Shown: positions 1 through 64,000 of the stretch, piece after piece | How positions within the stretch are numbered: position 1 is the first letter of the stretch | Layout of the letters: each line of letters starts with the position of its first letter | Origin: Candidatus Fervidifonticultor sextus | GTDB taxonomy: Bacteria; Sysuimicrobiota; Sysuimicrobiia; Sysuimicrobiales; Humicultoraceae | Length of the DNA: 64,000 bases | Assembly: GCA_031459875.1 (NCBI GenBank) | Contig: JAVKHQ010000001.1 | Coordinates: forward strand, 247,718-311,717 | Direction: 5' to 3' | Position numbers and translations under genes: made by a program | Notes under the pieces: model-generated | What the model saw: the letters and a program-made list of their open reading frames with translations, nothing else | Databases searched by the model: none | What the model was told of the DNA's origin: nothing

Positions 1-1458
1 GGCCTCGCACCCGGCCACGCAGGGCACGCCCAGGCCCCGGGCCACCACCGCGGCGTGGCTGGTGGCGCCGCCGCGGCTGGTCAGGATGCCCTTGGCGTGC
101 AGCATCCCGTGGACGTCGTCGGGATTGGTCTCGGGGCGGACCAGGATCACCGGTTTGCCGGCCTTGCCCCAGGCCTCCGCCAGGTCCGCGGTGAACACCG
201 CCATCCCCACCGCAGCGCCGGGCGAGGCGTTCAGCCCCCGCGAGAGGAGCCGCCCCTCCTTCACGGCGGCATCCTTGGCGGCGGGATCGAAGCGCGGGTG
301 CAGGAGCATGTCGATGTGGCCCGGCTCCACCCGCAGCACCGCCTCCTCCTTCGTGATCAGGCCCTCGTGGGCCATGTCCACGGCGATCTTCACCGCGGCC
401 TGCGCCGTCCGCTTGGCAGTCCGGGTCTGCAGCATCCACAGGCGGCCGCGCTCGATGGTGAACTCCAGGTCCTGGACGTCCCGGTAGTGCCGTTCCAGCA
501 ACTCGCAGACCTTCACGAACTCCTGGTAGGACTCCGGCATCTCCCGGGCCAGGTCGGCGATCGGCTTCGGCGTGCGGATCCCGGCCACCACATCCTCGCC
601 CTGGGCGTTGGTCAGGTACTCGCCGTAGACCTTCCGCTCGCCGGTGGCCGGGTCCCGCGTGAAGGCCACGCCGGTCGCCGAGTCCGGTCCCATGTTCCCG
701 AAGACCATCGTCTGCACGTTGACCGCGGTGCCCAAATCGTGGGGGATGCCGTGGAACGCCCGGTAGTCCACCGCCCGCTTGCCCATCCAGGAGTCGAAGA
801 CCGCCTCGATGGCCATCCGGAGCTGCTCCCACGGGTCCTCGGGGAAGGCGATCCCGCGCTCCGCCTTGATGATCCTCTTGAAGGTCTGGGCCAGGGCCCG
901 CAGGTCTGCCGCGTCGAGCTCCGTGTCCTGCGTGACCCCCTTGCGGTGCTTGAGGCGCTCGATCTCCCGTTCGAAGCGCTCACCCGGAATGTCCAGGACG
1001 ATCTTCCCGAACATCTGGACGAACCGGCGATAGGCGTCCTGGCCGAACCGTTCGTTGTTCGTCAGGCGGATGAGCCCTTCCAGCGTCTGCGCGTTCAGCC
1101 CCAGGTTGAGGACGGTGTCCATCATGCCCGGCATGCTGAACTTGGCCCCCGAGCGGACGGAGACCAGCAGGGGATTGGCTGGATCGCCGAACCCCTTCCC
1201 CGTCTTCTCCTCGAGGGTCCGCATGCGGGCGCGCACTTCGTCCATGAGCCCCTCGGGGAACTGGCGCCCGGACCTCATGAACTCGGTGCAGGCCTTGGTC
1301 GTGATGGTGAACCCGGGCGGCACCGGCAGCCCGACCCGGCTCATCTCGGCCAGTCCGGCGCCCTTGCCGCCCAGCAGGTCCCGCATCTGGGCGTTGCCTT
1401 CCTCGAAGAGCAGCGTCCAGCGGAACTCCGTACGCCGCCCTTCGGTCGTGATGACCAT
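1..1458 (-). CDS. ppdK: Pyruvate phosphate dikinase (runs off window start)
   Basis: Manual translation from ATG 1458: ...DLLGGKGAGLAEMS...PVPPGFTITT; SVRSGA..SMPGMMDTVLNLG; phospho-His motif RGGATSHAAVVARGLGVPC near base 1. Missing from the ORF track because it has no stop in the window. Confidence 0.96.
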   Translation of the reverse strand, partial: MVITTEGRRTEFRWTLLFEEGNAQMRDLLGGKGAGLAEMSRVGLPVPPGFTITTKACTEFMRSGRQFPEGLMDEVRARMRTLEEKTGKGFGDPANPLLVSVRSGAKFSMPGMMDTVLNLGLNAQTLEGLIRLTNNERFGQDAYRRFVQMFGKIVLDIPGERFEREIERLKHRKGVTQDTELDAADLRALAQTFKRIIKAERGIAFPEDPWEQLRMAIEAVFDSWMGKRAVDYRAFHGIPHDLGTAVNVQTMVFGNMGPDSATGVAFTRDPATGERKVYGEYLTNAQGEDVVAGIRTPKPIADLAREMPESYQEFVKVCELLERHYRDVQDLEFTIERGRLWMLQTRTAKRTAQAAVKIAVDMAHEGLITKEEAVLRVEPGHIDMLLHPRFDPAAKDAAVKEGRLLSRGLNASPGAAVGMAVFTADLAEAWGKAGKPVILVRPETNPDDVHGMLHAKGILTSRGGATSHAAVVARGLGVPCVAGCEA

Positions 1459-1464
1459 CCACCC

Positions 1465-3699
1465 TCACTCCTTTACCGAATATCCGGGGCGTCCGGCTTC
1501 CTGTGGAGCGGACGCGCCCGTCCTTCCGCTTGAATTCGGTGCGGGGGCTCCCCCTGCCTCCAGACGGACCAGCCGGCTGAAGTCGGCAATCTGCAGGAAC
1601 GTAGCGGTGATCTCGCGCAGCAGCGCCAGGCGGTTCCCCCGGACCGCCGGCGCGGGGGCCATGACCAGCACCTCGTCGAAGAACCGGTCGATCGGGTCGG
1701 CCAGCTGCGCCAGGATTTCGAGGGCCTCCATGTAGCGGCGCTCGCGCTCACCCGCCCCCTCCCGCGTCCCCGCCGCCTCCGGGACCAACGCCCGGGCGAT
1801 CTCCGCGTTGGCGTGCTGCCACGCCTGGTAGAGCGCCACTTCGGCCGGCTCGGTCAGTTTCGACTCGTCCACCGCCGGAGCCGGAGCGCCCTGGCCGAGA
1901 ATCCGCGAGGCGCGTGCGAACCCCGTGGCCAGCCGGGCCATGACCGGATCCCCGCGCATCCGGTGCAGCGCGCGGACGCGGGCGGCCAGATCCGTCACCC
2001 GGTCGCCGCGGGTCGCGAAGACGGCATCTACCGCATCGTAGGCCATCCCCTGGTCGAGCAGCGACCCGCGGAACCGCTGTAGCACGAACTCTGCGCAGGC
2101 GCGCGCCATCGGGCCCCCGGTCTCTGCGGGGGCCTCGAAGGTCCCCACCGCGGTGGTGAAGAGGTCGCCCAGTCCTACCGGCAGATCGTGTGCCAGCAGC
2201 ACGGCGGCGATCCCCGAGGCCGCGCGGCGCAGGCCGTAGGGGTCCTGGGACCCGGTCGGCTCCAGGCCGGCCAGCAGCGCGCCCGCCAGCAGCACGGCCC
2301 GATCGGCCACGGCCAGCAGCGCGCCCGCCAGCGTCTGTGGAGGCGTCCCGCCCGCCGCCTTCGGCCAGTAGTGCTGCTCGACGGCGCTGGCCACGTCTGC
2401 GGGTTCGCCCCGCTCCAGCGCGTAGATCCGCCCCATGGTGCCCTGGAGGTCGGGGAACTCGCGGACCATGGCGGTCACCAGGTCCGCCTTGCACAGGCGC
2501 GCCGCCCGCTCGACCGTCTGCCGCCCCGTCTCGTCCAGTCCGACGACCCCGGCCAGCCAGGCTGCGACGCGCTCGAGGCGCCGGACGTGGTCGGCCATGG
2601 AGCCGAGCCCCTCGACGTGCGCCAGACGGGCCAGTTCGCCGATCCACGCATCAAAGTGGCTCCGGCGGTCCTCCTCGAGGAAGAACCGGGCGTCTTCGAG
2701 CCTGGCCCGCACCACCCACTCGTGGCCGGTCCGCACCGAGTCCAGGTGCGCGGTGCCGCCGTCGCGGACCGCGATGAAGGCGGGCAGCAGATCACCCGCC
2801 GGACTCTCGACCCCGAAGCACTTCTGGTGGTGTTGCAGGGTGACCAGCACCACCTCGCGGGGGAGTGCCGCGGACAGCGCCGGGTCGAAGGTGCCGAGCA
2901 GCGGCGTGGGATGCTCGGTGGACCAGACGAGTTCGTCCAGCAGCGCCTCGTCCAGGACCGGTCGCCCGCCGACGCCGCCGGCCAGGGCGCCGGCGCCGTC
3001 GGCGATGCGCCTGCGGCGCTGCTCGGGATCCAGCAGCACGTGGGCCCGTCGGATGGCCGCCGGGTACGCCCTGGCCCCCCGGACCGTCACCGGGCCGGGG
3101 GCGAGGAACCGATGGCCTCGGGTCCGTCGGCCCGCCCTCACCCCGGCCACCGCCAGGGGAATGAGGCGGTCGCCCAACAGGGCCACGACCCACCGGATGG
3201 GCCGTCCGAAGCGGAAGCCGTGAGATGCCCACCGCATGCTCTTGGGAAACGAGAGGCCCGCGATCACGCGCGGCAGGATCTCGGCCAGGACCACGTAGGA
3301 GGGACGGCCGGCCTCCCTGACCTCGGCGGTCACATAGCGGCCCCCCTCGAGGTCCCGAACCTTCAGAGCCTCCACCGCCACCCCCTGCGATCGGGCGAAT
3401 CCCACCGCGGCCTGCGTCGGCGCACCGGCCGCATCGTAGGCGATCCGGGCGGCGGGTCCGCGCACGATGGTCAGACGGTCAGCCTGGCGGGACGCCACGC
3501 CCTCGGCCATCAGGACCAGCCGGCGCACGGTGCCGGTGGTCTGTACCGCCCCCGCTGCGATGCGCGCCTCGCGCAGCGCCGCGCGTGTCTCCCGCGCCAA
3601 CTGCTCCAGCACCGGTGCCACCGAGCCGGGCGGGAGCTCCTCGGTCCCGATCTCGACGAGCAGGGCGGCCGGCGCGCCCGACACGCGGCGCCTAGGCAA
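1465..3699 (-). CDS. glyS: Glycine--tRNA ligase beta subunit
   Basis: [46 protein letters not shown] motifs; TTG start at 3699 behind GGAGG, overlapping the glyQ stop (start uncertain). Confidence 0.95.
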
Positions 3700-4606
3700 C
3701 GCCCCCGCCTCCGGCGGGCTCGCCCCCTGACTGGCGGACCGGCGGTGCACCCTGCTGCAGGTACGCCACCGCCGCCCCCCGCGCCAGCGCCCGGATCCGG
3801 CCCATCAGTTCCACGCGCTGCGTCACGCTGACGGCGCCGCGCGCGTCCAGCAGGTTGAACAGGTGCGAGCACTTCAGCACGGCGTCGTAGGCCGGCAGGA
3901 CGAGCGGGATCTCCAGCAGCCGACGCGCCTCGGCCTCGTGGGCCTCGAACAGCCTCCGCAGCGCCTCCGGATCGCCGTACTCGAATCCATACGTCGAGTG
4001 CTGTCGCTCTTCGTCCCTCCGCAGGGAACCGTAGGTCACGCCGGGCGCCCACTCCACCTCGAAGACCGACGTCTTGCGCTGGAGGTACATCGCCAGCCGC
4101 TCCAGGCCGTAGGTGAGCTCGACCGAGACCGGGTCCAGGTCCAGCCCGCCCATCTGCTGGAAATACGTGAACTGCGTGATCTCCTGGCCGTCCAGAAAGA
4201 CCTGCCACCCGACACCCCACGCCCCGAGGGTCGGCGCCTCCCAGTCGTCCTCCAGAAAGCGCACGTCGTGGTGCTCCAGGACCAGGCCCAGACGCTCCAG
4301 GCTCTTCAGGTAGAGGTCTTGAACGTCGTCGGGCGCCGGCTTGAGGATCACCTGATACTGGTAGTGTTTGTAGAGCCGGTTGGGATTCTCCCCGTAGCGG
4401 CCGTCGGCGGGTCGGCGGCTGGGCTGCACGTAGGCGACCCGCCAGGGCTGGGGCCCGAGCGTGCGCAGGAACGTGGCCGGGTGGAACGTACCGGCGCCCA
4501 CCTCCACATCGTAGGCTTCTTCCAGCACGCAGCCCTGACCGGCCCAGAACCGGTCCAGGGCCAGGATCGTGTCTTGAAAGGTCAGGACCTTGTCGCGTTT
4601 AGGCAT
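3692..4606 (-). CDS. glyQ: Glycine--tRNA ligase alpha subunit
   Basis: [60 protein letters not shown]. Confidence 0.97.
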
Positions 4607-4623
4607 CGGTCGCGAACCGTGCA

Positions 4624-4850
4624 CACAACAAAAGAGCGCCGTCTCAGGGACGGGCGCTCCGCGGTTCCACCCTGATTCCCGCGGCACGCCTCGCACCGCG
4701 GGCTCTCGCTCCGCGCTCTCGGGCGGATCCCGGCAGGGGCATTGACCTGCGGCTTGGGAGCGCCGTTCACCGCGCCCCGCGCCCGTTCCCACCACCCACG
4801 GGCTCTCTCAAGCGGTTTGGCGGCTACTCCTCTCCCGCATCGCCGTGCGT
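4624..4850 (-). ncRNA. Glycine T-box riboswitch leader of glyQS
   Basis: Minus strand: AGTAG box, GAGAG bulge/GGTG loop, specifier GAA-C-GGC (Gly, 4762-4764), T-box AATCAGGGTGGAACCGCG (4660-4677), then terminator hairpin with U tract. Confidence 0.92.
4626..4659 (-). terminator. T-box terminator hairpin (glyQS)
   Basis: GAGCGCC-CGTC-CCTGA-GACG-GCGCTC followed by TTTTGTTG. Confidence 0.8.
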
Positions 4851-4865
4851 GATACAGCCTGGGCC

Positions 4866-4894
4866 ATTCTAGCAACCGGGACCGGCGCGGTCAA
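4866..4894 (-). promoter_or_regulatory. sigma70 promoter of glyQS leader
   Basis: TTGACC-17 bp-TAGAAT with TG extension. Confidence 0.75.
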
Positions 4895-5121
4895 CGCGCA
4901 AGCGACGCCCAGGGGCACACTCACGAGCGGCGCACTCTGGTTCGCTCGCAGAGGGGCGTCTCGAATCTCGTTCATCGCCTGTTTCCAAGCCACCCGCCGT
5001 TCCGGGAGCGCCCCCTGGCTGCGCAGGCGTCCCGGCCGCGGTTCGAGATCCACCACCGGCTGGTGACGCAGCGAGCTCAACAGCGCTTGCCGCCACATCG
5101 CCGTGTGCGGTCATCAATTGG

Positions 5122-5874
5122 TCAAGACCGGCCCCGTTGAAGAACAGCCTGCGTCTGCCGCGTGAGACGCATGCCCAGATCGTGCAGGTCGCGGAAGCCT
5201 TCCGGCGACGGGAGGTTAATCTCGCTGGCCAAAAGCCGCAGATTCGGGCCTCCGGCCCAGACTCGGAGAGATCCGCCCTGGTTGGCATGCCACCGTTTGA
5301 TCACAGCGATGACCTCATCTGACACAATCTCCAGTGCCACACGGGCATCGTCGGCGAACACGCGGTAGCCTTCCGGAAGCCTTCCGACGGCTGTGGTCAC
5401 CTCTCGTGCGGTCCGGGCAAAGGCGATGACAGGCGGAAGCCGAACCGCGGTCCTCTGTCCGGCTGCGACGGGCCAGGACCCGGGAGTGACGCCTGCTGTG
5501 GGATCAACATCAAGTCGGTACCCGGACCCGGCCAGCCAGCCCCACGCCGACTCGCTCGTCTTGATATCGTTGCCGACGATCGCGAGCACATGTTCCGAGC
5601 GCACCGAGTCGGTCGTCCAAATCAACGTCGTGCGGCGGGGTGTCTCGGCGTCGTCCACACTGACGACACGAAGCGTCCACTCGACGCCGTCCGTGGCGCC
5701 CGCGTACCGGGCGACCTCGCCCTCTCGGAACGGCTCTGTGACCCGTCCGCCCATGGCAAGGGCCCGTGCCGCGTGTATGGTATGCTCCTTCCCCCGGGTC
5801 GCGCCTCTCCATCGCGCCAGCATGATCACGGCGATGACGACGACAATGAGAATTTCTACCAGCCCGAGCGACAC
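5122..5874 (-). CDS. Hypothetical protein with N-terminal membrane anchor; last gene of island operon
   Basis: GTG start, VSLGLVEILIVVVIAVIMLARWR (one TM followed by basic residues), then ~225 aa soluble domain; no recognised motif. Confidence 0.65.
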   Translation of the reverse strand: MSLGLVEILIVVVIAVIMLARWRGATRGKEHTIHAARALAMGGRVTEPFREGEVARYAGATDGVEWTLRVVSVDDAETPRRTTLIWTTDSVRSEHVLAIVGNDIKTSESAWGWLAGSGYRLDVDPTAGVTPGSWPVAAGQRTAVRLPPVIAFARTAREVTTAVGRLPEGYRVFADDARVALEIVSDEVIAVIKRWHANQGGSLRVWAGGPNLRLLASEINLPSPEGFRDLHDLGMRLTRQTQAVLQRGRS

Positions 5875-5918
5875 GCCAGAACGGCCACGGCGACCCTCAT
5901 TCTGGATGCCGGCCCGTA

Positions 5919-7145
5919 CTACCGCCCGGTCACGACGGTGATCGACGAACCCGGGCTTCCGGCACCAGGAGGAGTAATCGGGGACGGTGTCTGCCACGGT
6001 CCAACGGCCCAGTTCGTGGCGATGGCACCGTCGGACCCTTGGTAGAAGACGTGCAACTGGTCACGGCGCAACACGGCTGCAAGACGGGATCCGGCCCCGG
6101 CCGCACCCGCCGGCGTGATAGCGAAAGGCTTCGCCCACGGCCCGACGGCCCATGTCGTTGCGATCGCGCCGTCGCGAGCGATGTAGAACACGTGGAGTTG
6201 GTCGCCGCCACGGACCACGGCCGCCAGCGGCGAGTCCCCACGGGCTGCGCCGGGCGGGGTGATAGGGAACGGACTTGCCCAGGAGTGCTGACCATCCTTC
6301 CAGGTCGTCGCGACCGCGCTGTCGGGGCGCACGAAGAACACGTGAAGCTGGTCGTTCCCACGGGTCAGCACCGCAATCGGCGTCTGCGGGTTTCCCACAC
6401 CGGGCGGAACAATCGGCTGCCGCCCTGTCGTCTTCTGGAGGGGGTTGACAGGGCGGCAGCTCAGGATGTCGATAGACCAGTCCTCAACGAGTGCGCCGTC
6501 GACGGCCTGGTAGAACACGCTCCACCCGCAGGGGTTCGGGATGAAGGCCAAGCCGGAACCGTTCCCCACCGAGCTGGCCGAAACGACTTCCAAAGCATAC
6601 ACATGAGAGGCCGTGGCGGTCACGGGCTGCTCATCCATACCTGCGACTGAGTTGCGCGGGGTGACGAAGAATATCCAGCCGCGGCGGCCCCACTTGGCAG
6701 CCGTCAGCGGTGAGTCGCCGCGCACGAGGCCAACCTGTGTAATGGCGTTCGCTCTCCACTGGCGACCGACCTGCATCGCGCTCCCAATCGCGCCGTCGGG
6801 CTGGACGTAGAAGGCTTGCAAGAAGCCCTGTTCGTTGACCGCCGCGGCGATTGGCGAGTTTGGCCTCCCCGCGCCGGGCGGGGCAATCTGGGACGGCGTG
6901 CTCCATGGCCCCACGGCCCAGTTCATGCCCAGGGCACCGTTGGGGGCCTGATAGAAGACGTCGAGTTCGTCAGGGTTCCTGGTCAGGGTGCGCTCGATAC
7001 GACCTCCCGGGAGGCCAGGCGCGGCCGCCGCAGCAATGACCGTCGCATCCGTGCTCTTCTTCGCCATCCCCGCCGGAGAGAGCAGTATCGAGGTCACGAC
7101 AAGAGCGACTACCCCGATCTTCATGGCGCCGGCTTGGAGGAGCAT
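5919..7145 (-). CDS. Secreted 7-repeat beta-propeller protein (fucose-lectin/PLL-like repeats), paralog 3
   Basis: AAAGGAG RBS before ATG 7145, signal peptide, seven repeats of consensus QLHVFYxxxDGAIATxWxxGPWxxPxxITPPGAxxxxSPLAAV. Confidence 0.8.
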   Translation of the reverse strand: MLLQAGAMKIGVVALVVTSILLSPAGMAKKSTDATVIAAAAAPGLPGGRIERTLTRNPDELDVFYQAPNGALGMNWAVGPWSTPSQIAPPGAGRPNSPIAAAVNEQGFLQAFYVQPDGAIGSAMQVGRQWRANAITQVGLVRGDSPLTAAKWGRRGWIFFVTPRNSVAGMDEQPVTATASHVYALEVVSASSVGNGSGLAFIPNPCGWSVFYQAVDGALVEDWSIDILSCRPVNPLQKTTGRQPIVPPGVGNPQTPIAVLTRGNDQLHVFFVRPDSAVATTWKDGQHSWASPFPITPPGAARGDSPLAAVVRGGDQLHVFYIARDGAIATTWAVGPWAKPFAITPAGAAGAGSRLAAVLRRDQLHVFYQGSDGAIATNWAVGPWQTPSPITPPGAGSPGSSITVVTGR

Positions 7146-7159
7146 CGGCGACTCTCCTT

Positions 7160-8419
7160 TCACTTGCCCGTCACCGCGACAATCGGGGAGCCTGAGCTTC
7201 CCGCTCCCGGCGGCGTGATGGGCAAGGGCGTCTGCCACGGTCCCGATGGATACGGCAGCGGCGCCACGGCCCAGGTCGTCGCCAGCGCTCCGTCGGGCCC
7301 CTGGTAGAAAACGTGCAACTGGTCGTCGCGGTGCTCGACCGCTGCTATCCGGGAGCCTCGCCCGGCCGCGCCCGGCGGCGTGATGAGGAAGGGCGTCCGC
7401 CAGGGATACAGTGGTCCGATTATCACATTGGCCCTCACCATCGAGGTCGTCGCCAGGGAGCCATCGGAACTCACATAGAAGACGTGGATCACCTCGTCGC
7501 GATGAATGGCCGCTGCTAGCGGCGAATCGCCGCGAGATGCGCCAGGCGGTGTGATTGTGACCGGCGCAATACGGAAGAGCTCGTCAGTTCCATACGTCGT
7601 TGCGACAGCGTTGTCGGGCTGCACAAAGAAGACGTGGACCTGGGTATTGTTGCGGGTTAGCGACGCGATCGGCGACCGCGGAGCCGCCACAAACGGTGGG
7701 GCGATTTGGACTGGCGACTGCCATCCCGGCGCTGCCACGCGTGGTGCAAATCGGGCCCCCACCGGCACAAAGAAAACGTCCACGATCGCTCCGGTGGTCG
7801 TCTGGTAGAACACGTGCCACTCGTTGTTGCGGCGCAGGGCCGCGGCAAGATCGGTGCCGTTGCCCGCCGAGCCGGCCGGCGTGATCGCCTCAGCGGTCAC
7901 GTGGGGGATCGCATCGGTCACCAGGCCCGCGAATATCCTCGAGACTGAGCCGTTCGGGGCGACGAAGAACACGCTGATCTCCCTGCCGAGCCTGACGGCT
8001 GCCAGCGGCGAGTCGACGCGCACGAGGCCGGGCTGTGTGATGGCGCTCGCCCTCCACCGGCCACCGCCGACCTGCATCACGCTCCCAATCGCGCCGTCGG
8101 GCTGGACGTAGAAGGCCTGAAACATGCCCTCCCTGTTGATCGCAGCAGCGATGGGCGAGTCCGGCCTCGCCTCGCCGCGCGGCGTAATCGACGTGGGCGC
8201 AAACCATGGCCCCCCCACTGTCGAGTTCGTGGCGAGCGAGCCATCAGGTCCCCGATAGAAGACGCGACGTTCATCGGGGCCTGGAGCCAGGTTGCGGCCG
8301 AGCCCCCGGGGCTCGAGACCGGGCTGAGTCACGGCGGCTCGGATTGCGCCCCCCTGCGCGGCGACCAAAGCCCAGAAGAGCATGGAGGTCACAGCGAGCA
8401 GACGCACCCCGGTCTTCAT
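7160..8419 (-). CDS. Secreted 7-repeat beta-propeller protein (fucose-lectin/PLL-like repeats), paralog 2
   Basis: ATGA overlap with upstream stop at 8416-8419; signal peptide MKTGVRLLAVTSMLFWALVAAQG; seven repeats with loop insertions. Confidence 0.8.
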   Translation of the reverse strand: MKTGVRLLAVTSMLFWALVAAQGGAIRAAVTQPGLEPRGLGRNLAPGPDERRVFYRGPDGSLATNSTVGGPWFAPTSITPRGEARPDSPIAAAINREGMFQAFYVQPDGAIGSVMQVGGGRWRASAITQPGLVRVDSPLAAVRLGREISVFFVAPNGSVSRIFAGLVTDAIPHVTAEAITPAGSAGNGTDLAAALRRNNEWHVFYQTTTGAIVDVFFVPVGARFAPRVAAPGWQSPVQIAPPFVAAPRSPIASLTRNNTQVHVFFVQPDNAVATTYGTDELFRIAPVTITPPGASRGDSPLAAAIHRDEVIHVFYVSSDGSLATTSMVRANVIIGPLYPWRTPFLITPPGAAGRGSRIAAVEHRDDQLHVFYQGPDGALATTWAVAPLPYPSGPWQTPLPITPPGAGSSGSPIVAVTGK

Positions 8420-10701
8420 CGGCCCGTCACCGCGACGATCGGCGAGCCCGGGCTTCCCGCGCCTGGCGGCGTGATCGGGAAGGGCGTCTGCCACGGACCC
8501 ACCGCCCAGTTCGTGGCGATGGTACCATCGGAGCCCTGGTAGAACACGTGCAACTGATCACGGCGCACGACAGCACCGAGGCCGGATCTCGGCCCGGCCG
8601 CGCCCGGCGGCGTAATGGCAAAAGGCTTCGCCCACGGCCCGACGGCCCAGTTCGTCGCCAGGGCCCCGTCGGGGCCGATATAGAAGATGTGCAACTGGTC
8701 GCCGCCGCGAACAACGGCGGCGAGCGGTGAATCGTTTCGAGCTGCGCCCGGCGGGGTAATGGGGAACGGCGCGGCCCAGGGACGGTCGGCGCTCCACGTG
8801 GTCGCGACGGCGCCATCAGGCCCGATGTAGAAAGCATGAAGTTGGCCCGCGCGGAGCGCAACCGCGATCGGCGAGCCGGAACGTCCTGCTCCCGGCGGCG
8901 TGATCGGGAACGGCCGCTGCCACGGTCCTACCGCCCAGTTCGTGGCAATGGCGCCGTCGGGCCCCTGGTAGAACACATGCAACTGGTCGGGTCCTCGCAG
9001 GACTGCCCGCAACTGAGACCCGGGCCCGGCGGCACCGGATGGCGTGATCGGGAAGGGCGTCTGCCACGACCCGACGGCCCAGTTGGTCGCCACGGCGCCG
9101 TCTGGGGCGATGTAGAAGACATGGAGTTGGTCGCCGCCGCGGACAACAGCAGCCAGGGGCGAATCTGCACGAGCCGTGCCCGGCGGCGTGATGGCGACCG
9201 GAGCCGTCCACGGACGGCGAGGGTCACTCCAGGTCGTCGCGATCGCGCCGTCGGGCTGGACGAAGAACGCGTGGATCTGCGCTCCACGGTTCACGACGGT
9301 TATCGGCGTGTTCGGCCGTCCCGCGCCGGGCGGCGTGACCGGCTCAGGCGTCTGCCAGGGCCCGACGGCCCAGTTTGTGGCGATCGCGCCGTCACGCCCC
9401 TGGTAAAAGACGTGAAGCTCATCCGGACTCCCGGCCACGTTGCGCTCGAGTCTACCGCTGAACGGGCCGGGGCGGGCCACGGCCTCGCTGGTGATCCACT
9501 CAATCCTCACGCTCGTCGCACCTGGATTGAAGGTCCCAACCCGGATCGTGGTGCGGGTCATGCTGCCGTCGTGCCACCGCAGCGTCGGCGTCGTAGTCCT
9601 GCTGCCCCAGAGCATGTTGCCGCCTCGCCGGAGCGTCGGCGCGGCTTCAAGGTACACCCCAAGATGATTGCCCTCACCGCCGGTGAGGTTGGGAACCGTG
9701 GCGGGATTCTTGTCGCGGTCGTGAAGCACATGCCAGATGGCCACACCCTCGCCGCACACGTTCCGGTCGTAGTGGAACCCCGGTTGCCCTGGCGCGCGGT
9801 ACTCCACGATGAAGTACTCGTTCGGGCCCCGCGCCGGATCGTAGAGGATCACCGCCGAGTCCGTGGCCACATTGTTCGCCTGCAGGGTCTCGCTCCCTGA
9901 AGCCGCCAGCGAGCGGATGCGAGGCTCCGCCCAGCCGAGTTGGAGCTTGTGCCACGGATCGAGGTGGACCGATTCGCGCCCGTCGGCGCCTCCGATCATC
10001 GGCCCCATCAATGTACAGCCTGCGTTGAGATTGTCGTTCGTCCCCCAGCGACCATAGAGATCCTTGGTGCCAAGGAAGTGACTCAGTTCGTGAGCGAGCA
10101 GAAACAGATTCGGCCGGTCCCCGACCAGCAGAACTGTCACGCACACTGAGACAGACGAACTGCCTGCCTTGATGCAGGCCGGATCAGTCCCTCTCGCGGC
10201 CCCGCTAGGGTAGCTCTCGATGATGAGAACCGCGAGCTCGCTTGCGGTCACTCTCCCGTCCCTGTTCGCGTCGAACGGCGCGAAGTCGAACCCGGACATC
10301 ACCGCAGCCTCGATGACTCGCGCCGGCCGCTTGTTGTCGTTGGTCTCCTGGCCCACGGCCGCTGGGAGTTGAAGGGGACCGATAATCCCTTGACCCGCAC
10401 GCGACCAGAAGAAGCGCCCTCTCGAGTTCTCGAGGAAGTAGCCGTTCACGCTCGGGGGGCGCAACTGGTTGAAGACCAGTTCGTCGTAGAAGGCGTTGGT
10501 GTGAGCCAGCGGCGGCCGGCCCGCGTACTGTGCCGTGATCACGAGCAGGGAAACGCTTGAAGGCGGCTTCATCTTCTCGTGCCCGAAGTCGCGCAGTGTG
10601 AACTCAGGCGCACCTTCTGCGGGCACGAGCGCGAGCACGAGCGCGGCCGCGACGACGAGGGCGAGGGCCCAGATCTTCGTGAAGACCGCTTTCTGAGACA
10701 T
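8416..10701 (-). CDS. Secreted M6 (immune inhibitor A-like) zinc metalloprotease fused to a C-terminal 7-repeat lectin-like beta-propeller
   Basis: Signal peptide; YFLENSRG, FDANRDG (Ca-loop-like), HELSHFLGTKDLY (HExxHxxGxxD), Met-turn LMG, HLDPWHKLQLGW, EYFIVEYR; seven C-terminal repeats (about 8416-9425). Confidence 0.85.
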   Translation of the reverse strand: MSQKAVFTKIWALALVVAAALVLALVPAEGAPEFTLRDFGHEKMKPPSSVSLLVITAQYAGRPPLAHTNAFYDELVFNQLRPPSVNGYFLENSRGRFFWSRAGQGIIGPLQLPAAVGQETNDNKRPARVIEAAVMSGFDFAPFDANRDGRVTASELAVLIIESYPSGAARGTDPACIKAGSSSVSVCVTVLLVGDRPNLFLLAHELSHFLGTKDLYGRWGTNDNLNAGCTLMGPMIGGADGRESVHLDPWHKLQLGWAEPRIRSLAASGSETLQANNVATDSAVILYDPARGPNEYFIVEYRAPGQPGFHYDRNVCGEGVAIWHVLHDRDKNPATVPNLTGGEGNHLGVYLEAAPTLRRGGNMLWGSRTTTPTLRWHDGSMTRTTIRVGTFNPGATSVRIEWITSEAVARPGPFSGRLERNVAGSPDELHVFYQGRDGAIATNWAVGPWQTPEPVTPPGAGRPNTPITVVNRGAQIHAFFVQPDGAIATTWSDPRRPWTAPVAITPPGTARADSPLAAVVRGGDQLHVFYIAPDGAVATNWAVGSWQTPFPITPSGAAGPGSQLRAVLRGPDQLHVFYQGPDGAIATNWAVGPWQRPFPITPPGAGRSGSPIAVALRAGQLHAFYIGPDGAVATTWSADRPWAAPFPITPPGAARNDSPLAAVVRGGDQLHIFYIGPDGALATNWAVGPWAKPFAITPPGAAGPRSGLGAVVRRDQLHVFYQGSDGTIATNWAVGPWQTPFPITPPGAGSPGSPIVAVTGR

Positions 10702-10816
10702 GGCGACTGTCTGGCCTTCGTGTGAGGTGCGCCGCGAGGGGTCGATCAAGGGCGAAGGCAAACGAGCGCTCCTGGGCGATCGCCGCGACTGGCTGGACCA
10801 GGGGGCCGAAGGCATT

Positions 10817-11194
10817 CTAACGCCCAAGGAATAGCGCGGCAGGCCCGCTAATGCTCGTGCTGGGGCCCCCGATCGTGCGGATCGGCGCGACGTTCCCGTT
10901 CGCGCCGGGGGCGAAGACCGTCACGGTGTTGGTAGCAAGGTTGGTCACATAGATGTTCCCGGCCGTGTCCTGTTCGACGTCCCGGGGGGTGCTGAGACCC
11001 GTATTCGCGCCGCCGATCGTCCGAACCGGGGGTGCGTTCCCGCTCGCCATCGCGTCGTACACGGTTATCGTACTGGGGAGGGAATTGGCAACGTAAAGCA
11101 TGGTGGCGCTTGGAACCTGGAGCGTCACCAAACCACACGCCGAGGCCAGAAGTGCGCTTACGGCCAGCAGGGTTACCCTGCGCATCTTGCCCAT
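10817..11194 (-). CDS. Small lipoprotein with two NHL-like repeats
   Basis: MGKMRRVTLLAVSALLASA-C lipobox; two ~48-aa repeats LYVAN..TITVY..GNAPPVRTIGG / IYVTN..TVTVF..GNVAPIRTIGG; alternative starts 11185 and 11212. Confidence 0.75.
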   Translation of the reverse strand: MGKMRRVTLLAVSALLASACGLVTLQVPSATMLYVANSLPSTITVYDAMASGNAPPVRTIGGANTGLSTPRDVEQDTAGNIYVTNLATNTVTVFAPGANGNVAPIRTIGGPSTSISGPAALFLGR

Positions 11195-11233
11195 GGGCTC
11201 ACCACCCCCCATCGGGTCCTTTTCACTGAGAGG

Positions 11234-11280
11234 AGCATAGGATGCTGCGGCGGCTGGTGCATCGCCCGGTTCGGGCCATT
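11234..11280 (-). promoter_or_regulatory. Putative activator box (copy 1) plus -10 of effector operon
   Basis: AATGGCCCGAACCGGGCGATGC (11259-11280), 19 bp, TATGCT (11234-11239); box identical to 14252-14273. Confidence 0.7.
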
Positions 11281-11309
11281 CTCCCCAGGAGGGGACGGGC
11301 GGGCGAGCG

Positions 11310-13964
11310 TCAGACGATACCCAGTTCGTGCGCGCGCAGCGTCGCCTCGTGGCGCGATCCCACGCCCAGCTTGTCGTAGATGTTGGCGACGTGGCGCTTC
11401 GACGTGTGCGGACTGATGGTGAGCGCTGCGGCGATCCTGGAGACACTCGCGCCGAGGGCCAGCAGGCGCAGGACCTCGATTTCACGTTCGGTCAGGTTCG
11501 CGGGATGCGTCTGAGGCACCCGCTGCCCGTCCTCGGCCAGGTCGACGGCGACGTTGTCCGGCAGGCGCCGCCCCTCTGCCCACAGGCTGGCGAACCTGAC
11601 TCCACCAAGCGCAGCCTTCGCCAACTGCTCTGCGCGCTGAATGCACGACCGTTCTTGAGGAAACGCGATCGCCCCGGTCCGTTCGCGAATGGAGGACGCA
11701 GCCGCGAGCAGCAGTGCCACGCGCGCGTGATCCTGTTGCGCTGAGGCGATCCAGGCGAATCGTTCCAGACATCGGGCGAGGCCATGACGGCGGCCGACCC
11801 TGACAAAGAACCCTGATGCTTCCCGCAACATCGATGCCGCCTGCTGATGCTTCCCGACCTTGATGGCGACCTCCGCCGCCGACACCAGAGCCTGCGCCGC
11901 CAGTCCCTCATGCCCCGACGAGCGGGCAGTCTCCAGCGCCTGGGCGAGCAGATCGCTGGCGGCCAAGGGGTCCCCGCGGTCTGCCGCAACACCTCCCAGT
12001 TCGACCTGCGTCAGAAACACCCACCTCGTAGCCCCGCAGGTGTGCGCGAGGCTCAGGGCACTGTCCAACAGGGACGCCGCGCGTGCCAAGTCACCCTGAT
12101 GCCTGGCCAGACGGCCGAGGCCCCAGGTCGCCTGCGCCACGCCAAGCGCGTCGCCAAGCCGTCGCCGGAGGGCCAGACTCTCTTCGTACAGAGCGGTCGC
12201 ACGGCCAAAGTCCGCGAGATCGACCGCGATCGCGGCCAGGGTCTGCAGCACCCGAGCCACGCTCCCAGGCGGACCCGTCCGGCGGAGGATCCGAAGGCTC
12301 TCGGTATTCAGGTCGGCGCTTCGCCGGAGATGTCCGCGGAGGGACGCCAGGAATCCCAGATGGTGCAGGCACAGCGCCGCACCCCGTTCGTCGCCCGCCT
12401 CGCGCATCAGCCCAAGCGCCTCGCCCCACGCGCGCTCGGCAGCTTCGTACTCGCCCTGTTCGAGCCTGATGCTGGCAAGGAGGCTCAGGGCGTGCGCAAC
12501 GGCCCGGCGGTCGTCGTGTTTCCGGAAAAGGGCCAGGCTGTCCACGAGGGCGCCTTCTGACTCCCTGAGGTCCCCGTGACGATGAAGCAGCACGGCGGTG
12601 GCAAACAGGGCACTCCCGCGCACCGCGTCGGGTGCCGCCTTGTCGGCGTCCAGGAGGCTCGTCAGCCACCGCGAGCCGGCAGCGAACTGGCCTCGGAGTT
12701 CCCAGTAGGGCAGTAGCGCCGTGGCCATCCGAAGGCCTCCCACGGTGTCTCCGCTGTCGCGAAAACCCTCGAGGGCCGCCCGCAGGTTGTCGTATTCGAG
12801 ATCGAGACTCGTCGCCACCTCAGCCTGCCGGGGACCGTTCATCTCGTGCCCGGCCTGCTCGGCCATGGCCAGGAAGAACCCTCGATGCCGCCGGAAGACC
12901 TCGGCAGCCTCATCGGCTTGCAGAAGCCATTCGCGCCCACGGGCTCGGACGGCGGCGGGCAGCCGACATCGGATCTGTCCGTCGCGGACCTCGCGAACCG
13001 CGAGTGACTGATCCACAAACTCGCCGATCATCTCCAGGATATCCGAGGGGCCGATCACGCCGCCAGCGCAGACGGTCTCCGCAGCGGTGATGGTCCAGCC
13101 GCCCGCAAACGCCGTAAGTCGCCGCAGCAGGACCCGTTCCTTGGCCGAGAGCAGGCTGAACCGCCACTCCAGCGTGTCAGGCGGCCCGCCGAGTGGAGGC
13201 GCCGCATGGCCGGAAACGGACAGCCTCGCTCCCGCGGCCAGTCGCGCGTCGATCTCCTGCACGGACATGAACCGACACCACGCTGCGGCGAACTCGATCG
13301 CAAGCGGCACGCCGTCAAGCCGGCGGCAGATCCGCGCCACCGTCTCGCCGTTCTCGACTGTCAGCCGGAAGGCAGGCAGCGCGACCGCCGCTCGCTCGGC
13401 AAACAAGCGGACCGCCTCGTGCGACAGCAGGCTCATGGTCGTGACATGGAGAAACTCCGTGGGTGGAACCGAGAGCGGCGCAAGACTGTAGGTGTGTTCC
13501 TCTGCAAGACCGAGGCTCAGCCGGCTGGACGCGAGCACACGAAGATCGGTCGTCTCACCAAGCACGTCGCCAACGATGTCCGCGCAGGCCGCCGCCCAGT
13601 GCTCGCAGTTCTCAAGCACGAGCAGCGCCGTTCGGGGGCGCAGGAACGCCTTGAGCACCAGGCGAGACGCTCTTCCCGGTTCGTCGCGCAGGCCGATCGC
13701 CGCACAAAGCGCCTCAGGAATTGAGTCGGGGGCGGACAGCGCGCTCAGGTCCACCCACCACACGCCGTCGGTATACCGATCGGTCATGCGGCTGGCTACT
13801 TCGAGCGCCAGCCGCGCCTTGCCAACTCCAGGAGGCCCGATCAGGGTGACCAGCCGGGATGCCGTCAGAAGGTCACAGATTTCCCGAATCTCACGGTCTC
13901 GCCCGACGAAGCTCGTCAAGTAGGTGGGTAGGTTGTGGTTGGAAACTCTGATCCGGCCCGGCAT
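11310..13964 (-). CDS. LuxR-family transcriptional regulator with N-terminal STAND/NB-ARC-like ATPase and TPR repeats
   Basis: NLPTYLTSFVGRDRE, GPPGVGKARLA, LLVLENCEH, ICRRLDGVPLAIE, F.GGW, TPR array, C-terminal LTEREIEVLRLLALG..IAAALTISPHT.KRHVANIYDKLGV.SR. Confidence 0.92.
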   Translation of the reverse strand: MPGRIRVSNHNLPTYLTSFVGRDREIREICDLLTASRLVTLIGPPGVGKARLALEVASRMTDRYTDGVWWVDLSALSAPDSIPEALCAAIGLRDEPGRASRLVLKAFLRPRTALLVLENCEHWAAACADIVGDVLGETTDLRVLASSRLSLGLAEEHTYSLAPLSVPPTEFLHVTTMSLLSHEAVRLFAERAAVALPAFRLTVENGETVARICRRLDGVPLAIEFAAAWCRFMSVQEIDARLAAGARLSVSGHAAPPLGGPPDTLEWRFSLLSAKERVLLRRLTAFAGGWTITAAETVCAGGVIGPSDILEMIGEFVDQSLAVREVRDGQIRCRLPAAVRARGREWLLQADEAAEVFRRHRGFFLAMAEQAGHEMNGPRQAEVATSLDLEYDNLRAALEGFRDSGDTVGGLRMATALLPYWELRGQFAAGSRWLTSLLDADKAAPDAVRGSALFATAVLLHRHGDLRESEGALVDSLALFRKHDDRRAVAHALSLLASIRLEQGEYEAAERAWGEALGLMREAGDERGAALCLHHLGFLASLRGHLRRSADLNTESLRILRRTGPPGSVARVLQTLAAIAVDLADFGRATALYEESLALRRRLGDALGVAQATWGLGRLARHQGDLARAASLLDSALSLAHTCGATRWVFLTQVELGGVAADRGDPLAASDLLAQALETARSSGHEGLAAQALVSAAEVAIKVGKHQQAASMLREASGFFVRVGRRHGLARCLERFAWIASAQQDHARVALLLAAASSIRERTGAIAFPQERSCIQRAEQLAKAALGGVRFASLWAEGRRLPDNVAVDLAEDGQRVPQTHPANLTEREIEVLRLLALGASVSRIAAALTISPHTSKRHVANIYDKLGVGSRHEATLRAHELGIV

Positions 13965-14018
13965 ACCGCGACCCCGCTGATTTCGTAGGTCTACTACGCC
14001 GCGGCGCCGACTCCTTCA

Positions 14019-14216
14019 TCAGCGAGGGCGAGGACGCTCGGGCGCGTTCGCCACCCTGAAAAGAAAGCGCACGAGGCTGCGGGGCCCGGAGAACTCGAAT
14101 GTCTGTTGCGTGGCTGCGTTGGTGACAGACCCGCACCACGTCGGTCGACTGCGGTCGGGTGCGCGCACCTCCCTCCACAGGCGCACGATGAACACTCGCT
14201 GGTCCACGCGGTACAT
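14019..14216 (-). CDS. Small hypothetical protein (65 aa, FIVRLWRE...WxGxV...FxxxxxLxxFL pattern)
   Basis: MYRVDQRVFIVRLWREVRAPDRSRPTWCGSVTNAATQQTFEFSGPRSLVRFL; starts 11 nt after the putative -10, directly upstream of the regulator. Confidence 0.6.
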   Translation of the reverse strand: MYRVDQRVFIVRLWREVRAPDRSRPTWCGSVTNAATQQTFEFSGPRSLVRFLFRVANAPERPRPR

Positions 14217-14226
14217 CGTGCCGTGA

Positions 14227-14273
14227 AGCATGCGCCCCCACGGTCGTCGGCGCATCGCCCGGTTCGGGCCATT
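14227..14273 (-). promoter_or_regulatory. Putative activator box (copy 2) plus -10 of small-protein/regulator unit
   Basis: AATGGCCCGAACCGGGCGATGC (14252-14273), 19 bp, CATGCT (14227-14232). Confidence 0.7.
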
Positions 14274-14769
14274 TGACCATGGACCGCCATCGCGACCGAA
14301 CGAGTTCCTCGCGATTGAGGCCCAGCAGCCGCGGGCCGCCGATGACGGGGTATTGCGCCAGATCCTGTCCGCCACAAGCGGCGTGGCCTTGGGGCGAGCA
14401 CGAGCACCCAGAGGTCGTGGGGGTTGCCGGTTGGTACGGACCAACGCTGAACGGAGCAAAAACGGATGTTTTGCTCCATGCTGTGGGGAAGGGGACGTAC
14501 CATCAGGGGAAGTGCACTGTTTGGCCTCGCGCCAGGCGCGGACCCGTTCAGGCCCCGCTTGGGTTCCTCTCAAGGGCGACCTCAGGCCCCGCTGTGGCAC
14601 TCCAGCCGCTGGAAGGCGCCCAGCAGAGCCTTGAGCTCCTCTGCGGGTAGCTCACCGAGGATCTCCAGCAGGACCGTCCGCTGGGTAGCGGGGAAAATCA
14701 GGATCCAGGCAGAACCGCTCGTCCCCTGGGGGATGTCGCGCGCATTGCAAACCCGGGGAGGTGGACGAC

Positions 14770-15024
14770 CTACCCGATGCCCAGCGGCTCCTCTTCGCGC
14801 TGACGGCGGCGGATGGACGGCGCCGGCATGGACGCGATCAGGGCCGCCGCGGCAAAGGCCACCAACCCGGCGACCGCCCAGGAGGCCGGGAGCTCAATGA
14901 CCTCGGTCTCGGTCTTGACGCGCACCGTGGATCCGGGCCCGATGCGGACGACGCCGCGCGCTTCGGCGAGCGCGGCGCCAAGCTCGATGATGGCGCGACG
15001 CATCCGGTCGAGGTCGATCTCCAT
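14770..15024 (-). CDS. Small membrane protein downstream of recO (possibly DUF4342-like)
   Basis: GGAGGTG RBS, ATG 15024; VRVKTETEVIELPASWAVAGLV.. with one hydrophobic segment; family call tentative. Confidence 0.6.
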   Translation of the reverse strand: MEIDLDRMRRAIIELGAALAEARGVVRIGPGSTVRVKTETEVIELPASWAVAGLVAFAAAALIASMPAPSIRRRQREEEPLGIG

Positions 15025-15043
15025 CCCGGCACCTCCCGTCAAG

Positions 15044-15052
15044 ACTATACCA
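15044..15052 (-). promoter_or_regulatory. Possible extended -10 overlapping recO stop
   Basis: TG-G-TATAGT about 20 nt upstream of ATG 15024. Confidence 0.4.
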
Positions 15053-15848
15053 CAGGAGCCCGCCGTTCAGTCCTCGGCGGGACCGCGGCGGGGGCAGGCA
15101 CGCGCGTTGAGGCACGGAGACGGCCGACGATGCCCGGCGCCCGCAGCCGGACCTCCCACCGCGCCTCGGCATACCCCCGCAGGATCTCGGACGCAGCCGC
15201 CAGGTCGCGCGGGGCCGGCGCGACGCGCGCCACGGCCGCCGGTCGGGCGTCCAGCAGGAAGGTCAACAGGGCCACGGCGCTCTGGGCCACCGGGACGGCC
15301 TGCGGGTCCTTCGCGCTGCAGCCGGCGTGGAGGCAGCCGCCCTGGGAGGCACTCCACACCACCGGGGCGCGCAGCCGCCGGCCGCAGACGGCACACCGCT
15401 CCACCGCCGGCCGGTGCCCGGTGGCGGCCAGCAGCCGGGCCGCAAACCACACCCAGGCCGTCTCGCCGGCTCCGGCGTCAACAAGGTCCAGGGCCCGCCC
15501 GAGCAGCCGGTACACGTCGGGATGGGGGTGCCGCTCGGCCAGGGCCCGGTCGGCGAGTTCCAGGATCACCGCGGCCGTCCCCATGCGCTCCAGGTCCGAC
15601 CGCAGAGGCGCGTGGGCGTCCAGCACCTCGACCTGCGAGATCACGTCCAGCGTGCGGCCCTCGGCGACCAGCGCGCGGAACCGCATGGCCGGCTCCAGGC
15701 GGCCGGCCAGGCGGCTGCGCGGCCTGCGCGCCCCGCGCGCCGCGACGGTCAGCTTTCCCCGGTCTGGGGTGAGGACCACGACGAGCCGGTCCGCCTCCCT
15801 CAGATTCCGCCGGCGCAGGACGATCCCTTCGATCGTGTAGACGCCCAC
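15045..15848 (-). CDS. recO: DNA repair protein RecO
   Basis: EGIVLRRRNLREADRLVVVLT..GK..ARGARRPRSR; CxxC...C Zn finger. Confidence 0.93.
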   Translation of the reverse strand: MGVYTIEGIVLRRRNLREADRLVVVLTPDRGKLTVAARGARRPRSRLAGRLEPAMRFRALVAEGRTLDVISQVEVLDAHAPLRSDLERMGTAAVILELADRALAERHPHPDVYRLLGRALDLVDAGAGETAWVWFAARLLAATGHRPAVERCAVCGRRLRAPVVWSASQGGCLHAGCSAKDPQAVPVAQSAVALLTFLLDARPAAVARVAPAPRDLAAASEILRGYAEARWEVRLRAPGIVGRLRASTRVPAPAAVPPRTERRAPVV

Positions 15849-15885
15849 GGCTAGCCGGGCGCGCGGCGCGCGGCCCCCGGCGCGT

Positions 15886-17118
15886 TCACCGCCGCACCAG
15901 GAGCAGGGCCAGGCTGAGGGCGATCAGCAGCCCTGTCGTCGCCCTGGCGATCCCGTTGGAGGCGGTGCGGTTGGTCCACGGCCCCATCAGACGCCGGTCG
16001 TTGACCAGGCGAAGCATGATCACCAGCACCGCAGGCAGGAGGATGCCGTTGAGGGCCTGGGAGGCGACCATGATGGCCACCAGGGGCAGGCCGGGCCAGA
16101 GCACCACAAGCGCGCCCCCTCCGAGGATGGCGAAGAACAGGCCGTAGAAGACCGGCGCCTGGGCAGTGGTGCGGTCCAGGCCGGCCTCCCAGCCGAAGGC
16201 CTCGCACACCGCGTAGGCGGTCGACAGGGGAATGATTGCGACCGAGAAGACCGCCGCGTTCAGCAGGCCGATGGCGAAGAGCGCGGAGGCGTAGGCCCCG
16301 GCCAGCGGCGCCAGGGCCCGGGCGGCATCCTCGGCGCGCTCGACGTGGATCCCGTGGGGGAAGAGGGTCGCGGCCGTGGCCACGATGATCGATCCGGCGA
16401 CCAGCCCGGTGACCAGCGCGCCCAGGGCCACGTCGATGCGCTCGAACCGCAGGTCATCTGCCGTCAGCCCCTTGTCCACGATGGCGGCCTGGTGGTAGAA
16501 CTGCATCCACGGAGCGATCGTCGTCCCGACGAGCGCGATGACCATGTAGATGTAGCCCGGCTCCCACCTGAAGGCCGGCACCACGGTCGCCTGCAACACC
16601 TCTCCCCACTGCGGCCGGGCCAGGACCGCGGAGACCGCGTACAGCACGTACAGGGCCGAGGCCACGAGAAAGATGCGCTCCACCAGGCGATAGCCGCCGC
16701 GCACGACCAGGAGCCCCACCGCCACCGCCACGATGGGCACGCCGACCAGCCGGGGGACGCGGAAGATCTCCAGAGCGCCGGCCACGCCGGCGAAGTTACC
16801 GATCGTGTTCGCCAGGTTCGCCAGCAGGAGCACGGCCATGACCCACGCGGTGACGGGGACCCCGAACTGCTCGCGGATCAGGTCCGCCAGCCCCATCCCG
16901 GTGACCGCGCCCATGCGCGCGACCATCTCCTGCACGACGATCAGGGCCACGACGGCCACCGGGATCGTCCACAGGAGGACGTTCCCGAAATCCGCCCCGG
17001 CGGTGGCGTAGGTGGCGACGCCGTTGGCATCGTTGTCCACGGCCGCGGTGATGATCCCCGGACCGGCCACCGACAGGAAGACCGCCAGGCCCGCCCAGCG
17101 CTGCCGAGCCCAGCGCAC
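15886..17118 (-). CDS. Nramp-family divalent metal transporter (NrmT/Mg2+-type)
   Basis: GPGII..DNDANGVATY, QEMVARMGAVTG.GL.DLIRE.FG, GTTIAPWMQFY; about 11 TM helices. Confidence 0.88.
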   Translation of the reverse strand: MRWARQRWAGLAVFLSVAGPGIITAAVDNDANGVATYATAGADFGNVLLWTIPVAVVALIVVQEMVARMGAVTGMGLADLIREQFGVPVTAWVMAVLLLANLANTIGNFAGVAGALEIFRVPRLVGVPIVAVAVGLLVVRGGYRLVERIFLVASALYVLYAVSAVLARPQWGEVLQATVVPAFRWEPGYIYMVIALVGTTIAPWMQFYHQAAIVDKGLTADDLRFERIDVALGALVTGLVAGSIIVATAATLFPHGIHVERAEDAARALAPLAGAYASALFAIGLLNAAVFSVAIIPLSTAYAVCEAFGWEAGLDRTTAQAPVFYGLFFAILGGGALVVLWPGLPLVAIMVASQALNGILLPAVLVIMLRLVNDRRLMGPWTNRTASNGIARATTGLLIALSLALLLVRR

Positions 17119-17124
17119 GCGCCC

Positions 17125-18411
17125 CTAGCCCCTGTGCAACCGGCGGATGCGGTCGAGCCGCCGGGGCACGCGGCCGCCCAGGCGCTCGGCCAGCAGGTCC
17201 ACGACGTCATCGACGGTCACGATCCCCAACAGCCGGTCCTCGGCGTCCACCACTGGCACGGCCAGCAGGTCGTACTTCATCAGGAGCGCCGCGGCGGCTT
17301 CGTCGCTCTCGTCGGCGCGCACGGCGACGATGTCGCGGGAGGCGATGGCGGTCACCGGCGTCTTGGGATCGGCGATCAGCAGGCCGCGCAGCGAGAGCAC
17401 GCCGACCAGGCGGCCGGACGGATCCACGACGTACAGGTAGTAGATCGTCTCGGCGTCCGGGGCCAGTTCCCGGAGGCGGGCGATGGTCTGTTCCGCGGTG
17501 TAGGCGTCGGGGACGGCGATGTAGTTGGGGTTCATGCGGCCGCCGGCCGAGTCCGGCGGGTACTCCAGCAGCCGGGAGACCTCGGCCTTGGCCTCGGGCT
17601 CCATCCGGATCATGAGGTCGGTGGCGGTCTCCTCCGGGAGTTCGCCCAGCACGTCGGCCGCCACGTCGGCCTCCATCTCCTCGAGGATGTCGGAGGCCCG
17701 CTCGGCGGGTAGCGAGCGCAGGATGCTGGCCTGCACCTCGGGCTCGGCGGCTTCGAGCACCTCGGCGGCGTCCTCGTGGCTGAGCGCCGACATAACCTCC
17801 ACGCGTTCCTCGCGATCCATCTCCTCGAGGAGTTCGGCCAGGTCGGCCGGATGGATGGCCTCCAGCCGCTCCCGCGAGATGCGCAACTTGAGCGGCGTCA
17901 CCGGACCGCCCAGCGCGGCCACGTAGGTCCACGGCAGCGCCTGGTCCGCCAGCGGGCGCCCCAGACGGGCCAGCAGCCAGCGCACCGGCCTCTCGGCGCC
18001 CAGGCGACGCAGCAGTCCGCTGGCGCCGACGTCCACGCCGGTCAGCAGCAGGTCGCCGTTGGTCTGAGAAAGGAACAGGTCGTTGACCTTCACCACCCTC
18101 AGCCCGTGGGTGTCCACGACCTGCTTATCCAGCAGCGACTCCCGGAGCGTGATCTCGTCGGGCTGGAGCGGACGGGGCCGCAGCCCTGTCCGGTCGGTGT
18201 TCAGGCGGATCTCGGGCTCGAGATCGGCGACCGCCCCCCAGGGGATGAGCGCCACGCGCGGGCGATCAACATCGAGGAGGAGCCCGACGATCCGCGGGCG
18301 GGCAGGATGGACCTCGGCGACCAGGTCGGCCAAGCGGCCCAACAGGAAGCCGCTGGCGTCCCGCACGCGCCTGCCCAGAAGCCGGCTGAAAGGCAGCGAG
18401 GTGACATCCAC
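17125..18411 (-). CDS. MgtE N-terminal/CBS domain protein with PRC-barrel-like N-terminus, no TM domain
   Basis: LLDKQVVD..G.RVVKVND, HPADLAELLE, Y..DSAGG.M, ETIYYLYVVD, GIVTVDDV. Confidence 0.88.
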   Translation of the reverse strand: MDVTSLPFSRLLGRRVRDASGFLLGRLADLVAEVHPARPRIVGLLLDVDRPRVALIPWGAVADLEPEIRLNTDRTGLRPRPLQPDEITLRESLLDKQVVDTHGLRVVKVNDLFLSQTNGDLLLTGVDVGASGLLRRLGAERPVRWLLARLGRPLADQALPWTYVAALGGPVTPLKLRISRERLEAIHPADLAELLEEMDREERVEVMSALSHEDAAEVLEAAEPEVQASILRSLPAERASDILEEMEADVAADVLGELPEETATDLMIRMEPEAKAEVSRLLEYPPDSAGGRMNPNYIAVPDAYTAEQTIARLRELAPDAETIYYLYVVDPSGRLVGVLSLRGLLIADPKTPVTAIASRDIVAVRADESDEAAAALLMKYDLLAVPVVDAEDRLLGIVTVDDVVDLLAERLGGRVPRRLDRIRRLHRG

Positions 18412-18463
18412 AGTCCCGCGTTCCCCCGCGCATGTGGAAGGAATCGCCTGACAGTCCCGGACT

Positions 18464-18493
18464 ACTATAAGGTTCGCCCGAGACGGGCGTCAA
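18464..18493 (-). promoter_or_regulatory. sigma70 promoter of MgtE-N/Nramp/recO unit
   Basis: TTGACG-18 bp-TATAGT. Confidence 0.6.
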
Positions 18494-18530
18494 GAAACGG
18501 CGGCGAACAGGCCGGGGAACCGGGACGGAC

Positions 18531-18959
18531 CTACCGGCGCCGCAGGGCCCCTCCGGCGAAGGGACGGGCCAGCAGTTCCGACAGCGCAAAGACCTGGGGC
18601 GGCCGACCGGGTCGGTCGATGAGCACGGTCCGGACCCCGAACTCGGCCATGACCTGCCGGCAGGCGCCGCACGGCATCGAGGCCCGGGCCCCGGTCGCCA
18701 CCGCGACGGCGCGCAGCCGTCGGTGGCCCTCGGCCACGGCGCGGTGGATGGCGGCCCGCTCGGCGCAGATGGACAGGCCGAAGGAGGCGTTCTCAACGTT
18801 GCAGCCGGTGACGACGGCGCCCGACGCGGTCAGCACCGCGGCCCCGACCCGGAAGCGCGAGTACGGAGCGTAGGCCCGACCGCGCGCGGCCCGCGCGGCG
18901 CGGACGAGCGCCGCGGTTGCCGCCGGCGTCGGGGGGGCCGCAGAGCGCCGGGGGCTCAC
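18531..18959 (-). CDS. cdd: Cytidine deaminase
   Basis: AYAPYSRFRVGAA, GCNVENASFGLSICAER, PCGACRQ; GTGA overlap with upstream stop. Confidence 0.95.
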   Translation of the reverse strand: MSPRRSAAPPTPAATAALVRAARAARGRAYAPYSRFRVGAAVLTASGAVVTGCNVENASFGLSICAERAAIHRAVAEGHRRLRAVAVATGARASMPCGACRQVMAEFGVRTVLIDRPGRPPQVFALSELLARPFAGGALRRR

Positions 18960-19582
18960 TCGAACCGGTCCGGCCCCCCGATGGCGGCCCCGGTCGGCCG
19001 GTAGGGGGGCGACACGATCCCGGCGGAGACGACGAGTTTGAGGGCGTCCTCGACAGTCATCTCCAGCGGGGTGACCTGGCTCTCCGGGACCAGGCAGAGG
19101 AACCCGGTGGTCGGGTTGGGGGTGGTCACGACGAAGACATTGATCACCCGCTCGGCGGTCTTGGCCTGGGCCTCCCCGCGCGTCTCCCCGGTGACGAACC
19201 CCACCGTGTAGAGCCCCGGCCGCGGCCACTCCAGCAGCACCGCCTGCTTGAAGGCCGCCCGGTTCTGCTGGAGGAGCGAGTCGGACAGTTGCTTGGTGGC
19301 CGAATAGATTGTGCGGGCAAACGGGACGCGCAGCATCACCCGGTCAAACGCCTGGACGATCCGCCGGCCCAGCACGTTGCTGGCAAAGGCCCCGGCCAGC
19401 AGGATGAGCGCAATGCCCGAGAGCAGGCCCAATCCCGGCACCTGGATACCGAAGACCCGAAACACCGGGCTGAGGAAGTTGTCCAGGAGCCGGAAGAGGA
19501 AGACGAGGACGTAGGCGGTGACGACGACCGGCAGGGTGACCAGGAGGCCCGTGAACAGCCAGGTGCGGAGCCGATGGCGCAT
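18956..19582 (-). CDS. DUF502 family membrane protein
   Basis: FTGLLVTLPVVVT, RVP..RTIYSATKQL, VFV.TTPNPTTGFL, MTVEDALKLVVSAG. Confidence 0.88.
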   Translation of the reverse strand: MRHRLRTWLFTGLLVTLPVVVTAYVLVFLFRLLDNFLSPVFRVFGIQVPGLGLLSGIALILLAGAFASNVLGRRIVQAFDRVMLRVPFARTIYSATKQLSDSLLQQNRAAFKQAVLLEWPRPGLYTVGFVTGETRGEAQAKTAERVINVFVVTTPNPTTGFLCLVPESQVTPLEMTVEDALKLVVSAGIVSPPYRPTGAAIGGPDRFE

Positions 19583-20862
19583 CAGTCGTCGAGCGCAGGC
19601 GTCGGTACCGCCTTGGTGATCTTCACCTGCACGATCCGGTGCCCGTCCACCCGTTCCACCGAGAGTTCCACGCCGTCGTAGGTCACCCGCTCGCCCTGGG
19701 CCGGCACGTGGCCGAGCAGGCTGATGACGAACCCGCCCACCGAGTCCACCTCGCCCGCGGGCAGGGCGATCCCCAGCGCTGCGTTGACGTCTTCCAGGTG
19801 GACGGCGCCCTGAACGACGGCCACGCGGTCGCTGAGGACCTTGATGGGCGCCTCTTCGGCATCGTACTCGTCCTGGATCGGCCCGACGATCTCCTCGAGG
19901 AGGTCCTCGATGGTCACCAGTCCGGCGACCCCGCCGTACTCGTCCACCGCGATGGCCATGTGGACTTTCTTCCGGCGCATCTCGCGAAACAGCTCGTCGA
20001 GGCGCTTGGTCTCGGGCACGAAGTAGGCCGGCCGCACGAAGTCCCGCGCCCGGCCGGACAGCCGGCCCCCGTCCGAACTCGACAGCAGGTCCTTCACGTG
20101 GACCAATCCGATGATGCGGTCGATGGTCTCCTCGTAGACCGGGATGCGCGAGTGGCCGTGGGTGCGGACGACCTCCAGGAGTTGCTCCACTGGGTCGTCG
20201 GCTTCGACGCCCACGATGTCCACCCGGGGCACCATGACCTCCCGCACCACCGTGTCCCCAAACTCAAAGATCGAGTGGATCATCTCGCGCTCGTCCTGCT
20301 CCAGGACCCCCTGCTCCTCGCCCATGCGCACCAGGTACTGAATCTCGTCCTCGGTGACCAGCGGCGCATCGGGCCGCACGTGGCCGCCCAACGGCCGCAG
20401 GAGGACGTTGGTGACCAGCGAGAGCAGCCGGCTGACTGGCGACAGCACGACACCGACCCACTGGATCGGCCGCGCGGCCAGCAGGGCGAACCGATCGGCG
20501 CGGTGGGCGGCCACCGTCTTGGGGGTCACCTCGCCGAACAACAGCAGGACGATGGTGATGGCCACGAAAGCGTAGAGGGAACCTCGCTCCGGTCCCAGCA
20601 AGCGCACCAGCGTCGCCGTGGCGACGACGGCGGCGGCCGTGTTCACCATGTTGTTGCCGATGAGGATCGTGGACAGGAGCCGGGCTGGATTCTCCAACAG
20701 GGCCACGGCCACCCGGGCGCGTGGGTTCCCCTCGTCCTTCAGCTGCCGCAGGCGCAGCCGGTTCGCCCCGAACAGGGCCGTCTCGGACCCGGAGAAGAAC
20801 GCCGAGAGCAGCAGCAGGACCCCCAGCACCGCCAGTTCGAGCGCATAACTTGACGCGTCCAA
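19582..20862 (-). CDS. CNNM/hemolysin (DUF21-CBS-CorC) transporter-associated protein
   Basis: LSAFFSGSETAL, LSTILIGNN, FGEVTPK, VREVMVPR, HSRIPVY, VDEYGGVAGLVTIEDLLEEIVG.I.DE.D. Confidence 0.93.
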   Translation of the reverse strand: MDASSYALELAVLGVLLLLSAFFSGSETALFGANRLRLRQLKDEGNPRARVAVALLENPARLLSTILIGNNMVNTAAAVVATATLVRLLGPERGSLYAFVAITIVLLLFGEVTPKTVAAHRADRFALLAARPIQWVGVVLSPVSRLLSLVTNVLLRPLGGHVRPDAPLVTEDEIQYLVRMGEEQGVLEQDEREMIHSIFEFGDTVVREVMVPRVDIVGVEADDPVEQLLEVVRTHGHSRIPVYEETIDRIIGLVHVKDLLSSSDGGRLSGRARDFVRPAYFVPETKRLDELFREMRRKKVHMAIAVDEYGGVAGLVTIEDLLEEIVGPIQDEYDAEEAPIKVLSDRVAVVQGAVHLEDVNAALGIALPAGEVDSVGGFVISLLGHVPAQGERVTYDGVELSVERVDGHRIVQVKITKAVPTPALDD

Positions 20863-20912
20863 GGAAAGTATGGCCTGCCTTTCGGGCCAAGGCGCCCTGC
20901 GGAATCGCTTGA

Positions 20913-20921
20913 ATTATATCA
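20913..20921 (-). promoter_or_regulatory. Extended -10 promoter of CNNM-DUF502-cdd
   Basis: TG-A-TATAAT in an AT-rich intergenic patch. Confidence 0.65.
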
Positions 20922-20934
20922 CAAGATGCCCGGC

Positions 20935-21402
20935 CTATCGGGCGCCGGGCAGGCGCCGCCACAGCGGGCGGGGCGCGGCGGCGATGGTGATGGCGGTGCC
21001 GTCGCGAAACTCGGCGACCAAGTCGACCTCCCGGGGGCCGACCTGCACCCGGTGCCCCGCCAGGGCCGAGACGCGCACCGGCAGCGCGCCGATCCGGCGG
21101 GGGCCTCTTTGGACGAACTGATTGCCCTCCCGCACGTACCCCTCGGTGGGAAGGCCGGCGCCCTGCGAGGCGAACCGCATCTCCACGAACCACAGGCCGT
21201 CGGGTTCGATGCGGAAGACCTCCACGACCGGCGTCCGCTCCACCGAGTGCTGGTAGTGGAGGGCGATGGTGTCTCCGCGCCGCACATCGAGGCGCAGGAC
21301 GCGGCGGTCCCCCTCGGGGGTCAGGCGCACCTCGAGGTCGGAGGGATCCCCAAACAACGTCGCTGCGGCGAGGACCGCCGCAGCGACGACGACCGCAGGC
21401 AC
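20935..21402 (-). CDS. DUF1850 family protein (TAXI-TRAP associated)
   Basis: LHYQHSVERTPVVEVF, FASQGAGLP; follows the TAXI binding protein; start approximate. Confidence 0.8.
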   Translation of the reverse strand: MPAVVVAAAVLAAATLFGDPSDLEVRLTPEGDRRVLRLDVRRGDTIALHYQHSVERTPVVEVFRIEPDGLWFVEMRFASQGAGLPTEGYVREGNQFVQRGPRRIGALPVRVSALAGHRVQVGPREVDLVAEFRDGTAITIAAAPRPLWRRLPGAR

Positions 21403-21419
21403 CCACGCCCGGCGCGTGG

Positions 21420-22391
21420 CTATTTCCGCACACCCCTCTCGCGGTAGTAGCGGTCGGCGCCCGGGTGGACCGGAATCGGCATGCCGTCCAGGGCCTTGGC
21501 CAGGTCCAGGTCCCGGCCGCGGGCGTGGGCGGCCCGCACGCGGTCCAGGTTCTCCCACAGCGCCTTCGTCAGGTTGTAGACGAGGTCCTCGGGCAGATCG
21601 GCGCGCGCCACGAGCATGGCCATCACGGCCACCGTCGCCACCGGCTCCGTCTGCCCGCGGTAGGAGTTGGCGGGGATGACGTGGCGCGTGTAGAACGGCC
21701 ACCGGGCCCGCAGCGCCACCAGGGCCTCGTTGCTCACGGGGACGATCACCACGTCGCGGGACGCGGCGATGTCGGTCACCGCGGCCGTCGGCACGCCCGC
21801 GGTGAGGAAGACGGCGTCCACGATGCCGTCGCGGAGTTGATCGATGCCCGCCGCAAACGACAGGAAGTCGACCCGCAACTCGCGGTAGTAGATGTCGTGG
21901 ACCTGGAGGATCTGGCGGGCGTTGGCCTCGGTCCCGCTTCCCGGCGCGCCGACGACGACCCGCTTGCCGCGCAGGTCTTCCACGCTCCTGATGCCCTTAC
22001 CGCGCAGCGTCACGATCTGAATCGTCTCGGGGTAGAGCATGGCGATGCCGCTGATCCCGGCGATGGGCCGCGGGCGGTTGCTGCCGGGTTCGGCAAACAC
22101 CTCTGTCCCGTGCTGGGCATAGTAGGCGATGTCGTTCTGCACCAGTGCCAGGTGGGCATCGCCCCTGGCCAGCGCCTGGATGTTGACCACCGAAGCCCCG
22201 CTGCTCTGCGAGGCCACGCGCACGTTCGGGACGCGGGCGTTCCAGATCTCCGCCATCGCGCCGCCCAGCGGGAAGTAGACCCCGGCAGTCCCTCCGGTGA
22301 CCAGGGACAACAACCGGACCTGCGCGCCGGCGGGCGCCGCCACACCTGCCACCAGCAGGGCGGCGGCCGCGAGCACGAGCCATCGTGCCAT
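21420..22391 (-). CDS. TAXI family TRAP transporter solute-binding protein
   Basis: Signal peptide, TGGTAGVYFPLG, SSGASVVN, LYPETIQIV, GAPGSGTE, P.HPGA..YY.E. Confidence 0.93.
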   Translation of the reverse strand: MARWLVLAAAALLVAGVAAPAGAQVRLLSLVTGGTAGVYFPLGGAMAEIWNARVPNVRVASQSSGASVVNIQALARGDAHLALVQNDIAYYAQHGTEVFAEPGSNRPRPIAGISGIAMLYPETIQIVTLRGKGIRSVEDLRGKRVVVGAPGSGTEANARQILQVHDIYYRELRVDFLSFAAGIDQLRDGIVDAVFLTAGVPTAAVTDIAASRDVVIVPVSNEALVALRARWPFYTRHVIPANSYRGQTEPVATVAVMAMLVARADLPEDLVYNLTKALWENLDRVRAAHARGRDLDLAKALDGMPIPVHPGADRYYRERGVRK

Positions 22392-22461
22392 CACACATAT
22401 CCCTCCCTTCACGTCCACCGACCTGCGCCGGATCCGGCCCGGCGCCGGGTGCATCTTCTGG

Positions 22462-24492
22462 TCAGTCCCTGGCGACTCCTGCCGGCAGGTGCCCGGCCGA
22501 TGGCGCCCCGCGGCGCCGGAGCACCTGTATCGCCGAGACGACGACCAGCATGGCGAAGCCGGCAACGTCCGCCCGGAGGTCGTGGAAGATCAACGCCAGG
22601 GCGGTGGCGGCCAGCAGCCCGCGTTCAGGCCAGGTGGCCGGCCCCCAGAAGTAGCCGGAGACCCCAGCCGACAGAGCGACCACCCCCACCACGGCGGTGG
22701 CGGTGGTGATGACGATCTCCGAGAGGGTGGCGCCCTGCAGCAGGATCGTCGGCGAGTAGACGAAGACGAAGGGCACGATGATGCCGGCCAGGGCCAGGCG
22801 GGTCGCCGTGAGCCCGGTCTTGAAGGGGTCGGTCTTGGCGATCCCGGCCGCCGCGTAGGCGGCTAGCGCATCGGGCGGCGTGATGTCGGCGATGACGCCG
22901 AAATAGAAGATGAACATGTGGGCCGCCAGCGGCGGTACGCCCATCTGGACCAGCGCGGGGGCGGCAATGGCGGCCAGGATGATGTAGGTCGCGGTCGTCG
23001 GGATACCGGAGCCGACGATCGTGCAGGCGATCATGATCCAGATCATCGTGAGGAACAGGATGCCCCCGCCCAGGCTGATGGTGAGGCTCACGAACGCCAG
23101 CCCCAGGCCGGTCAGGGTGATGATCCCGATGAAGATCCCGACCACCGCCGTCGCGACCGCCACCGGAAGCGCCAGCCGGGCGCCGTAGACCAGGATGTCC
23201 CAGAGGTCCCGCGGCCAGGCGAGAGGGCGGCGCTCCAGGACGCAGGTGATCAGGTGGACGCCGGTCGAGACCATGATCCCCCAGAACGCTGCCCGCATGG
23301 GGCTGGCGCCGTGCAGCAGGAACCCCACCAGGACCACCAGGGGAACGACGAGGTAGAAGCGCCGGACGACGATGTCGCGAAGCCGCGGCAACTGGTCGCG
23401 CGGCAGGCCGGCCAGCCCCAGGCGCTTGGCCTCAAAGTGGATGATGAAGGCCAGCGACAGGTAGTATAACGCCGCCGGGATGGCGGCGGCCTTGACGATG
23501 GTCAGGTACGGGACCCCCAGGAACTCGGCCATGACGAAGGCCGCCGCCCCCATGACCGGCGGGACGATCTGGCCGCCGACCGATGTGGCGGCTTCGACCC
23601 CGGCGGCGAATCGGGGGTCGTAGCCCAGTTTCTTCATCAGCGGGATGTTGAACACGCCGTCGGCGACCACGTTGGCCACGGAGCTGCCCGAGACAGTGCC
23701 GATGAACGCGCTGGAGAGCACCGACACCTTGGCCGGCCCGCCGGTCATCCACCCCGCCACGGCCATGGCGATGTCCACGAAAAGCTGTCCCAATCCGGTG
23801 CGCTCCAGGAACGCGCCCAGCAGCACGAAGAGAAAGACGAACGTGGCCGAGACGCCGATGGGGATGCCGAAGATCCCCTCGGTGGTGAAGAAGATCTGCT
23901 CGATGACGCGTGGCGCGGAGATGGGCGCGATGGCCAGCGCACCGGGCAGGTACTGCCCCACGAACGGGTAGAGGAGCGCCAGGGCGGCGATCACCGGGAC
24001 GATGGCCATCAGGCGCCGCCCGGCCTCCAGGACCACCAGGATGCCGACGACGCCGATGATGAGGTCGGTGCGCGTCAGGTTGCCGGCCCGGACCGCCAGG
24101 TCGGCGTGGTTGACCAGCACGTAGAGCATCGGGACCACGGCGGCGACCACCATCGCGATGTCGGCGATCCCGATGCGGGACGCCGCCGCGCCCCTGCGGC
24201 GGAACGGATACAGCAGGAAGACCAGGGCGAGGGCGAACGCCACATGCACGGCCCGCTGGCGCAGCGCCTCCAGGGTGCCAAAGCGCGCCGTGTAGAGGTG
24301 GAACAGCGCCATCGCCACGGCAATGGTCGCCACCACCCCGGCCCAGAAGCCGGTCAGCCGGCGGTAATTGTACTCCGGCTCCGCTTCGCGCAGGAGCGAC
24401 TCGATCTCGGTGGAGGACGGGAGCCCTTCCTCGAAGGCTGGGGGCCGGGGCCCGGACGGCTCCTGGGCTCCGCCCGCCACGGGGGCGCTCAC
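22462..24492 (-). CDS. TRAP transporter fused 4TM/12TM permease (TAXI type)
   Basis: GIFGIPIGVSATFVFLF, GGPAKVSV, GSSVANV, EAATSVGGQIVPPVMGAAAF, ADITPP; GTGA overlap with dgkA stop. Confidence 0.93.
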   Translation of the reverse strand: MSAPVAGGAQEPSGPRPPAFEEGLPSSTEIESLLREAEPEYNYRRLTGFWAGVVATIAVAMALFHLYTARFGTLEALRQRAVHVAFALALVFLLYPFRRRGAAASRIGIADIAMVVAAVVPMLYVLVNHADLAVRAGNLTRTDLIIGVVGILVVLEAGRRLMAIVPVIAALALLYPFVGQYLPGALAIAPISAPRVIEQIFFTTEGIFGIPIGVSATFVFLFVLLGAFLERTGLGQLFVDIAMAVAGWMTGGPAKVSVLSSAFIGTVSGSSVANVVADGVFNIPLMKKLGYDPRFAAGVEAATSVGGQIVPPVMGAAAFVMAEFLGVPYLTIVKAAAIPAALYYLSLAFIIHFEAKRLGLAGLPRDQLPRLRDIVVRRFYLVVPLVVLVGFLLHGASPMRAAFWGIMVSTGVHLITCVLERRPLAWPRDLWDILVYGARLALPVAVATAVVGIFIGIITLTGLGLAFVSLTISLGGGILFLTMIWIMIACTIVGSGIPTTATYIILAAIAAPALVQMGVPPLAAHMFIFYFGVIADITPPDALAAYAAAGIAKTDPFKTGLTATRLALAGIIVPFVFVYSPTILLQGATLSEIVITTATAVVGVVALSAGVSGYFWGPATWPERGLLAATALALIFHDLRADVAGFAMLVVVSAIQVLRRRGAPSAGHLPAGVARD

Positions 24493-24977
24493 GGCGACCC
24501 GGGGCCCGGTCGGTCTCCGGCCCGCCGCATCGTCACCACGGCCAGCGCCAGGATGGCGGCCAGGACGCCGGCCCGGCCGGCGGCGAGGGCGTCGAGGCGG
24601 CCAAACCCGAACGCGACCATGACCGGGGGCGCCAGCACCAGGAGCCCCACGATCGCCGCGCCCGCCGCCATGACGAGCACCGCGGCGGCGCTCAGATCCT
24701 TGGCCCGGCCGGCCAGCGCATGATGATTGTCGCCGACCTCCAGGTCGACGACGGCCTCGACGGCCGTGTTGAAGAGTTCGGCAGCCAGCACGCCGGCTGT
24801 GGCCACCACCAGCAGCGCGGTTTCGCCCACCGGGAGGTCCAGCCAGACCACGGCCAGGATCACGGCGGCCGCCAGCAGGATGTGGATCCGCATGGTGCGC
24901 TGCGACCAGAAGGCCGCCTGGAGGCCCCGGCCTGCGTACTGGAAGCTCTGCCACAGCGTGTGGCGCATCGCCCTCAC
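24489..24977 (-). CDS. dgkA: Diacylglycerol/undecaprenol kinase family protein
   Basis: SFQYAGRGL, MRIH, AELFNTAVEAVVDL, AKDLSAAAVL. Confidence 0.92.
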   Translation of the reverse strand: MRAMRHTLWQSFQYAGRGLQAAFWSQRTMRIHILLAAAVILAVVWLDLPVGETALLVVATAGVLAAELFNTAVEAVVDLEVGDNHHALAGRAKDLSAAAVLVMAAGAAIVGLLVLAPPVMVAFGFGRLDALAAGRAGVLAAILALAVVTMRRAGDRPGPGSP

Positions 24978-25405
24978 CTTCTCGTCCGGAAGATCTGCGC
25001 GAGGATGCGACGTTCGGCCGCTCGCATCCGGGCGGCCTGCGCGGGCGTATGGTCGTCGTAGCCGCCCAGGTGCAGCACGCCGTGGACCAGCAGTAACGTC
25101 ACCTCGCGCCGCACGGCCCAGCCGGCCTCGCGCGCCTGCACCCGCGCCCGCCCCACCGAGATCACCACCTCGCCCAGGATCCGGTCTGCCCCCCCGTCCC
25201 CGGGAAAGGTCATGACATCGGTGGACCCGCGCGCACCCAGGAAGCGCCGGTGGAGCCGTGCCATGGTCGCGTCGTCGACGAGCGCGACCTCCAGTTCGGC
25301 ATCCGCCGGCGCGCCGATGGCGCGCAGGGCGGCCCGGCCCGCGGCCTCCAGCAGCCGCCGGGGGACGGGGGCCCGCAGCCCGCGGGTGGCGACGTGCACC
25401 CGCAC
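24974..25405 (-). CDS. ybeY: rRNA maturation endoribonuclease YbeY
   Basis: TDVMTF, LGEVVIS, HGVLHLGGYDD. Confidence 0.94.
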   Translation of the reverse strand: MRVHVATRGLRAPVPRRLLEAAGRAALRAIGAPADAELEVALVDDATMARLHRRFLGARGSTDVMTFPGDGGADRILGEVVISVGRARVQAREAGWAVRREVTLLLVHGVLHLGGYDDHTPAQAARMRAAERRILAQIFRTRR

Positions 25406-25409
25406 GGCC

Positions 25410-27509
25410 CTATCGCACCCGAGCCACCTGTTCCCGACGCCGCCGAACCAGTTCGCCCTCGAGGTCGGGGTATTCCACCCGCGGGTGCAGCATGCCGCTG
25501 AGGATGCGCACGAAGGCGGCGGCGATCCGGTCCAGTTCGCGGAACGTCAGCCCGCACTCATCGAGCTGGCCGTCCTCCAGCTTCTCGCGGATGAGGCGCC
25601 GGACGACCTCGTGGAGCCGTTCCGGCGTGGGCCGGTTGAGGGTGCGGACCGTGGCCTCTGTGGCGTCGGCCAGCATGACGATGGCCGTCTCGCGCGTCTG
25701 CGGCTTGGGGCCGTCGTATCGGAAGGCCGCCTCGTCCAGCGGATCGCCACGCTCCAGGGCCTGATGGAAGAAGTACGTCAGCAGCGCGGTGCCGTGGTGC
25801 TGGGGGATGAAGTCGGCCACCGCCTGCGGCAGGCCGTACTCGCGCGCCAGCTCCAGCCCATCCCGCACGTGGGCGCCCACCGTCAGGGCCGAGAGGCTCG
25901 GGCTCATCTTCTCGTGAGGATTCTCGATGCCGACCTGGTTCTCCACGAAGAACGCCGGCCGCCGCAACTTGCCCACATCGTGGTAGTAGGTCCCCACGCG
26001 GACCAGCAGGGCGTCTGCGCCGATCGCCTCGGCCGCGGCCTCGGCCAGGTTCCCGACCATGATGCTGTGGTGGTAGGTGCCAGGCGCCTCCAGCTGGAGG
26101 CGCCGCAGCAGCGGGTGCGCGGGGTTGGCCAGTTCGAGGAGTTTGATCGGCGTGATCAGGCCGAACAGCTGCTCCAGGAAGGGCAGCACACCAATCGTAA
26201 TGACCGCCGCCAGCAGACCGTTGCCCAGCGCGTAGGCAGCGTTGATGGCCAGGGTCTGATACTCCGACGGGCCTTCCGGGAGCCCGGCGCCGATCGCCGC
26301 GGCGGCGTTGACCAGCCCCACCAGGATCCCGGCTTTGCCGAAGTCCGACCGGCGGTGGATCTGACGGGTGGCGTACACCGCCACCAGGCCGCCGACGAAG
26401 GCCACGACCACCGGACCCAGGTCGCCTCCGGCGGCCAGACCCGTGAGGATCGCCAGCACCGGCGTAGAGAACAGCGCGAGCGGCGGCCGGAGCAGAATCG
26501 CCAGCAACATCGAGCCGGCGGCTGCGGGGGCCAGGAAGTTGGAGAACCGGGGGGCGCCCAGCACCTGGGCCAGGCCCACCGTGCTGACGACGAGCAGGCT
26601 CCACAGGATCACCAGACGGTCGCGCGCCCAGACCTCGGGCTGGAACTGCCAGAGGTAGGCGCCGGTGATCGCCAGCAGCAGGGCCACGATGACGATGAGT
26701 CCCGCGACCGCTCCCAGGGTGACGCGCGGCGGGTAGAGGCCAGCGATCCGCAGGATCTCCAGGTGCGCCCGCGTGACCACGTCGCCCTTGCGCAGGATGC
26801 TCTGCCCCCTCTGGACCCGGACGCGCACCGGCGCCACCAGGTTGGCGGCGGCCTGGCGCACCTCCAGCGTCCGGGCGGTGTCCACCTCCATCGTGGGGCG
26901 CAGCACCCCCACGGTGACCTCGCTGGCCAGCAGGGTCAGGCCCGGGGCCAGTCCCGCCGCCCGCACGATGGCGCGGGCCCGTTCCCGGGCAGAAAGCAGC
27001 GCATCCTCGCGCACGCCGTCGGCGAGGGTCTGCTCCACCGCGGTCATCGCCGTGCGCCGCGCGGCAGCCAGGCCGGCGGCGCTGGCACCGGCCGCGGCCG
27101 CCGCGGCCGCCGGGGACAGAGGGACTCCGACGGCCTGCTGGATGGCCTCGGCCCGGCCTGCTGGACCGGAGGCCACCCGCGCGGCCTCGATGGCGTCGAA
27201 CGCGACCGCCGCGGCCGCCACAGCCGCGGCCACCTGCGCAGGCGAGGGCCGCAGCACGGGCGGCGTGGCCCGCATCGCCTCGGCCCGCATGGCCTCGGTG
27301 CGGGCCTGGTCGACGAACTCGATGGTCCGCGGGGATTCCACGTCCCGCGGGCTGGGCTGCCCGACCTGCACCATCACCCCCGGCTGCAGGTAGTCGCCGG
27401 CCAGCATCCCCACCAGCAGGACCAGCGTCACCAGCCCGACGGAGGCGCGACGGACCCACAGCGGTCTAGAGCCCATCCAGGTGGCCAGGCGGCCGGACCC
27501 CCGGCGCAT
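25410..27509 (-). CDS. 7TM-HD phosphohydrolase (PgpH/YqfF-like, candidate c-di-AMP phosphodiesterase)
   Basis: Extracellular domain, 7 TM, EAPGTYHHS, YYHDVGK, FFVENQ, QHHGT, FRYDGPKPQ, MLAD. Confidence 0.92.
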   Translation of the reverse strand: MRRGSGRLATWMGSRPLWVRRASVGLVTLVLLVGMLAGDYLQPGVMVQVGQPSPRDVESPRTIEFVDQARTEAMRAEAMRATPPVLRPSPAQVAAAVAAAAVAFDAIEAARVASGPAGRAEAIQQAVGVPLSPAAAAAAAGASAAGLAAARRTAMTAVEQTLADGVREDALLSARERARAIVRAAGLAPGLTLLASEVTVGVLRPTMEVDTARTLEVRQAAANLVAPVRVRVQRGQSILRKGDVVTRAHLEILRIAGLYPPRVTLGAVAGLIVIVALLLAITGAYLWQFQPEVWARDRLVILWSLLVVSTVGLAQVLGAPRFSNFLAPAAAGSMLLAILLRPPLALFSTPVLAILTGLAAGGDLGPVVVAFVGGLVAVYATRQIHRRSDFGKAGILVGLVNAAAAIGAGLPEGPSEYQTLAINAAYALGNGLLAAVITIGVLPFLEQLFGLITPIKLLELANPAHPLLRRLQLEAPGTYHHSIMVGNLAEAAAEAIGADALLVRVGTYYHDVGKLRRPAFFVENQVGIENPHEKMSPSLSALTVGAHVRDGLELAREYGLPQAVADFIPQHHGTALLTYFFHQALERGDPLDEAAFRYDGPKPQTRETAIVMLADATEATVRTLNRPTPERLHEVVRRLIREKLEDGQLDECGLTFRELDRIAAAFVRILSGMLHPRVEYPDLEGELVRRRREQVARVR

Positions 27510-28504
27510 CAGCCGCTCCCCGACGACGGCTCGGCGCGCATCGCCTCGTAGCGCTCGTAGGCGCGCACGATGGTCTGGACGAGCTCGTGGCGCACGACGT
27601 CCCCTTCACCCAGGGACACGAAGGCGATGCCCTCGATGGCTCTGAAGATCTCCCGCGCCTCGACGAGGCCCGAGGTCCGGTCCCGCGGCAGGTCGATCTG
27701 CGTGATGTCGCCCGTCACCACCGCCTTGGAGCCGAACCCCATGCGCGTCAGGAACATCTTCATCTGCTCCCGCGTGGTGTTCTGGGCTTCGTCGAGGATG
27801 ATGAAGGCGTCGTTGAGGGTGCGACCGCGCATGAAGGCCAGCGGCACCACCTCGATGACGCCCCGCTCCATCAGACGCGCCACGCGCTCGGGGCCGACCA
27901 TCTCGTAGAGTGCGTCGTAGAGCGGCCTCAGGTAGGGATCTACCTTAGCCGCGATGTCGCCGGGCAGGAATCCGAGCTTCTCGCCGGCCTCGATGGCGGG
28001 CCGCGTCAGGACGAGCCGCTGGACGGACCGGGCCCGCAGGGCGACGGCGGCCATCGCGACGGCCAGGTACGTCTTCCCCGTCCCGGCCGGCCCGATGGCG
28101 AAGGTCAGGTCGTGGGTGCGGATGGCCTCGACGTAGGCCCGCTGCCCCGCGGTCCTGGGCGCGATCGGCTTCCCGGTCGGGGTAGTCAGCAGGACCTCTC
28201 CGCTGATCGTGATGCCGCCAGCTTCCGGCGGGGTGGGCCGGTTGCGCAGGGCGCGGCGGACATCGGCCGGCGTCACAGACTGGCCGCGGCGGGCCAGGGC
28301 CAGGATCTGGTCGAAGACGCGGACCGCGGCACCCACCTCGTCCGGGGTCCCGCGGATGACCAGGGCGCCGCCGCGCACGGTCACGGACGCACCGAGCTCC
28401 TTCTCCACGACCTCCAGCAGCGCGTCGTGCTGCCCGAGGACAGCGACCGCGTCCGCACCGGAGGGGAGCGGAATCGTCGCCTCGCTCACCGAAGGGTGGG
28501 CCAC
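27509..28504 (-). CDS. phoH: PhoH family ATPase
   Basis: [54 protein letters not shown]. Confidence 0.95.
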
Positions 28505-28565
28505 CCCGACCTCCTATCCGTTCGCCTTTCGGCAGGGAACAGGACCCCTCCTCCACCCCTGTGGG

Positions 28566-29018
28566 TCAGAGCAGGCGCCGAAGCCTCCGGAGGACCGCCG
28601 CCCGGTGGGCGGGCTTGCGGGGGACCACGATGATGGTGTTGTCGCCGGCGACCGTGCCGGCGATCTCCGGCCAGGCGGCCTCGTCGATGGCCTCGGCCAC
28701 CGTGCCGGCGCTGCCGGTGGTCGTCTTCACCAGGATCAGGCCCGAGCCTTCCTCGATGTCGGTGGCGTAGTCTGTCAGGGCGCGCCGCAGCCGGGCCTCC
28801 AGCGCCTGGGGGGACGGGCGCGCCGTCTGCGGAGCCTGGTACCGGTAGGCGCCGTCCCCGGTGGGGACCTTCACCAGGCCCAGCCGCTTGATGTCACGGG
28901 AGACCGTGGCCTGCGTGACCCGGATGCCCTGGCTGCGCAGCGCCGCCACCAGCGCGGCCTGGGTGGTGATGGGCCGGCTGGCGATGATCTGGAGGATGCG
29001 ACGCTCGCGCGGGCGCAC
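28566..29018 (-). CDS. argR: Arginine repressor
   Basis: TQATVSRDIKRLGLVKV, GTVAGDNTI. Confidence 0.95.
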   Translation of the reverse strand: MRPRERRILQIIASRPITTQAALVAALRSQGIRVTQATVSRDIKRLGLVKVPTGDGAYRYQAPQTARPSPQALEARLRRALTDYATDIEEGSGLILVKTTTGSAGTVAEAIDEAAWPEIAGTVAGDNTIIVVPRKPAHRAAVLRRLRRLL

Positions 29019-29026
29019 GAACGTCC

Positions 29027-30505
29027 CTAGCCGGGGGAGGCGTCAAGCAGGCGCGCCTCGGCGGCCCGCTGGTCGGCGGCGACCTGATCGAGCCAGGCGC
29101 GCTGCACGGCCAGCGCCGCCCGCGCACCGGCGATGGCCTCGCGGACCCTGCCCGGCGCCGTGCCGCCCGGAACGTCCTTGGCCGCCACCGCCCCCTCCGG
29201 GGTCACGGCCTCCAGAACGTCCGCCTCGAACAGCGGCGAGATCCGTCGGTAGGCCTCCAGGGGGAGTTCCCACAATTCGCACCGGGCGGCCTCAGCGGCC
29301 TGCACCACCCGGCCCGCCAGGTGGTGCGCCTCCCTGAACGGGACGCCGCGGCGGACCAGGTAGTCAGCGACCTCGGTGGCGGTGAGGAACCCACCCCGCA
29401 GCGCCGCGGCCATGCGGTCCCGGTGGACGACCATCCGCGAGACCACCAGGTGCATCGCCGCCAGCGCCGCCTCGGCGGCGGCGAACGCGGTCGCTGCGGC
29501 GGCCTTGTCCTCCTGGAGGTCCCGGTTGTACCCCGGCGGCAGGCCCTTGAGCACGGCGGCCAGGCCCGTCAGGGCCCCGATCCCGACCCCGGCCTGGGCG
29601 CGGGTGAGTTCCAGCAAGTCCGGGTTGCGCTTCTGGGGCATCAGGCTGCTGCCGGTCATCAGGGCGTCGGGGAGCCCGATGAAGCCGAACTCCTGGGTGG
29701 TCCACAGGATGAGCTCTTCCGCCCACCGCGAGAGGTGGATCAACAACCCCGCCACCGCGGCGACGGCCTCCAGCACGAAGTCGCGGTCGCCGGTGGCGTC
29801 GACGCTGTTCTCGCTGATCTGCGCGAAGCCGAGCATGGCCGCCTGCGCAGCCCGGTCCACGGGAAAGCCGGAGCCGGCAATCGCCCCGGACCCCAGGGGT
29901 GAGACGTCGAGGCGGAGGAAGGCGTCGCGCAGCCGTCCGGCGTCGCGGGACAGCATCCAGAAGTAGGCCAGCCAGTGGTGGGCGAGCAGCACGGGCTGGG
30001 CGCGCTGCAGGTGGGTATAGGCCGGCAGCAGCACCTCGTCTGCCTCCCCGAGGCGGTCAGTGATCGCGGCCTGCAACCCGGTGATCCCGGCCACCAGCCG
30101 TCGGATGCGGTCCTTCAAGGCGAGGCGGAACGCGGTCACCACCTGGTCGTTGCGGCTGCGGCCGGCGTGCAGCCAGCCCGCCGCCGGCCCCAGGCGGGCG
30201 GCGAGCGTGGCCTCGATGAAAGAGTGCACATCCTCATAGTCGCCGTCAGGGACCAGCGTGCCGGCCTCGGCCTCGGCCAGCATCGCCCGCAGCGTGCGGC
30301 CCAGCGAGGCGGCGGCGTCCGCCGGGACGACCCCGGCCGAGGCCAGCGAGGTGAGGTGCGCCAGACTGCCCAGCAGATCCCAGCGCAGCAGGGAGCGGTC
30401 CACCGGCAGCGAGGTGAGCAGCGGGGCGATGCGGGGGTCCGGCTCTTCGGTGAACCGGCCCCCCCACATCAGGTAGCGCTCGGACGGCTCAGCGGACGGG
30501 CTCAC
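29027..30505 (-). CDS. argH: Argininosuccinate lyase
   Basis: WGGRF, EDVHS, GRSRNDQV, YTHLQRAQP, GSSLMPQKRNPD, YNRDLQEDK. Confidence 0.96.
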   Translation of the reverse strand: MSPSAEPSERYLMWGGRFTEEPDPRIAPLLTSLPVDRSLLRWDLLGSLAHLTSLASAGVVPADAAASLGRTLRAMLAEAEAGTLVPDGDYEDVHSFIEATLAARLGPAAGWLHAGRSRNDQVVTAFRLALKDRIRRLVAGITGLQAAITDRLGEADEVLLPAYTHLQRAQPVLLAHHWLAYFWMLSRDAGRLRDAFLRLDVSPLGSGAIAGSGFPVDRAAQAAMLGFAQISENSVDATGDRDFVLEAVAAVAGLLIHLSRWAEELILWTTQEFGFIGLPDALMTGSSLMPQKRNPDLLELTRAQAGVGIGALTGLAAVLKGLPPGYNRDLQEDKAAAATAFAAAEAALAAMHLVVSRMVVHRDRMAAALRGGFLTATEVADYLVRRGVPFREAHHLAGRVVQAAEAARCELWELPLEAYRRISPLFEADVLEAVTPEGAVAAKDVPGGTAPGRVREAIAGARAALAVQRAWLDQVAADQRAAEARLLDASPG

Positions 30506-31718
30506 GGAGCGTGCGGATCAGATGGGGGTTGACCTGTGCGAAGGTCTTGGTCGGCAGGCCCCACAGGGTGATGAAGGCGCCGGCGTCGCGCTGGTTGTAG
30601 ACCGCGTCCTCCCCGAAGGTGGCCAGGTCGGGGTTGTACAGCGAGCAGGGCGACCGACGGCCCACGGCCGAGGCGGTGCCCTTGTACAGGCGCATGCGCA
30701 CGGTTCCGGTGACGGTCCGCTGGGTGGCCGAGACGAACGCGTCGAAGGCCTGGCGCAGCGGTGAGAACCACTGGCCGTAGTAGACCAGTTCGGCATAGCG
30801 CGGCCCGATCAGCATCTTGTAGTGGGCGCACTCACGCTCCAGGGTGATCGCCTCCAGGTCCCGGTGGGCGGCGGTGAGCACCGTGCCGCCCGGGGTCTCA
30901 TAGACGCCGCGGGTCTTCATCCCGACCAGACGGTTCTCGACCATGTCCATGCGCCCGACGCCGTGCCGGGCACCGGCGGCATTCAGCCGCTCCATCAGCA
31001 CCAGGGGATCCAGCCGCTCCCCGTCCAGCCCGACGGGGCGACCTTCCTCAAAGTCCAGGTCCAGGTACTCCGGCTCATCCGGCGCCGACCGCGGGTCGGC
31101 CGTGTACTGGTAGAGGTCGTCGGGCGGCTCGGCCCAGATGTCCTCCAGGATCCCGGCCTCGCTGCTGCAGTGCCAGAGATTCCGATCCACGCTGTAGGGC
31201 CGGGCCCGGGTTGCCGGGATCGGCACACCATGGGCCTCCGCGTACTCGATGGCCTGTTCGCGGCCGCGGATGTGCCACTCGCGCCAGGGCGCGATGACCC
31301 GCAGGTGCGGGGCCAGCGCCTGGTAGGCGAGTTCAAAGCGGACCTGGTCGTTGCCCTTGCCCGTGCAGCCGTGCGCCAGCGCGTCCGCGCCCTCGGCCAG
31401 CGCGACTTCGACCTGGGTCTTGGCGATGAGCGGCCGGGCGATCGCCGTCCCGAGCATGTAGCGGCCCTCGTAGACGGCGCCGGCCTGTACCATCGGGATC
31501 AGGTAGTCGGTCACGAAGGTCCGGCGGACGTCCACGACGTGCGCAGAGGCAGCGCCGCTGGCCAGCGCCTTGGCCCGGATCGCCGCCAGGTCCTCGCCCT
31601 GCCCGATGTCGGCGATGACCGCGATGACCTGGCACCCGTAGGTCTCGCGCAGCCACGGGATGGCCACCGAGGTGTCCAGCCCTCCAGAATACGCCAGTGC
31701 AACCTTCCTGATGCTCAT
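30489..31718 (-). CDS. argG: Argininosuccinate synthase
   Basis: LAYSGGLDTS, HGCTGKGNDQVRFE, ENRLVGMK.RGVYETPG. Confidence 0.97.
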   Translation of the reverse strand: MSIRKVALAYSGGLDTSVAIPWLRETYGCQVIAVIADIGQGEDLAAIRAKALASGAASAHVVDVRRTFVTDYLIPMVQAGAVYEGRYMLGTAIARPLIAKTQVEVALAEGADALAHGCTGKGNDQVRFELAYQALAPHLRVIAPWREWHIRGREQAIEYAEAHGVPIPATRARPYSVDRNLWHCSSEAGILEDIWAEPPDDLYQYTADPRSAPDEPEYLDLDFEEGRPVGLDGERLDPLVLMERLNAAGARHGVGRMDMVENRLVGMKTRGVYETPGGTVLTAAHRDLEAITLERECAHYKMLIGPRYAELVYYGQWFSPLRQAFDAFVSATQRTVTGTVRMRLYKGTASAVGRRSPCSLYNPDLATFGEDAVYNQRDAGAFITLWGLPTKTFAQVNPHLIRTLREPVR

Positions 31719-31745
31719 CGTCCTGCTCCTCTCGACCCGTGGTCG

Positions 31746-32966
31746 TCATGGTGACCGGGCGGGAATGCCGGTCCCGGCCGCAGTGTGCACGGCTGACAGC
31801 ACCCGTTCCAGGATGGCGACCGCCTGGTCGATCTCATCGGGCCCGACGATCAGCGGCGGGGCCAGCCGCAGCGTGGTGGACTGCACCGCGTTGACCAGCA
31901 GTCCTTCGGCGCGGCAGCGGTCTACCACCGGGGCGGCCTCGCCGTGGAGGTCCAGACCCACCAGCAGCCCGCGCCCGCGCACCGCCGCTGCCAGCCCCCG
32001 GTCGACCAGCCCCCACAGCCCTGAGGCCAGGCGCGCCCCCATCGCCGCCGCGCGCTCGGGCAGGCGCTCCTCGATCACGGTGGAGAGCACCGTCAGGGCC
32101 GCGCGGCAGGCCAGCGGATTGCCGCCGAAGGTGCTGCCGTGATCGCCAGGCGCAAACACCGAGGCCGGCTCCCGGGCCAGCAGGGCCCCGATGGGGAATC
32201 CGCCGCCCAGCCCTTTGGCGAGCGTGAGCACGTCGGGGACGACCCCCTCGTGCTGGTAGGCGAAGAGGGTCCCGGTCCGGCCGATGCCGGTCTGGACCTC
32301 GTCGAACATCAGCAGCAGGTCGCAGGCGTCGCACAGCGCGCGTACTCCGGCCAGGTAGCCGGGCGCGGCCGGATGGATCCCGCCCTCGCCCTGGATCGGT
32401 TCCAGGAGCACCGCACAGGTGCGTTCCCCGATTGCCCCCCGCAGGGCGTCCAGGTCGTTGAAGGGCACCGCGGCGAACCCCGGCGGCAGCGGGGCGAATG
32501 GCTGCTGGTACTTGGGCTGCATGGTCGCGGCCAGCGTCCCCATCGTACGGCCGTGAAAGGAGTGCTGCGCCACGATGATCTCGAACCGGTCCCGCCCGTC
32601 GCGCCGGCCCCACTTGCGCGCCAGCTTGATGGCCGCCTCGTTGGCCTCGGCCCCGCTGTTGCAGAAGAAGGCGCGGTCGAACGCCGAGTGCTCCACAAGC
32701 CACTGGGCCAGGTCGGCCTGCTCGGCGATGTGGAACAGGTTGGAGACATGGATCATCCGGGCGGCCTGGGCCGAAATCGCGCCGACCAGCCGGGGGTGGT
32801 TGTGGCCCAGCACGCTGGTGGCGATCCCGCCGATGAAGTCCAGGTAGCGCCGGCCCTCCAGGTCCACCAGCCACACGCCCTCCCCGTGGGAGAAGGTCAC
32901 CGGCGCCCGCCGGTAGGTGGGCATCAGGTAGCGCTCCGTCTTCGCCATGACCTCCTCGGTCGTCAT
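31746..32966 (-). CDS. argD: Acetylornithine aminotransferase
   Basis: FFCNSGAEANEAAIKLARK, SFHGRT, EPIQGEGG, DEVQTGIGRTG, LAKGLGGG, HGSTFGGNPL. Confidence 0.95.
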   Translation of the reverse strand: MTTEEVMAKTERYLMPTYRRAPVTFSHGEGVWLVDLEGRRYLDFIGGIATSVLGHNHPRLVGAISAQAARMIHVSNLFHIAEQADLAQWLVEHSAFDRAFFCNSGAEANEAAIKLARKWGRRDGRDRFEIIVAQHSFHGRTMGTLAATMQPKYQQPFAPLPPGFAAVPFNDLDALRGAIGERTCAVLLEPIQGEGGIHPAAPGYLAGVRALCDACDLLLMFDEVQTGIGRTGTLFAYQHEGVVPDVLTLAKGLGGGFPIGALLAREPASVFAPGDHGSTFGGNPLACRAALTVLSTVIEERLPERAAAMGARLASGLWGLVDRGLAAAVRGRGLLVGLDLHGEAAPVVDRCRAEGLLVNAVQSTTLRLAPPLIVGPDEIDQAVAILERVLSAVHTAAGTGIPARSP

Positions 32967-33946
32967 CCTCCACCTCCCGGCGTGATCATGGTCCCGATGC
33001 CCTCCTCGGTGAACAGTTCGAGCAGCAGGGCATGGGGCGCCTCGGTCCCGATGATGTGGGCGCTGGGCACACCCTGATCCAACGCGGCCAGGCAGGCTTC
33101 GACCTTCGGGACCATCCCCCGCGAGATGGTCCCGTCGGCGAGCAGCCGGCGGGCCTGGGCGGCGGTCAGACTGGAGAGCAACACCGACCGCCCGCCGTCG
33201 GAGCGCATGACGCCCGGGACGTCGGTCAGGATGATGAGTTTGCTGGCACCCACGGCGGCGGCCAGCGCGCCCGCCGCATGGTCGGCGTTCAGGTTGAGGC
33301 TGACCCCGTCCTCGCCGATCCCGATCGAGGCGATGACCGGAATGTGCCCGGCCCCGCTGATCGTCTCGAGGACCGCGGCGCGGACCTCCACGACCTCGCC
33401 CACCAGCCCGAGATCTGTCGGCCCGGACAGCCGGCGCGCCCGCAGGAGGCCGGCATCCTTCCCCGAGAGGCCCACGGCGCTGCCGCCTGCCCTTCCGATC
33501 ATGGCCACCAGGGCCTTGTTGGCCCGTCCGGCCAGGACCATCTCGACGATCTCCATCGTCTCCTCATCGGTCACGCGCAGCCCGTCGACGAACCGGGTCT
33601 GCTTGCCGACCCGGTCGAGCATCCGGGTGATCTCCGGCCCGCCGCCATGGACGAGGATCGGGTTGACACCGGCGGCCTTGAGCAGGACCAGGTCTTCGAC
33701 CACCGTGCCGGCCGTGCCGGCCTCCAGCACGCTGCCGCCGTACTTGATCACGACGGTCTTGCCGCGCCAGGCCGCCGCATACCGCACACCGGCCGCGATC
33801 AGCCGGGCCTCAGTGGCGAGAGCGATGGTCGATCCTGCGGTTGGCCCGGAGGCCTGTCCCCCCGCCGACGCCGCCAGCGCCGCGGTGCCGCCTGTGGCCC
33901 CCGGCGGGATCGGCTTAGTCCGCTGCGGCGCGCGGCGCGGCGTCAC
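32963..33946 (-). CDS. argB: Acetylglutamate kinase
   Basis: VIKYGGS, VHGGGPEI, FVDGLRVTD, NLNADHAA, GMVPKV; GTGA overlap with argJ stop (start uncertain). Confidence 0.94.
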   Translation of the reverse strand: MTPRRAPQRTKPIPPGATGGTAALAASAGGQASGPTAGSTIALATEARLIAAGVRYAAAWRGKTVVIKYGGSVLEAGTAGTVVEDLVLLKAAGVNPILVHGGGPEITRMLDRVGKQTRFVDGLRVTDEETMEIVEMVLAGRANKALVAMIGRAGGSAVGLSGKDAGLLRARRLSGPTDLGLVGEVVEVRAAVLETISGAGHIPVIASIGIGEDGVSLNLNADHAAGALAAAVGASKLIILTDVPGVMRSDGGRSVLLSSLTAAQARRLLADGTISRGMVPKVEACLAALDQGVPSAHIIGTEAPHALLLELFTEEGIGTMITPGGGG

Positions 33947-35160
33947 GTCAGGTACCCGCTGTTGATCCGGACGTAGGTCTCGCCCAGATCGCTGGTCCAC
34001 CCTGTGAAAGCCCCCTCGCCCAGGCCCAGGTCGATCACCACGCGCACCAGGGCTTCGCGCACCAACGGTTCCGCCAGCGGGTAGGCCTCGGCGATCCCCA
34101 CGCCATCGCGCACGATGACCACGTCGCCGATGGCGATGGCGAGGCGGCCGGGATCCACCTCGGCCCCGCTGCGGCCGACCGCCGCCGCGAGACGGCCCCA
34201 GTTGAGTTCGGCGCCGTGGAAGGCGGTCTTGACCAGCAGCGACGTCATCACGGTCTGTCCGGCCCGGCGGGCGTCCGCGTCCGAGCGCGCGCCGCGCACC
34301 GTGACCTGGATGACCCGCGTCGTCCCTTCGCCGTCCTCCACGATCCGCCGGGCGAGCCGGCCGGCCACCTCGGTCAGACCCGCGAGGAAGGCGGCGTAGC
34401 GGGCGTCCTGCCCGGCAATGGGCGAGATGCCGGCGGCTCCGTTGGCCAGCAGGAAGACGCTGTCGCTGGTGCTGGTGTCGCCGTCCACGCTGATGCAGTT
34501 GAACGTCTGGTCGACCGCCGAGCGCAACGCCGCTCGCAGCAGCGCCGGGTGGACCGCGGCATCGGTGGTGAGCACCGCGATCATCGTCGCCATGTTGGGG
34601 TGGATCATGCCCGCGCCCTTGGCGATCCCGCCGATGCTGACCAGGCCGTCGCCCAGATGGACCTGTGCCGCCGCGGTCTTCGGGAAGGCGTCCGTCGTCA
34701 TGATGGCCTGAGCCGCGGCCAGGCCGTCGGACCCCAGCGCGCCGACCAGTGCCGGCATCGCGGCGGTGATCTTCTCGATCGGCAGCGGTCGGCCGATCAC
34801 GCCGGTGCTGGCCACCAGCACCAGGTCGGGCGCGATGCCCAGCGCCGCGGCCGCGGCATCAGCCATGGTCTGCGCGTCGGCGGCGCCCCGGGCCCCGGTA
34901 CAGGCGTTGGCGTTGCCGCTGTTGATCACCACGGCCTGGGCGCGACCTGAGGCGAGCCTGGCCTCGCTCAGGATCACGGGGGCCGAGCGCATCAGGTTGG
35001 TCGTGAAGGTGCCCGCGGCCGCTGCTGGGTGCTGGGAAACGATCAGGGCCAGGTCGCTGCCGGCCGGCTTGATGCCGCAGCGGATGCCGGCGGCCCGATA
35101 GCCCCGGGGGGTCGTCACGGTGCCCTCCACCGGCGTCACCTGCAGGGGCAGCGTAGCCAT
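33943..35160 (-). CDS. argJ: Bifunctional ornithine acetyltransferase/N-acetylglutamate synthase
   Basis: NSGNANACTG, ASTGVIG, IMTTD, AKGAGMIHPNMATM, VDGDTSTSD, DGEG. Confidence 0.96.
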   Translation of the reverse strand: MATLPLQVTPVEGTVTTPRGYRAAGIRCGIKPAGSDLALIVSQHPAAAAGTFTTNLMRSAPVILSEARLASGRAQAVVINSGNANACTGARGAADAQTMADAAAAALGIAPDLVLVASTGVIGRPLPIEKITAAMPALVGALGSDGLAAAQAIMTTDAFPKTAAAQVHLGDGLVSIGGIAKGAGMIHPNMATMIAVLTTDAAVHPALLRAALRSAVDQTFNCISVDGDTSTSDSVFLLANGAAGISPIAGQDARYAAFLAGLTEVAGRLARRIVEDGEGTTRVIQVTVRGARSDADARRAGQTVMTSLLVKTAFHGAELNWGRLAAAVGRSGAEVDPGRLAIAIGDVVIVRDGVGIAEAYPLAEPLVREALVRVVIDLGLGEGAFTGWTSDLGETYVRINSGYLT

Positions 35161-35177
35161 GAACTCACCTCACCGCG

Positions 35178-36215
35178 CTAGGGGAACAGGGGCGGGCCAT
35201 CGAGCCCCATGCGCTCGGGGAACCCGCACATGATGTTCATGTTCTGGATCGCCTGTCCGGACGCGCCCTTGACCAGGTTGTCGATGGCGGCCATGACGAT
35301 GAGCACCCCGGTCCGGGAATCGACCCGGACCGCCACATCGCAGTAGTTGGAGCCGTAGGTCGCCTTGGTCTGCGGCAGGCCGCCCGGCAGTACGCGGACG
35401 AACGGCTCCTTCGCGTACGCTTCCATCAGGATGCCCTCGGCCTCGGCTGCGGTCAGGCCGTGGGCCAGGCGCAGGTAGGCGGTGGCCAGGATGCCGCGGG
35501 TCATGGGGATCAGGTGGGGCGTGAAGGTCACGGGCATGGGCCTACCGGCCAGCGCCGCCACCTCCTGTTCGATCTCGGGGATATGCCGGTGCGCGGCGAC
35601 GTTGTAGGGTCTGACGTTCTCGTTGACCTCGGAGAAGTGCACACCCGGCGACGCCCCCCGGCCTGCGCCCGAGATCCCGGACTTGGCGTCGATGATGAGG
35701 CCGTTGCGCTCCACGACACCCGCCTTGATGAAGGGGGCGATGGCAATGAGCGCGGCAGTGGGATAGCATCCCGGGTTCCCCACGATGCGCGACCGGGCGA
35801 TCTCCTCGCGATGGAGTTCCGGCTGGCCGTAGACCGCCTCAGCCAGCAGGTCGGGGGCGGCGTGCTCCGTCTGGTACCACCGCGCGTAGACCGCCGGGTC
35901 GCGGAACCGGAAGTCGGCGCCGAGGTCGACCATCCGCGTCTGCGGCCCCAGCCTGGGGGCCATCTGCATGGCCATCCCGTTGGGCAGCGCGAAGAAGACC
36001 ACGTCGGAGTCGGCACCGATGGCGTCCAGGTCGGCGCCCTCGGTGGTGTGCGGCACCAGCCCCCGCAGGTTGGGGAAGACCTCACCGTAGGGCTCGGCCT
36101 TGCGGCTCTCGGCGGTCAGGTGGACCAGGGTGACCTCGGGGTGCGCGTAGAGCAGCCGGACCAGCTCTCCGCCGCCGTACCCAGAGGCGCCGATGATGCT
36201 CACACGGACCGGCAT
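35178..36215 (-). CDS. argC: N-acetyl-gamma-glutamyl-phosphate reductase
   Basis: IIGASGYGGGEL, DLGADFR, NPGCYPT, AKSGISGAGR, HRHIPEI, DNLVKGASGQA; ATG 36215 preferred (GTG 36230 lies inside the promoter). Confidence 0.96.
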   Translation of the reverse strand: MPVRVSIIGASGYGGGELVRLLYAHPEVTLVHLTAESRKAEPYGEVFPNLRGLVPHTTEGADLDAIGADSDVVFFALPNGMAMQMAPRLGPQTRMVDLGADFRFRDPAVYARWYQTEHAAPDLLAEAVYGQPELHREEIARSRIVGNPGCYPTAALIAIAPFIKAGVVERNGLIIDAKSGISGAGRGASPGVHFSEVNENVRPYNVAAHRHIPEIEQEVAALAGRPMPVTFTPHLIPMTRGILATAYLRLAHGLTAAEAEGILMEAYAKEPFVRVLPGGLPQTKATYGSNYCDVAVRVDSRTGVLIVMAAIDNLVKGASGQAIQNMNIMCGFPERMGLDGPPLFP

Positions 36216-36251
36216 ACTATTTTTATACACCAGATCGAATATTCATACAAG
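36214..36251 (-). promoter_or_regulatory. arg operon promoter overlapped by two tandem ARG boxes
   Basis: TTGTAT-17-TATAAA; cores TGTATGAATATTCG (36236-36249) and TGTATAAAAATAGT (36216-36229) resemble TGnATwwwwATnCA, 20 bp apart. Confidence 0.75.
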
Positions 36252-36278
36252 AGCCGAATGAGGCCGCGGGGCGGCGGG

Positions 36279-37022
36279 CTAGCCCCGAGGCCGCAGCAGG
36301 CGCTCGTAGAGCACCATCGCAGCCGCCACCAGCCCGGCGGTCTCGGTGCGCAGGATCAGCGGTCCCAGGGAGACCACGCGGCCGCCTGCGGCGTGGGCGG
36401 TTGCGACCTCCTCCTCCGTCAGGCCTCCTTCGGGGCCCACGAGCACCGCCGCCGTGGCGAACGACGTGCCCGCGATGACCTCGCCGATGGGCCGGACCGC
36501 CCCCTCCCACAGGACGAGGAAGAGATCCTGGGGGCCCAGCGCGTGCAGCGTCGCCTCAAGCCCGGCCGGCGGCGGGATCTCGGGCACGTCGCCTCGACCG
36601 CACTGCCTGGCCGCTTCGGTGGCGATCCGCCGCCACCGCGCCAGGCGCGCGGGGAGGGGGGCCGACAGCGACCGCGCGGTCAGCACCGGATGGATGGCCG
36701 CCAGACCCACTTCCGTGCCCATGCGGACCACGAGATCCATCCTGGGCGCGCGGGCCACGCCCTGCAGCAGCGCAACGTCCACCGGACGCCGTGAGGCCCG
36801 GGGCGCCCCGATCAGGCGCGCGCTCACGCGTGCCTGATCCACCGCCGTCAACTCGGCTTCGGCCTCCCGCGAACCGTCGAAGACGGCCACGGGCGTCCCG
36901 GCGGACAGCCGGAGGACCGTGGCGATATGATGCGCCTCCCGCGGGCCGAAGACGATGGGATCGGTATCCAGCGTCTCGGGCGTCACGTAGAACCGACGGA
37001 GCGGGCGATCAGGCCGCGGCAT
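36279..37022 (-). CDS. rsmE: 16S rRNA m3U1498 methyltransferase
   Basis: HHIATVLRL, EAARQCGR, VGPEGG, SLGPLILRTETA. Confidence 0.95.
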   Translation of the reverse strand: MPRPDRPLRRFYVTPETLDTDPIVFGPREAHHIATVLRLSAGTPVAVFDGSREAEAELTAVDQARVSARLIGAPRASRRPVDVALLQGVARAPRMDLVVRMGTEVGLAAIHPVLTARSLSAPLPARLARWRRIATEAARQCGRGDVPEIPPPAGLEATLHALGPQDLFLVLWEGAVRPIGEVIAGTSFATAAVLVGPEGGLTEEEVATAHAAGGRVVSLGPLILRTETAGLVAAAMVLYERLLRPRG

Positions 37023-37845
37023 GCACGGCACTCCAACCGCGCAGGTGCTCGGTCCCCACCAGCCGGAGGCCGGCGGCCTCGAATCCGCGCGCGACCTCTC
37101 GGGCACGTGCCGGCGCAAACCCGGATCCCACGATGCGGCCACCGGGCGCCAGGCAGCGCCGGAGGTCCGGGGCGACGGCCGCCAGCGTCTGGGCGGTCAG
37201 GTTGGCCACGATCAGGTCTGCGCGCAGGCGCACGCCGCGGAGTCCGTCGGCCTGGCGCACGGTCACGCGCGCGCCCACCCGGTTGGCGCGCACATTGGCG
37301 CGCGCCGTCTCGACCGCGACCGGATCGTTGTCCAAGGCCAGGACGCGAGAAGCCCCCAGACGCGCCGCGGCGATCGCCAGGACGCCGGAGCCGGTACCGA
37401 GATCGATCACGACCGCCCCGCGGCGCACCAGACGCTCGACCGCCGCCAGGCACAGCTGCGTGGTGGGATGCTCGCCGCTGCCGAACGCCATGCCGGGGTC
37501 CACCCGCAGCACCACGCGGCCCCGCGTCGCCGGAAGTGGCATCCCTGAGGGGACGACCAGCACCCGCCCGACGGCAATCGGCCTGGCGCGCGCCTTCCAG
37601 GCATCAAGCCAGATCCGGTCATCGATCGTGCGCGTCGTCGGGGTCACCGGCGCCAGTTCGCGACGGAGGCGCGCCAGCGCCGTGCGCCCGGCCCTCCCGA
37701 CGGGCAGGTAGGCCCGCAGGATCCTGCGCCGGGGTGTGCCCTCAGACACCTCCGCGAGGCCGCGCGGGCAGTGCCGCAGGAGCACGTCGGCCGCCCACGC
37801 CGCCTGGGAGGGAGGCACACGCACCGAGACCTCGGTCCACCTCAC
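37009..37845 (-). CDS. prmA: Ribosomal protein L11 methyltransferase
   Basis: DPGMAFGSGEHPTT, DLGTGSGVLAIAA, LIVANL. Confidence 0.94.
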   Translation of the reverse strand: MRWTEVSVRVPPSQAAWAADVLLRHCPRGLAEVSEGTPRRRILRAYLPVGRAGRTALARLRRELAPVTPTTRTIDDRIWLDAWKARARPIAVGRVLVVPSGMPLPATRGRVVLRVDPGMAFGSGEHPTTQLCLAAVERLVRRGAVVIDLGTGSGVLAIAAARLGASRVLALDNDPVAVETARANVRANRVGARVTVRQADGLRGVRLRADLIVANLTAQTLAAVAPDLRRCLAPGGRIVGSGFAPARAREVARGFEAAGLRLVGTEHLRGWSAVHAAA

Positions 37846-37853
37846 CGGGACGC

Positions 37854-38978
37854 CTACTGAAGCAGGTCCTTGACCCTCTTGATGACGGGCTTGCGCCGGA
37901 TGCCCTTCTCATGGGGGGGCCGTCTGCCGTCATCTCCGGCGCGTGCGAACTCCTCCAGCAACGCCCGCTGCTCGGCCGTGAGGGTTCTCGGCACGACCAC
38001 CCGCACCTTCAGGTGCAGGTGGCCTCGGCCGCCGTGCAGATCCGGCAGCCCGCGGCCGCGCACGGTGATGGTCTCGCCCGGCTGTGTCCCCGGGGGGATC
38101 GTCACCGCCTCATCGCCGTCGAAAAGCTGCAGGCGGACCTGGCCGCCGAGCGCGGCCTGGACCATCCCGATCTCGAGGTCGGCGTAGAGGTCACGGCCGC
38201 GCCGCACAAACGTCGGGTGGGGCTTCACGTGCACGACCACGTACAGATCGCCCCGGCCGCCGCCGCGCACGCCGGCCTCACCCTCACCGGGCAGGCGGAG
38301 TTGCATGCCGTCCTCGACGCCGGCAGGGATCGTCACCGTGACCTCGCGCTCCACCTGGGCGCGGCCGGATCCCCGGCACTTCTTGCAGGGACGGGCGATA
38401 TAGGTGCCGGTGCCGCCGCAGTCGGGACACGGCCCGATCTGCGTCATGACGCCGAAGACGGTGCGGGAGGTGACGCGGGCTTCGCCGGTGCCGCGGCAGG
38501 CCGGACACTCCTGCGGGCTGGATCCGCGCTCGGCGCCGGTGCCGAAGCAGGTCGGGCAGGTCTCCAGGCGCGGAATGGTGAGACGACGCTCGGTGCCCCT
38601 GGCGACCTCCTCCAGGCTGATCTCGAGGTCATAGCGCAGGTCGCTGCCGCGTACGGGCGCGTCCCGCTCGGCCCGCGCCGGCTGGACCCTACCGCCGAAG
38701 AACATGTCGAAGAGATCCTCGAAGGGGCCGAAGCCGCCGCCGACCGGACCGGTCTCCATCCCGACCCGCCCGAACCGGTCGTACTGGCTTCGTTTGACCG
38801 GGTCGCTGAGAACCTGGTAGGCTTCGTTGATCGCCTTGAACCGCTCCTCGGCCTGCGGGTCATCCCGGCGCACATCGGGATGCATCTCCCGCGCGAGCCG
38901 CCGAAAGGCCTGTTTGATCTCCTCCTGGCTCGCCCGGCGATCCACGCCGAGGATCTCGTAGAAGTCCTGGGAAGCCAT
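37854..38978 (-). CDS. dnaJ: Molecular chaperone DnaJ
   Basis: J domain with HPD, four CxxCxGxG motifs, GDLYV, IPPGTQPG. Confidence 0.96.
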   Translation of the reverse strand: MASQDFYEILGVDRRASQEEIKQAFRRLAREMHPDVRRDDPQAEERFKAINEAYQVLSDPVKRSQYDRFGRVGMETGPVGGGFGPFEDLFDMFFGGRVQPARAERDAPVRGSDLRYDLEISLEEVARGTERRLTIPRLETCPTCFGTGAERGSSPQECPACRGTGEARVTSRTVFGVMTQIGPCPDCGGTGTYIARPCKKCRGSGRAQVEREVTVTIPAGVEDGMQLRLPGEGEAGVRGGGRGDLYVVVHVKPHPTFVRRGRDLYADLEIGMVQAALGGQVRLQLFDGDEAVTIPPGTQPGETITVRGRGLPDLHGGRGHLHLKVRVVVPRTLTAEQRALLEEFARAGDDGRRPPHEKGIRRKPVIKRVKDLLQ

Positions 38979-39023
38979 CAGCACCTTCCGATCTGGCGAC
39001 GGGCCGGCGGCCCGGACGGGTGC

Positions 39024-40055
39024 CTAGGCGGTCGCATCGAGAACTTCGCTCAGGCGGTCCGCCACATAGCGCACCGCCGCGACCGCCCTCCGGTAGCGCA
39101 TGCGGGTGGGCCCCACCAAGCCCACGACCCCGGCCAGGCGACCGCCGGCGCGATAGCCGGCGACCACCAGACTGCACGCGCGCAGCTCCTCGAACCGGTT
39201 CTCCGTCCCGATGGAGACCCACACCCCTTCTCCCGGAGCCGCGGCCAGGGCCTGTCCCAGCACAGACTCCTCGTCAAGCAGCGCCTCCAACACCGCGCTC
39301 GCGACATCCGGCCGTCGGAACTCGGGCTCGCGCAGCAGGTGGCGAACGCCCTCCACGCGCAGTCTGGGGCGCGCCCCGCGGGCCAGGTCCCGGCGCAGCC
39401 AGGCCCGGAGTGCTTCCAGGAGTTGGTGGTATCGCGAGGCCTCACCCACCACCCGTTCCAGCCGTTCGTCGGTGAGATCGGCCAGCAGACTGCCCTGCAG
39501 CCGCTGGGTGATGACCCGGGAGAGTTCGTCCAAGTCCTCGGTGGCGATGCCCGCTGGCAAGGTGATGGGCCGGCCCTGGACCGCGCCGGTGCCGGTGATG
39601 ATGACGGCCAGCGCCCGTTGCTCGCCCAGCGGCAGCAGATGGAGCGCCTGGAAGCGCTGCTGCCGCAGACCGGGTGAGGCGACCACCGACGCATACTGGG
39701 CGATGGCGGCCAGGACATGGGCGGCCTGGTCCAGCAGATCGACCGGCGTCTCCGCGGCGCCGCCCAGCCGCCGGCGGATCGCCTGCCGCTCGGCCTGGGA
39801 GAGGGGCTCGGCCTCCAGCAGCAGGTCCACATACACGCGGTAGCCGCGGTCGGTGGGAACCCGGCCGGCCGAGGTGTGGGGATGGGTCAGCAGGCCCATC
39901 TCCTCGAGCCCCGCCATCGCGCTCCGGATCGTCGCCGAGCTGACCCCCAACTGCTCGCGGAGCGCGCGGTGCTCGGACCCCACGGGCTCGGCGGATCGGA
40001 TGTGTTCCTCCACCACCGCCCTCAGCACCGCCCGCCTTCGCGCATCGAGGTACAC
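39024..40055 (-). CDS. hrcA: Heat-inducible transcription repressor HrcA
   Basis: AEPVGS, VSSATIRS.MA.LE, HPHTSAGRVPTDRGYRVYVD, GLVGPTRMRY; GGAGG RBS before GTG 40055. Confidence 0.95.
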   Translation of the reverse strand: MYLDARRRAVLRAVVEEHIRSAEPVGSEHRALREQLGVSSATIRSAMAGLEEMGLLTHPHTSAGRVPTDRGYRVYVDLLLEAEPLSQAERQAIRRRLGGAAETPVDLLDQAAHVLAAIAQYASVVASPGLRQQRFQALHLLPLGEQRALAVIITGTGAVQGRPITLPAGIATEDLDELSRVITQRLQGSLLADLTDERLERVVGEASRYHQLLEALRAWLRRDLARGARPRLRVEGVRHLLREPEFRRPDVASAVLEALLDEESVLGQALAAAPGEGVWVSIGTENRFEELRACSLVVAGYRAGGRLAGVVGLVGPTRMRYRRAVAAVRYVADRLSEVLDATA

Positions 40056-40072
40056 CGTGGGGCCTCCGGCCG

Positions 40073-40099
40073 TTAGCACTCAAAGCCCGAGAGTGCTAG
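40073..40099. promoter_or_regulatory. CIRCE element (HrcA operator)
   Basis: TTAGCACTC-AAAGCCCGA-GAGTGCTAG, one mismatch to TTAGCACTC-N9-GAGTGCTAA. Confidence 0.95.
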
Positions 40100-40110
40100 A
40101 CGCCGCCTTC

Positions 40111-40140
40111 AACGTAGCACCGCGGTTTTTCGAGTGTCAA
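40111..40140 (-). promoter_or_regulatory. sigma70 promoter of hrcA operon
   Basis: TTGACA-18 bp-TACGTT with TG extension, just upstream of CIRCE. Confidence 0.7.
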
Positions 40141-40211
40141 GGAAGTCCACCAGGCCACCGCATCTGCCACGCCGCCCAGACCGCGGTGACGGAGGCCAGG
40201 AATGGGGAAGG

Positions 40212-41810
40212 TCATCGCGAGGGCGGACGACGGAGCAGGCTGCGCAACAGACCGATCTCCTCGACCCGCAGCCGCGCGCACGCAGCCAGGTAAACCAGCC
40301 CCGCCGCCCCGGCGGCGGCAACCAGGACCGCGGCCTCCCCGGCCCGGTCTGCCGGCACGGGCACACCGACGTGCACGATTGCCCACGCGGCGCCCACCGC
40401 CAGCACGGTCGCGGTCCCGGTGCGGAGCGCCTGGGCCACGGTGCGCCGACCCTCCAGCGCCCCCAGCCGGCGGCTCAGGATTGCCAGCAGGACCCCCACG
40501 TTGACGAACGCGACCATCGCACTGGCCAGGGCGATGCCGGCCGGCCCCCACACCCGCATGAAGGCGTAGGCCAGCACCGCATTGAGCGCCACCATCCCTG
40601 AGCCGGTCGCCACCGGCGTGCGCATGTCGTGCAGCGCGTAGTAGGACCGGGTGACGACGTAGTACGCGGCCATGGGCACCAGGCCGAGCGCATAGGCCGT
40701 CAGGCAGGACGCGACGACGGCGGTCGTCGCCGGCGTGAACTCGCCTCGCTCGAACACCAGCCGGATCAGCGGGCGAGCGAAGACCGCCAGGCCGACCGAG
40801 ACCGGAAGCATCAAGAACACCACGCTGCGCAACCCGAGGGCGGTACTCGCCCGCAGGGCCGGGCGGTCCCCGGCCGCCGCCGACTGGCTCATACCGGGAA
40901 ACAGCACGGTGGCGACCGAGAGGGCCAGGATGCCGACCGGCGCCTGCACAACCTCGTACGCATAGTCGAGGGCGGCCACGGCATTGACGCCCGGGTCCCC
41001 CGGCAGCAGGGACGCGAAGAACCGGCCAACGTAAGCGTTGATCTCCACGATGGCCAGACCCAGCATCGCCGGGGCCGCCAGATGCCGGACGGTTCGGACT
41101 GCGGGATGCGACCAGTCCAGCGTCAGGCGGAAGCGAAATCCTCCGGCCAACAGTGAGGGGACCTGCACGAGGAACTGGGCTGCGGTCCCGGCGATCCACG
41201 CCACCGCCAGCCCGACGATCCCGATGCGCGGACCCAGCCACACCGTCCCCGCGATGGTCACCAGGTTGAAGACGATCGGCGCCACAGCCGGCGGCGTAAA
41301 GCAGCGCTGGGCCTGCAGGTACGCCGTCGCGTAGACCGACAGCGCCAGGAAGAACATCGCCAGGAAGTTGACCCGCGTCAGGTGCACGGTCAGCGCCAGC
41401 TGTTGCGGATCGACGGCAAATCCCGGGGCCGCGATCGGCACCAGCAGCGGGGCGGCGATCTGGCCAGCGAGGACCATCGCGACGCCCACAGCCAGCACCG
41501 CGGTGAACATCTGGGCCGTCACGCGCTGCATCTCGGCCCGCTCCCCCCTGGCCAGCACGTCGGCCAGCGTGGGAATCAGCACGATGCTCAGGGTGCCGCC
41601 CAGCAGCAGGCGCTGGACGAAGAACGGCAGGTAGTAGCCGATGACGTACGCGGCCTTGGCATCCGACGCACCGAACAGCGCCGCCACCACGATCTCGCGC
41701 AGCAACCCCAGCAGCCGGCTGGCCACGGTGGCGGTCGCCAGCAGCGACGCCGCTCGGGCCAGCCGGGCCTGCGGCGGCACGACGCTCACGGGCGGGGCGG
41801 CCCGACCCAC
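40212..41810 (-). CDS. murJ: Lipid II flippase MurJ (MviN)
   Basis: SRLLGLLREIVVAALFGAS, APGF, QFLVQVP, LIRLVFERGEFT, YYALHDMRTP; alternative start 41789. Confidence 0.93.
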   Translation of the reverse strand: MGRAAPPVSVVPPQARLARAASLLATATVASRLLGLLREIVVAALFGASDAKAAYVIGYYLPFFVQRLLLGGTLSIVLIPTLADVLARGERAEMQRVTAQMFTAVLAVGVAMVLAGQIAAPLLVPIAAPGFAVDPQQLALTVHLTRVNFLAMFFLALSVYATAYLQAQRCFTPPAVAPIVFNLVTIAGTVWLGPRIGIVGLAVAWIAGTAAQFLVQVPSLLAGGFRFRLTLDWSHPAVRTVRHLAAPAMLGLAIVEINAYVGRFFASLLPGDPGVNAVAALDYAYEVVQAPVGILALSVATVLFPGMSQSAAAGDRPALRASTALGLRSVVFLMLPVSVGLAVFARPLIRLVFERGEFTPATTAVVASCLTAYALGLVPMAAYYVVTRSYYALHDMRTPVATGSGMVALNAVLAYAFMRVWGPAGIALASAMVAFVNVGVLLAILSRRLGALEGRRTVAQALRTGTATVLAVGAAWAIVHVGVPVPADRAGEAAVLVAAAGAAGLVYLAACARLRVEEIGLLRSLLRRPPSR

Positions 41811-41845
41811 GTCAGGACGCCCGGGGCCGGGCGCGCAGGCCCTGC

Positions 41846-41874
41846 TTGTGAGCCCGTGCCTGCCATGCTAGAAT
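41846..41874 (+). promoter_or_regulatory. sigma70 promoter of rpsT
   Basis: TTGTGA-17 bp-TAGAAT with TG extension. Confidence 0.65.
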
Positions 41875-41920
41875 CGCCCGGGACTGCCCCGCGAGGGGCG
41901 CCGTCTGTGGAGGAGACGTC

Positions 41921-42166
41921 GTGGCAAAGCGCATCAAGTCCGGGTTGAAGCATCTCCGCAAGTCGGCCAGGCGCCGGCTGGCCAACATGGCCGTCAAGTC
42001 GCGGATCAAGACGCTGATGCGCGCTGCCGCCAGCAGCGACCCCAGTCGGGTGGCCGCGGCCCAGGCGGCGCTGGACAAGGCCGCCCGCCGCGGGGTGATC
42101 CATCCCAACACCGCCGCCCGCAAGAAGTCGCGCCTGATGCGCCGCAAGACCGCGCCGGCCGCCTAG
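41921..42166 (+). CDS. rpsT: 30S ribosomal protein S20
   Basis: IKSGLK..R.S..RR..N..VKSRIKT, LDKAARRGVIHPNTAARKKSRL; GGAG RBS. Confidence 0.96.
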   Translation: MAKRIKSGLKHLRKSARRRLANMAVKSRIKTLMRAAASSDPSRVAAAQAALDKAARRGVIHPNTAARKKSRLMRRKTAPAA

Positions 42167-42194
42167 GCGAACCCAGCCTCCGCCGTCCACCACG

Positions 42195-43265
42195 TCAGGC
42201 CCGCGCGCCGATCTCGCGGTGAGGGGCCCGCCGTCTGGTCTCGCAGAGCCGGACGAACAGCGTCTCCAGCGCCAGGCGCGGTGGCATCCCGGTCTTGATG
42301 GCGCGGTCGGCCGCTTCCAGGGCCGCAAAGATCCCGGGGAAGTGCTCGGCGCGGTAGCCCAGCGCCTGGTCTCTGATCTTCCGTGCGATGTACGGCGGCA
42401 CCCCGAGCCGCTCCGCCAGGATGGCGGGCGATCTGGCGGCCTCCCGCGACCCTGCCAGCGTGTGGGCGCGGAGGATCAGGCGGAACTGCCGCGCGACCAT
42501 GAACAGCACCTGCAGCGGCTCGTGCGTGGCCAGGATGTCGTGGAGGGCGCGGAGAGCCGCGGGCCCGTCACCGCCTCCCAGGGCGTCGGTGAGGGTGAAG
42601 ATCGAGGCCTCCCCGGTGCGGGTGGCGATCGCCTCCACGTCGGCGGGCCGCACCAGGGCCCGGTCGCCGACATAGGCCGCCACCTTGGCGGCCTCGTGGT
42701 CCAGATCGCGGAGACTTCCGCCGACCAGCGCCACCAGCGTCTCCGCCGCGCCCGGAGCCATCTGCTTGCCCAGCGCCGCCAACCGGCCGCCCACCCAGGA
42801 AGGCAGGTCGCGCGGCGGCAGCGGCCGGGCCTCGACGATCTCGCCGAGCCGCTTGAAGGTCAAAAAGAGCAGCCGGCGGCGGTCCAGCTCCCGGGCCACG
42901 AAGAGGGCGCGGTTGGGACTGCCGCCGCGCTCCAGGTAGGCGACCAGCGGTGGCCAGTCGGCCTCCCGCATCGCCTCGAGCCGCCGAACCACGACCACAC
43001 GGAAGCGTCCGAAGAAGGGCGCGGTGTCCAGGCGGGTGAGCAGGTCGGCCACCGGCATCGAAGCGTCGAGGACGTCAAGGTTGAGGCGTTGCTCCTCGGG
43101 GCTGAGTGCGGCTTCGATGCGCTGTGCCAGGATCTGCTCGGCGAGGTAGTCTTCCTCCCCGATGATCAGCACGGGCCGCTCCGGCGCCTGGCCGGCCGCC
43201 GTCGCGGGGACTTGCGCCCGGTCCCTCCGCCCCGGCGCGCCCGAGCGGCGCGAAGGATCAGCCAT
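42195..43265 (-). CDS. holA: DNA polymerase III delta subunit
   Basis: IIGEEDYL, TAPFFG..RVVVV, LDHEAAKVAAY, SIFTLTDAL, LEAADRAIKTG; lies between comEC and rpsT. Confidence 0.92.
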   Translation of the reverse strand: MADPSRRSGAPGRRDRAQVPATAAGQAPERPVLIIGEEDYLAEQILAQRIEAALSPEEQRLNLDVLDASMPVADLLTRLDTAPFFGRFRVVVVRRLEAMREADWPPLVAYLERGGSPNRALFVARELDRRRLLFLTFKRLGEIVEARPLPPRDLPSWVGGRLAALGKQMAPGAAETLVALVGGSLRDLDHEAAKVAAYVGDRALVRPADVEAIATRTGEASIFTLTDALGGGDGPAALRALHDILATHEPLQVLFMVARQFRLILRAHTLAGSREAARSPAILAERLGVPPYIARKIRDQALGYRAEHFPGIFAALEAADRAIKTGMPPRLALETLFVRLCETRRRAPHREIGARA

Positions 43266-43482
43266 GGCGGTGCTCGCCCGATCGGAGCCGTTCGATCAGT
43301 TGGGCCACCTCCTCGGCCGCGTCGGGACCCGCCGGCATCTCCGCGCGCGCGATCGTCACCTCGACCAGGTGGCCGGACGCCGTCCCCGGAGGCAGGACCG
43401 CCTCGGGCACATACGCCCGACCGCCGCCCTCCAGCAGGATCACGGCGATCCCGTCGACCACGCGGTCAACGAATCCCCGCAC
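43258..43482 (-). CDS. DUF3006 family protein
   Basis: VDRVVDGIAVILLE...LPPG...G..V; typical ComEC neighbour. Confidence 0.75.
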   Translation of the reverse strand: MRGFVDRVVDGIAVILLEGGGRAYVPEAVLPPGTASGHLVEVTIARAEMPAGPDAAEEVAQLIERLRSGEHRHG

Positions 43483-45934
43483 CGGTGCGCGGGCGCGCGG
43501 TGGCCGCGTGCCACCCTGCGCCGTCGCTGGTCAACGTCACGGCCCCGTCCAGGTCCGTCCGGTAGACTACGACGCCCGCGTCGGACAGCGCCTGCAGGGT
43601 CGCCGGATGCGGGTGACCGAAGACGTTGTCAGCCCCCACGGAGATTACCGCCATCTGCGGCCGCACCCGGTCGAGAAACGCCCGCGTCGTCGACGTCCGG
43701 CTGCCGTGATGGCCCACCTTGAGCACCTGACTGGCCAGCGGCGCCCCTCGGTCCACGAGGAAGCGCTCGGTGGCCGCCTCGGCGTCCCCGGTCAGCAGGA
43801 GCGCTGCCCCGCGGTCGGTCAACCTGGCCACCGCGCCCCCGGCGTGCACGGGATCGCCGTCAAGTTCGGGGATGGGGTCAGGAGGATACAGAATAGCGAG
43901 GCGGACCCCGGCTCCGAGATCGATCAGCACCCCGGCCCGTGCGATCCGGTAGGGAATCCGTGCGGCCTCGATGAGGCGGAGCCACCTCGTGTAGGAGGGC
44001 GACGGATGCGGCACACCGGGATCCAGCACAAGTCCGACCGGGAAGTTCTCCACGACGGCGGGCAGTCCTCCCACGTGATCTTCGTGGGGATGTGAGAGCA
44101 GCAGCACGTCCACCCGTCGGAGGCCGGCCCGACGCAGAGCCGGCACAACGCGCCTGCGGCCCACGTCCCATCCCGTCCGATCGGCGCCGATCTCGCCGCC
44201 CCCGTCCACCAGCGCCGCGCGCCCGGACGGACTCCGGATGAGGATCGCATCGCCCTGGCCCACATCCAGCACGGTGACGACCAGCGCGGGCGGCGGCTGC
44301 GTCGCCGAGCCGACCCACACCGCGCAGGCCACCAGCGCGGCCGCCGCGGCGGAGCTCTGCTGCGTGCGTGACGTCAGCCACGCACCCGACCCGGCAGCGG
44401 CGGCGCCGCCGAGCAGCACGAAGAAGAACGCGGCCACCGACGCCGGGACCGCCGGCGTGGGCACGGTGGCCCACGACAGGCTCCCGAACCGGGTACCGAG
44501 CCAGAGCACGGCATCCAGCCCGGGCCGCAGCAGGCCCACCAAGGGGGTGCCGACGGCAGGGAGCAGGACCACCAGCGGCATCAGCGCGAACCCTGCCGGC
44601 ACGAGCACGGCGATGAGGGGCAGGATCACGAGATTGGCCGCCAGACCGGCCACCGGCACGCTCTGGAAGTGGAAGGCCAACAGCGGGGCCACCGCCGCCT
44701 GCGCGCCGAGGGTGACACCCAGCGCACCGGCCGGGATCGGGCCCAGCCGGGCGAGGCCGCGCTGCAGGACCGGGGTCAAGAAGAGCAGCCCCCAGGTCGC
44801 GGCAAACGAGAGTTGGAACCCAATGTCGAAGAGCGCCGCCGGGTTGAGCGCCAGCAGCGCCAGCAGCGCGGTCGCCAGAGTGGCGGCGCGGTCCGGCTGC
44901 CGGCCCAGGAGGAGCGCGCCCAGCCCGACCGCCGCCATGATCACCGCGCGCCCGACGGAAGGCGCCCACCCGACCAGCGCCGCGAATGCGGCCACGCCCA
45001 GGCCGCTTGAGAGCGCAGCCGCCGTCAGGGACAGGCGGGCCTGCCGCACGGCCCACGCGCACGCGCCGGCCACGATGGCCACCTGGGCCCCGGAGACGAC
45101 CAGCAGATGCACCAGCCCCGCGCGGACGAACTCCTGGTAGATCTCCGCCGGCAGGTGGGTGTCGATCCCCACGAGCAGCGAGAGGAACAAACCGCTCTGC
45201 GGCGCGGGCAGCGCGCGCAGCACGCCATCCACCACCCGACGGCGGATGGACGCGACCGTTCCCCGCACGCTCCACCCACCGGGACGGAGTACCGTCACCC
45301 CGCTCGCCGTCTGGAGGTAGATGACCCCGTCCAGACCGCGGCGCCGCAGCGCGTCGCGCTCGGCCCGCTCGCCCGGGTTCCCCGCGGGCCGTCCGCGGCG
45401 GAAGCGACCGCGGAGGACCACGTCGGCGCCCACGCCGAAGTCGGGTGGCGGCCCGCGTCCGGCGACCCGGACCCACCCGTCGACGGGCTGCATCGGCACG
45501 TCGTGGTCGCCGGGAGGCTGTGGAGCGCGTGGGCCCCGACCTCCCACGCGCGGCACGGGGCCGGCATCTGGAGGCGCGGCGAGCGCGCGCAGGCGCGCGA
45601 CCCCGCGCCAGCCCCCGGCGGCGGCCTCCGGAGGCTCGGAGATCACGCCACGCGCGATCACGGCCTGACCGTCGACAGCGCGCGGCCAGGCAGGCTGACG
45701 GTGGGCAGAGACGGCAGCGTGCGCAACGCCGAGGGCGGCGAAGGCGCAGATGGCTCCCAGGACGGTCAAGCCGCGCCGATGGGCCAGATGGCACAGCGCC
45801 CACGTCCCGCATCCCGCAGCCAGCGTGCCCAGGGCCGCGGGAAGTCCGGGCAGCCAGACCTCGGCCGCAGCAATGCCGGCGGCAAAGGCCGCGGCCGCCC
45901 AGGCGATGGGAGGCAAGGCTCGGAGATAATGCAC
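43466..45934 (-). CDS. comEC: DNA internalization competence protein ComEC/Rec2
   Basis: G..HLLVVSGAQV, GFQLSFAA, LDVGQGDA, SHPHEDHVGG, LLTGD, LKVGHHGSRTS, N.FGHPH, YRTD..GAV. Confidence 0.95.
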   Translation of the reverse strand: MHYLRALPPIAWAAAAFAAGIAAAEVWLPGLPAALGTLAAGCGTWALCHLAHRRGLTVLGAICAFAALGVAHAAVSAHRQPAWPRAVDGQAVIARGVISEPPEAAAGGWRGVARLRALAAPPDAGPVPRVGGRGPRAPQPPGDHDVPMQPVDGWVRVAGRGPPPDFGVGADVVLRGRFRRGRPAGNPGERAERDALRRRGLDGVIYLQTASGVTVLRPGGWSVRGTVASIRRRVVDGVLRALPAPQSGLFLSLLVGIDTHLPAEIYQEFVRAGLVHLLVVSGAQVAIVAGACAWAVRQARLSLTAAALSSGLGVAAFAALVGWAPSVGRAVIMAAVGLGALLLGRQPDRAATLATALLALLALNPAALFDIGFQLSFAATWGLLFLTPVLQRGLARLGPIPAGALGVTLGAQAAVAPLLAFHFQSVPVAGLAANLVILPLIAVLVPAGFALMPLVVLLPAVGTPLVGLLRPGLDAVLWLGTRFGSLSWATVPTPAVPASVAAFFFVLLGGAAAAGSGAWLTSRTQQSSAAAAALVACAVWVGSATQPPPALVVTVLDVGQGDAILIRSPSGRAALVDGGGEIGADRTGWDVGRRRVVPALRRAGLRRVDVLLLSHPHEDHVGGLPAVVENFPVGLVLDPGVPHPSPSYTRWLRLIEAARIPYRIARAGVLIDLGAGVRLAILYPPDPIPELDGDPVHAGGAVARLTDRGAALLLTGDAEAATERFLVDRGAPLASQVLKVGHHGSRTSTTRAFLDRVRPQMAVISVGADNVFGHPHPATLQALSDAGVVVYRTDLDGAVTLTSDGAGWHAATARPRTGAGIR

Positions 45935-45984
45935 CGGCCGGACTGCTCCTCATCAAGGAGATCGGCCGAGGCCGGTGATGCTTG

Positions 45985-46011
45985 CAGGGGGTCGGAGGCG
46001 GCGACCCCCTG
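45985..46011. terminator. GC-rich hairpin after thrS (possible terminator)
   Basis: CAGGGGGTCG-7 nt-CGACCCCCTG perfect 10-bp stem; no U tract. Confidence 0.4.
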
Positions 46012-46027
46012 GGGGCGGGTCGGCCCG

Positions 46028-47929
46028 CTACACCCTCGCGGCGACCTCGCCCTGCACCCGCGCCATGAACTGCTCCAGCGGCATCGGCCCCAGGTCACCG
46101 GCCGAGCGGCTGCGCACCGCCACCGTCCCGGCGCCGACCTCTCTGTCGCCGACGATCGCCATGTACGGGACGTGCTCCACCTGCGCCTGACGGACCTTGT
46201 AGCTGATCCGGTCATTGGAATCGTCCACGGTGGCGCGCAAGCCAGCGCCCAAGAGGCGCTCACGGATCCGCCGGGCGTAGTCGTGATGCCGGTCGGCGAT
46301 GGGCAGGACCCGCACGTGCTCTGGCGACAGCCACACCGGCAGCGCGCCCGCATAGTGCTCGACGAGGATCCCGATGAACCGCTCCAGCGACCCGTAGATG
46401 ACGCGGTGGATGACGGCCGGCGTCTTCTCCTGCCCGTCGCGGTCGTGGTAGGTGAGTCCGAACCGGCGCGGCATCTGGAAGTCGAGCTGAATCGTCCCGG
46501 TCTGCCACTCGCGCCCCAGGGAGTCCTTCATGAGGATGTCGATCTTGGGGCCGTAGAAGGCGCCCTCACCTCCTGCCACCTCGTACGGCCTGCCGCTGGA
46601 TTCCAGGATCTCCCGTAGCTCCCGCTCCGCCCTGTCCCACACCGCGGGGTCGCCCATGAACTTCTCTGGCCTCGTGCTCAGCCGCAGCCGGTATTCGATG
46701 TCAAAGACCGAGTAGAAGCGCTCGGTGATGGCCAGGATCTCCCGGTACTCTTCCTTGATCTGATCCTCCGCGACGAAGATGTGCGCGTCGTCCTGCGAGA
46801 ACTCCCGTACCCGCAGGAGGCCGTACAGCGTCCCGGAACGCTCGAAGCGATGGAGGATGTCGGTGTCCGACAGGCGCAGGGGCAGGTCGCGGTAGCTGCG
46901 CGTGCGGCTGGCGAACACGACCATGGCGTTGGGACAGTTCATGGGCTTGAGGGCGTAGACTTCCTCGTCGGGGGTGGACATGATGAACATGCTGTCCCGG
47001 AAGTGCTCCCAGTGACCGGATCGTTCGTAGAGCTCCTGCTTGTTGACCAGCGGCGAACGGATCTCCTGATAGCCCCGCCGCTCGTGTTCGGCCCGCCAGA
47101 AGGCGATCATCTCGTTGAGGACGATGAGGCCGCGCGGCAGCCAGTAGGGCATGCCCGGGGCTGTCTCGTGGAACATGAACAGCCCCAGCTGCGGCCCCAG
47201 CTTGCGGTGGTCCCGTCGGCGGGCCTCCTCCAGGCGGTGCAGGTGGGCGTCCAGCTGCTCCTGCGTTGGATACGAGACGCCGTAGATCCGCTGCAGCATC
47301 GGCCGGCGTTCGTCGCCGCGCCAGTAGGCACCAGAGGTCGCCAGCAGCTTGATGGCCCGGATGTGCCCCGTGCTGGGCAGGTGCGGCCCCCGGCACATGT
47401 CGGCGAACCCGTCCTGCCGGTAAAAACTCACGCGCTCGTCGGGGATGTCCTCCAGCAGTTCGAGCTTGTAGACCTCGCCCTGCTCCTCGTACATGCGGCG
47501 CACCTCGTCCCTGGGGATCTCGACGCGCTCGATGGGCTGATCGCGGGCAGCGAGTTCGCGCATGCGCGCCTCGATGCGCTCCAGGTCCTCCGGCGAAAAC
47601 GGCCGGCCGATGTCGAAGTCGTAGTAGAAGCCGTCTTCAATGGGCGGACCGATGGCCAGCTTCGCTTCGGGGAAGAGCTGCTTGACGGCCTGCGCCATCA
47701 GGTGCGCGGTGGAGTGCCAGTACACCTCGCGGCCTGCAGGCTCGTTGAAGGTGACGAACTCGACGCGGGCGTCCTCCCTGACGGCCGCCGAGAGGTCCCG
47801 CAGGCGGCCATCCACGAAGGCGGCCAGAGCATGGCGAACGCCCAGGCGCTCGGCCAGGTCCCGCAGGGTACTCCCGGCGGCGACCTGATGCCTGGTGCCG
47901 TCAGGCAGTTCCACGATCACCTGTCCCAT
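46028..47929 (-). CDS. thrS: Threonine--tRNA ligase
   Basis: TGS domain, HSTAHLMAQAV, DMCRGPH, GAYWRGD, RDHRKLG, LKPMNCP, GAFYGPKID, IHRVIYGSLERF. Confidence 0.97.
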   Translation of the reverse strand: MGQVIVELPDGTRHQVAAGSTLRDLAERLGVRHALAAFVDGRLRDLSAAVREDARVEFVTFNEPAGREVYWHSTAHLMAQAVKQLFPEAKLAIGPPIEDGFYYDFDIGRPFSPEDLERIEARMRELAARDQPIERVEIPRDEVRRMYEEQGEVYKLELLEDIPDERVSFYRQDGFADMCRGPHLPSTGHIRAIKLLATSGAYWRGDERRPMLQRIYGVSYPTQEQLDAHLHRLEEARRRDHRKLGPQLGLFMFHETAPGMPYWLPRGLIVLNEMIAFWRAEHERRGYQEIRSPLVNKQELYERSGHWEHFRDSMFIMSTPDEEVYALKPMNCPNAMVVFASRTRSYRDLPLRLSDTDILHRFERSGTLYGLLRVREFSQDDAHIFVAEDQIKEEYREILAITERFYSVFDIEYRLRLSTRPEKFMGDPAVWDRAERELREILESSGRPYEVAGGEGAFYGPKIDILMKDSLGREWQTGTIQLDFQMPRRFGLTYHDRDGQEKTPAVIHRVIYGSLERFIGILVEHYAGALPVWLSPEHVRVLPIADRHHDYARRIRERLLGAGLRATVDDSNDRISYKVRQAQVEHVPYMAIVGDREVGAGTVAVRSRSAGDLGPMPLEQFMARVQGEVAARV

Positions 47930-47944
47930 CGCGACTCCCTCCCG

Positions 47945-48232
47945 ACAACAAACAAACCCGCCCCCAGAGGGGCGGGCTTCCGCGGTTCCACCCTCACGTC
48001 CGTCCGGCCGCATCGCGCCGACAGGCCCATGGCGGCCGGACGCTCGCTGCGCGATTTCGGGCGCACCCGGCGGACTTACTGGGCGGCAGACCGCCGTTCG
48101 TCCGCGGCTCCGAGGGGGTCTTCCGCCGGACCGGCCGGGTGGGCTCGCAGCCGATGGCCCTGCCTCTCTCGTCCCGCCCCGATGTGGGGGCCTGACCGGA
48201 CGCCGGCGTACTCGTCCTCGTCGTCGCCGACC
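47945..48232 (-). ncRNA. Threonine T-box riboswitch leader of thrS
   Basis: GAGTA box, GAGAG bulge, GCTG loop, specifier GAA-G-ACC (Thr, 48117-48119), T-box GAGGGTGGAACCGCG (47981-47995), terminator GCCCGCCCCTCTGGGGGCGGGT-TTGTTTGTTG. Confidence 0.92.
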
Positions 48233-48241
48233 TACAGGGTG

Positions 48242-48270
48242 ATCTTAGGCGCCGCGAGGTTCGCTGTCAA
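48242..48270 (-). promoter_or_regulatory. sigma70 promoter of thrS leader
   Basis: TTGACA-17 bp-TAAGAT, inside the 3' end of the AroM gene. Confidence 0.75.
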
Positions 48271-48937
48271 TTCCAAGGATCTCGGCGGCCGTCCGCGCCA
48301 GCACCGTGCGGGCCAGCAGGGCGGGACGCCTGACTTTCTCGACCACCTGCCGCTTGAGGGCCACCGTGTAGCCCAGACAGTCGAGGACGACCAGGTCCAC
48401 CCGCGCCGACGCCAGTGCCGCGCAGGCGGCCTCCAGATCGTCTCCCTGCCGGTACGGCGAGAACGCCCGGACCACCACCATCGAGCCCACCTCGCGCCAG
48501 CGCCGCTCCTGGTGGGGGATCTGCCTGGCCGAGGGGGTGAGCACGCCGAGGCGACCGTCGGAGGCGACCGCGCGGGCCGTCTGGAAGAGCAGGCGGTCCG
48601 GATAGAGCAGCAGGCGGCGGGTCCGGAACGACGGGAAGGTCCCCGTGCAGAGCATGAGGATCAGCTCGGCCTCATCCTGCACGCGATCGAGGCAGGCCTG
48701 CACCAGCGGCAGGATCCGGCGGTGGGCGACCAGGACTTCGGTCCCGTCCCGCAGACGCGTCACCAGGGTGTGATCGTCGCCGACCGGCGCCAGGGCAGCG
48801 ATGTCCTCGCGGCTCAGGCCATCCAGGGCGCCCGCCTCGATCAGGCGCACCCCGGGGCCCAGCAGCGGGGCGATCTCCCCGGTGATGTCGGTGCGCGGAC
48901 TCTGCCCGATGGTCACCGCTGCGATGCTAGAAGGCAT
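48245..48937 (-). CDS. AroM family protein
   Basis: VTIGQSPRTD, EAGALDGL, LVTRLRDG, LMLCTGTF, LDCLGYT. Confidence 0.88.
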   Translation of the reverse strand: MPSSIAAVTIGQSPRTDITGEIAPLLGPGVRLIEAGALDGLSREDIAALAPVGDDHTLVTRLRDGTEVLVAHRRILPLVQACLDRVQDEAELILMLCTGTFPSFRTRRLLLYPDRLLFQTARAVASDGRLGVLTPSARQIPHQERRWREVGSMVVVRAFSPYRQGDDLEAACAALASARVDLVVLDCLGYTVALKRQVVEKVRRPALLARTVLARTAAEILGIDSEPRGA

Positions 48938-50012
48938 AGCGCACGACCTCCTTGCCGATCGCCCGCTCCACGTCCCTGAACAACTGGGGATCGCGCATGC
49001 CCGCACCCAGGATCAACCGGGCCTTGGGCGCGACCAGGATAGCCACCCGCCTGCCCGACTCGATCTCCGCCGCGGCCACCGGGAGACCGTCCTCGGGGTT
49101 CAGTGTGGTGATCAGGTCCGGGAAGGTCGCGGTGCGCTGACCGTCACTGTCGAGGGTCATGTACTCGTTCCAGACCGCCAGTTCGTGACGCCCACGCCGG
49201 CCGGCCACGTCCACCCTACCGACGTCGTAGCCCCCCGAGACATCCAGGCGGGTGCCCTCGACGGTCCCCACGTCCACGATCTGCCCGCCTACGGCCTCCG
49301 CGACCGACTGCAGGGCGGCTGCCCCGCCCCGGACTCTGGCGCCGATGAGCGCTTCGCCCACGGCGAGGGCCTGCCGGATCGCACCGGGGGCGCCGTGCTC
49401 GCGTACGTAGGACTGCGGCACCGGATCACGCGCCACCGCCACAATGCCTCCGGCCTCCACCGAGGCCCCCCGGATGAGCGCTGCGGTCCTCGCCAGCGCC
49501 CCCGCCGCGTGGACTTCCAGGTAGCGGCCGGTCGCCGGATTCCCGCCGACGGCCACCTGATGCGACGTGTAGCCGGGCTGCCGGTGCAGCCCCATGGCTC
49601 CCATCAATCCGGTGGGATGGGCCCGGCCATTGCAGGGGGCGTCCACCACCGGCACGCCCAGCGCCGCGGCCTGCAGCCAGCCGTTGACCGTGGCGCTGGC
49701 GCCATTCTCGTTGGCGATGATGCCGCCCAGACGGATCCCCGTCCGCTCGACCAGCACCTGCACCGCGCGGATGTAGTCCACCGGCCGGACAAACCGTTCT
49801 TTCGGTGAGGGGGCCCCGACGGCGGCCACGGTGACGATCATGGCGTCGGGAGCGAGGTCGTCCACGGCGGCGAGTTCGGGCGTGCCCAGTTGGACGGCCA
49901 GGCGTCCCCGCTCCAGTCCGTCAGGAATCCACCCCCCACCGCCTCCGCCAAGCACCGCACCGCCCAACACCGCGGCTTCGACGTGGTGGGCTGTCAGGCG
50001 CAGCCGGTTCAT
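48927..50012 (-). CDS. DUF917 family protein
   Basis: AAVLGGAVLGGGGGG, VGAPS, NENG...TVNGW, D.PCNGRAHPTG.MG, WNEYM, TFPDLI. Confidence 0.85.
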   Translation of the reverse strand: MNRLRLTAHHVEAAVLGGAVLGGGGGGWIPDGLERGRLAVQLGTPELAAVDDLAPDAMIVTVAAVGAPSPKERFVRPVDYIRAVQVLVERTGIRLGGIIANENGASATVNGWLQAAALGVPVVDAPCNGRAHPTGLMGAMGLHRQPGYTSHQVAVGGNPATGRYLEVHAAGALARTAALIRGASVEAGGIVAVARDPVPQSYVREHGAPGAIRQALAVGEALIGARVRGGAAALQSVAEAVGGQIVDVGTVEGTRLDVSGGYDVGRVDVAGRRGRHELAVWNEYMTLDSDGQRTATFPDLITTLNPEDGLPVAAAEIESGRRVAILVAPKARLILGAGMRDPQLFRDVERAIGKEVVRYAF

Positions 50013-50100
50013 CCTGCCAGGCGCATCAGGCCGCCCTCCCTGGCCTCCGCGCTCCTCCTGGACCCATGCTATCACGCTCCCCCGCGGACCGCGCCTCCGA

Positions 50101-51048
50101 CTACCGGGGGATTCCGTCCACGTAGATGGCCGAAGGAAAGAGGAACTGCAGCGCCCCGCTGCCCATGCCGCCCAGGGTCGTCCACCCGGCGCCGGACATG
50201 TTGTCCATCCGGATGATCCGGTGGGCCTCATCGGTCACGTAGATGCGTCCGGCGCCGTCGAGGAAGAGCCCGGTGGGGAAGGTCAACAGGCTGGGGCCCC
50301 CGTCCGAGGCGCTGAACGTCGTCCACCCGGCTCCGGTCATGTCGTTGATGCGCACGATGCGCTCGTTGCTGGAATCCGTCACGTAGATACGGCCGTCGCG
50401 GTCCACGGCCACGCCCGCCGGGAACTCGAACTGCCCGGGGCCACCTCCCTTCCGGCCGAAGGCGACCCACCCGGCACCGCTCATGTCGTCCACGCGCACG
50501 ATCCGGTCGTTGAGGGCGTCGGCGATGTAGAGGCGACCCGCCCCGTCGAGGAACAGGCCCTGGGGAAAGTTGAACTGGCGGGGGCCGCTCCCGCGGCTGC
50601 CCAGCGCCGTCCAGCCCGCCCCGGTCATGTCGTTGATGCGGACGATGCGGTGGTTGGTCGCATCGGCCACGTAGATGCGGCCCGCGCCGTCCGTGGCGAT
50701 GCCGACCGGGAACCCGAACTCGCCCGGACCGACGCCCCTCCGGCCGAAGGCCACCCACCCGGCGCCGCTCATGTCGTCCACGCGCACGATCCTGAAATGC
50801 GCCGGATCGGTGGCGTAGATGCGGCCGGCCCGATCGAGGGTGATCCCGGACTGGAAGGCGAAGGTTCGGCCTCCGGCATCGCGATGGCGCAGCACCGTCC
50901 AGCCGGCGCCCGACATGTCGCTGATGCGGAGGATGCGCTCGTTGCCCGCATCGTTGACGTAGATGGCACTGCGGACGGCCTGGGCCAGCAGCGGCCAGGG
51001 GGCCGCCGACGCGACCGCGAGGAGCACGAACGCGATGCCCCGCGCCAT
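50101..51048 (-). CDS. Secreted six-repeat NHL beta-propeller protein
   Basis: Signal peptide; six ~48-aa repeats RIYVxDxxNxRIVRxxDMxGAGWxxxGxxGxGxxQFxFPxGxxxD. Confidence 0.88.
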   Translation of the reverse strand: MARGIAFVLLAVASAAPWPLLAQAVRSAIYVNDAGNERILRISDMSGAGWTVLRHRDAGGRTFAFQSGITLDRAGRIYATDPAHFRIVRVDDMSGAGWVAFGRRGVGPGEFGFPVGIATDGAGRIYVADATNHRIVRINDMTGAGWTALGSRGSGPRQFNFPQGLFLDGAGRLYIADALNDRIVRVDDMSGAGWVAFGRKGGGPGQFEFPAGVAVDRDGRIYVTDSSNERIVRINDMTGAGWTTFSASDGGPSLLTFPTGLFLDGAGRIYVTDEAHRIIRMDNMSGAGWTTLGGMGSGALQFLFPSAIYVDGIPR

Positions 51049-52248
51049 CTAGCCTCCGACGGCCGGAACCTGCGGCCGGCCCCGTTCCACCGCCGGCCGC
51101 AGGGCGAGGGTCAACGGCAGGGTCGTCAGCACGACCGCAGCGATCACCGCAAGCGTTCCGGGGACGCCGAGGGCATCGCCCACCATCCCGTAGACGAGGG
51201 GTGCCAGCCCCGAGGCCCCCAGGCTGACGGTGTAGTACAGCCCGTAGGCGCGGGATCGGCGCGCCGGAATCACCAGGTCGGCCACCGTGCCGTAGAGGAC
51301 CGACGAGGTGCCGTTCAGGGCGATCCCCATCGGGATCAGGAGGCCAAGGGCGAGCCCAAGCGGCGCGGCGATGATCGCGGCGATGCCGAGCGCCGTCGCC
51401 GCCTCGGTGATCACCACCATCCGGATCACGCCCAAGCGCTCGGCGAGCAGCCCGCAGACCAACTTCCCGACCGCGCCGCCGACGAAGAGCACCGCCAGCG
51501 CCAGGCCCACCCCGGCGGGTGACGATCCCTTGGCGATCAGGGCGAAGGGCAGGAATACGAGGAAGGCCGACCGCGTGCCGTTGTCGATCAGCCCCATGGC
51601 GGCCAGCGCAAGGAACCCGCGGCTGTCGCGGATCCCCCAGCCTCTTCGGGGGGTGCCCTCGGCCCCGGTCGGCTGCGACCCTCCGGCCCCCAGGCGCGCC
51701 AGGGCAGCCCAGATGGCGCCGGCGCCCAGCAGCCCGAGCGTCCCGTACCCGCCTGCCGCCACGCGCCACCCCACCGCGCCCACGGCCAGCCCCACAGCCG
51801 CGGTCGCGCCGATCTTGCCCACGTCCCCCGAGAAGTTGTAGGCGCCCAGCGCGGCCCGCCTCGGACCGGTCTCATAGGCCTTCGAGACCAGCGACGACGC
51901 CAGAGGATGTTGCACCCCCGAGCCCATCCCGGCGACCAGCAGGATCAGCGCCAGCGATGCGAAGCCTTCCACCCACAGGGCGGCCGCCAGAAAGCCCCAG
52001 GCGGTCACAGCGGTCCCCAGCACGAGCAGACCGCGCTCGCCCCGGCGCTCCGCCAGGAATCCGGCCGGGATCTGGGAGAGCGACATCCCGCCGGTGTAGA
52101 GGGTCTTGATCAGGCCGACCTGCGCGTAGGACAGGTGGAACTGCGCGGCCCAGACCGGGAAGAGCACATAGAGGATGTCCGAAAATCCGTCGTGGAGGAC
52201 GTGCACGAGGTTCGAGACCGCCAGGATCAGGCGTCCCCGGGGCTGCAC
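51049..52248 (-). CDS. MFS transporter (Fsr-like)
   Basis: About 12 TM; QIPAGFLAERRG, GSGVQHPLAS, GLLAERLG; start approximate. Confidence 0.88.
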   Translation of the reverse strand: MQPRGRLILAVSNLVHVLHDGFSDILYVLFPVWAAQFHLSYAQVGLIKTLYTGGMSLSQIPAGFLAERRGERGLLVLGTAVTAWGFLAAALWVEGFASLALILLVAGMGSGVQHPLASSLVSKAYETGPRRAALGAYNFSGDVGKIGATAAVGLAVGAVGWRVAAGGYGTLGLLGAGAIWAALARLGAGGSQPTGAEGTPRRGWGIRDSRGFLALAAMGLIDNGTRSAFLVFLPFALIAKGSSPAGVGLALAVLFVGGAVGKLVCGLLAERLGVIRMVVITEAATALGIAAIIAAPLGLALGLLIPMGIALNGTSSVLYGTVADLVIPARRSRAYGLYYTVSLGASGLAPLVYGMVGDALGVPGTLAVIAAVVLTTLPLTLALRPAVERGRPQVPAVGG

Positions 52249-52481
52249 GTCCCGATCATCCCCGAGGCTGCCTCGGCCGGTCAAGTGGCACAGGCACGTG
52301 GGGTTCGGGGACCCGGCACGCCCCCACGCCTAGCGCGACCCGCTGTTGGGCACATCCCGAATGACACCAGCACGACCAAGCGCCGGGTCCGGCCGTGTGC
52401 GGGCCGCCATCCCGGTCCCGGCAGTCCCCCGATAGTGTGACGGCGTCGCCGGAACCCTCACGGTGGGGGAGGAGGACGATC

Positions 52482-53072
52482 GTGCATCTCCCGCCGGAAC
52501 TCCGGCAGCGCATCTACGAGGAGGAGAAGTTCAGACTGGAGGCCCGGATGCGGGCCCACGAGGAGATGCGCCTGCGGCGGCAGACGGCGGGGCTCGTCCT
52601 CAGGGTGTTCGTCGCGCTGATCCTCTTCGCATTCTCGCTCTTCGTCTCGGAATACTACCTGCGCCAGCGCCAGCCCCTGCCGGTGGTCAGCGCGCCTGCG
52701 CGGCCGGCCGATCCCGTGGTCAGCCAGGCCGTGCTCGACGACATCACGGGGATCCTGCGGCCCGACGCCCAGGCCGAGGTGTGCGCACTGACGGTGGTCA
52801 GGATCCGTCCCCAGGTGAGGGCGACGATCGAACTGGCCCGCGACACGTCGCGGGACGCGGCCAGGCGCACGGCCATGGAGAAGGCCAAAGTCGTGGGCGC
52901 CACGCTCCGGAAGCACGGCCTGGCGGTCCCAGCCTACGTGGAGATCTTCTCCCCGGCGCGGTGGTACGGGGTCGCGACCTACGACAGCGACACCCTGAAG
53001 GTCACGTGGGATCCCTGCCCGGGACGGTGCGAAGAAGAAGGCACGCTGCACGTGCGGCGGTGCCGTGGGTAG
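52482..53072 (+). CDS. Hypothetical single-pass membrane protein
   Basis: GGAGGAGG RBS before GTG 52482; charged N-terminus (ELRQRIYEEEKFRLE), one TM, C-terminal domain with Cys residues. Confidence 0.65.
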   Translation: MHLPPELRQRIYEEEKFRLEARMRAHEEMRLRRQTAGLVLRVFVALILFAFSLFVSEYYLRQRQPLPVVSAPARPADPVVSQAVLDDITGILRPDAQAEVCALTVVRIRPQVRATIELARDTSRDAARRTAMEKAKVVGATLRKHGLAVPAYVEIFSPARWYGVATYDSDTLKVTWDPCPGRCEEEGTLHVRRCRG

Positions 53073-53081
53073 ACCCCGGCC

Positions 53082-53778
53082 TCACACCGGGCGGACCGCC
53101 CGCCGGGCCCGGCCAAGCCCGCGCCAGGCTTCCACGAAGCCGCCGGGGAACGCCAGGACGACGACGATAAACAGGATCCCGAAGACCAGCAGGTGCACTT
53201 CCACCACGCCAGGAGAAACATTACCAGGCCAACGACCTCGCGGTAGGCGTTGCCGAACAGGAACCCGCTCGTGGGTAGGTCCGGTTGAGGAACAGGTGCA
53301 GGCCGCCCAGGGTCACGAACGCCATGACCAGCGCGCCGAGGCGCGCCAGCGGGACCACCACCGGTCCCAGCCGGAGGATCTGTCCGGCGTAGGAGACGGC
53401 GATGGAGCGCTCGTCGGCCTGCCAGGCCAGGATGGCCAGCGTGTGCAGCACCAGCGCCAGACCGAACCCGATCAGGATCGAGTTCTTGATCTTCTCGTGC
53501 TCGGGGGAGCCGGCCAGGCGCCGGAACAGGCCCCAGTAGAGCCCGGCCCCCACCAGGAACAGCGCGGGGGCACTCAGGCCCAGCGAGAGGAACGGATCGA
53601 CGCCCCAGAGGGTGAACAGCATGAAGGTCGCATACCCGCCGAACATGATCAGTTCGCCGTGCGCGACGTTCAGCATCTTCAGGACGCCGAAGACCAGCGA
53701 CAGGCCCACCGCCCCGAGGCCGTAGACCCCGCCGACCAGCAGGCCGAAGACCGCCCCCTGCAGCAGAATGGTCGTCAT
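53082..53778 (-). pseudogene. Deleted remnants of branched-chain amino acid ABC permeases (LivH N-half, LivH C-tail, LivM C-tail)
   Basis: GL..GG.YGL.AVGLSLVFGVLKMLNVAHGE ending at FLNRTY; then, in other frames, SGFLFGNAYREVVGLVMFLL and HLLVFGILFIVVVLAFPGG. Confidence 0.8.
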
Positions 53779-53793
53779 CGGCGTGGCTGCGGG

Positions 53794-54510
53794 CTAGAGA
53801 CCGACGTAGGCCCGCCGGAAGTCGTCCTGGCTGAGCAACCGCTGTGCGCTCCCCTCCACCACGATCCGTCCTGCCCGAACGACGTAGGCGCGATCGGCCC
53901 GCTCCAGGGCCTAGTAGGCGCTCTGCTCGACCAGCAGCACGGTAACGCCGGCGGCGGCGATGGAGCGCACCGTGTCCAGCACACGTTCCACAATCACCGG
54001 CGCCAGGCCCATGGATGGCTCGTCCAGCATCAGCAGCCGGGGACGGGCCATCAACGCCCGGCCGATGGCCAGCATCTGCTGTTCGCCGCCTGAGAGCGTC
54101 CCCGCGGACTGGTGGCGGCGTTCGGCCAGCACCGGGAACAACACGAAGACCTCGTCCAGGGTAGCCCGCCGCCTGCCGCGGGCCCGATGCGGATAGGCGC
54201 TGAGTTCCAGGTTGTCTTGCACCGTCATGGCCCGGAAGAAGCGCCGGCCCTCGGGCACCAGCGCAAGTCCGCGCGCCACGATTTCATCGGGCGGAAGGGC
54301 GTCGATGGGCTCCCCGTCGAACCGCACACTTCCGCGCAGGGGGCGCATCAACCCCGCGACGGTGCGCAGCAGCGTGGTCTTGCCCGCACCGTTGGGGCCG
54401 ATCAGCGCCACGATCTCCCCCGCCCGCACCTCCAGCGAGACGCCCCACAGCACCTGCTGGTCGCCGTAGGCCGCCTCCAGTTGGCCCACCGCGAGGAGGA
54501 CCTGTGCCAT
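53794..54510 (-). pseudogene. LivF-like ABC ATPase with internal TAG
   Basis: GPNGAGKTT, LVPEGRR, LSGGEQQMLAIGRAL, LDEPSMGL, LLVEQ; stop at 53911-53913, then frame continues ALERADRAYV..G....RAYVGL. Confidence 0.85.
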
Positions 54511-54532
54511 CGGCAGCGGGCGAATCGTGCCC

Positions 54533-55075
54533 TCAGCGGGCTCTGGCGTGCGTGCCCAGGTAGACCTCCACGACCTGGGGCTGCGCCAGCGCCTCGTCGG
54601 TCCGGCCCTCGGCGATCTTGCGGCCCGAGTTCAACACCAGCACGCGGTCGCAGACCGCGCGCACCGCGCGCACGTTGTGCTCCACGAGGATCACGGCCAC
54701 CCGTCGCCCCGGATGCGCTGGAACAGCGCCAGCATGGCGTCCCCCTCGGCGGGATTCAGGCCGCCGATGGGCTCGTCCAGCAGGAGCAGCCTGGGAGCGG
54801 TGGCCAGCACCCTGGCGATCTCCAGCCGTCTGCGTTCCGCCAGCGTGAGCGCGCCAGCCTTGGCGGCTAGGCCGGAGACCTCCAGCAGGCGCGCCGCCTC
54901 CCCGCGCGCGGCGGGGAGCGTCGGAGCCCGCCCGCGCCCTACAGCGCGGCGACCAGGACGCTCTCCAGGACGGTGAGGCCGCCCAGGACCCGTACCAATT
55001 GGAACGTCCGGGCGATCCTCAGGGCGCTGCGCAGGCTGGGCGGATCGGCGGTGATGCGCCGGCCCGCAACAGGGC
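54533..55075 (-). pseudogene. LivG-like ABC ATPase remnant (Walker A missing, frameshifts)
   Basis: IARTFQLVR, RRLEIARVLATAPRLLLLDEPIGGLNP and LVEHNVRAV..CDRVLVLNSGRKIAEG..VYLG in separate frames. Confidence 0.82.
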
Positions 55076-55084
55076 ACCGATGGC

Positions 55085-56289
55085 CTAGCGCCCTCGCCAG
55101 GGCGGCGCCGGGTAGAGGAACGGCGATCCGCCCTCCTTCGGCCACACCCGCACCTGGCGGCCGCCCTGCCACTGCACCACGACGAACGGCGCGACGCCCG
55201 TCCCGTCGGCGCGGAAGCGGACGGGCCCCATGACCGTCTGCAGGTTGCTCGTGGCCGCCATGGCGTCCCGGATGGCCACCGGGTCGATCCGGCCCGCGCG
55301 CTCGACGGCGTCCGCGGCCACCTGGACACATGCGTAGGAGGGCCCGGTGATTACGTCGGCCGGCCGAAGCGCTGCTGGTGCTTGGGTTGAGTTCGGCGAC
55401 GCCTGGTGCGTTGAAGGAGTTGTGCCAGCCAGGGATGAGCAGGACGTAGTCTCCGCCCCTGCCCAGGGCCTGGGTCCAGGTTACGGTGTCGGGGCCCGGA
55501 TCATCAGGATGGCCTTGGGCGGAAAATCCAGTTCCTTCATCTGCTGGATCATCGCCAGCCCATCCGGAGGGATGGGCAGGGAGAAGACGGCCTCGGCCCC
55601 GGCCCCTTTGGCCCGCAGGATGATGTCGGAATAGTCACGCGTCCCCACCGAGTACTCGGCCGAGAGCACGATCTGGTAGCCAAATTCCGCCGAGCGGGCG
55701 GTCCACAGCCGGTCCAGTTCGCGGCCCCAGTCGGTCCGTTCGATGAACAGGGCCACCCGGCGGGGGCGCTGGTCGGCCGGCACACTGTCGTTGAGGAACC
55801 GGTAGATGCCCACGGCGATGTCCGGCGACTTCACGAACGGCGAGAAGAGGAACTTGAAACCCTGCTGGTGGATCCCCCACAGGGCAAAGGCCACGCCGCA
55901 GTACGGGATGCGGTTCTTCTCGGCGACGGCGGCCGCCGCGGCGTGCAGGCTGCTGCCGAAGCCGCCCAGGTAGACGGTCGCGCCCTGCGTCGCCAGCGTC
56001 TCCAGGCGGCTGACGGTCTTCGTGGGATCCGATTCGTCGTCCAGGATCGTCAGGTCCAGCCGGACGCGGCTGCTGCCGACCGAACGCCGCCGCGGGCGTT
56101 GATGTCTTCGACCGCGATCTCGTAGCCCGCCTTGACCTGCGCGCCCCCGCTGGCGAAGGCGCCGGTCAGCGGGATCACGGCCCCCAGCCGGACCGGGCCC
56201 GCCGGCCCGCCCCATCCTCGCGGCGACAGCAGGCCGACGGTGATGCCGACACCGAGCACAACCCAGATAACCCTCCGCGTGCACTCCAC
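55085..56289 (-). pseudogene. Branched-chain amino acid ABC substrate-binding protein, frameshifted
   Basis: RLGAVIPLTGAFASGG..GYEIAVEDINARGG / LTILDDESDP..LGGFGS / DAVERAG..TVMGPVRF..VVQWQGG..VWP pieces in different frames. Confidence 0.82.
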
Positions 56290-56378
56290 CCCCAGAGTGT
56301 CTTCTCGCGGCTTTGCCCTGCCAACCCTTCCTGATCGGCGCCGCCGCAGCGCCACAAACGAGGGCAGGTTCGACCGGC

Positions 56379-57473
56379 CTACCGCCACACCTCCTGGGCG
56401 GTTTCGACGACGAGCCGGAGTTTCGCCCACTGGTCATCCTCGGAAAGCAAGTTCCCCTCCATCGTCGACGCGAAGCCGCACTGGGGGCTCAGGGCCAGGC
56501 GGTCCAGCGGGACGTAGCGCGAGGCCTCCTCGATCCGCCGGATGAGGTCCCGCTTCGACTCCGGGTGCGGCCGCTTGCTGCTCACCAGGCCCAGGACCAC
56601 GATCTTGTCCTCGGGCACGAACCGGAGCGGCTCAAATGTCCCCGAGCGGTCGTCATCGTACTCCAGCAGGAACCGATCCACCTGGAGCGTGGAAAACAAC
56701 TTGTCGGCGATGGGATCGTAGCCGCCTTCGGCGTACCACTGGCTGCGGTTGTTGCCGCGGCAGAGGTGCATGGCGATCGTGACGCCGGGCCGGCGGGCGC
56801 CTTCCAAGCAGGTGTTGTCAGCACGGATCGCCTCGTCGAGCGCCGCGTCCGGTTCCATGCCCATCTCGTGCTTGATGTAGGTGCGCCACTTGGGATCAAC
56901 GTAGTAGGTGTACCGGGGCGCGTCGATCTGAATGTACTGGACGCCGTCGGCCAGCAGCGCCTGGACCTCGGCCCGGATGATGGGCACGATGTCCCACAAC
57001 AGCGCGGAGTGGTTGGGGTAGACCTTGTCGGTCACCCCCCGCTTGAACGCGATGGCGGGGAACTGGTTGGCCGTCGGCATGGTGATCTTGATGGCGCCCG
57101 GGCAGTGGGCCTTGAGGAAGGAGACCTCGTGCGCGGTCAGGCGCCGGAGCGGCCGGAGCCCGCTGACCACGATCCCGGTCACGCTGCTCGGCGCCACCGA
57201 GACGGCGCCCTTCCAGGTCCGGTCCACCGCGTCCCCGAGGTCGAAGCCCTCAACGGCGTCGATGAGGTCGCTCATGAAGTGGCGGCGGCGCAGTTCGCCG
57301 TCGGTGAAGATCTCGAACCCCAGCTCCTGCTGCCTGGCGAGCACCCGCAGGATGTGCCGGTCTTCGATCTCGCGCAGGCGCTCGGGGTCCGGTGAAGGGG
57401 CGCTGCGCGCCTCCAGCAGTTCCGGCGGGCGCAGAAGGCTGCCTACGTGATCGGCTCGGTATGGTCGGCTCAT
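56379..57473 (-). CDS. Cobalamin-independent methionine synthase II family protein (short MetE-like)
   Basis: RADHVGSLLRP, TDGELRR, YIQID.P, Zn ligands HLCRGN / LLEYD / SPQCGFAS, QWAKL; AAGGAGG RBS. Confidence 0.92.
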   Translation of the reverse strand: MSRPYRADHVGSLLRPPELLEARSAPSPDPERLREIEDRHILRVLARQQELGFEIFTDGELRRRHFMSDLIDAVEGFDLGDAVDRTWKGAVSVAPSSVTGIVVSGLRPLRRLTAHEVSFLKAHCPGAIKITMPTANQFPAIAFKRGVTDKVYPNHSALLWDIVPIIRAEVQALLADGVQYIQIDAPRYTYYVDPKWRTYIKHEMGMEPDAALDEAIRADNTCLEGARRPGVTIAMHLCRGNNRSQWYAEGGYDPIADKLFSTLQVDRFLLEYDDDRSGTFEPLRFVPEDKIVVLGLVSSKRPHPESKRDLIRRIEEASRYVPLDRLALSPQCGFASTMEGNLLSEDDQWAKLRLVVETAQEVWR

Positions 57474-57722
57474 CCTCGACCCTCCTTCGAGGTCCCTTCT
57501 GCCGCTCGGGACGAATTCGCTCCCCGCCCTGAGGAATCATGCCGGGCGGGCTAGAACCTAGCACCTGGCACCGTACCTCCCACTTCTCGTCCCCTCGACG
57601 GGAATCCTCACGCCGCCGGACTCGCCGGTCGCCCGGATCGGGATCGACCAGGACAGGACCCTGCCCCTGGCGTCGTTGTAACGCTGCGCCCGCATGCCGG
57701 TGAGTTGATCCTACGGCTTCTC

Positions 57723-58275
57723 CTACCTCCCCATGACGATCAGTTCGACCCTCAACGAGGTGCGGATCGGCATCTGCACGGCGGGGTTGCGGGCGATCTC
57801 CGCGCGCTCCCGCTCGATCTTGGCGCGAAGCGCCTGCGGCGTCTGCGGATCGAAGTCCCGCCCTTAGCGCGGACAGCGCCTGCTCGACCTTCTCCCTGCT
57901 CGGGTCGGCCGGGACGCGCACGCGCACCCGGAGCACGGGTGCCTTCAGGTCATACCGCCTCCCGATCTGCTCGCTCACCCACCGGACGATGTCCCGCCGG
58001 GTCTCCTCGGACGGCGATCCGCCAGCCTGCCCGGCAAAGCGCCGCGAGGCGATCACCGCGTGCTTCTCGTCGTGCTCCCCGTCCCAGATCTGGACCGTGA
58101 CGACGACCGGGCGCGGGAACTCACCTGCCACAGCACGACAGCGCCGACGGCGAACAGCGCGAGGGCCGCTCCAAGCCGGCGCCGGGGCACAGTCCGCAGG
58201 AGGGCCAGGGCACTGGTGAGCACTCCGAGCAGGGCAGCAAGGACGCCGAGGAACTTGAGAGTTGATCGTACTCAC
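57723..58275 (-). pseudogene. Probable frameshifted membrane-anchored protein
   Basis: Pieces in different frames: LKFLGVLAALLGVLTSALALL..LALFAVGAVVLWQ / PVVVTVQIWDGEHDEK..VLRVRVRVPADP / GRDFDPQ..RTSLRVELIVMGR*. Confidence 0.5.
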
Positions 58276-58365
58276 CTAAATCGCCGCGCCACGCGGGCTG
58301 TGCGTCCTAGCATGGCACGCCGCCGCATGACGGAGGTCAGAATGGCTGAGGCGGGAGGAGCGACA

Positions 58366-58394
58366 TTGCCCAGGTGGCGCCCGATCCGTAGAAT
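58366..58394 (+). promoter_or_regulatory. sigma70 promoter
   Basis: TTGCCC-17 bp-TAGAAT upstream of the ORF at 58433. Confidence 0.55.
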
Positions 58395-58432
58395 GTGGAG
58401 GGGACCAACACGCCCCAACGCGGGGGATGCCG

Positions 58433-59002
58433 ATGGTTCGCTTGGTCGCGGTTGCCGCTCTGCTGAGCGCCGGCCTGCTGGTGCTTCCGCTGCCCCAGAC
58501 GGCTCAGGTGAGGGGGACGGCCGCCGGCCAGCCTGATCTCTCGCGCATCCGCATCCTGGCGGTCGCGCCGTTCTACGACGAGGTCTACGCCCCCGATCTT
58601 GCCGCCCTGGGTGGCGTCCGCGTGAGCGAACTTGCCGCACGCGGACCTATCCGCATCGTCCCGCCTGGAGAAGTCGCCCGGGAGATGCAGCGCCTGGGGA
58701 TCTCCCCCGCAGCGCTGGTCAGCCCGACGTCCACGGTCGCGGTGGGACGGGCGGTCGGCGCAGATGCCGTCCTCACCGGACGCATCACCCTGGCGATCCG
58801 GGAGAGCGACCGGGATCGCGACGAACAGCCCCTGGGCGGCGGCATCTACAGCCGGGTGGACGCAAGCATCCGCGTGCTCGAGGTCCCCACAAGACTCACC
58901 CTGTTCCACGAGACCTTCATCTGCACGGCGCCGGCCAGCCTCGAGGTGGCCATGGACTGCCTGGCCCGCGACGTCGTCCGGCGACTGGGACTGGGGCGCT
59001 GA
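58433..59002 (+). CDS. Secreted CsgG/TolB-N/LpoB-like domain protein
   Basis: Signal peptide, RILAVAPF, VAVGRAVGADAVLTGRI, VDASIRVLEV.T; family call tentative. Confidence 0.7.
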   Translation: MVRLVAVAALLSAGLLVLPLPQTAQVRGTAAGQPDLSRIRILAVAPFYDEVYAPDLAALGGVRVSELAARGPIRIVPPGEVAREMQRLGISPAALVSPTSTVAVGRAVGADAVLTGRITLAIRESDRDRDEQPLGGGIYSRVDASIRVLEVPTRLTLFHETFICTAPASLEVAMDCLARDVVRRLGLGR

Positions 59003-59029
59003 CAGCGATCCGAGAGGGTTGGGAACCTG

Positions 59030-59104
59030 TGGTGGGCGCTGGAGGACTTGAACCTCCGACCTCCTCTGCGTCAGAGAGGCGCTCTTCCTCTGAGCTAAGC
59101 GCCC
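59030..59104 (-). tRNA. tRNA-Val(GAC)
   Basis: GGGCGCT acceptor/AGCGCCC, GCTC/GAGC D arm, CCTCT-CT GAC GC-AGAGG anticodon arm, GGAGG-TTCAAGT-CCTCC T arm, encoded CCA. Confidence 0.97.
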
Positions 59105-59114
59105 GTGCTCCCTC

Positions 59115-59144
59115 ATTATAGGAATCCCTCGCCTGCGGTGGCAA
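59115..59144 (-). promoter_or_regulatory. tRNA-Val promoter
   Basis: TTGCCA-18 bp-TATAAT. Confidence 0.75.
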
Positions 59145-59180
59145 GCGCGGCCTGCGCCCAAGCCGACGCAATGCAGACCC

Positions 59181-59209
59181 TTGACGGCGACCGCTCCCAG
59201 CGGTAGGCT
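59181..59209 (+). promoter_or_regulatory. Divergent sigma70 promoter
   Basis: TTGACG-17 bp-TAGGCT. Confidence 0.55.
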
Positions 59210-59308
59210 ATCGGGCAAAGAGCGGATAGGGCATGCGGTATTGGCAGAGGGACTGACCGCCGGGTCGGTCCTTTGTGTTGTGCGGGACGAAGGATCGAGG
59301 GGCATGCG

Positions 59309-59674
59309 GTGATCGACATCTCGCGCAGGCTGGAGGCATTCGCCAACACGCTGCTGGCGTCGCACCTGCAGCGTCACGAGTACCCGCAGCGGTGGTCGTG
59401 CCGGGTCGCGGTCGAAGGAGACGCGGTGGTGCTGACGCTGCGCCGCCTGCCAGACGAGGCCGTCGAGGGCCGCGAGGTGCGCCCGGACGCGCCATCGCCG
59501 ACCGAACCCTGGGCCCTCGACATCCTCACGGTCCTGCGTCCCGCGATCCTGCAGACCCTCCGGGACTGGACAGGGGTTCCTGCCACCGGGGTGTTCCGGG
59601 AGGATGGGAGGTTCGGCGGGGCCCCGGCCCTGGTCTGCCGACCACGTTACAAACGCGTGCGGGCTGCGGAATGA
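59309..59674 (+). CDS. Hypothetical protein
   Basis: GAGGGG RBS before GTG; VIDISRRLEAFANTLLASHLQRHEYPQRW...; no recognised motif. Confidence 0.6.
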   Translation: MIDISRRLEAFANTLLASHLQRHEYPQRWSCRVAVEGDAVVLTLRRLPDEAVEGREVRPDAPSPTEPWALDILTVLRPAILQTLRDWTGVPATGVFREDGRFGGAPALVCRPRYKRVRAAE

Positions 59675-59722
59675 CCGCGAGCCCATAGGCCGGCACCGTT
59701 CGGCCGCTCTTCGGCCCGTGGC

Positions 59723-60729
59723 CTACGCCGCCGGGCCCAGGCCCTCGATCGTGGACCGCAGGGACCTCTCGGCATCCGGCCCCACAGGAAACGGGTAGGC
59801 GACGACCAGGTCGGCCCCGGCCCGCCGGTACCGATCCAGTCCCTCGCGGCAGGCTTCGGCCGAGCCGACGACGCCCAGACTCTCGAGGACGTCCCCCGAG
59901 ACCGCTGCGGCGGCCGCGTCAACCCCGCCGGTCTGGAGCGCGGCGCTTATCGCCATGATCTCGCCGGACAGTCCTGCGGCCGCGAACATCTGGGCGTAGG
60001 CGGGCATCGCCGCATAGAATGCAAACAGGCGCCGCAGCGCCTGCCACGCTGCCTCGCGGGCTTCGGTCACGGCCACGCGGACGAAGGCCACGACGGTCAC
60101 GTCATCCGGATCGCGCCCGGCCACCTGCGCCGCCTCGCGCACAGCCTCCGCCGCCCACTGGACCTGTCCCGGCGTGGCCCAGTTGAGGACGACGCCGTCG
60201 GCGGCCTCACCGGCCAGGTGCAGCATTTTGGGGCCCAGCGCGGCCAGATAGATCGGCACCGTGTGGCGCGGCCTGGATTCCAGCTGGAACGTCTCGACCC
60301 GGAAGATCCGGCCGAGCACGCGGACGTGCCCGCCGGATAGCGCCTGCTTGAGGATGACGATGCACTCGCGCGCGGCGCGCAGCGGGTCTCGGTAGTCGAG
60401 CCCGTAGCCGCCCTCGATGATGGCGGCGTGCCCGGCGCCGATCCCCAGGATGAACCGCCCGCCGGAGAGGTCGGTCAGCGTGGCCGCCGCCATGGCCACC
60501 AGCGCGGGCGGCCGGGAATAGAACGGGAGGATGCCGGTGGCGAGGCGGATCCGCGCGGTCGCCCGGGCCATGGCCCCGATGAGGGCGATCGCCTCTCGCC
60601 CGCGGCCCTCCGGCACCCAGACGCTGTCGTAGCCGAGATCCTCGGCGAGCACCGCGAACTCGACCAGGGTGCGCGCCGGGAGCAGGTCACGCGGGCCGAC
60701 CGGGGGCGGGAGGTCGCGCAGGACGACCC

Positions 60730-60751
<22 letters not shown>
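59723..60751 (-). CDS. LLM-class (luciferase-like) flavin/F420-dependent oxidoreductase
   Basis: AEDLGYDSVWVPE, T.RIRLATGI, LSGGRFILGIGAG, PIYLAALGPKML.LAGE.ADG. Confidence 0.9.
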
Positions 60752-61584
<833 letters not shown>

Positions 61585-61591
61585 CTCAGTC

Positions 61592-62443
61592 CTATTTGCT
61601 CTGGGCCTTCTGCACAAACCACTTCTGGTAGAGGTTGTCCAGCGTACCGTCGGCCTTCATCTGGGCCAGGGCGGCGTCGAAGGCCTGCTTCAGGGTCGCA
61701 TCGCCCTGCCTGAGCGCGATCCCCAGGGCCTCGCTGGTGAACGGCTCGCCCACCTTCTTGAGTTTCCCCGGGTGGATGCCGATGAAGCCGTCCGCTGCGT
61801 AACTGTCGATGATGACGGCGTCCACATCCTTGTTGATCAGCGCCGTGACCGCCAGCGCAAAGGTCTCGTAGCGGCGGACCTCGCCGACCTTGCCCTCCTT
61901 CTGCAGGGCAGTGGCCTTCTCGTCGTTGGTGGTCCCGGTCTGCACGGCCACCTTCTTGCCGGTCAGGGCATCCACGCCGGTGATGGCGGATTCGTCGGAC
62001 CGCACCAGCACCACCTGCCCGTAGCGCAGGTAGGGCTCGCTGAACTCCACGGTCTTGCGGCGCTCATCGGTGATGGTGACCCCCGAGACCACGGCGTCGA
62101 ACTGCCCCTGGGCCAGCGCGACGAAGATCCCATCCCAGGCCGTGGTGACGAACGTCGCCTTGCAGTTGGCCCGCTTGCAGATCTCGGTCATCAGGTCGGG
62201 GTCGAACCCGATGATCTGCTTCGTCTGCTCGTCCACGACCTCGAACGGCGGATAGGTGGTGTCGCTACCGATCTTGATCTCGCGGCCGCCGAGGTCCGGC
62301 ACGGGGGCGGGCTGCGCGGCCGGCGGTGCCGCCGCGGGGGCGGCCGGAGGGGCCACCGCGCGCTGGGCGCTTCCCCTCCACAGGACCACGGCCACCACGA
62401 TCACGACGAGGGCGATCAGGTACCAGGCGGTGCGTCCCTTCAT
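61592..62443 (-). CDS. Polar amino acid ABC transporter substrate-binding protein
   Basis: GSDTTYPPFE, IGFD.DL, WDGIF.AL, TITDERRK.VEFSEPY, VAVQTGTT, DGTL..LY.KWF. Confidence 0.93.
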   Translation of the reverse strand: MKGRTAWYLIALVVIVVAVVLWRGSAQRAVAPPAAPAAAPPAAQPAPVPDLGGREIKIGSDTTYPPFEVVDEQTKQIIGFDPDLMTEICKRANCKATFVTTAWDGIFVALAQGQFDAVVSGVTITDERRKTVEFSEPYLRYGQVVLVRSDESAITGVDALTGKKVAVQTGTTNDEKATALQKEGKVGEVRRYETFALAVTALINKDVDAVIIDSYAADGFIGIHPGKLKKVGEPFTSEALGIALRQGDATLKQAFDAALAQMKADGTLDNLYQKWFVQKAQSK

Positions 62444-62455
62444 GGGTCTCCCTCC

Positions 62456-63448
62456 CTACGTCCGTCGCCGATCCCAGACCTCCGGGTTGACGAAGTTGGC
62501 CGGCCGGCGCCCGGCCAGTGCGTCCAGCAGGTTGTCCACCGCCATCAGCGCCATCTTCGTCCGCGTCTCGACGCTGGCGCTGGCGATATGCGGCGCCACG
62601 ATGACGTTGTCCAGCCCGAGCAGGGGGTGGTCCGGCGGGATCGGCTCGACCTCAAAGACGTCCAGCCCGGCCCCGGCGATCGTCCCCGCCCGCAGCGCTT
62701 CGGTCAGGGCCTCCTGGTCGACGATCGGCCCCCGGGCGGTGTTGATGAGGATCGCAGACGACTTCATCATCTTCAACTGCGCCGCCCCGATCAGGTGCCT
62801 GGTCTGGGGCAGCAGGGGCGTGTGGACGCTGACGAAGTCGGAGCGGCGCAGGAGGTCTTCCAACGGCGCAAACTCCAGCCCCAACTCACGCTCGAGGTCC
62901 TCGCGGCGCACGACGTCATAGTAGAGGATCTTCATCCCGAAGCCGTGCGCGCGCCGGGCCACCGCCGCGCCGATCCGGCCCAGGCCCACCAGGCCCAGCG
63001 TGGCGCCCCAGACGTCCTGGCCCAGGAACAGCATGGGTTCCCAGCTCTTCCACCGGCCCGCCCGGGTGAACCGGTCCGCCTCGACGAGCCGGCGGGCCGA
63101 CGCCAGCAGCAAGGCCATGGCGAAGTCGGCCACGGTCTCGGTCAGCACGCCGGGCGTGTTGGTCACGACCACGCCGCGCGCGGTGGCCGCGTCGACGTCG
63201 ATGTTGTCGTACCCGACGGCATAGTTGCTCACCACGCGCACCCGCGGTGCGGCGTCCAGCAGGGCGCCGTCGATGCGGTCGGTCAGCAGCGAGAGCAGGC
63301 CGTCGCACGGCGCCGCCTCGCGCAGCAGCACCTCCCGGGGGGGCGGGACCTCGTCGGTCTCCCACATGGTGAAGTCCACATGCTCGCGGAGCCTGGCAAG
63401 CGCCGGTTCAGGCAGGCGCCTGGTGACGTAGACGCGGGGACGCGGCAT
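62456..63448 (-). CDS. D-glycerate dehydrogenase/glyoxylate reductase (D-2-hydroxyacid dehydrogenase)
   Basis: YAVGYDNID, TNTPGVLTETVAD, GLVGLGRIG, INTARGPIVD, AGLDVFEVEP, PHIASAS. Confidence 0.94.
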   Translation of the reverse strand: MPRPRVYVTRRLPEPALARLREHVDFTMWETDEVPPPREVLLREAAPCDGLLSLLTDRIDGALLDAAPRVRVVSNYAVGYDNIDVDAATARGVVVTNTPGVLTETVADFAMALLLASARRLVEADRFTRAGRWKSWEPMLFLGQDVWGATLGLVGLGRIGAAVARRAHGFGMKILYYDVVRREDLERELGLEFAPLEDLLRRSDFVSVHTPLLPQTRHLIGAAQLKMMKSSAILINTARGPIVDQEALTEALRAGTIAGAGLDVFEVEPIPPDHPLLGLDNVIVAPHIASASVETRTKMALMAVDNLLDALAGRRPANFVNPEVWDRRRT

Positions 63449-63581
63449 CGTGACGATCACTCCTCGGTCGCGGGAAACACCCAATGGCTTCGCGGCACGC
63501 GGCCCGGCTCCTGCTCGCACGCCGGTGGGACGGCTACGGTCCGGATGAGGAAGCCGGGGGTGCGGCGGCGAAGCCTGCGGT

Positions 63582-64000
63582 ATGTCTCCGTTCAGGCCTG
63601 CGCGGATCGCCGCAACGCTGTGCGCGGCCGTCCTGACCGCCGTCCCCGCCGGGGGCGCGCCCACGGTGCCGGCCGACCTGCCGACCCCAGCGCCCGGATT
63701 GGACCGGGCCCTGGCCCAGGACTACCGGAAGGCGCTGGAAAAGCAGGGCATCCGCGTCACCGCCCTCGTCATTGTGGACGACCGGGCCAGGGGCGGCGTT
63801 CGCCGCGCGGACATCGTCTACACGACGCGAACGCGGGGAGTGCTGGAGGCCCTGCGGCCCGAGGTGGTGCGCGTCCTGGGGCCCGGCGCCAACCCCCGGC
63901 TGGCCCTGGATCAGATCGTGGTGCGGCCCAGCCGCGCCGACGGCGCGGTGATCGCCGCCATCACCGTCACGGTGGTGGACCTGGACCTGTGGCTGAAGGC
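63582..64000 (+). CDS. Secreted hypothetical protein (runs off window end)
   Basis: MSPFRPARIAATLCAAVLTAVPAGG signal-like N-terminus; open frame to the window end. Confidence 0.55.
   Translation, partial: MSPFRPARIAATLCAAVLTAVPAGGAPTVPADLPTPAPGLDRALAQDYRKALEKQGIRVTALVIVDDRARGGVRRADIVYTTRTRGVLEALRPEVVRVLGPGANPRLALDQIVVRPSRADGAVIAAITVTVVDLDLWLK

Follow-up and report, generated by a model that had tools for sequence, protein, structure and literature searches.

A conserved 22-bp dyad before a LuxR-type regulator operon and secreted protease/lectin genes is a candidate autoregulatory operator in Candidatus Fervidifonticultor sextus

In the 64,000-nt stretch of Candidatus Fervidifonticultor sextus DNA that we analysed (hereafter the window), we found a 22-mer, AATGGCCCGAACCGGGCGATGC, in two exact minus-strand copies: box 1 lies before secreted protease/lectin genes and box 2 before a small ORF and a LuxR-type regulator. 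Comparison with a same-genus MAG, Ca. Fervidifonticultor quartus (G001), supports selection on the box as a cis element whose geometry resembles that of a promoter. From the layout of the sequence, we lean towards the box being the operator of a self-contained module, in which an HTH dimer of the regulator would bind the dyad and activate the regulator's own promoter as well as that of the protease/lectin genes. The box is thus most likely the docking site of the enclosed regulator, which would make the module an ordinary self-regulating switch. The module comprises the following features:

5919-8494, minus strand: two more beta-propeller lectin genes (NCBIfam beta_propeller_lectin, ~1e-36 each), closely packed on the same strand
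8416-10701, minus strand: secreted M6-like metalloprotease domain fused to a beta-propeller lectin (NCBIfam matches, HELSH motif)
10817-11194, minus strand: P0001, a 125-aa lipoprotein-like fragment with YVTN/lactonase-type propeller repeats (translation; weak Pfam and NCBIfam matches)
11234-11239, minus strand: -10-like hexamer TATGCT, 19 nt past box 1 (TACGCT at the same spacing in G001)
11259-11280, minus strand: box 1, exact AATGGCCCGAACCGGGCGATGC, 29 nt past the regulator stop, with the protease/lectin genes following; one change in G001
11310-13964, minus strand: 884-aa regulator with a P-loop STAND NTPase (AAA_16/NB-ARC-like), a TPR region and a C-terminal GerE/LuxR HTH
14019-14216, minus strand: 65-aa ORF (MYRVDQRVFIVRLW...), the first gene behind box 2, with its ATG 35 nt past the box
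14227-14232, minus strand: -10-like hexamer CATGCT, 19 nt past box 2, the small-ORF ATG following after 10 nt (same hexamer and spacing in G001)
14252-14273, minus strand: box 2, exact AATGGCCCGAACCGGGCGATGC, with the small ORF and then the regulator following; identical at the orthologous place in G001

The two positions had been proposed in an earlier, sequence-only reading, and they proved to be the only exact matches in the window, with no third copy. None of 100 dinucleotide shuffles of the window contained a match to the 22-mer, even allowing 3 mismatches, and the repeat common to both boxes reaches 25 nt with one mismatch. The dyad GCCCG-AAC-CGGGC described in that reading is present as part of a longer, imperfect dyad with outer AT...AT (AT-n-GCCCG-nnn-CGGGC-n-AT), in which direct reading gives 7/9 symmetric pairs about the central base. 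Its GC-rich half-sites are unusually close, with 5 bases separating CCC from GGG. Across the 3.05-Mb genome, allowing as many as 4 mismatches still yields just these 2 copies of the 22-mer, and relaxing the search to 5 mismatches yields 5 sites. Of 60 GCCCG-N3-CGGGC cores genome-wide, only those of the two boxes fit the degenerate dyad. A REP/MITE-like dispersed repeat, an outcome that the sequence-only reading had named as refuting its proposal, is therefore ruled out. Neither of two candidates for a third box was kept: one, at C16:32882, matches over a 15-nt core but is without the AT flanks and sits within an open frame of 526 aa, and the other, a 13/15 inverted match at 11016-11030, falls inside P0001; both were taken as chance. 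Positions 10500-14800 contained neither additional box copies nor arrays of half-sites, leaving one dyad per promoter. Matches in unrelated phyla were 14 single ones, all within long open frames (at least 132 aa), the majority of which are likely to be coding, and no LuxR HTH was found within 4 kb of them. In 2 of the 6 genomes of the genus the boxes are found alongside the small ORF, the regulator and the protease gene, and the surroundings differ. Since the box is found nowhere outside the module, it points to a factor that the module itself carries.

A scan of 61 related genomes recovered both box copies in G001 alone, at orthologous places. Box 1 of G001 carries a single substitution, AAC to AAA at the dyad centre, amid otherwise unalignable DNA, so that 43/44 positions are identical between the species over both copies together. 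In comparison, 4-fold degenerate sites of the regulator are 63.7% identical (293/460; binomial P ~6e-8), indicating, as read in this one comparator species, that both boxes are under selection. The surroundings of box 1 do not align with G001, and 5/19 bases of its spacer are shared. The orthologous flanks of box 2 are ~74-80% identical (14/19 spacer bases shared by direct reading), and the footprint at box 2 is therefore weaker.

Each box is followed by a 19-nt spacer (11240-11258 and 14233-14251) and then a -10-like hexamer, and the pattern box-N19-(T/C)A(T/C)GCT holds at 4/4 sites, two per species. Direct reading of both copies thus bears out the 19-nt spacing to TATGCT and CATGCT given in the sequence-only reading. 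Its statement that neither site has a TTGACA-like -35 also stands, as the hexamers at 17-nt spacing (ATGCAC and ATGCGC) match at 2/6 positions. The -10-like hexamers themselves match TATAAT at only 3-4/6 positions, CATGCT lacking the first T. In the same genome, tRNA genes have canonical TTGACA-N17/18-TATAAT promoters: matches of at least 9/12 to TTGACA-N16-19-TATAAT were seen in 26 of 52 tRNA upstream regions versus 1 of 500 random 90-mers. Positions 10600-14800 gave no match to a sigma-70 consensus promoter, as expected if the box promoters depend on a factor. With the hexamer 19 nt downstream taken as the -10 element, the centre of the dyad would fall near -43, over the missing -35. A sigma-54 promoter was considered, because TGGC...N...GGGC fits GG-N10-GC by eye, but rpoN was not found in the genome: a PF04552 search of the 96%-complete assembly came back empty, and four control genomes were positive. 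In both species the small ORF shares its reading frame with the ATG in box 2 and the ATG in CATGCT. Judged from frame, a coding or start-codon reading is possible for box 2, but not for box 1 in G001.

We propose that a dimer of the regulator's C-terminal LuxR/GerE-type HTH would bind the imperfect dyad, cover the place of the missing -35 and recruit RNA polymerase to two promoters that would be weak by themselves, with transcription predicted to start near ~11227 and ~14220. The box-2 promoter would drive the 65-aa ORF and the regulator, amounting to autoregulation, and the box-1 promoter would drive the secreted protease/lectin genes.

The regulator combines an NTPase, a helical-repeat sensor and a GerE HTH in one chain, as LAL/STAND-type members of the LuxR family do (Pfam: TPR_12, 2.4e-22; GerE, 1.2e-14, residues 823-877; AAA_16, 3.9e-08, residues 19-96). 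It is the sole STAND-TPR protein with a GerE/LuxR HTH in the genome; the two long paralogues in the source genome both lack the HTH. Among 35 relatives an orthologue was found in G001 alone (79% identical), the remaining matches being paralogues at no more than 42% identity, and a metagenome scan gave an orthologue at 0/31 loci, with the best long matches 25-30% identical. Between the two species the HTH is identical at 55/65 residues and keeps the stretch SPHT(S/A)KRHVANIY, which we take to be the recognition helix, placed from GerE-family structures. The regulator ATG (13964) lies ~290 nt downstream of box 2. The sequence-only reading had placed the box before both the regulator and its targets; box 2, however, has as its first gene the 65-aa ORF, a conserved gene that the reading had not included.

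Behind box 1, the protease/lectin gene (8416-10701) is likely to be the main target, judging from gene order: in G001 the box-1 promoter stands directly before its orthologue. The gene matches beta_propeller_lectin (8.1e-56) and M6dom_TIGR03296 (4.2e-22) in NCBIfam, both below the curated cut-offs. P0001 is the first gene after box 1 in the source genome only, and is absent from G001 and an X3 contig, where its place takes up ~250 nt versus 709 in the source genome. The two downstream lectin genes are possibly part of the same operon, given their close packing.

The 65-aa protein is 79% identical in G001, and two further homologues, P0006 (65% identical) and P0007 (62%), share its starting MYRVDQ. 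A search of 34 family and 94 phylum genomes returned close matches only in G000 and G001, three relatives were found among 1.84 billion representatives, and the Atlas gave unnamed small proteins only. The protein had no Pfam or NCBIfam match. The predicted fold has three strands and one helix (pLDDT 80), and Foldseek gave no match to the model at E <= 0.001; VIA reached a Z of 4.9 at best. Distant relatives in G011 and G005 adjoin protease genes (PrsW-type and trypsin-like), not STAND regulators, and a further one occurs in G014. A complex prediction for the 65-aa protein with the regulator gave no verdict (score 0.00) and carries no weight either way. A more elaborate version of the switch, with three parts, seems doubtful to us: the TPR sensor would have the 65-aa protein as its partner or ligand, and the loop would autoregulate sensor and modulator while controlling the secreted protease/lectin set. 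The small ORF would then be the first gene transcribed from the box-2 promoter, onto an mRNA with almost no leader, and its protein would act by analogy with the ligands of peptide-sensing TPR regulators.

Activation by the enclosed regulator has to be weighed against other uses of the same site. The regulator could be a repressor, blocking the -35 of its own and the protease/lectin promoters and letting go only when the NTPase/TPR part senses a signal. The box would span the -35 position, an overlap that fits a repressor equally well, and an excerpt of PMC9628970 describes the Streptomyces coelicolor LAL protein SCO6993 as a repressor that binds palindromes in its own and target promoters. 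We nevertheless regard repression as unlikely, because promoters with no recognisable -35 and such weak -10 hexamers, in a genome whose housekeeping promoters are canonical, would leave little to repress. It is also quite improbable that the box is read by another factor, be it an ECF-type sigma using GAACC as its -35, a different transcription factor or the 65-aa protein. The non-canonical promoters suit such a factor, as do the CGAACC inside the box, the CG that is invariant in the spacer 19 nt past AAC (4/4 sites), and the lack of a function match for the 65-aa protein in profile and structure searches. All 22 positions, however, are conserved as a dyad, far beyond what a 5-7-nt -35 element needs. 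In ECF promoters the spacing corresponding to AAC-to-CG is 16-17, shorter than the 19 seen here. Moreover, a host-wide factor should have more sites, of which the genome scan found none, and no sigma gene was seen among the module ORFs.

Two further explanations would take the box out of transcription initiation altogether. As an RNA element, GCCCG-AAC-CGGGC would form a hairpin in the transcript, either marking the 3' end of the upstream gene or stabilising it, or else structuring a 5' leader; in G001 both boxes do lie shortly past the stop of a co-directional gene, and the sole substitution there falls in the loop, leaving the stem untouched. We consider this very unlikely, as the stem is just 5 bp and folds no better than shuffled sequence (z of -1.1 and -1.2; 27/200 and 26/200 shuffles fold as well), the AATG and GATGC flanks are unpaired yet conserved like the stem, and box 2 is retained in the source genome although its upstream gene is gone; the fixed spacing to the downstream hexamer would also be left unexplained. 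An intrinsic terminator was rejected: neither box has a T-run or a terminator prediction, and the hairpin does not exceed shuffles in stability. Least of all do we expect a recombination site or duplication scar, whose direct repeats would mark the two ends of a cassette, inserted with the small ORF and the regulator, and permit its excision. The repeats do flank a 3-kb unit, and synteny with G001 is lost immediately past the box-1 hexamer and, at the other end, 58 nt upstream of box 2. A neutral scar, however, would not remain 43/44 identical at 36% neutral divergence, the arrangement is the same in G001, and no recombinase gene was found in the unit with Pfam and NCBIfam profiles. Excision between the repeats, raised in the sequence-only reading, found no backing, since no contig of four DNA runs joins the boxes (assembled contigs, which can drop rare variants, were checked) and G001 keeps both copies and the cassette. 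The only relevant joint in these runs came from a G001-like form, in which 10602-11312 is passed over and 255 other letters stand in between.

Read as the operator of the enclosed regulator, the box would belong to a known and, in general terms, textbook kind of architecture, in which a LuxR/LAL-type regulator controls its own expression through a dyad operator. Its likeness to class II sites of the LuxR-TraR type lies in a ~20-bp dyad over the predicted -35 position of a promoter that has no good -35, and in the GerE-family HTH of the protein predicted to bind it. The lux box is described in an excerpt of PMC3376562 as a 20-bp inverted repeat centred at -42.5; ours is likewise an inverted repeat in the range of ~18-22 bp, and it would be centred at ~-43 relative to the inferred start. 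In contrast to lux and tra boxes, it is centred on a base (3-nt centre) and has a GC-rich, unrelated sequence, and the regulator has a STAND NTPase and TPR repeats as its sensor in place of an autoinducer-binding domain. With SCO6993 the regulator shares a P-loop NTPase and a C-terminal LuxR HTH. According to the same excerpt of PMC9628970, however, the SCO6993 sites share no consensus and serve repression, whereas here two identical sites have a geometry that suggests activation. Escherichia coli MalT has the same order of NTPase, helical-repeat sensor and LuxR HTH, and the regulator matches TPR_MalT weakly (1.3e-10, below the cut-off) and the MalT HTH also weakly. To our knowledge MalT is the best-studied STAND-LuxR protein, and it uses several asymmetric boxes, not one dyad. 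These MalT boxes are 10 bp long, and malT is not known to be autoregulated through them. The module thus differs from the MalT-type architecture: each promoter has one dyad only, and one of the two dyads precedes the operon of the regulator itself.

The host is an uncultured hot-spring bacterium of the thermophile phylum Ca. Sysuimicrobiota (CSP1-3), for which we know of no genetics. Stranded metatranscriptome data of Sysuimicrobiota enrichments are described in an excerpt of PMC11604079. The set of operator, promoter and regulator proposed here would be one of few testable regulatory predictions for Ca. Sysuimicrobiota, and an in vitro check is feasible with one protein and one 22-bp oligonucleotide.

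Two identical 22-bp boxes, each 19 nt from a -10-like hexamer, had been reported in the sequence-only reading, and exact matching confirmed them as far beyond chance: both are exact copies of AATGGCCCGAACCGGGCGATGC, and none of 100 dinucleotide shuffles matched the 22-mer. All module genes lie on the minus strand, arranged as follows.

14252-14273, minus strand: box 2, the upstream copy of the 22-mer
14227-14232, minus strand: hexamer CATGCT, after a 19-nt spacer from box 2
14216..14019, minus strand: 65-aa ORF, starting 35 nt downstream of box 2
13964..11310, minus strand: 884-aa STAND regulator with AAA_16/NB-ARC-like NTPase, TPR and GerE/LuxR HTH domains
11259-11280, minus strand: box 1, the downstream copy
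11234-11239, minus strand: hexamer TATGCT, after a 19-nt spacer from box 1
11194..10817, minus strand: P0001, a 125-aa lipoprotein-like propeller fragment, behind box 1
10701..8416, minus strand: M6-like metalloprotease fused to a beta-propeller lectin, behind box 1

Two additional lectin genes also lie behind box 1, which begins 29 nt past the regulator stop codon. By tblastn, the regulator is the genome's only STAND-TPR protein with a LuxR HTH; two long paralogues terminate without one, and regulator paralogues are present in 31 of 35 genomes, a tally that takes in the unpublished genome G013, whose sequence underlies none of the claims made here.

The whole 3.05-Mb genome (70% GC, 67 contigs, 96% complete) holds only these two box copies at ≤4 mismatches, with 5 sites at 5 and 93 at 6. 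Of its 60 GCCCG-N3-CGGGC cores, only those of the two boxes fit the fuller degenerate dyad AT-n-GCCCG-nnn-CGGGC-n-AT. A dispersed genome-wide repeat, named in the sequence-only reading as a refuting outcome, is therefore excluded. The repeat stretches to 25 nt, one mismatch included, and the pair is the sole isolated exact repeat in the window, one single 22-mer. The remaining exact 22-mer repeats fall mostly in lectin/propeller gene regions (5919-10827; a 288-nt propeller repeat at 50477/50765), with a further pair at 2268/2310. The repeats at 50477-50483 and 50765-50771 (at least 22 nt, 288 nt apart) lie in minus-strand sequence that looks to encode propeller repeats. An inverted 13/15 match to the box core at 11016-11030 (plus strand), inside the P0001 coding region, is probably chance.

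Comparison with Ca. Fervidifonticultor quartus (G001, phylum Ca. Sysuimicrobiota), which also has two box copies, showed strong conservation of the boxes. The regulator and protease genes are collinear at 81–84% nucleotide identity; the upstream box is exact and the downstream box has a sole change, AAC to AAA, at the dyad centre. Around box 1 the DNA is unalignable, with 5 of 19 spacer bases in common, yet in G001 a TAnnnT-type hexamer, TACGCT, again stands exactly 19 nt past the box and 19 nt ahead of the protease ATG. The box-2 flanks are more similar (14/19 spacer bases in common, CATGCT retained). The regulator genes agree at 63.7% (293/460) of their four-fold degenerate sites, whereas the boxes agree at 43 of 44 positions (binomial probability ~6e-8). 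Our conclusion is that purifying selection acts on the two boxes and on the distance from box to hexamer. The interval 10602-11312 holds 709 nt here, including the P0001 gene, versus ~250 nt in G001 and in a contig from X3, one of four DNA runs; the first gene behind the box-1 promoter therefore differs between the two species. The protease signal peptides also fail to align between them.

A search allowing 3 mismatches found the box in 4 of 61 related genomes, this one included (the reversed pattern gave 1 match). Apart from the two species with paired boxes, G012 and G017 gave single 3-mismatch matches, read as chance because both fall within long open reading frames and neither has a LuxR HTH close by. 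A wider scan with ATGGCCCGAANCGGGCGATG, using one genome for each of 185,579 species, returned 16 stretches. Two are overlapping views of the single G001 contig on which the paired boxes lie. Each of the remaining 14 is a lone match in an unrelated phylum; all are inside open frames of at least 132 aa, the majority of them probably coding, with no LuxR HTH within 4 kb. Small ORF, regulator orthologue, protease gene and boxes co-occur in two of six genomes of the genus, the four genomes without the module being 84–98% complete. The module spans about 5114-14331 here and 2373-9857 in the G001 stretch (L007), with different flanks. Given this co-occurrence and the differing flanks, it looks like an accessory island, behaving as a unit with its own cis sites. 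Synteny ends beyond the lectin genes on one side and at 14331, 58 nt upstream of box 2, on the other. Positions 14274-14331 are what is left, the final ~19 codons, of a gene for a PhnD-like substrate-binding protein that is full length in G001 (L007 9813-10772), so a rearrangement truncated this gene while leaving the box-2 promoter intact.

The upstream box had been placed before the regulator; the regulator does follow, but the conserved 65-aa ORF, previously overlooked, comes first. Judged by its conservation, this ORF is real: it shares 79% identity with its G001 counterpart, and two more homologues share the start MYRVDQRVFIVR, with conservative substitutions. In the upstream extension past the MYRVDQRVFIVR ATG, between-species changes are all non-synonymous by direct reading, so the ATGs inside box 2 and inside CATGCT are probably not used as starts. 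The ORF's ATG sits 10 nt past CATGCT, no Shine-Dalgarno sequence precedes it, and its predicted mRNA would have almost no leader. Neither Pfam nor NCBIfam has a family for the protein. A search of 1.84 billion representative proteins put 3 members in its close family, and three genomes of the bacterium's own taxonomic family encode more distant relatives, marked by the motif FTLRVW...EWRG...F...LVEFL. Protease genes adjoin both distant relatives whose neighbours were examined. The predicted structure has three strands and a helix (pLDDT 80), and structure searches with this model gave no informative match.

Upstream of tRNA genes, 26 of 52 regions scored at least 9/12 against TTGACA-N16-19-TATAAT versus 1 of 500 random 90-mers, and near-consensus promoters (TTGACA-N17/18-TATAAT) typically end 7–13 nt before the mature tRNA. 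This enrichment argues that the housekeeping promoter of this genome, from an uncultured phylum, is canonical. No promoter of this type was found in 10600-14800, and the box promoters reach only ~5-6/12 by direct reading, bearing out the earlier observation that neither site has a TTGACA-like -35. Taking the conserved hexamer as the -10 element would put the box at -53 to -32 and the centre of its dyad at -43. For comparison, PMC3376562 describes the lux box as an inverted repeat of 20 bp whose centre lies at -42.5.

With somewhat more confidence than doubt, we read the box as the predicted dyad operator for the LuxR-type STAND regulator that the module itself encodes, which would bind at two factor-dependent promoters; as the box-2 promoter would drive the small ORF and the regulator's own gene, the result would be autoregulation. 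Activation is favoured as the predicted sign, and repression by the same protein is a realistic alternative. Among LAL regulators, SCO6993 is described as repressing through palindromes in its own and target promoters (PMC9628970). The box might instead be part of an ECF-type promoter, since it contains CGAACC with an invariant CG 19 nt later, but the full 22 bp are conserved as a dyad and no other sites were found in the genome.

A sigma-54 promoter was rejected: GG-N10-GC is present in the box, but the genome lacks a sigma-54 DNA-binding domain. A terminator or RNA hairpin would have a 5-bp stem no more stable than shuffles and no T-run, and the unpaired flanks are conserved as much as the stem. 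The suggestion that recombination between the boxes could excise the regulator is unsupported, as the unit has no recombinase gene and contigs of the four DNA runs contain no joint between the boxes; conservation is also far above neutral. Read as an operator of its own regulator, the box would make the module one of a known kind, another example of an established type of regulator and operator.
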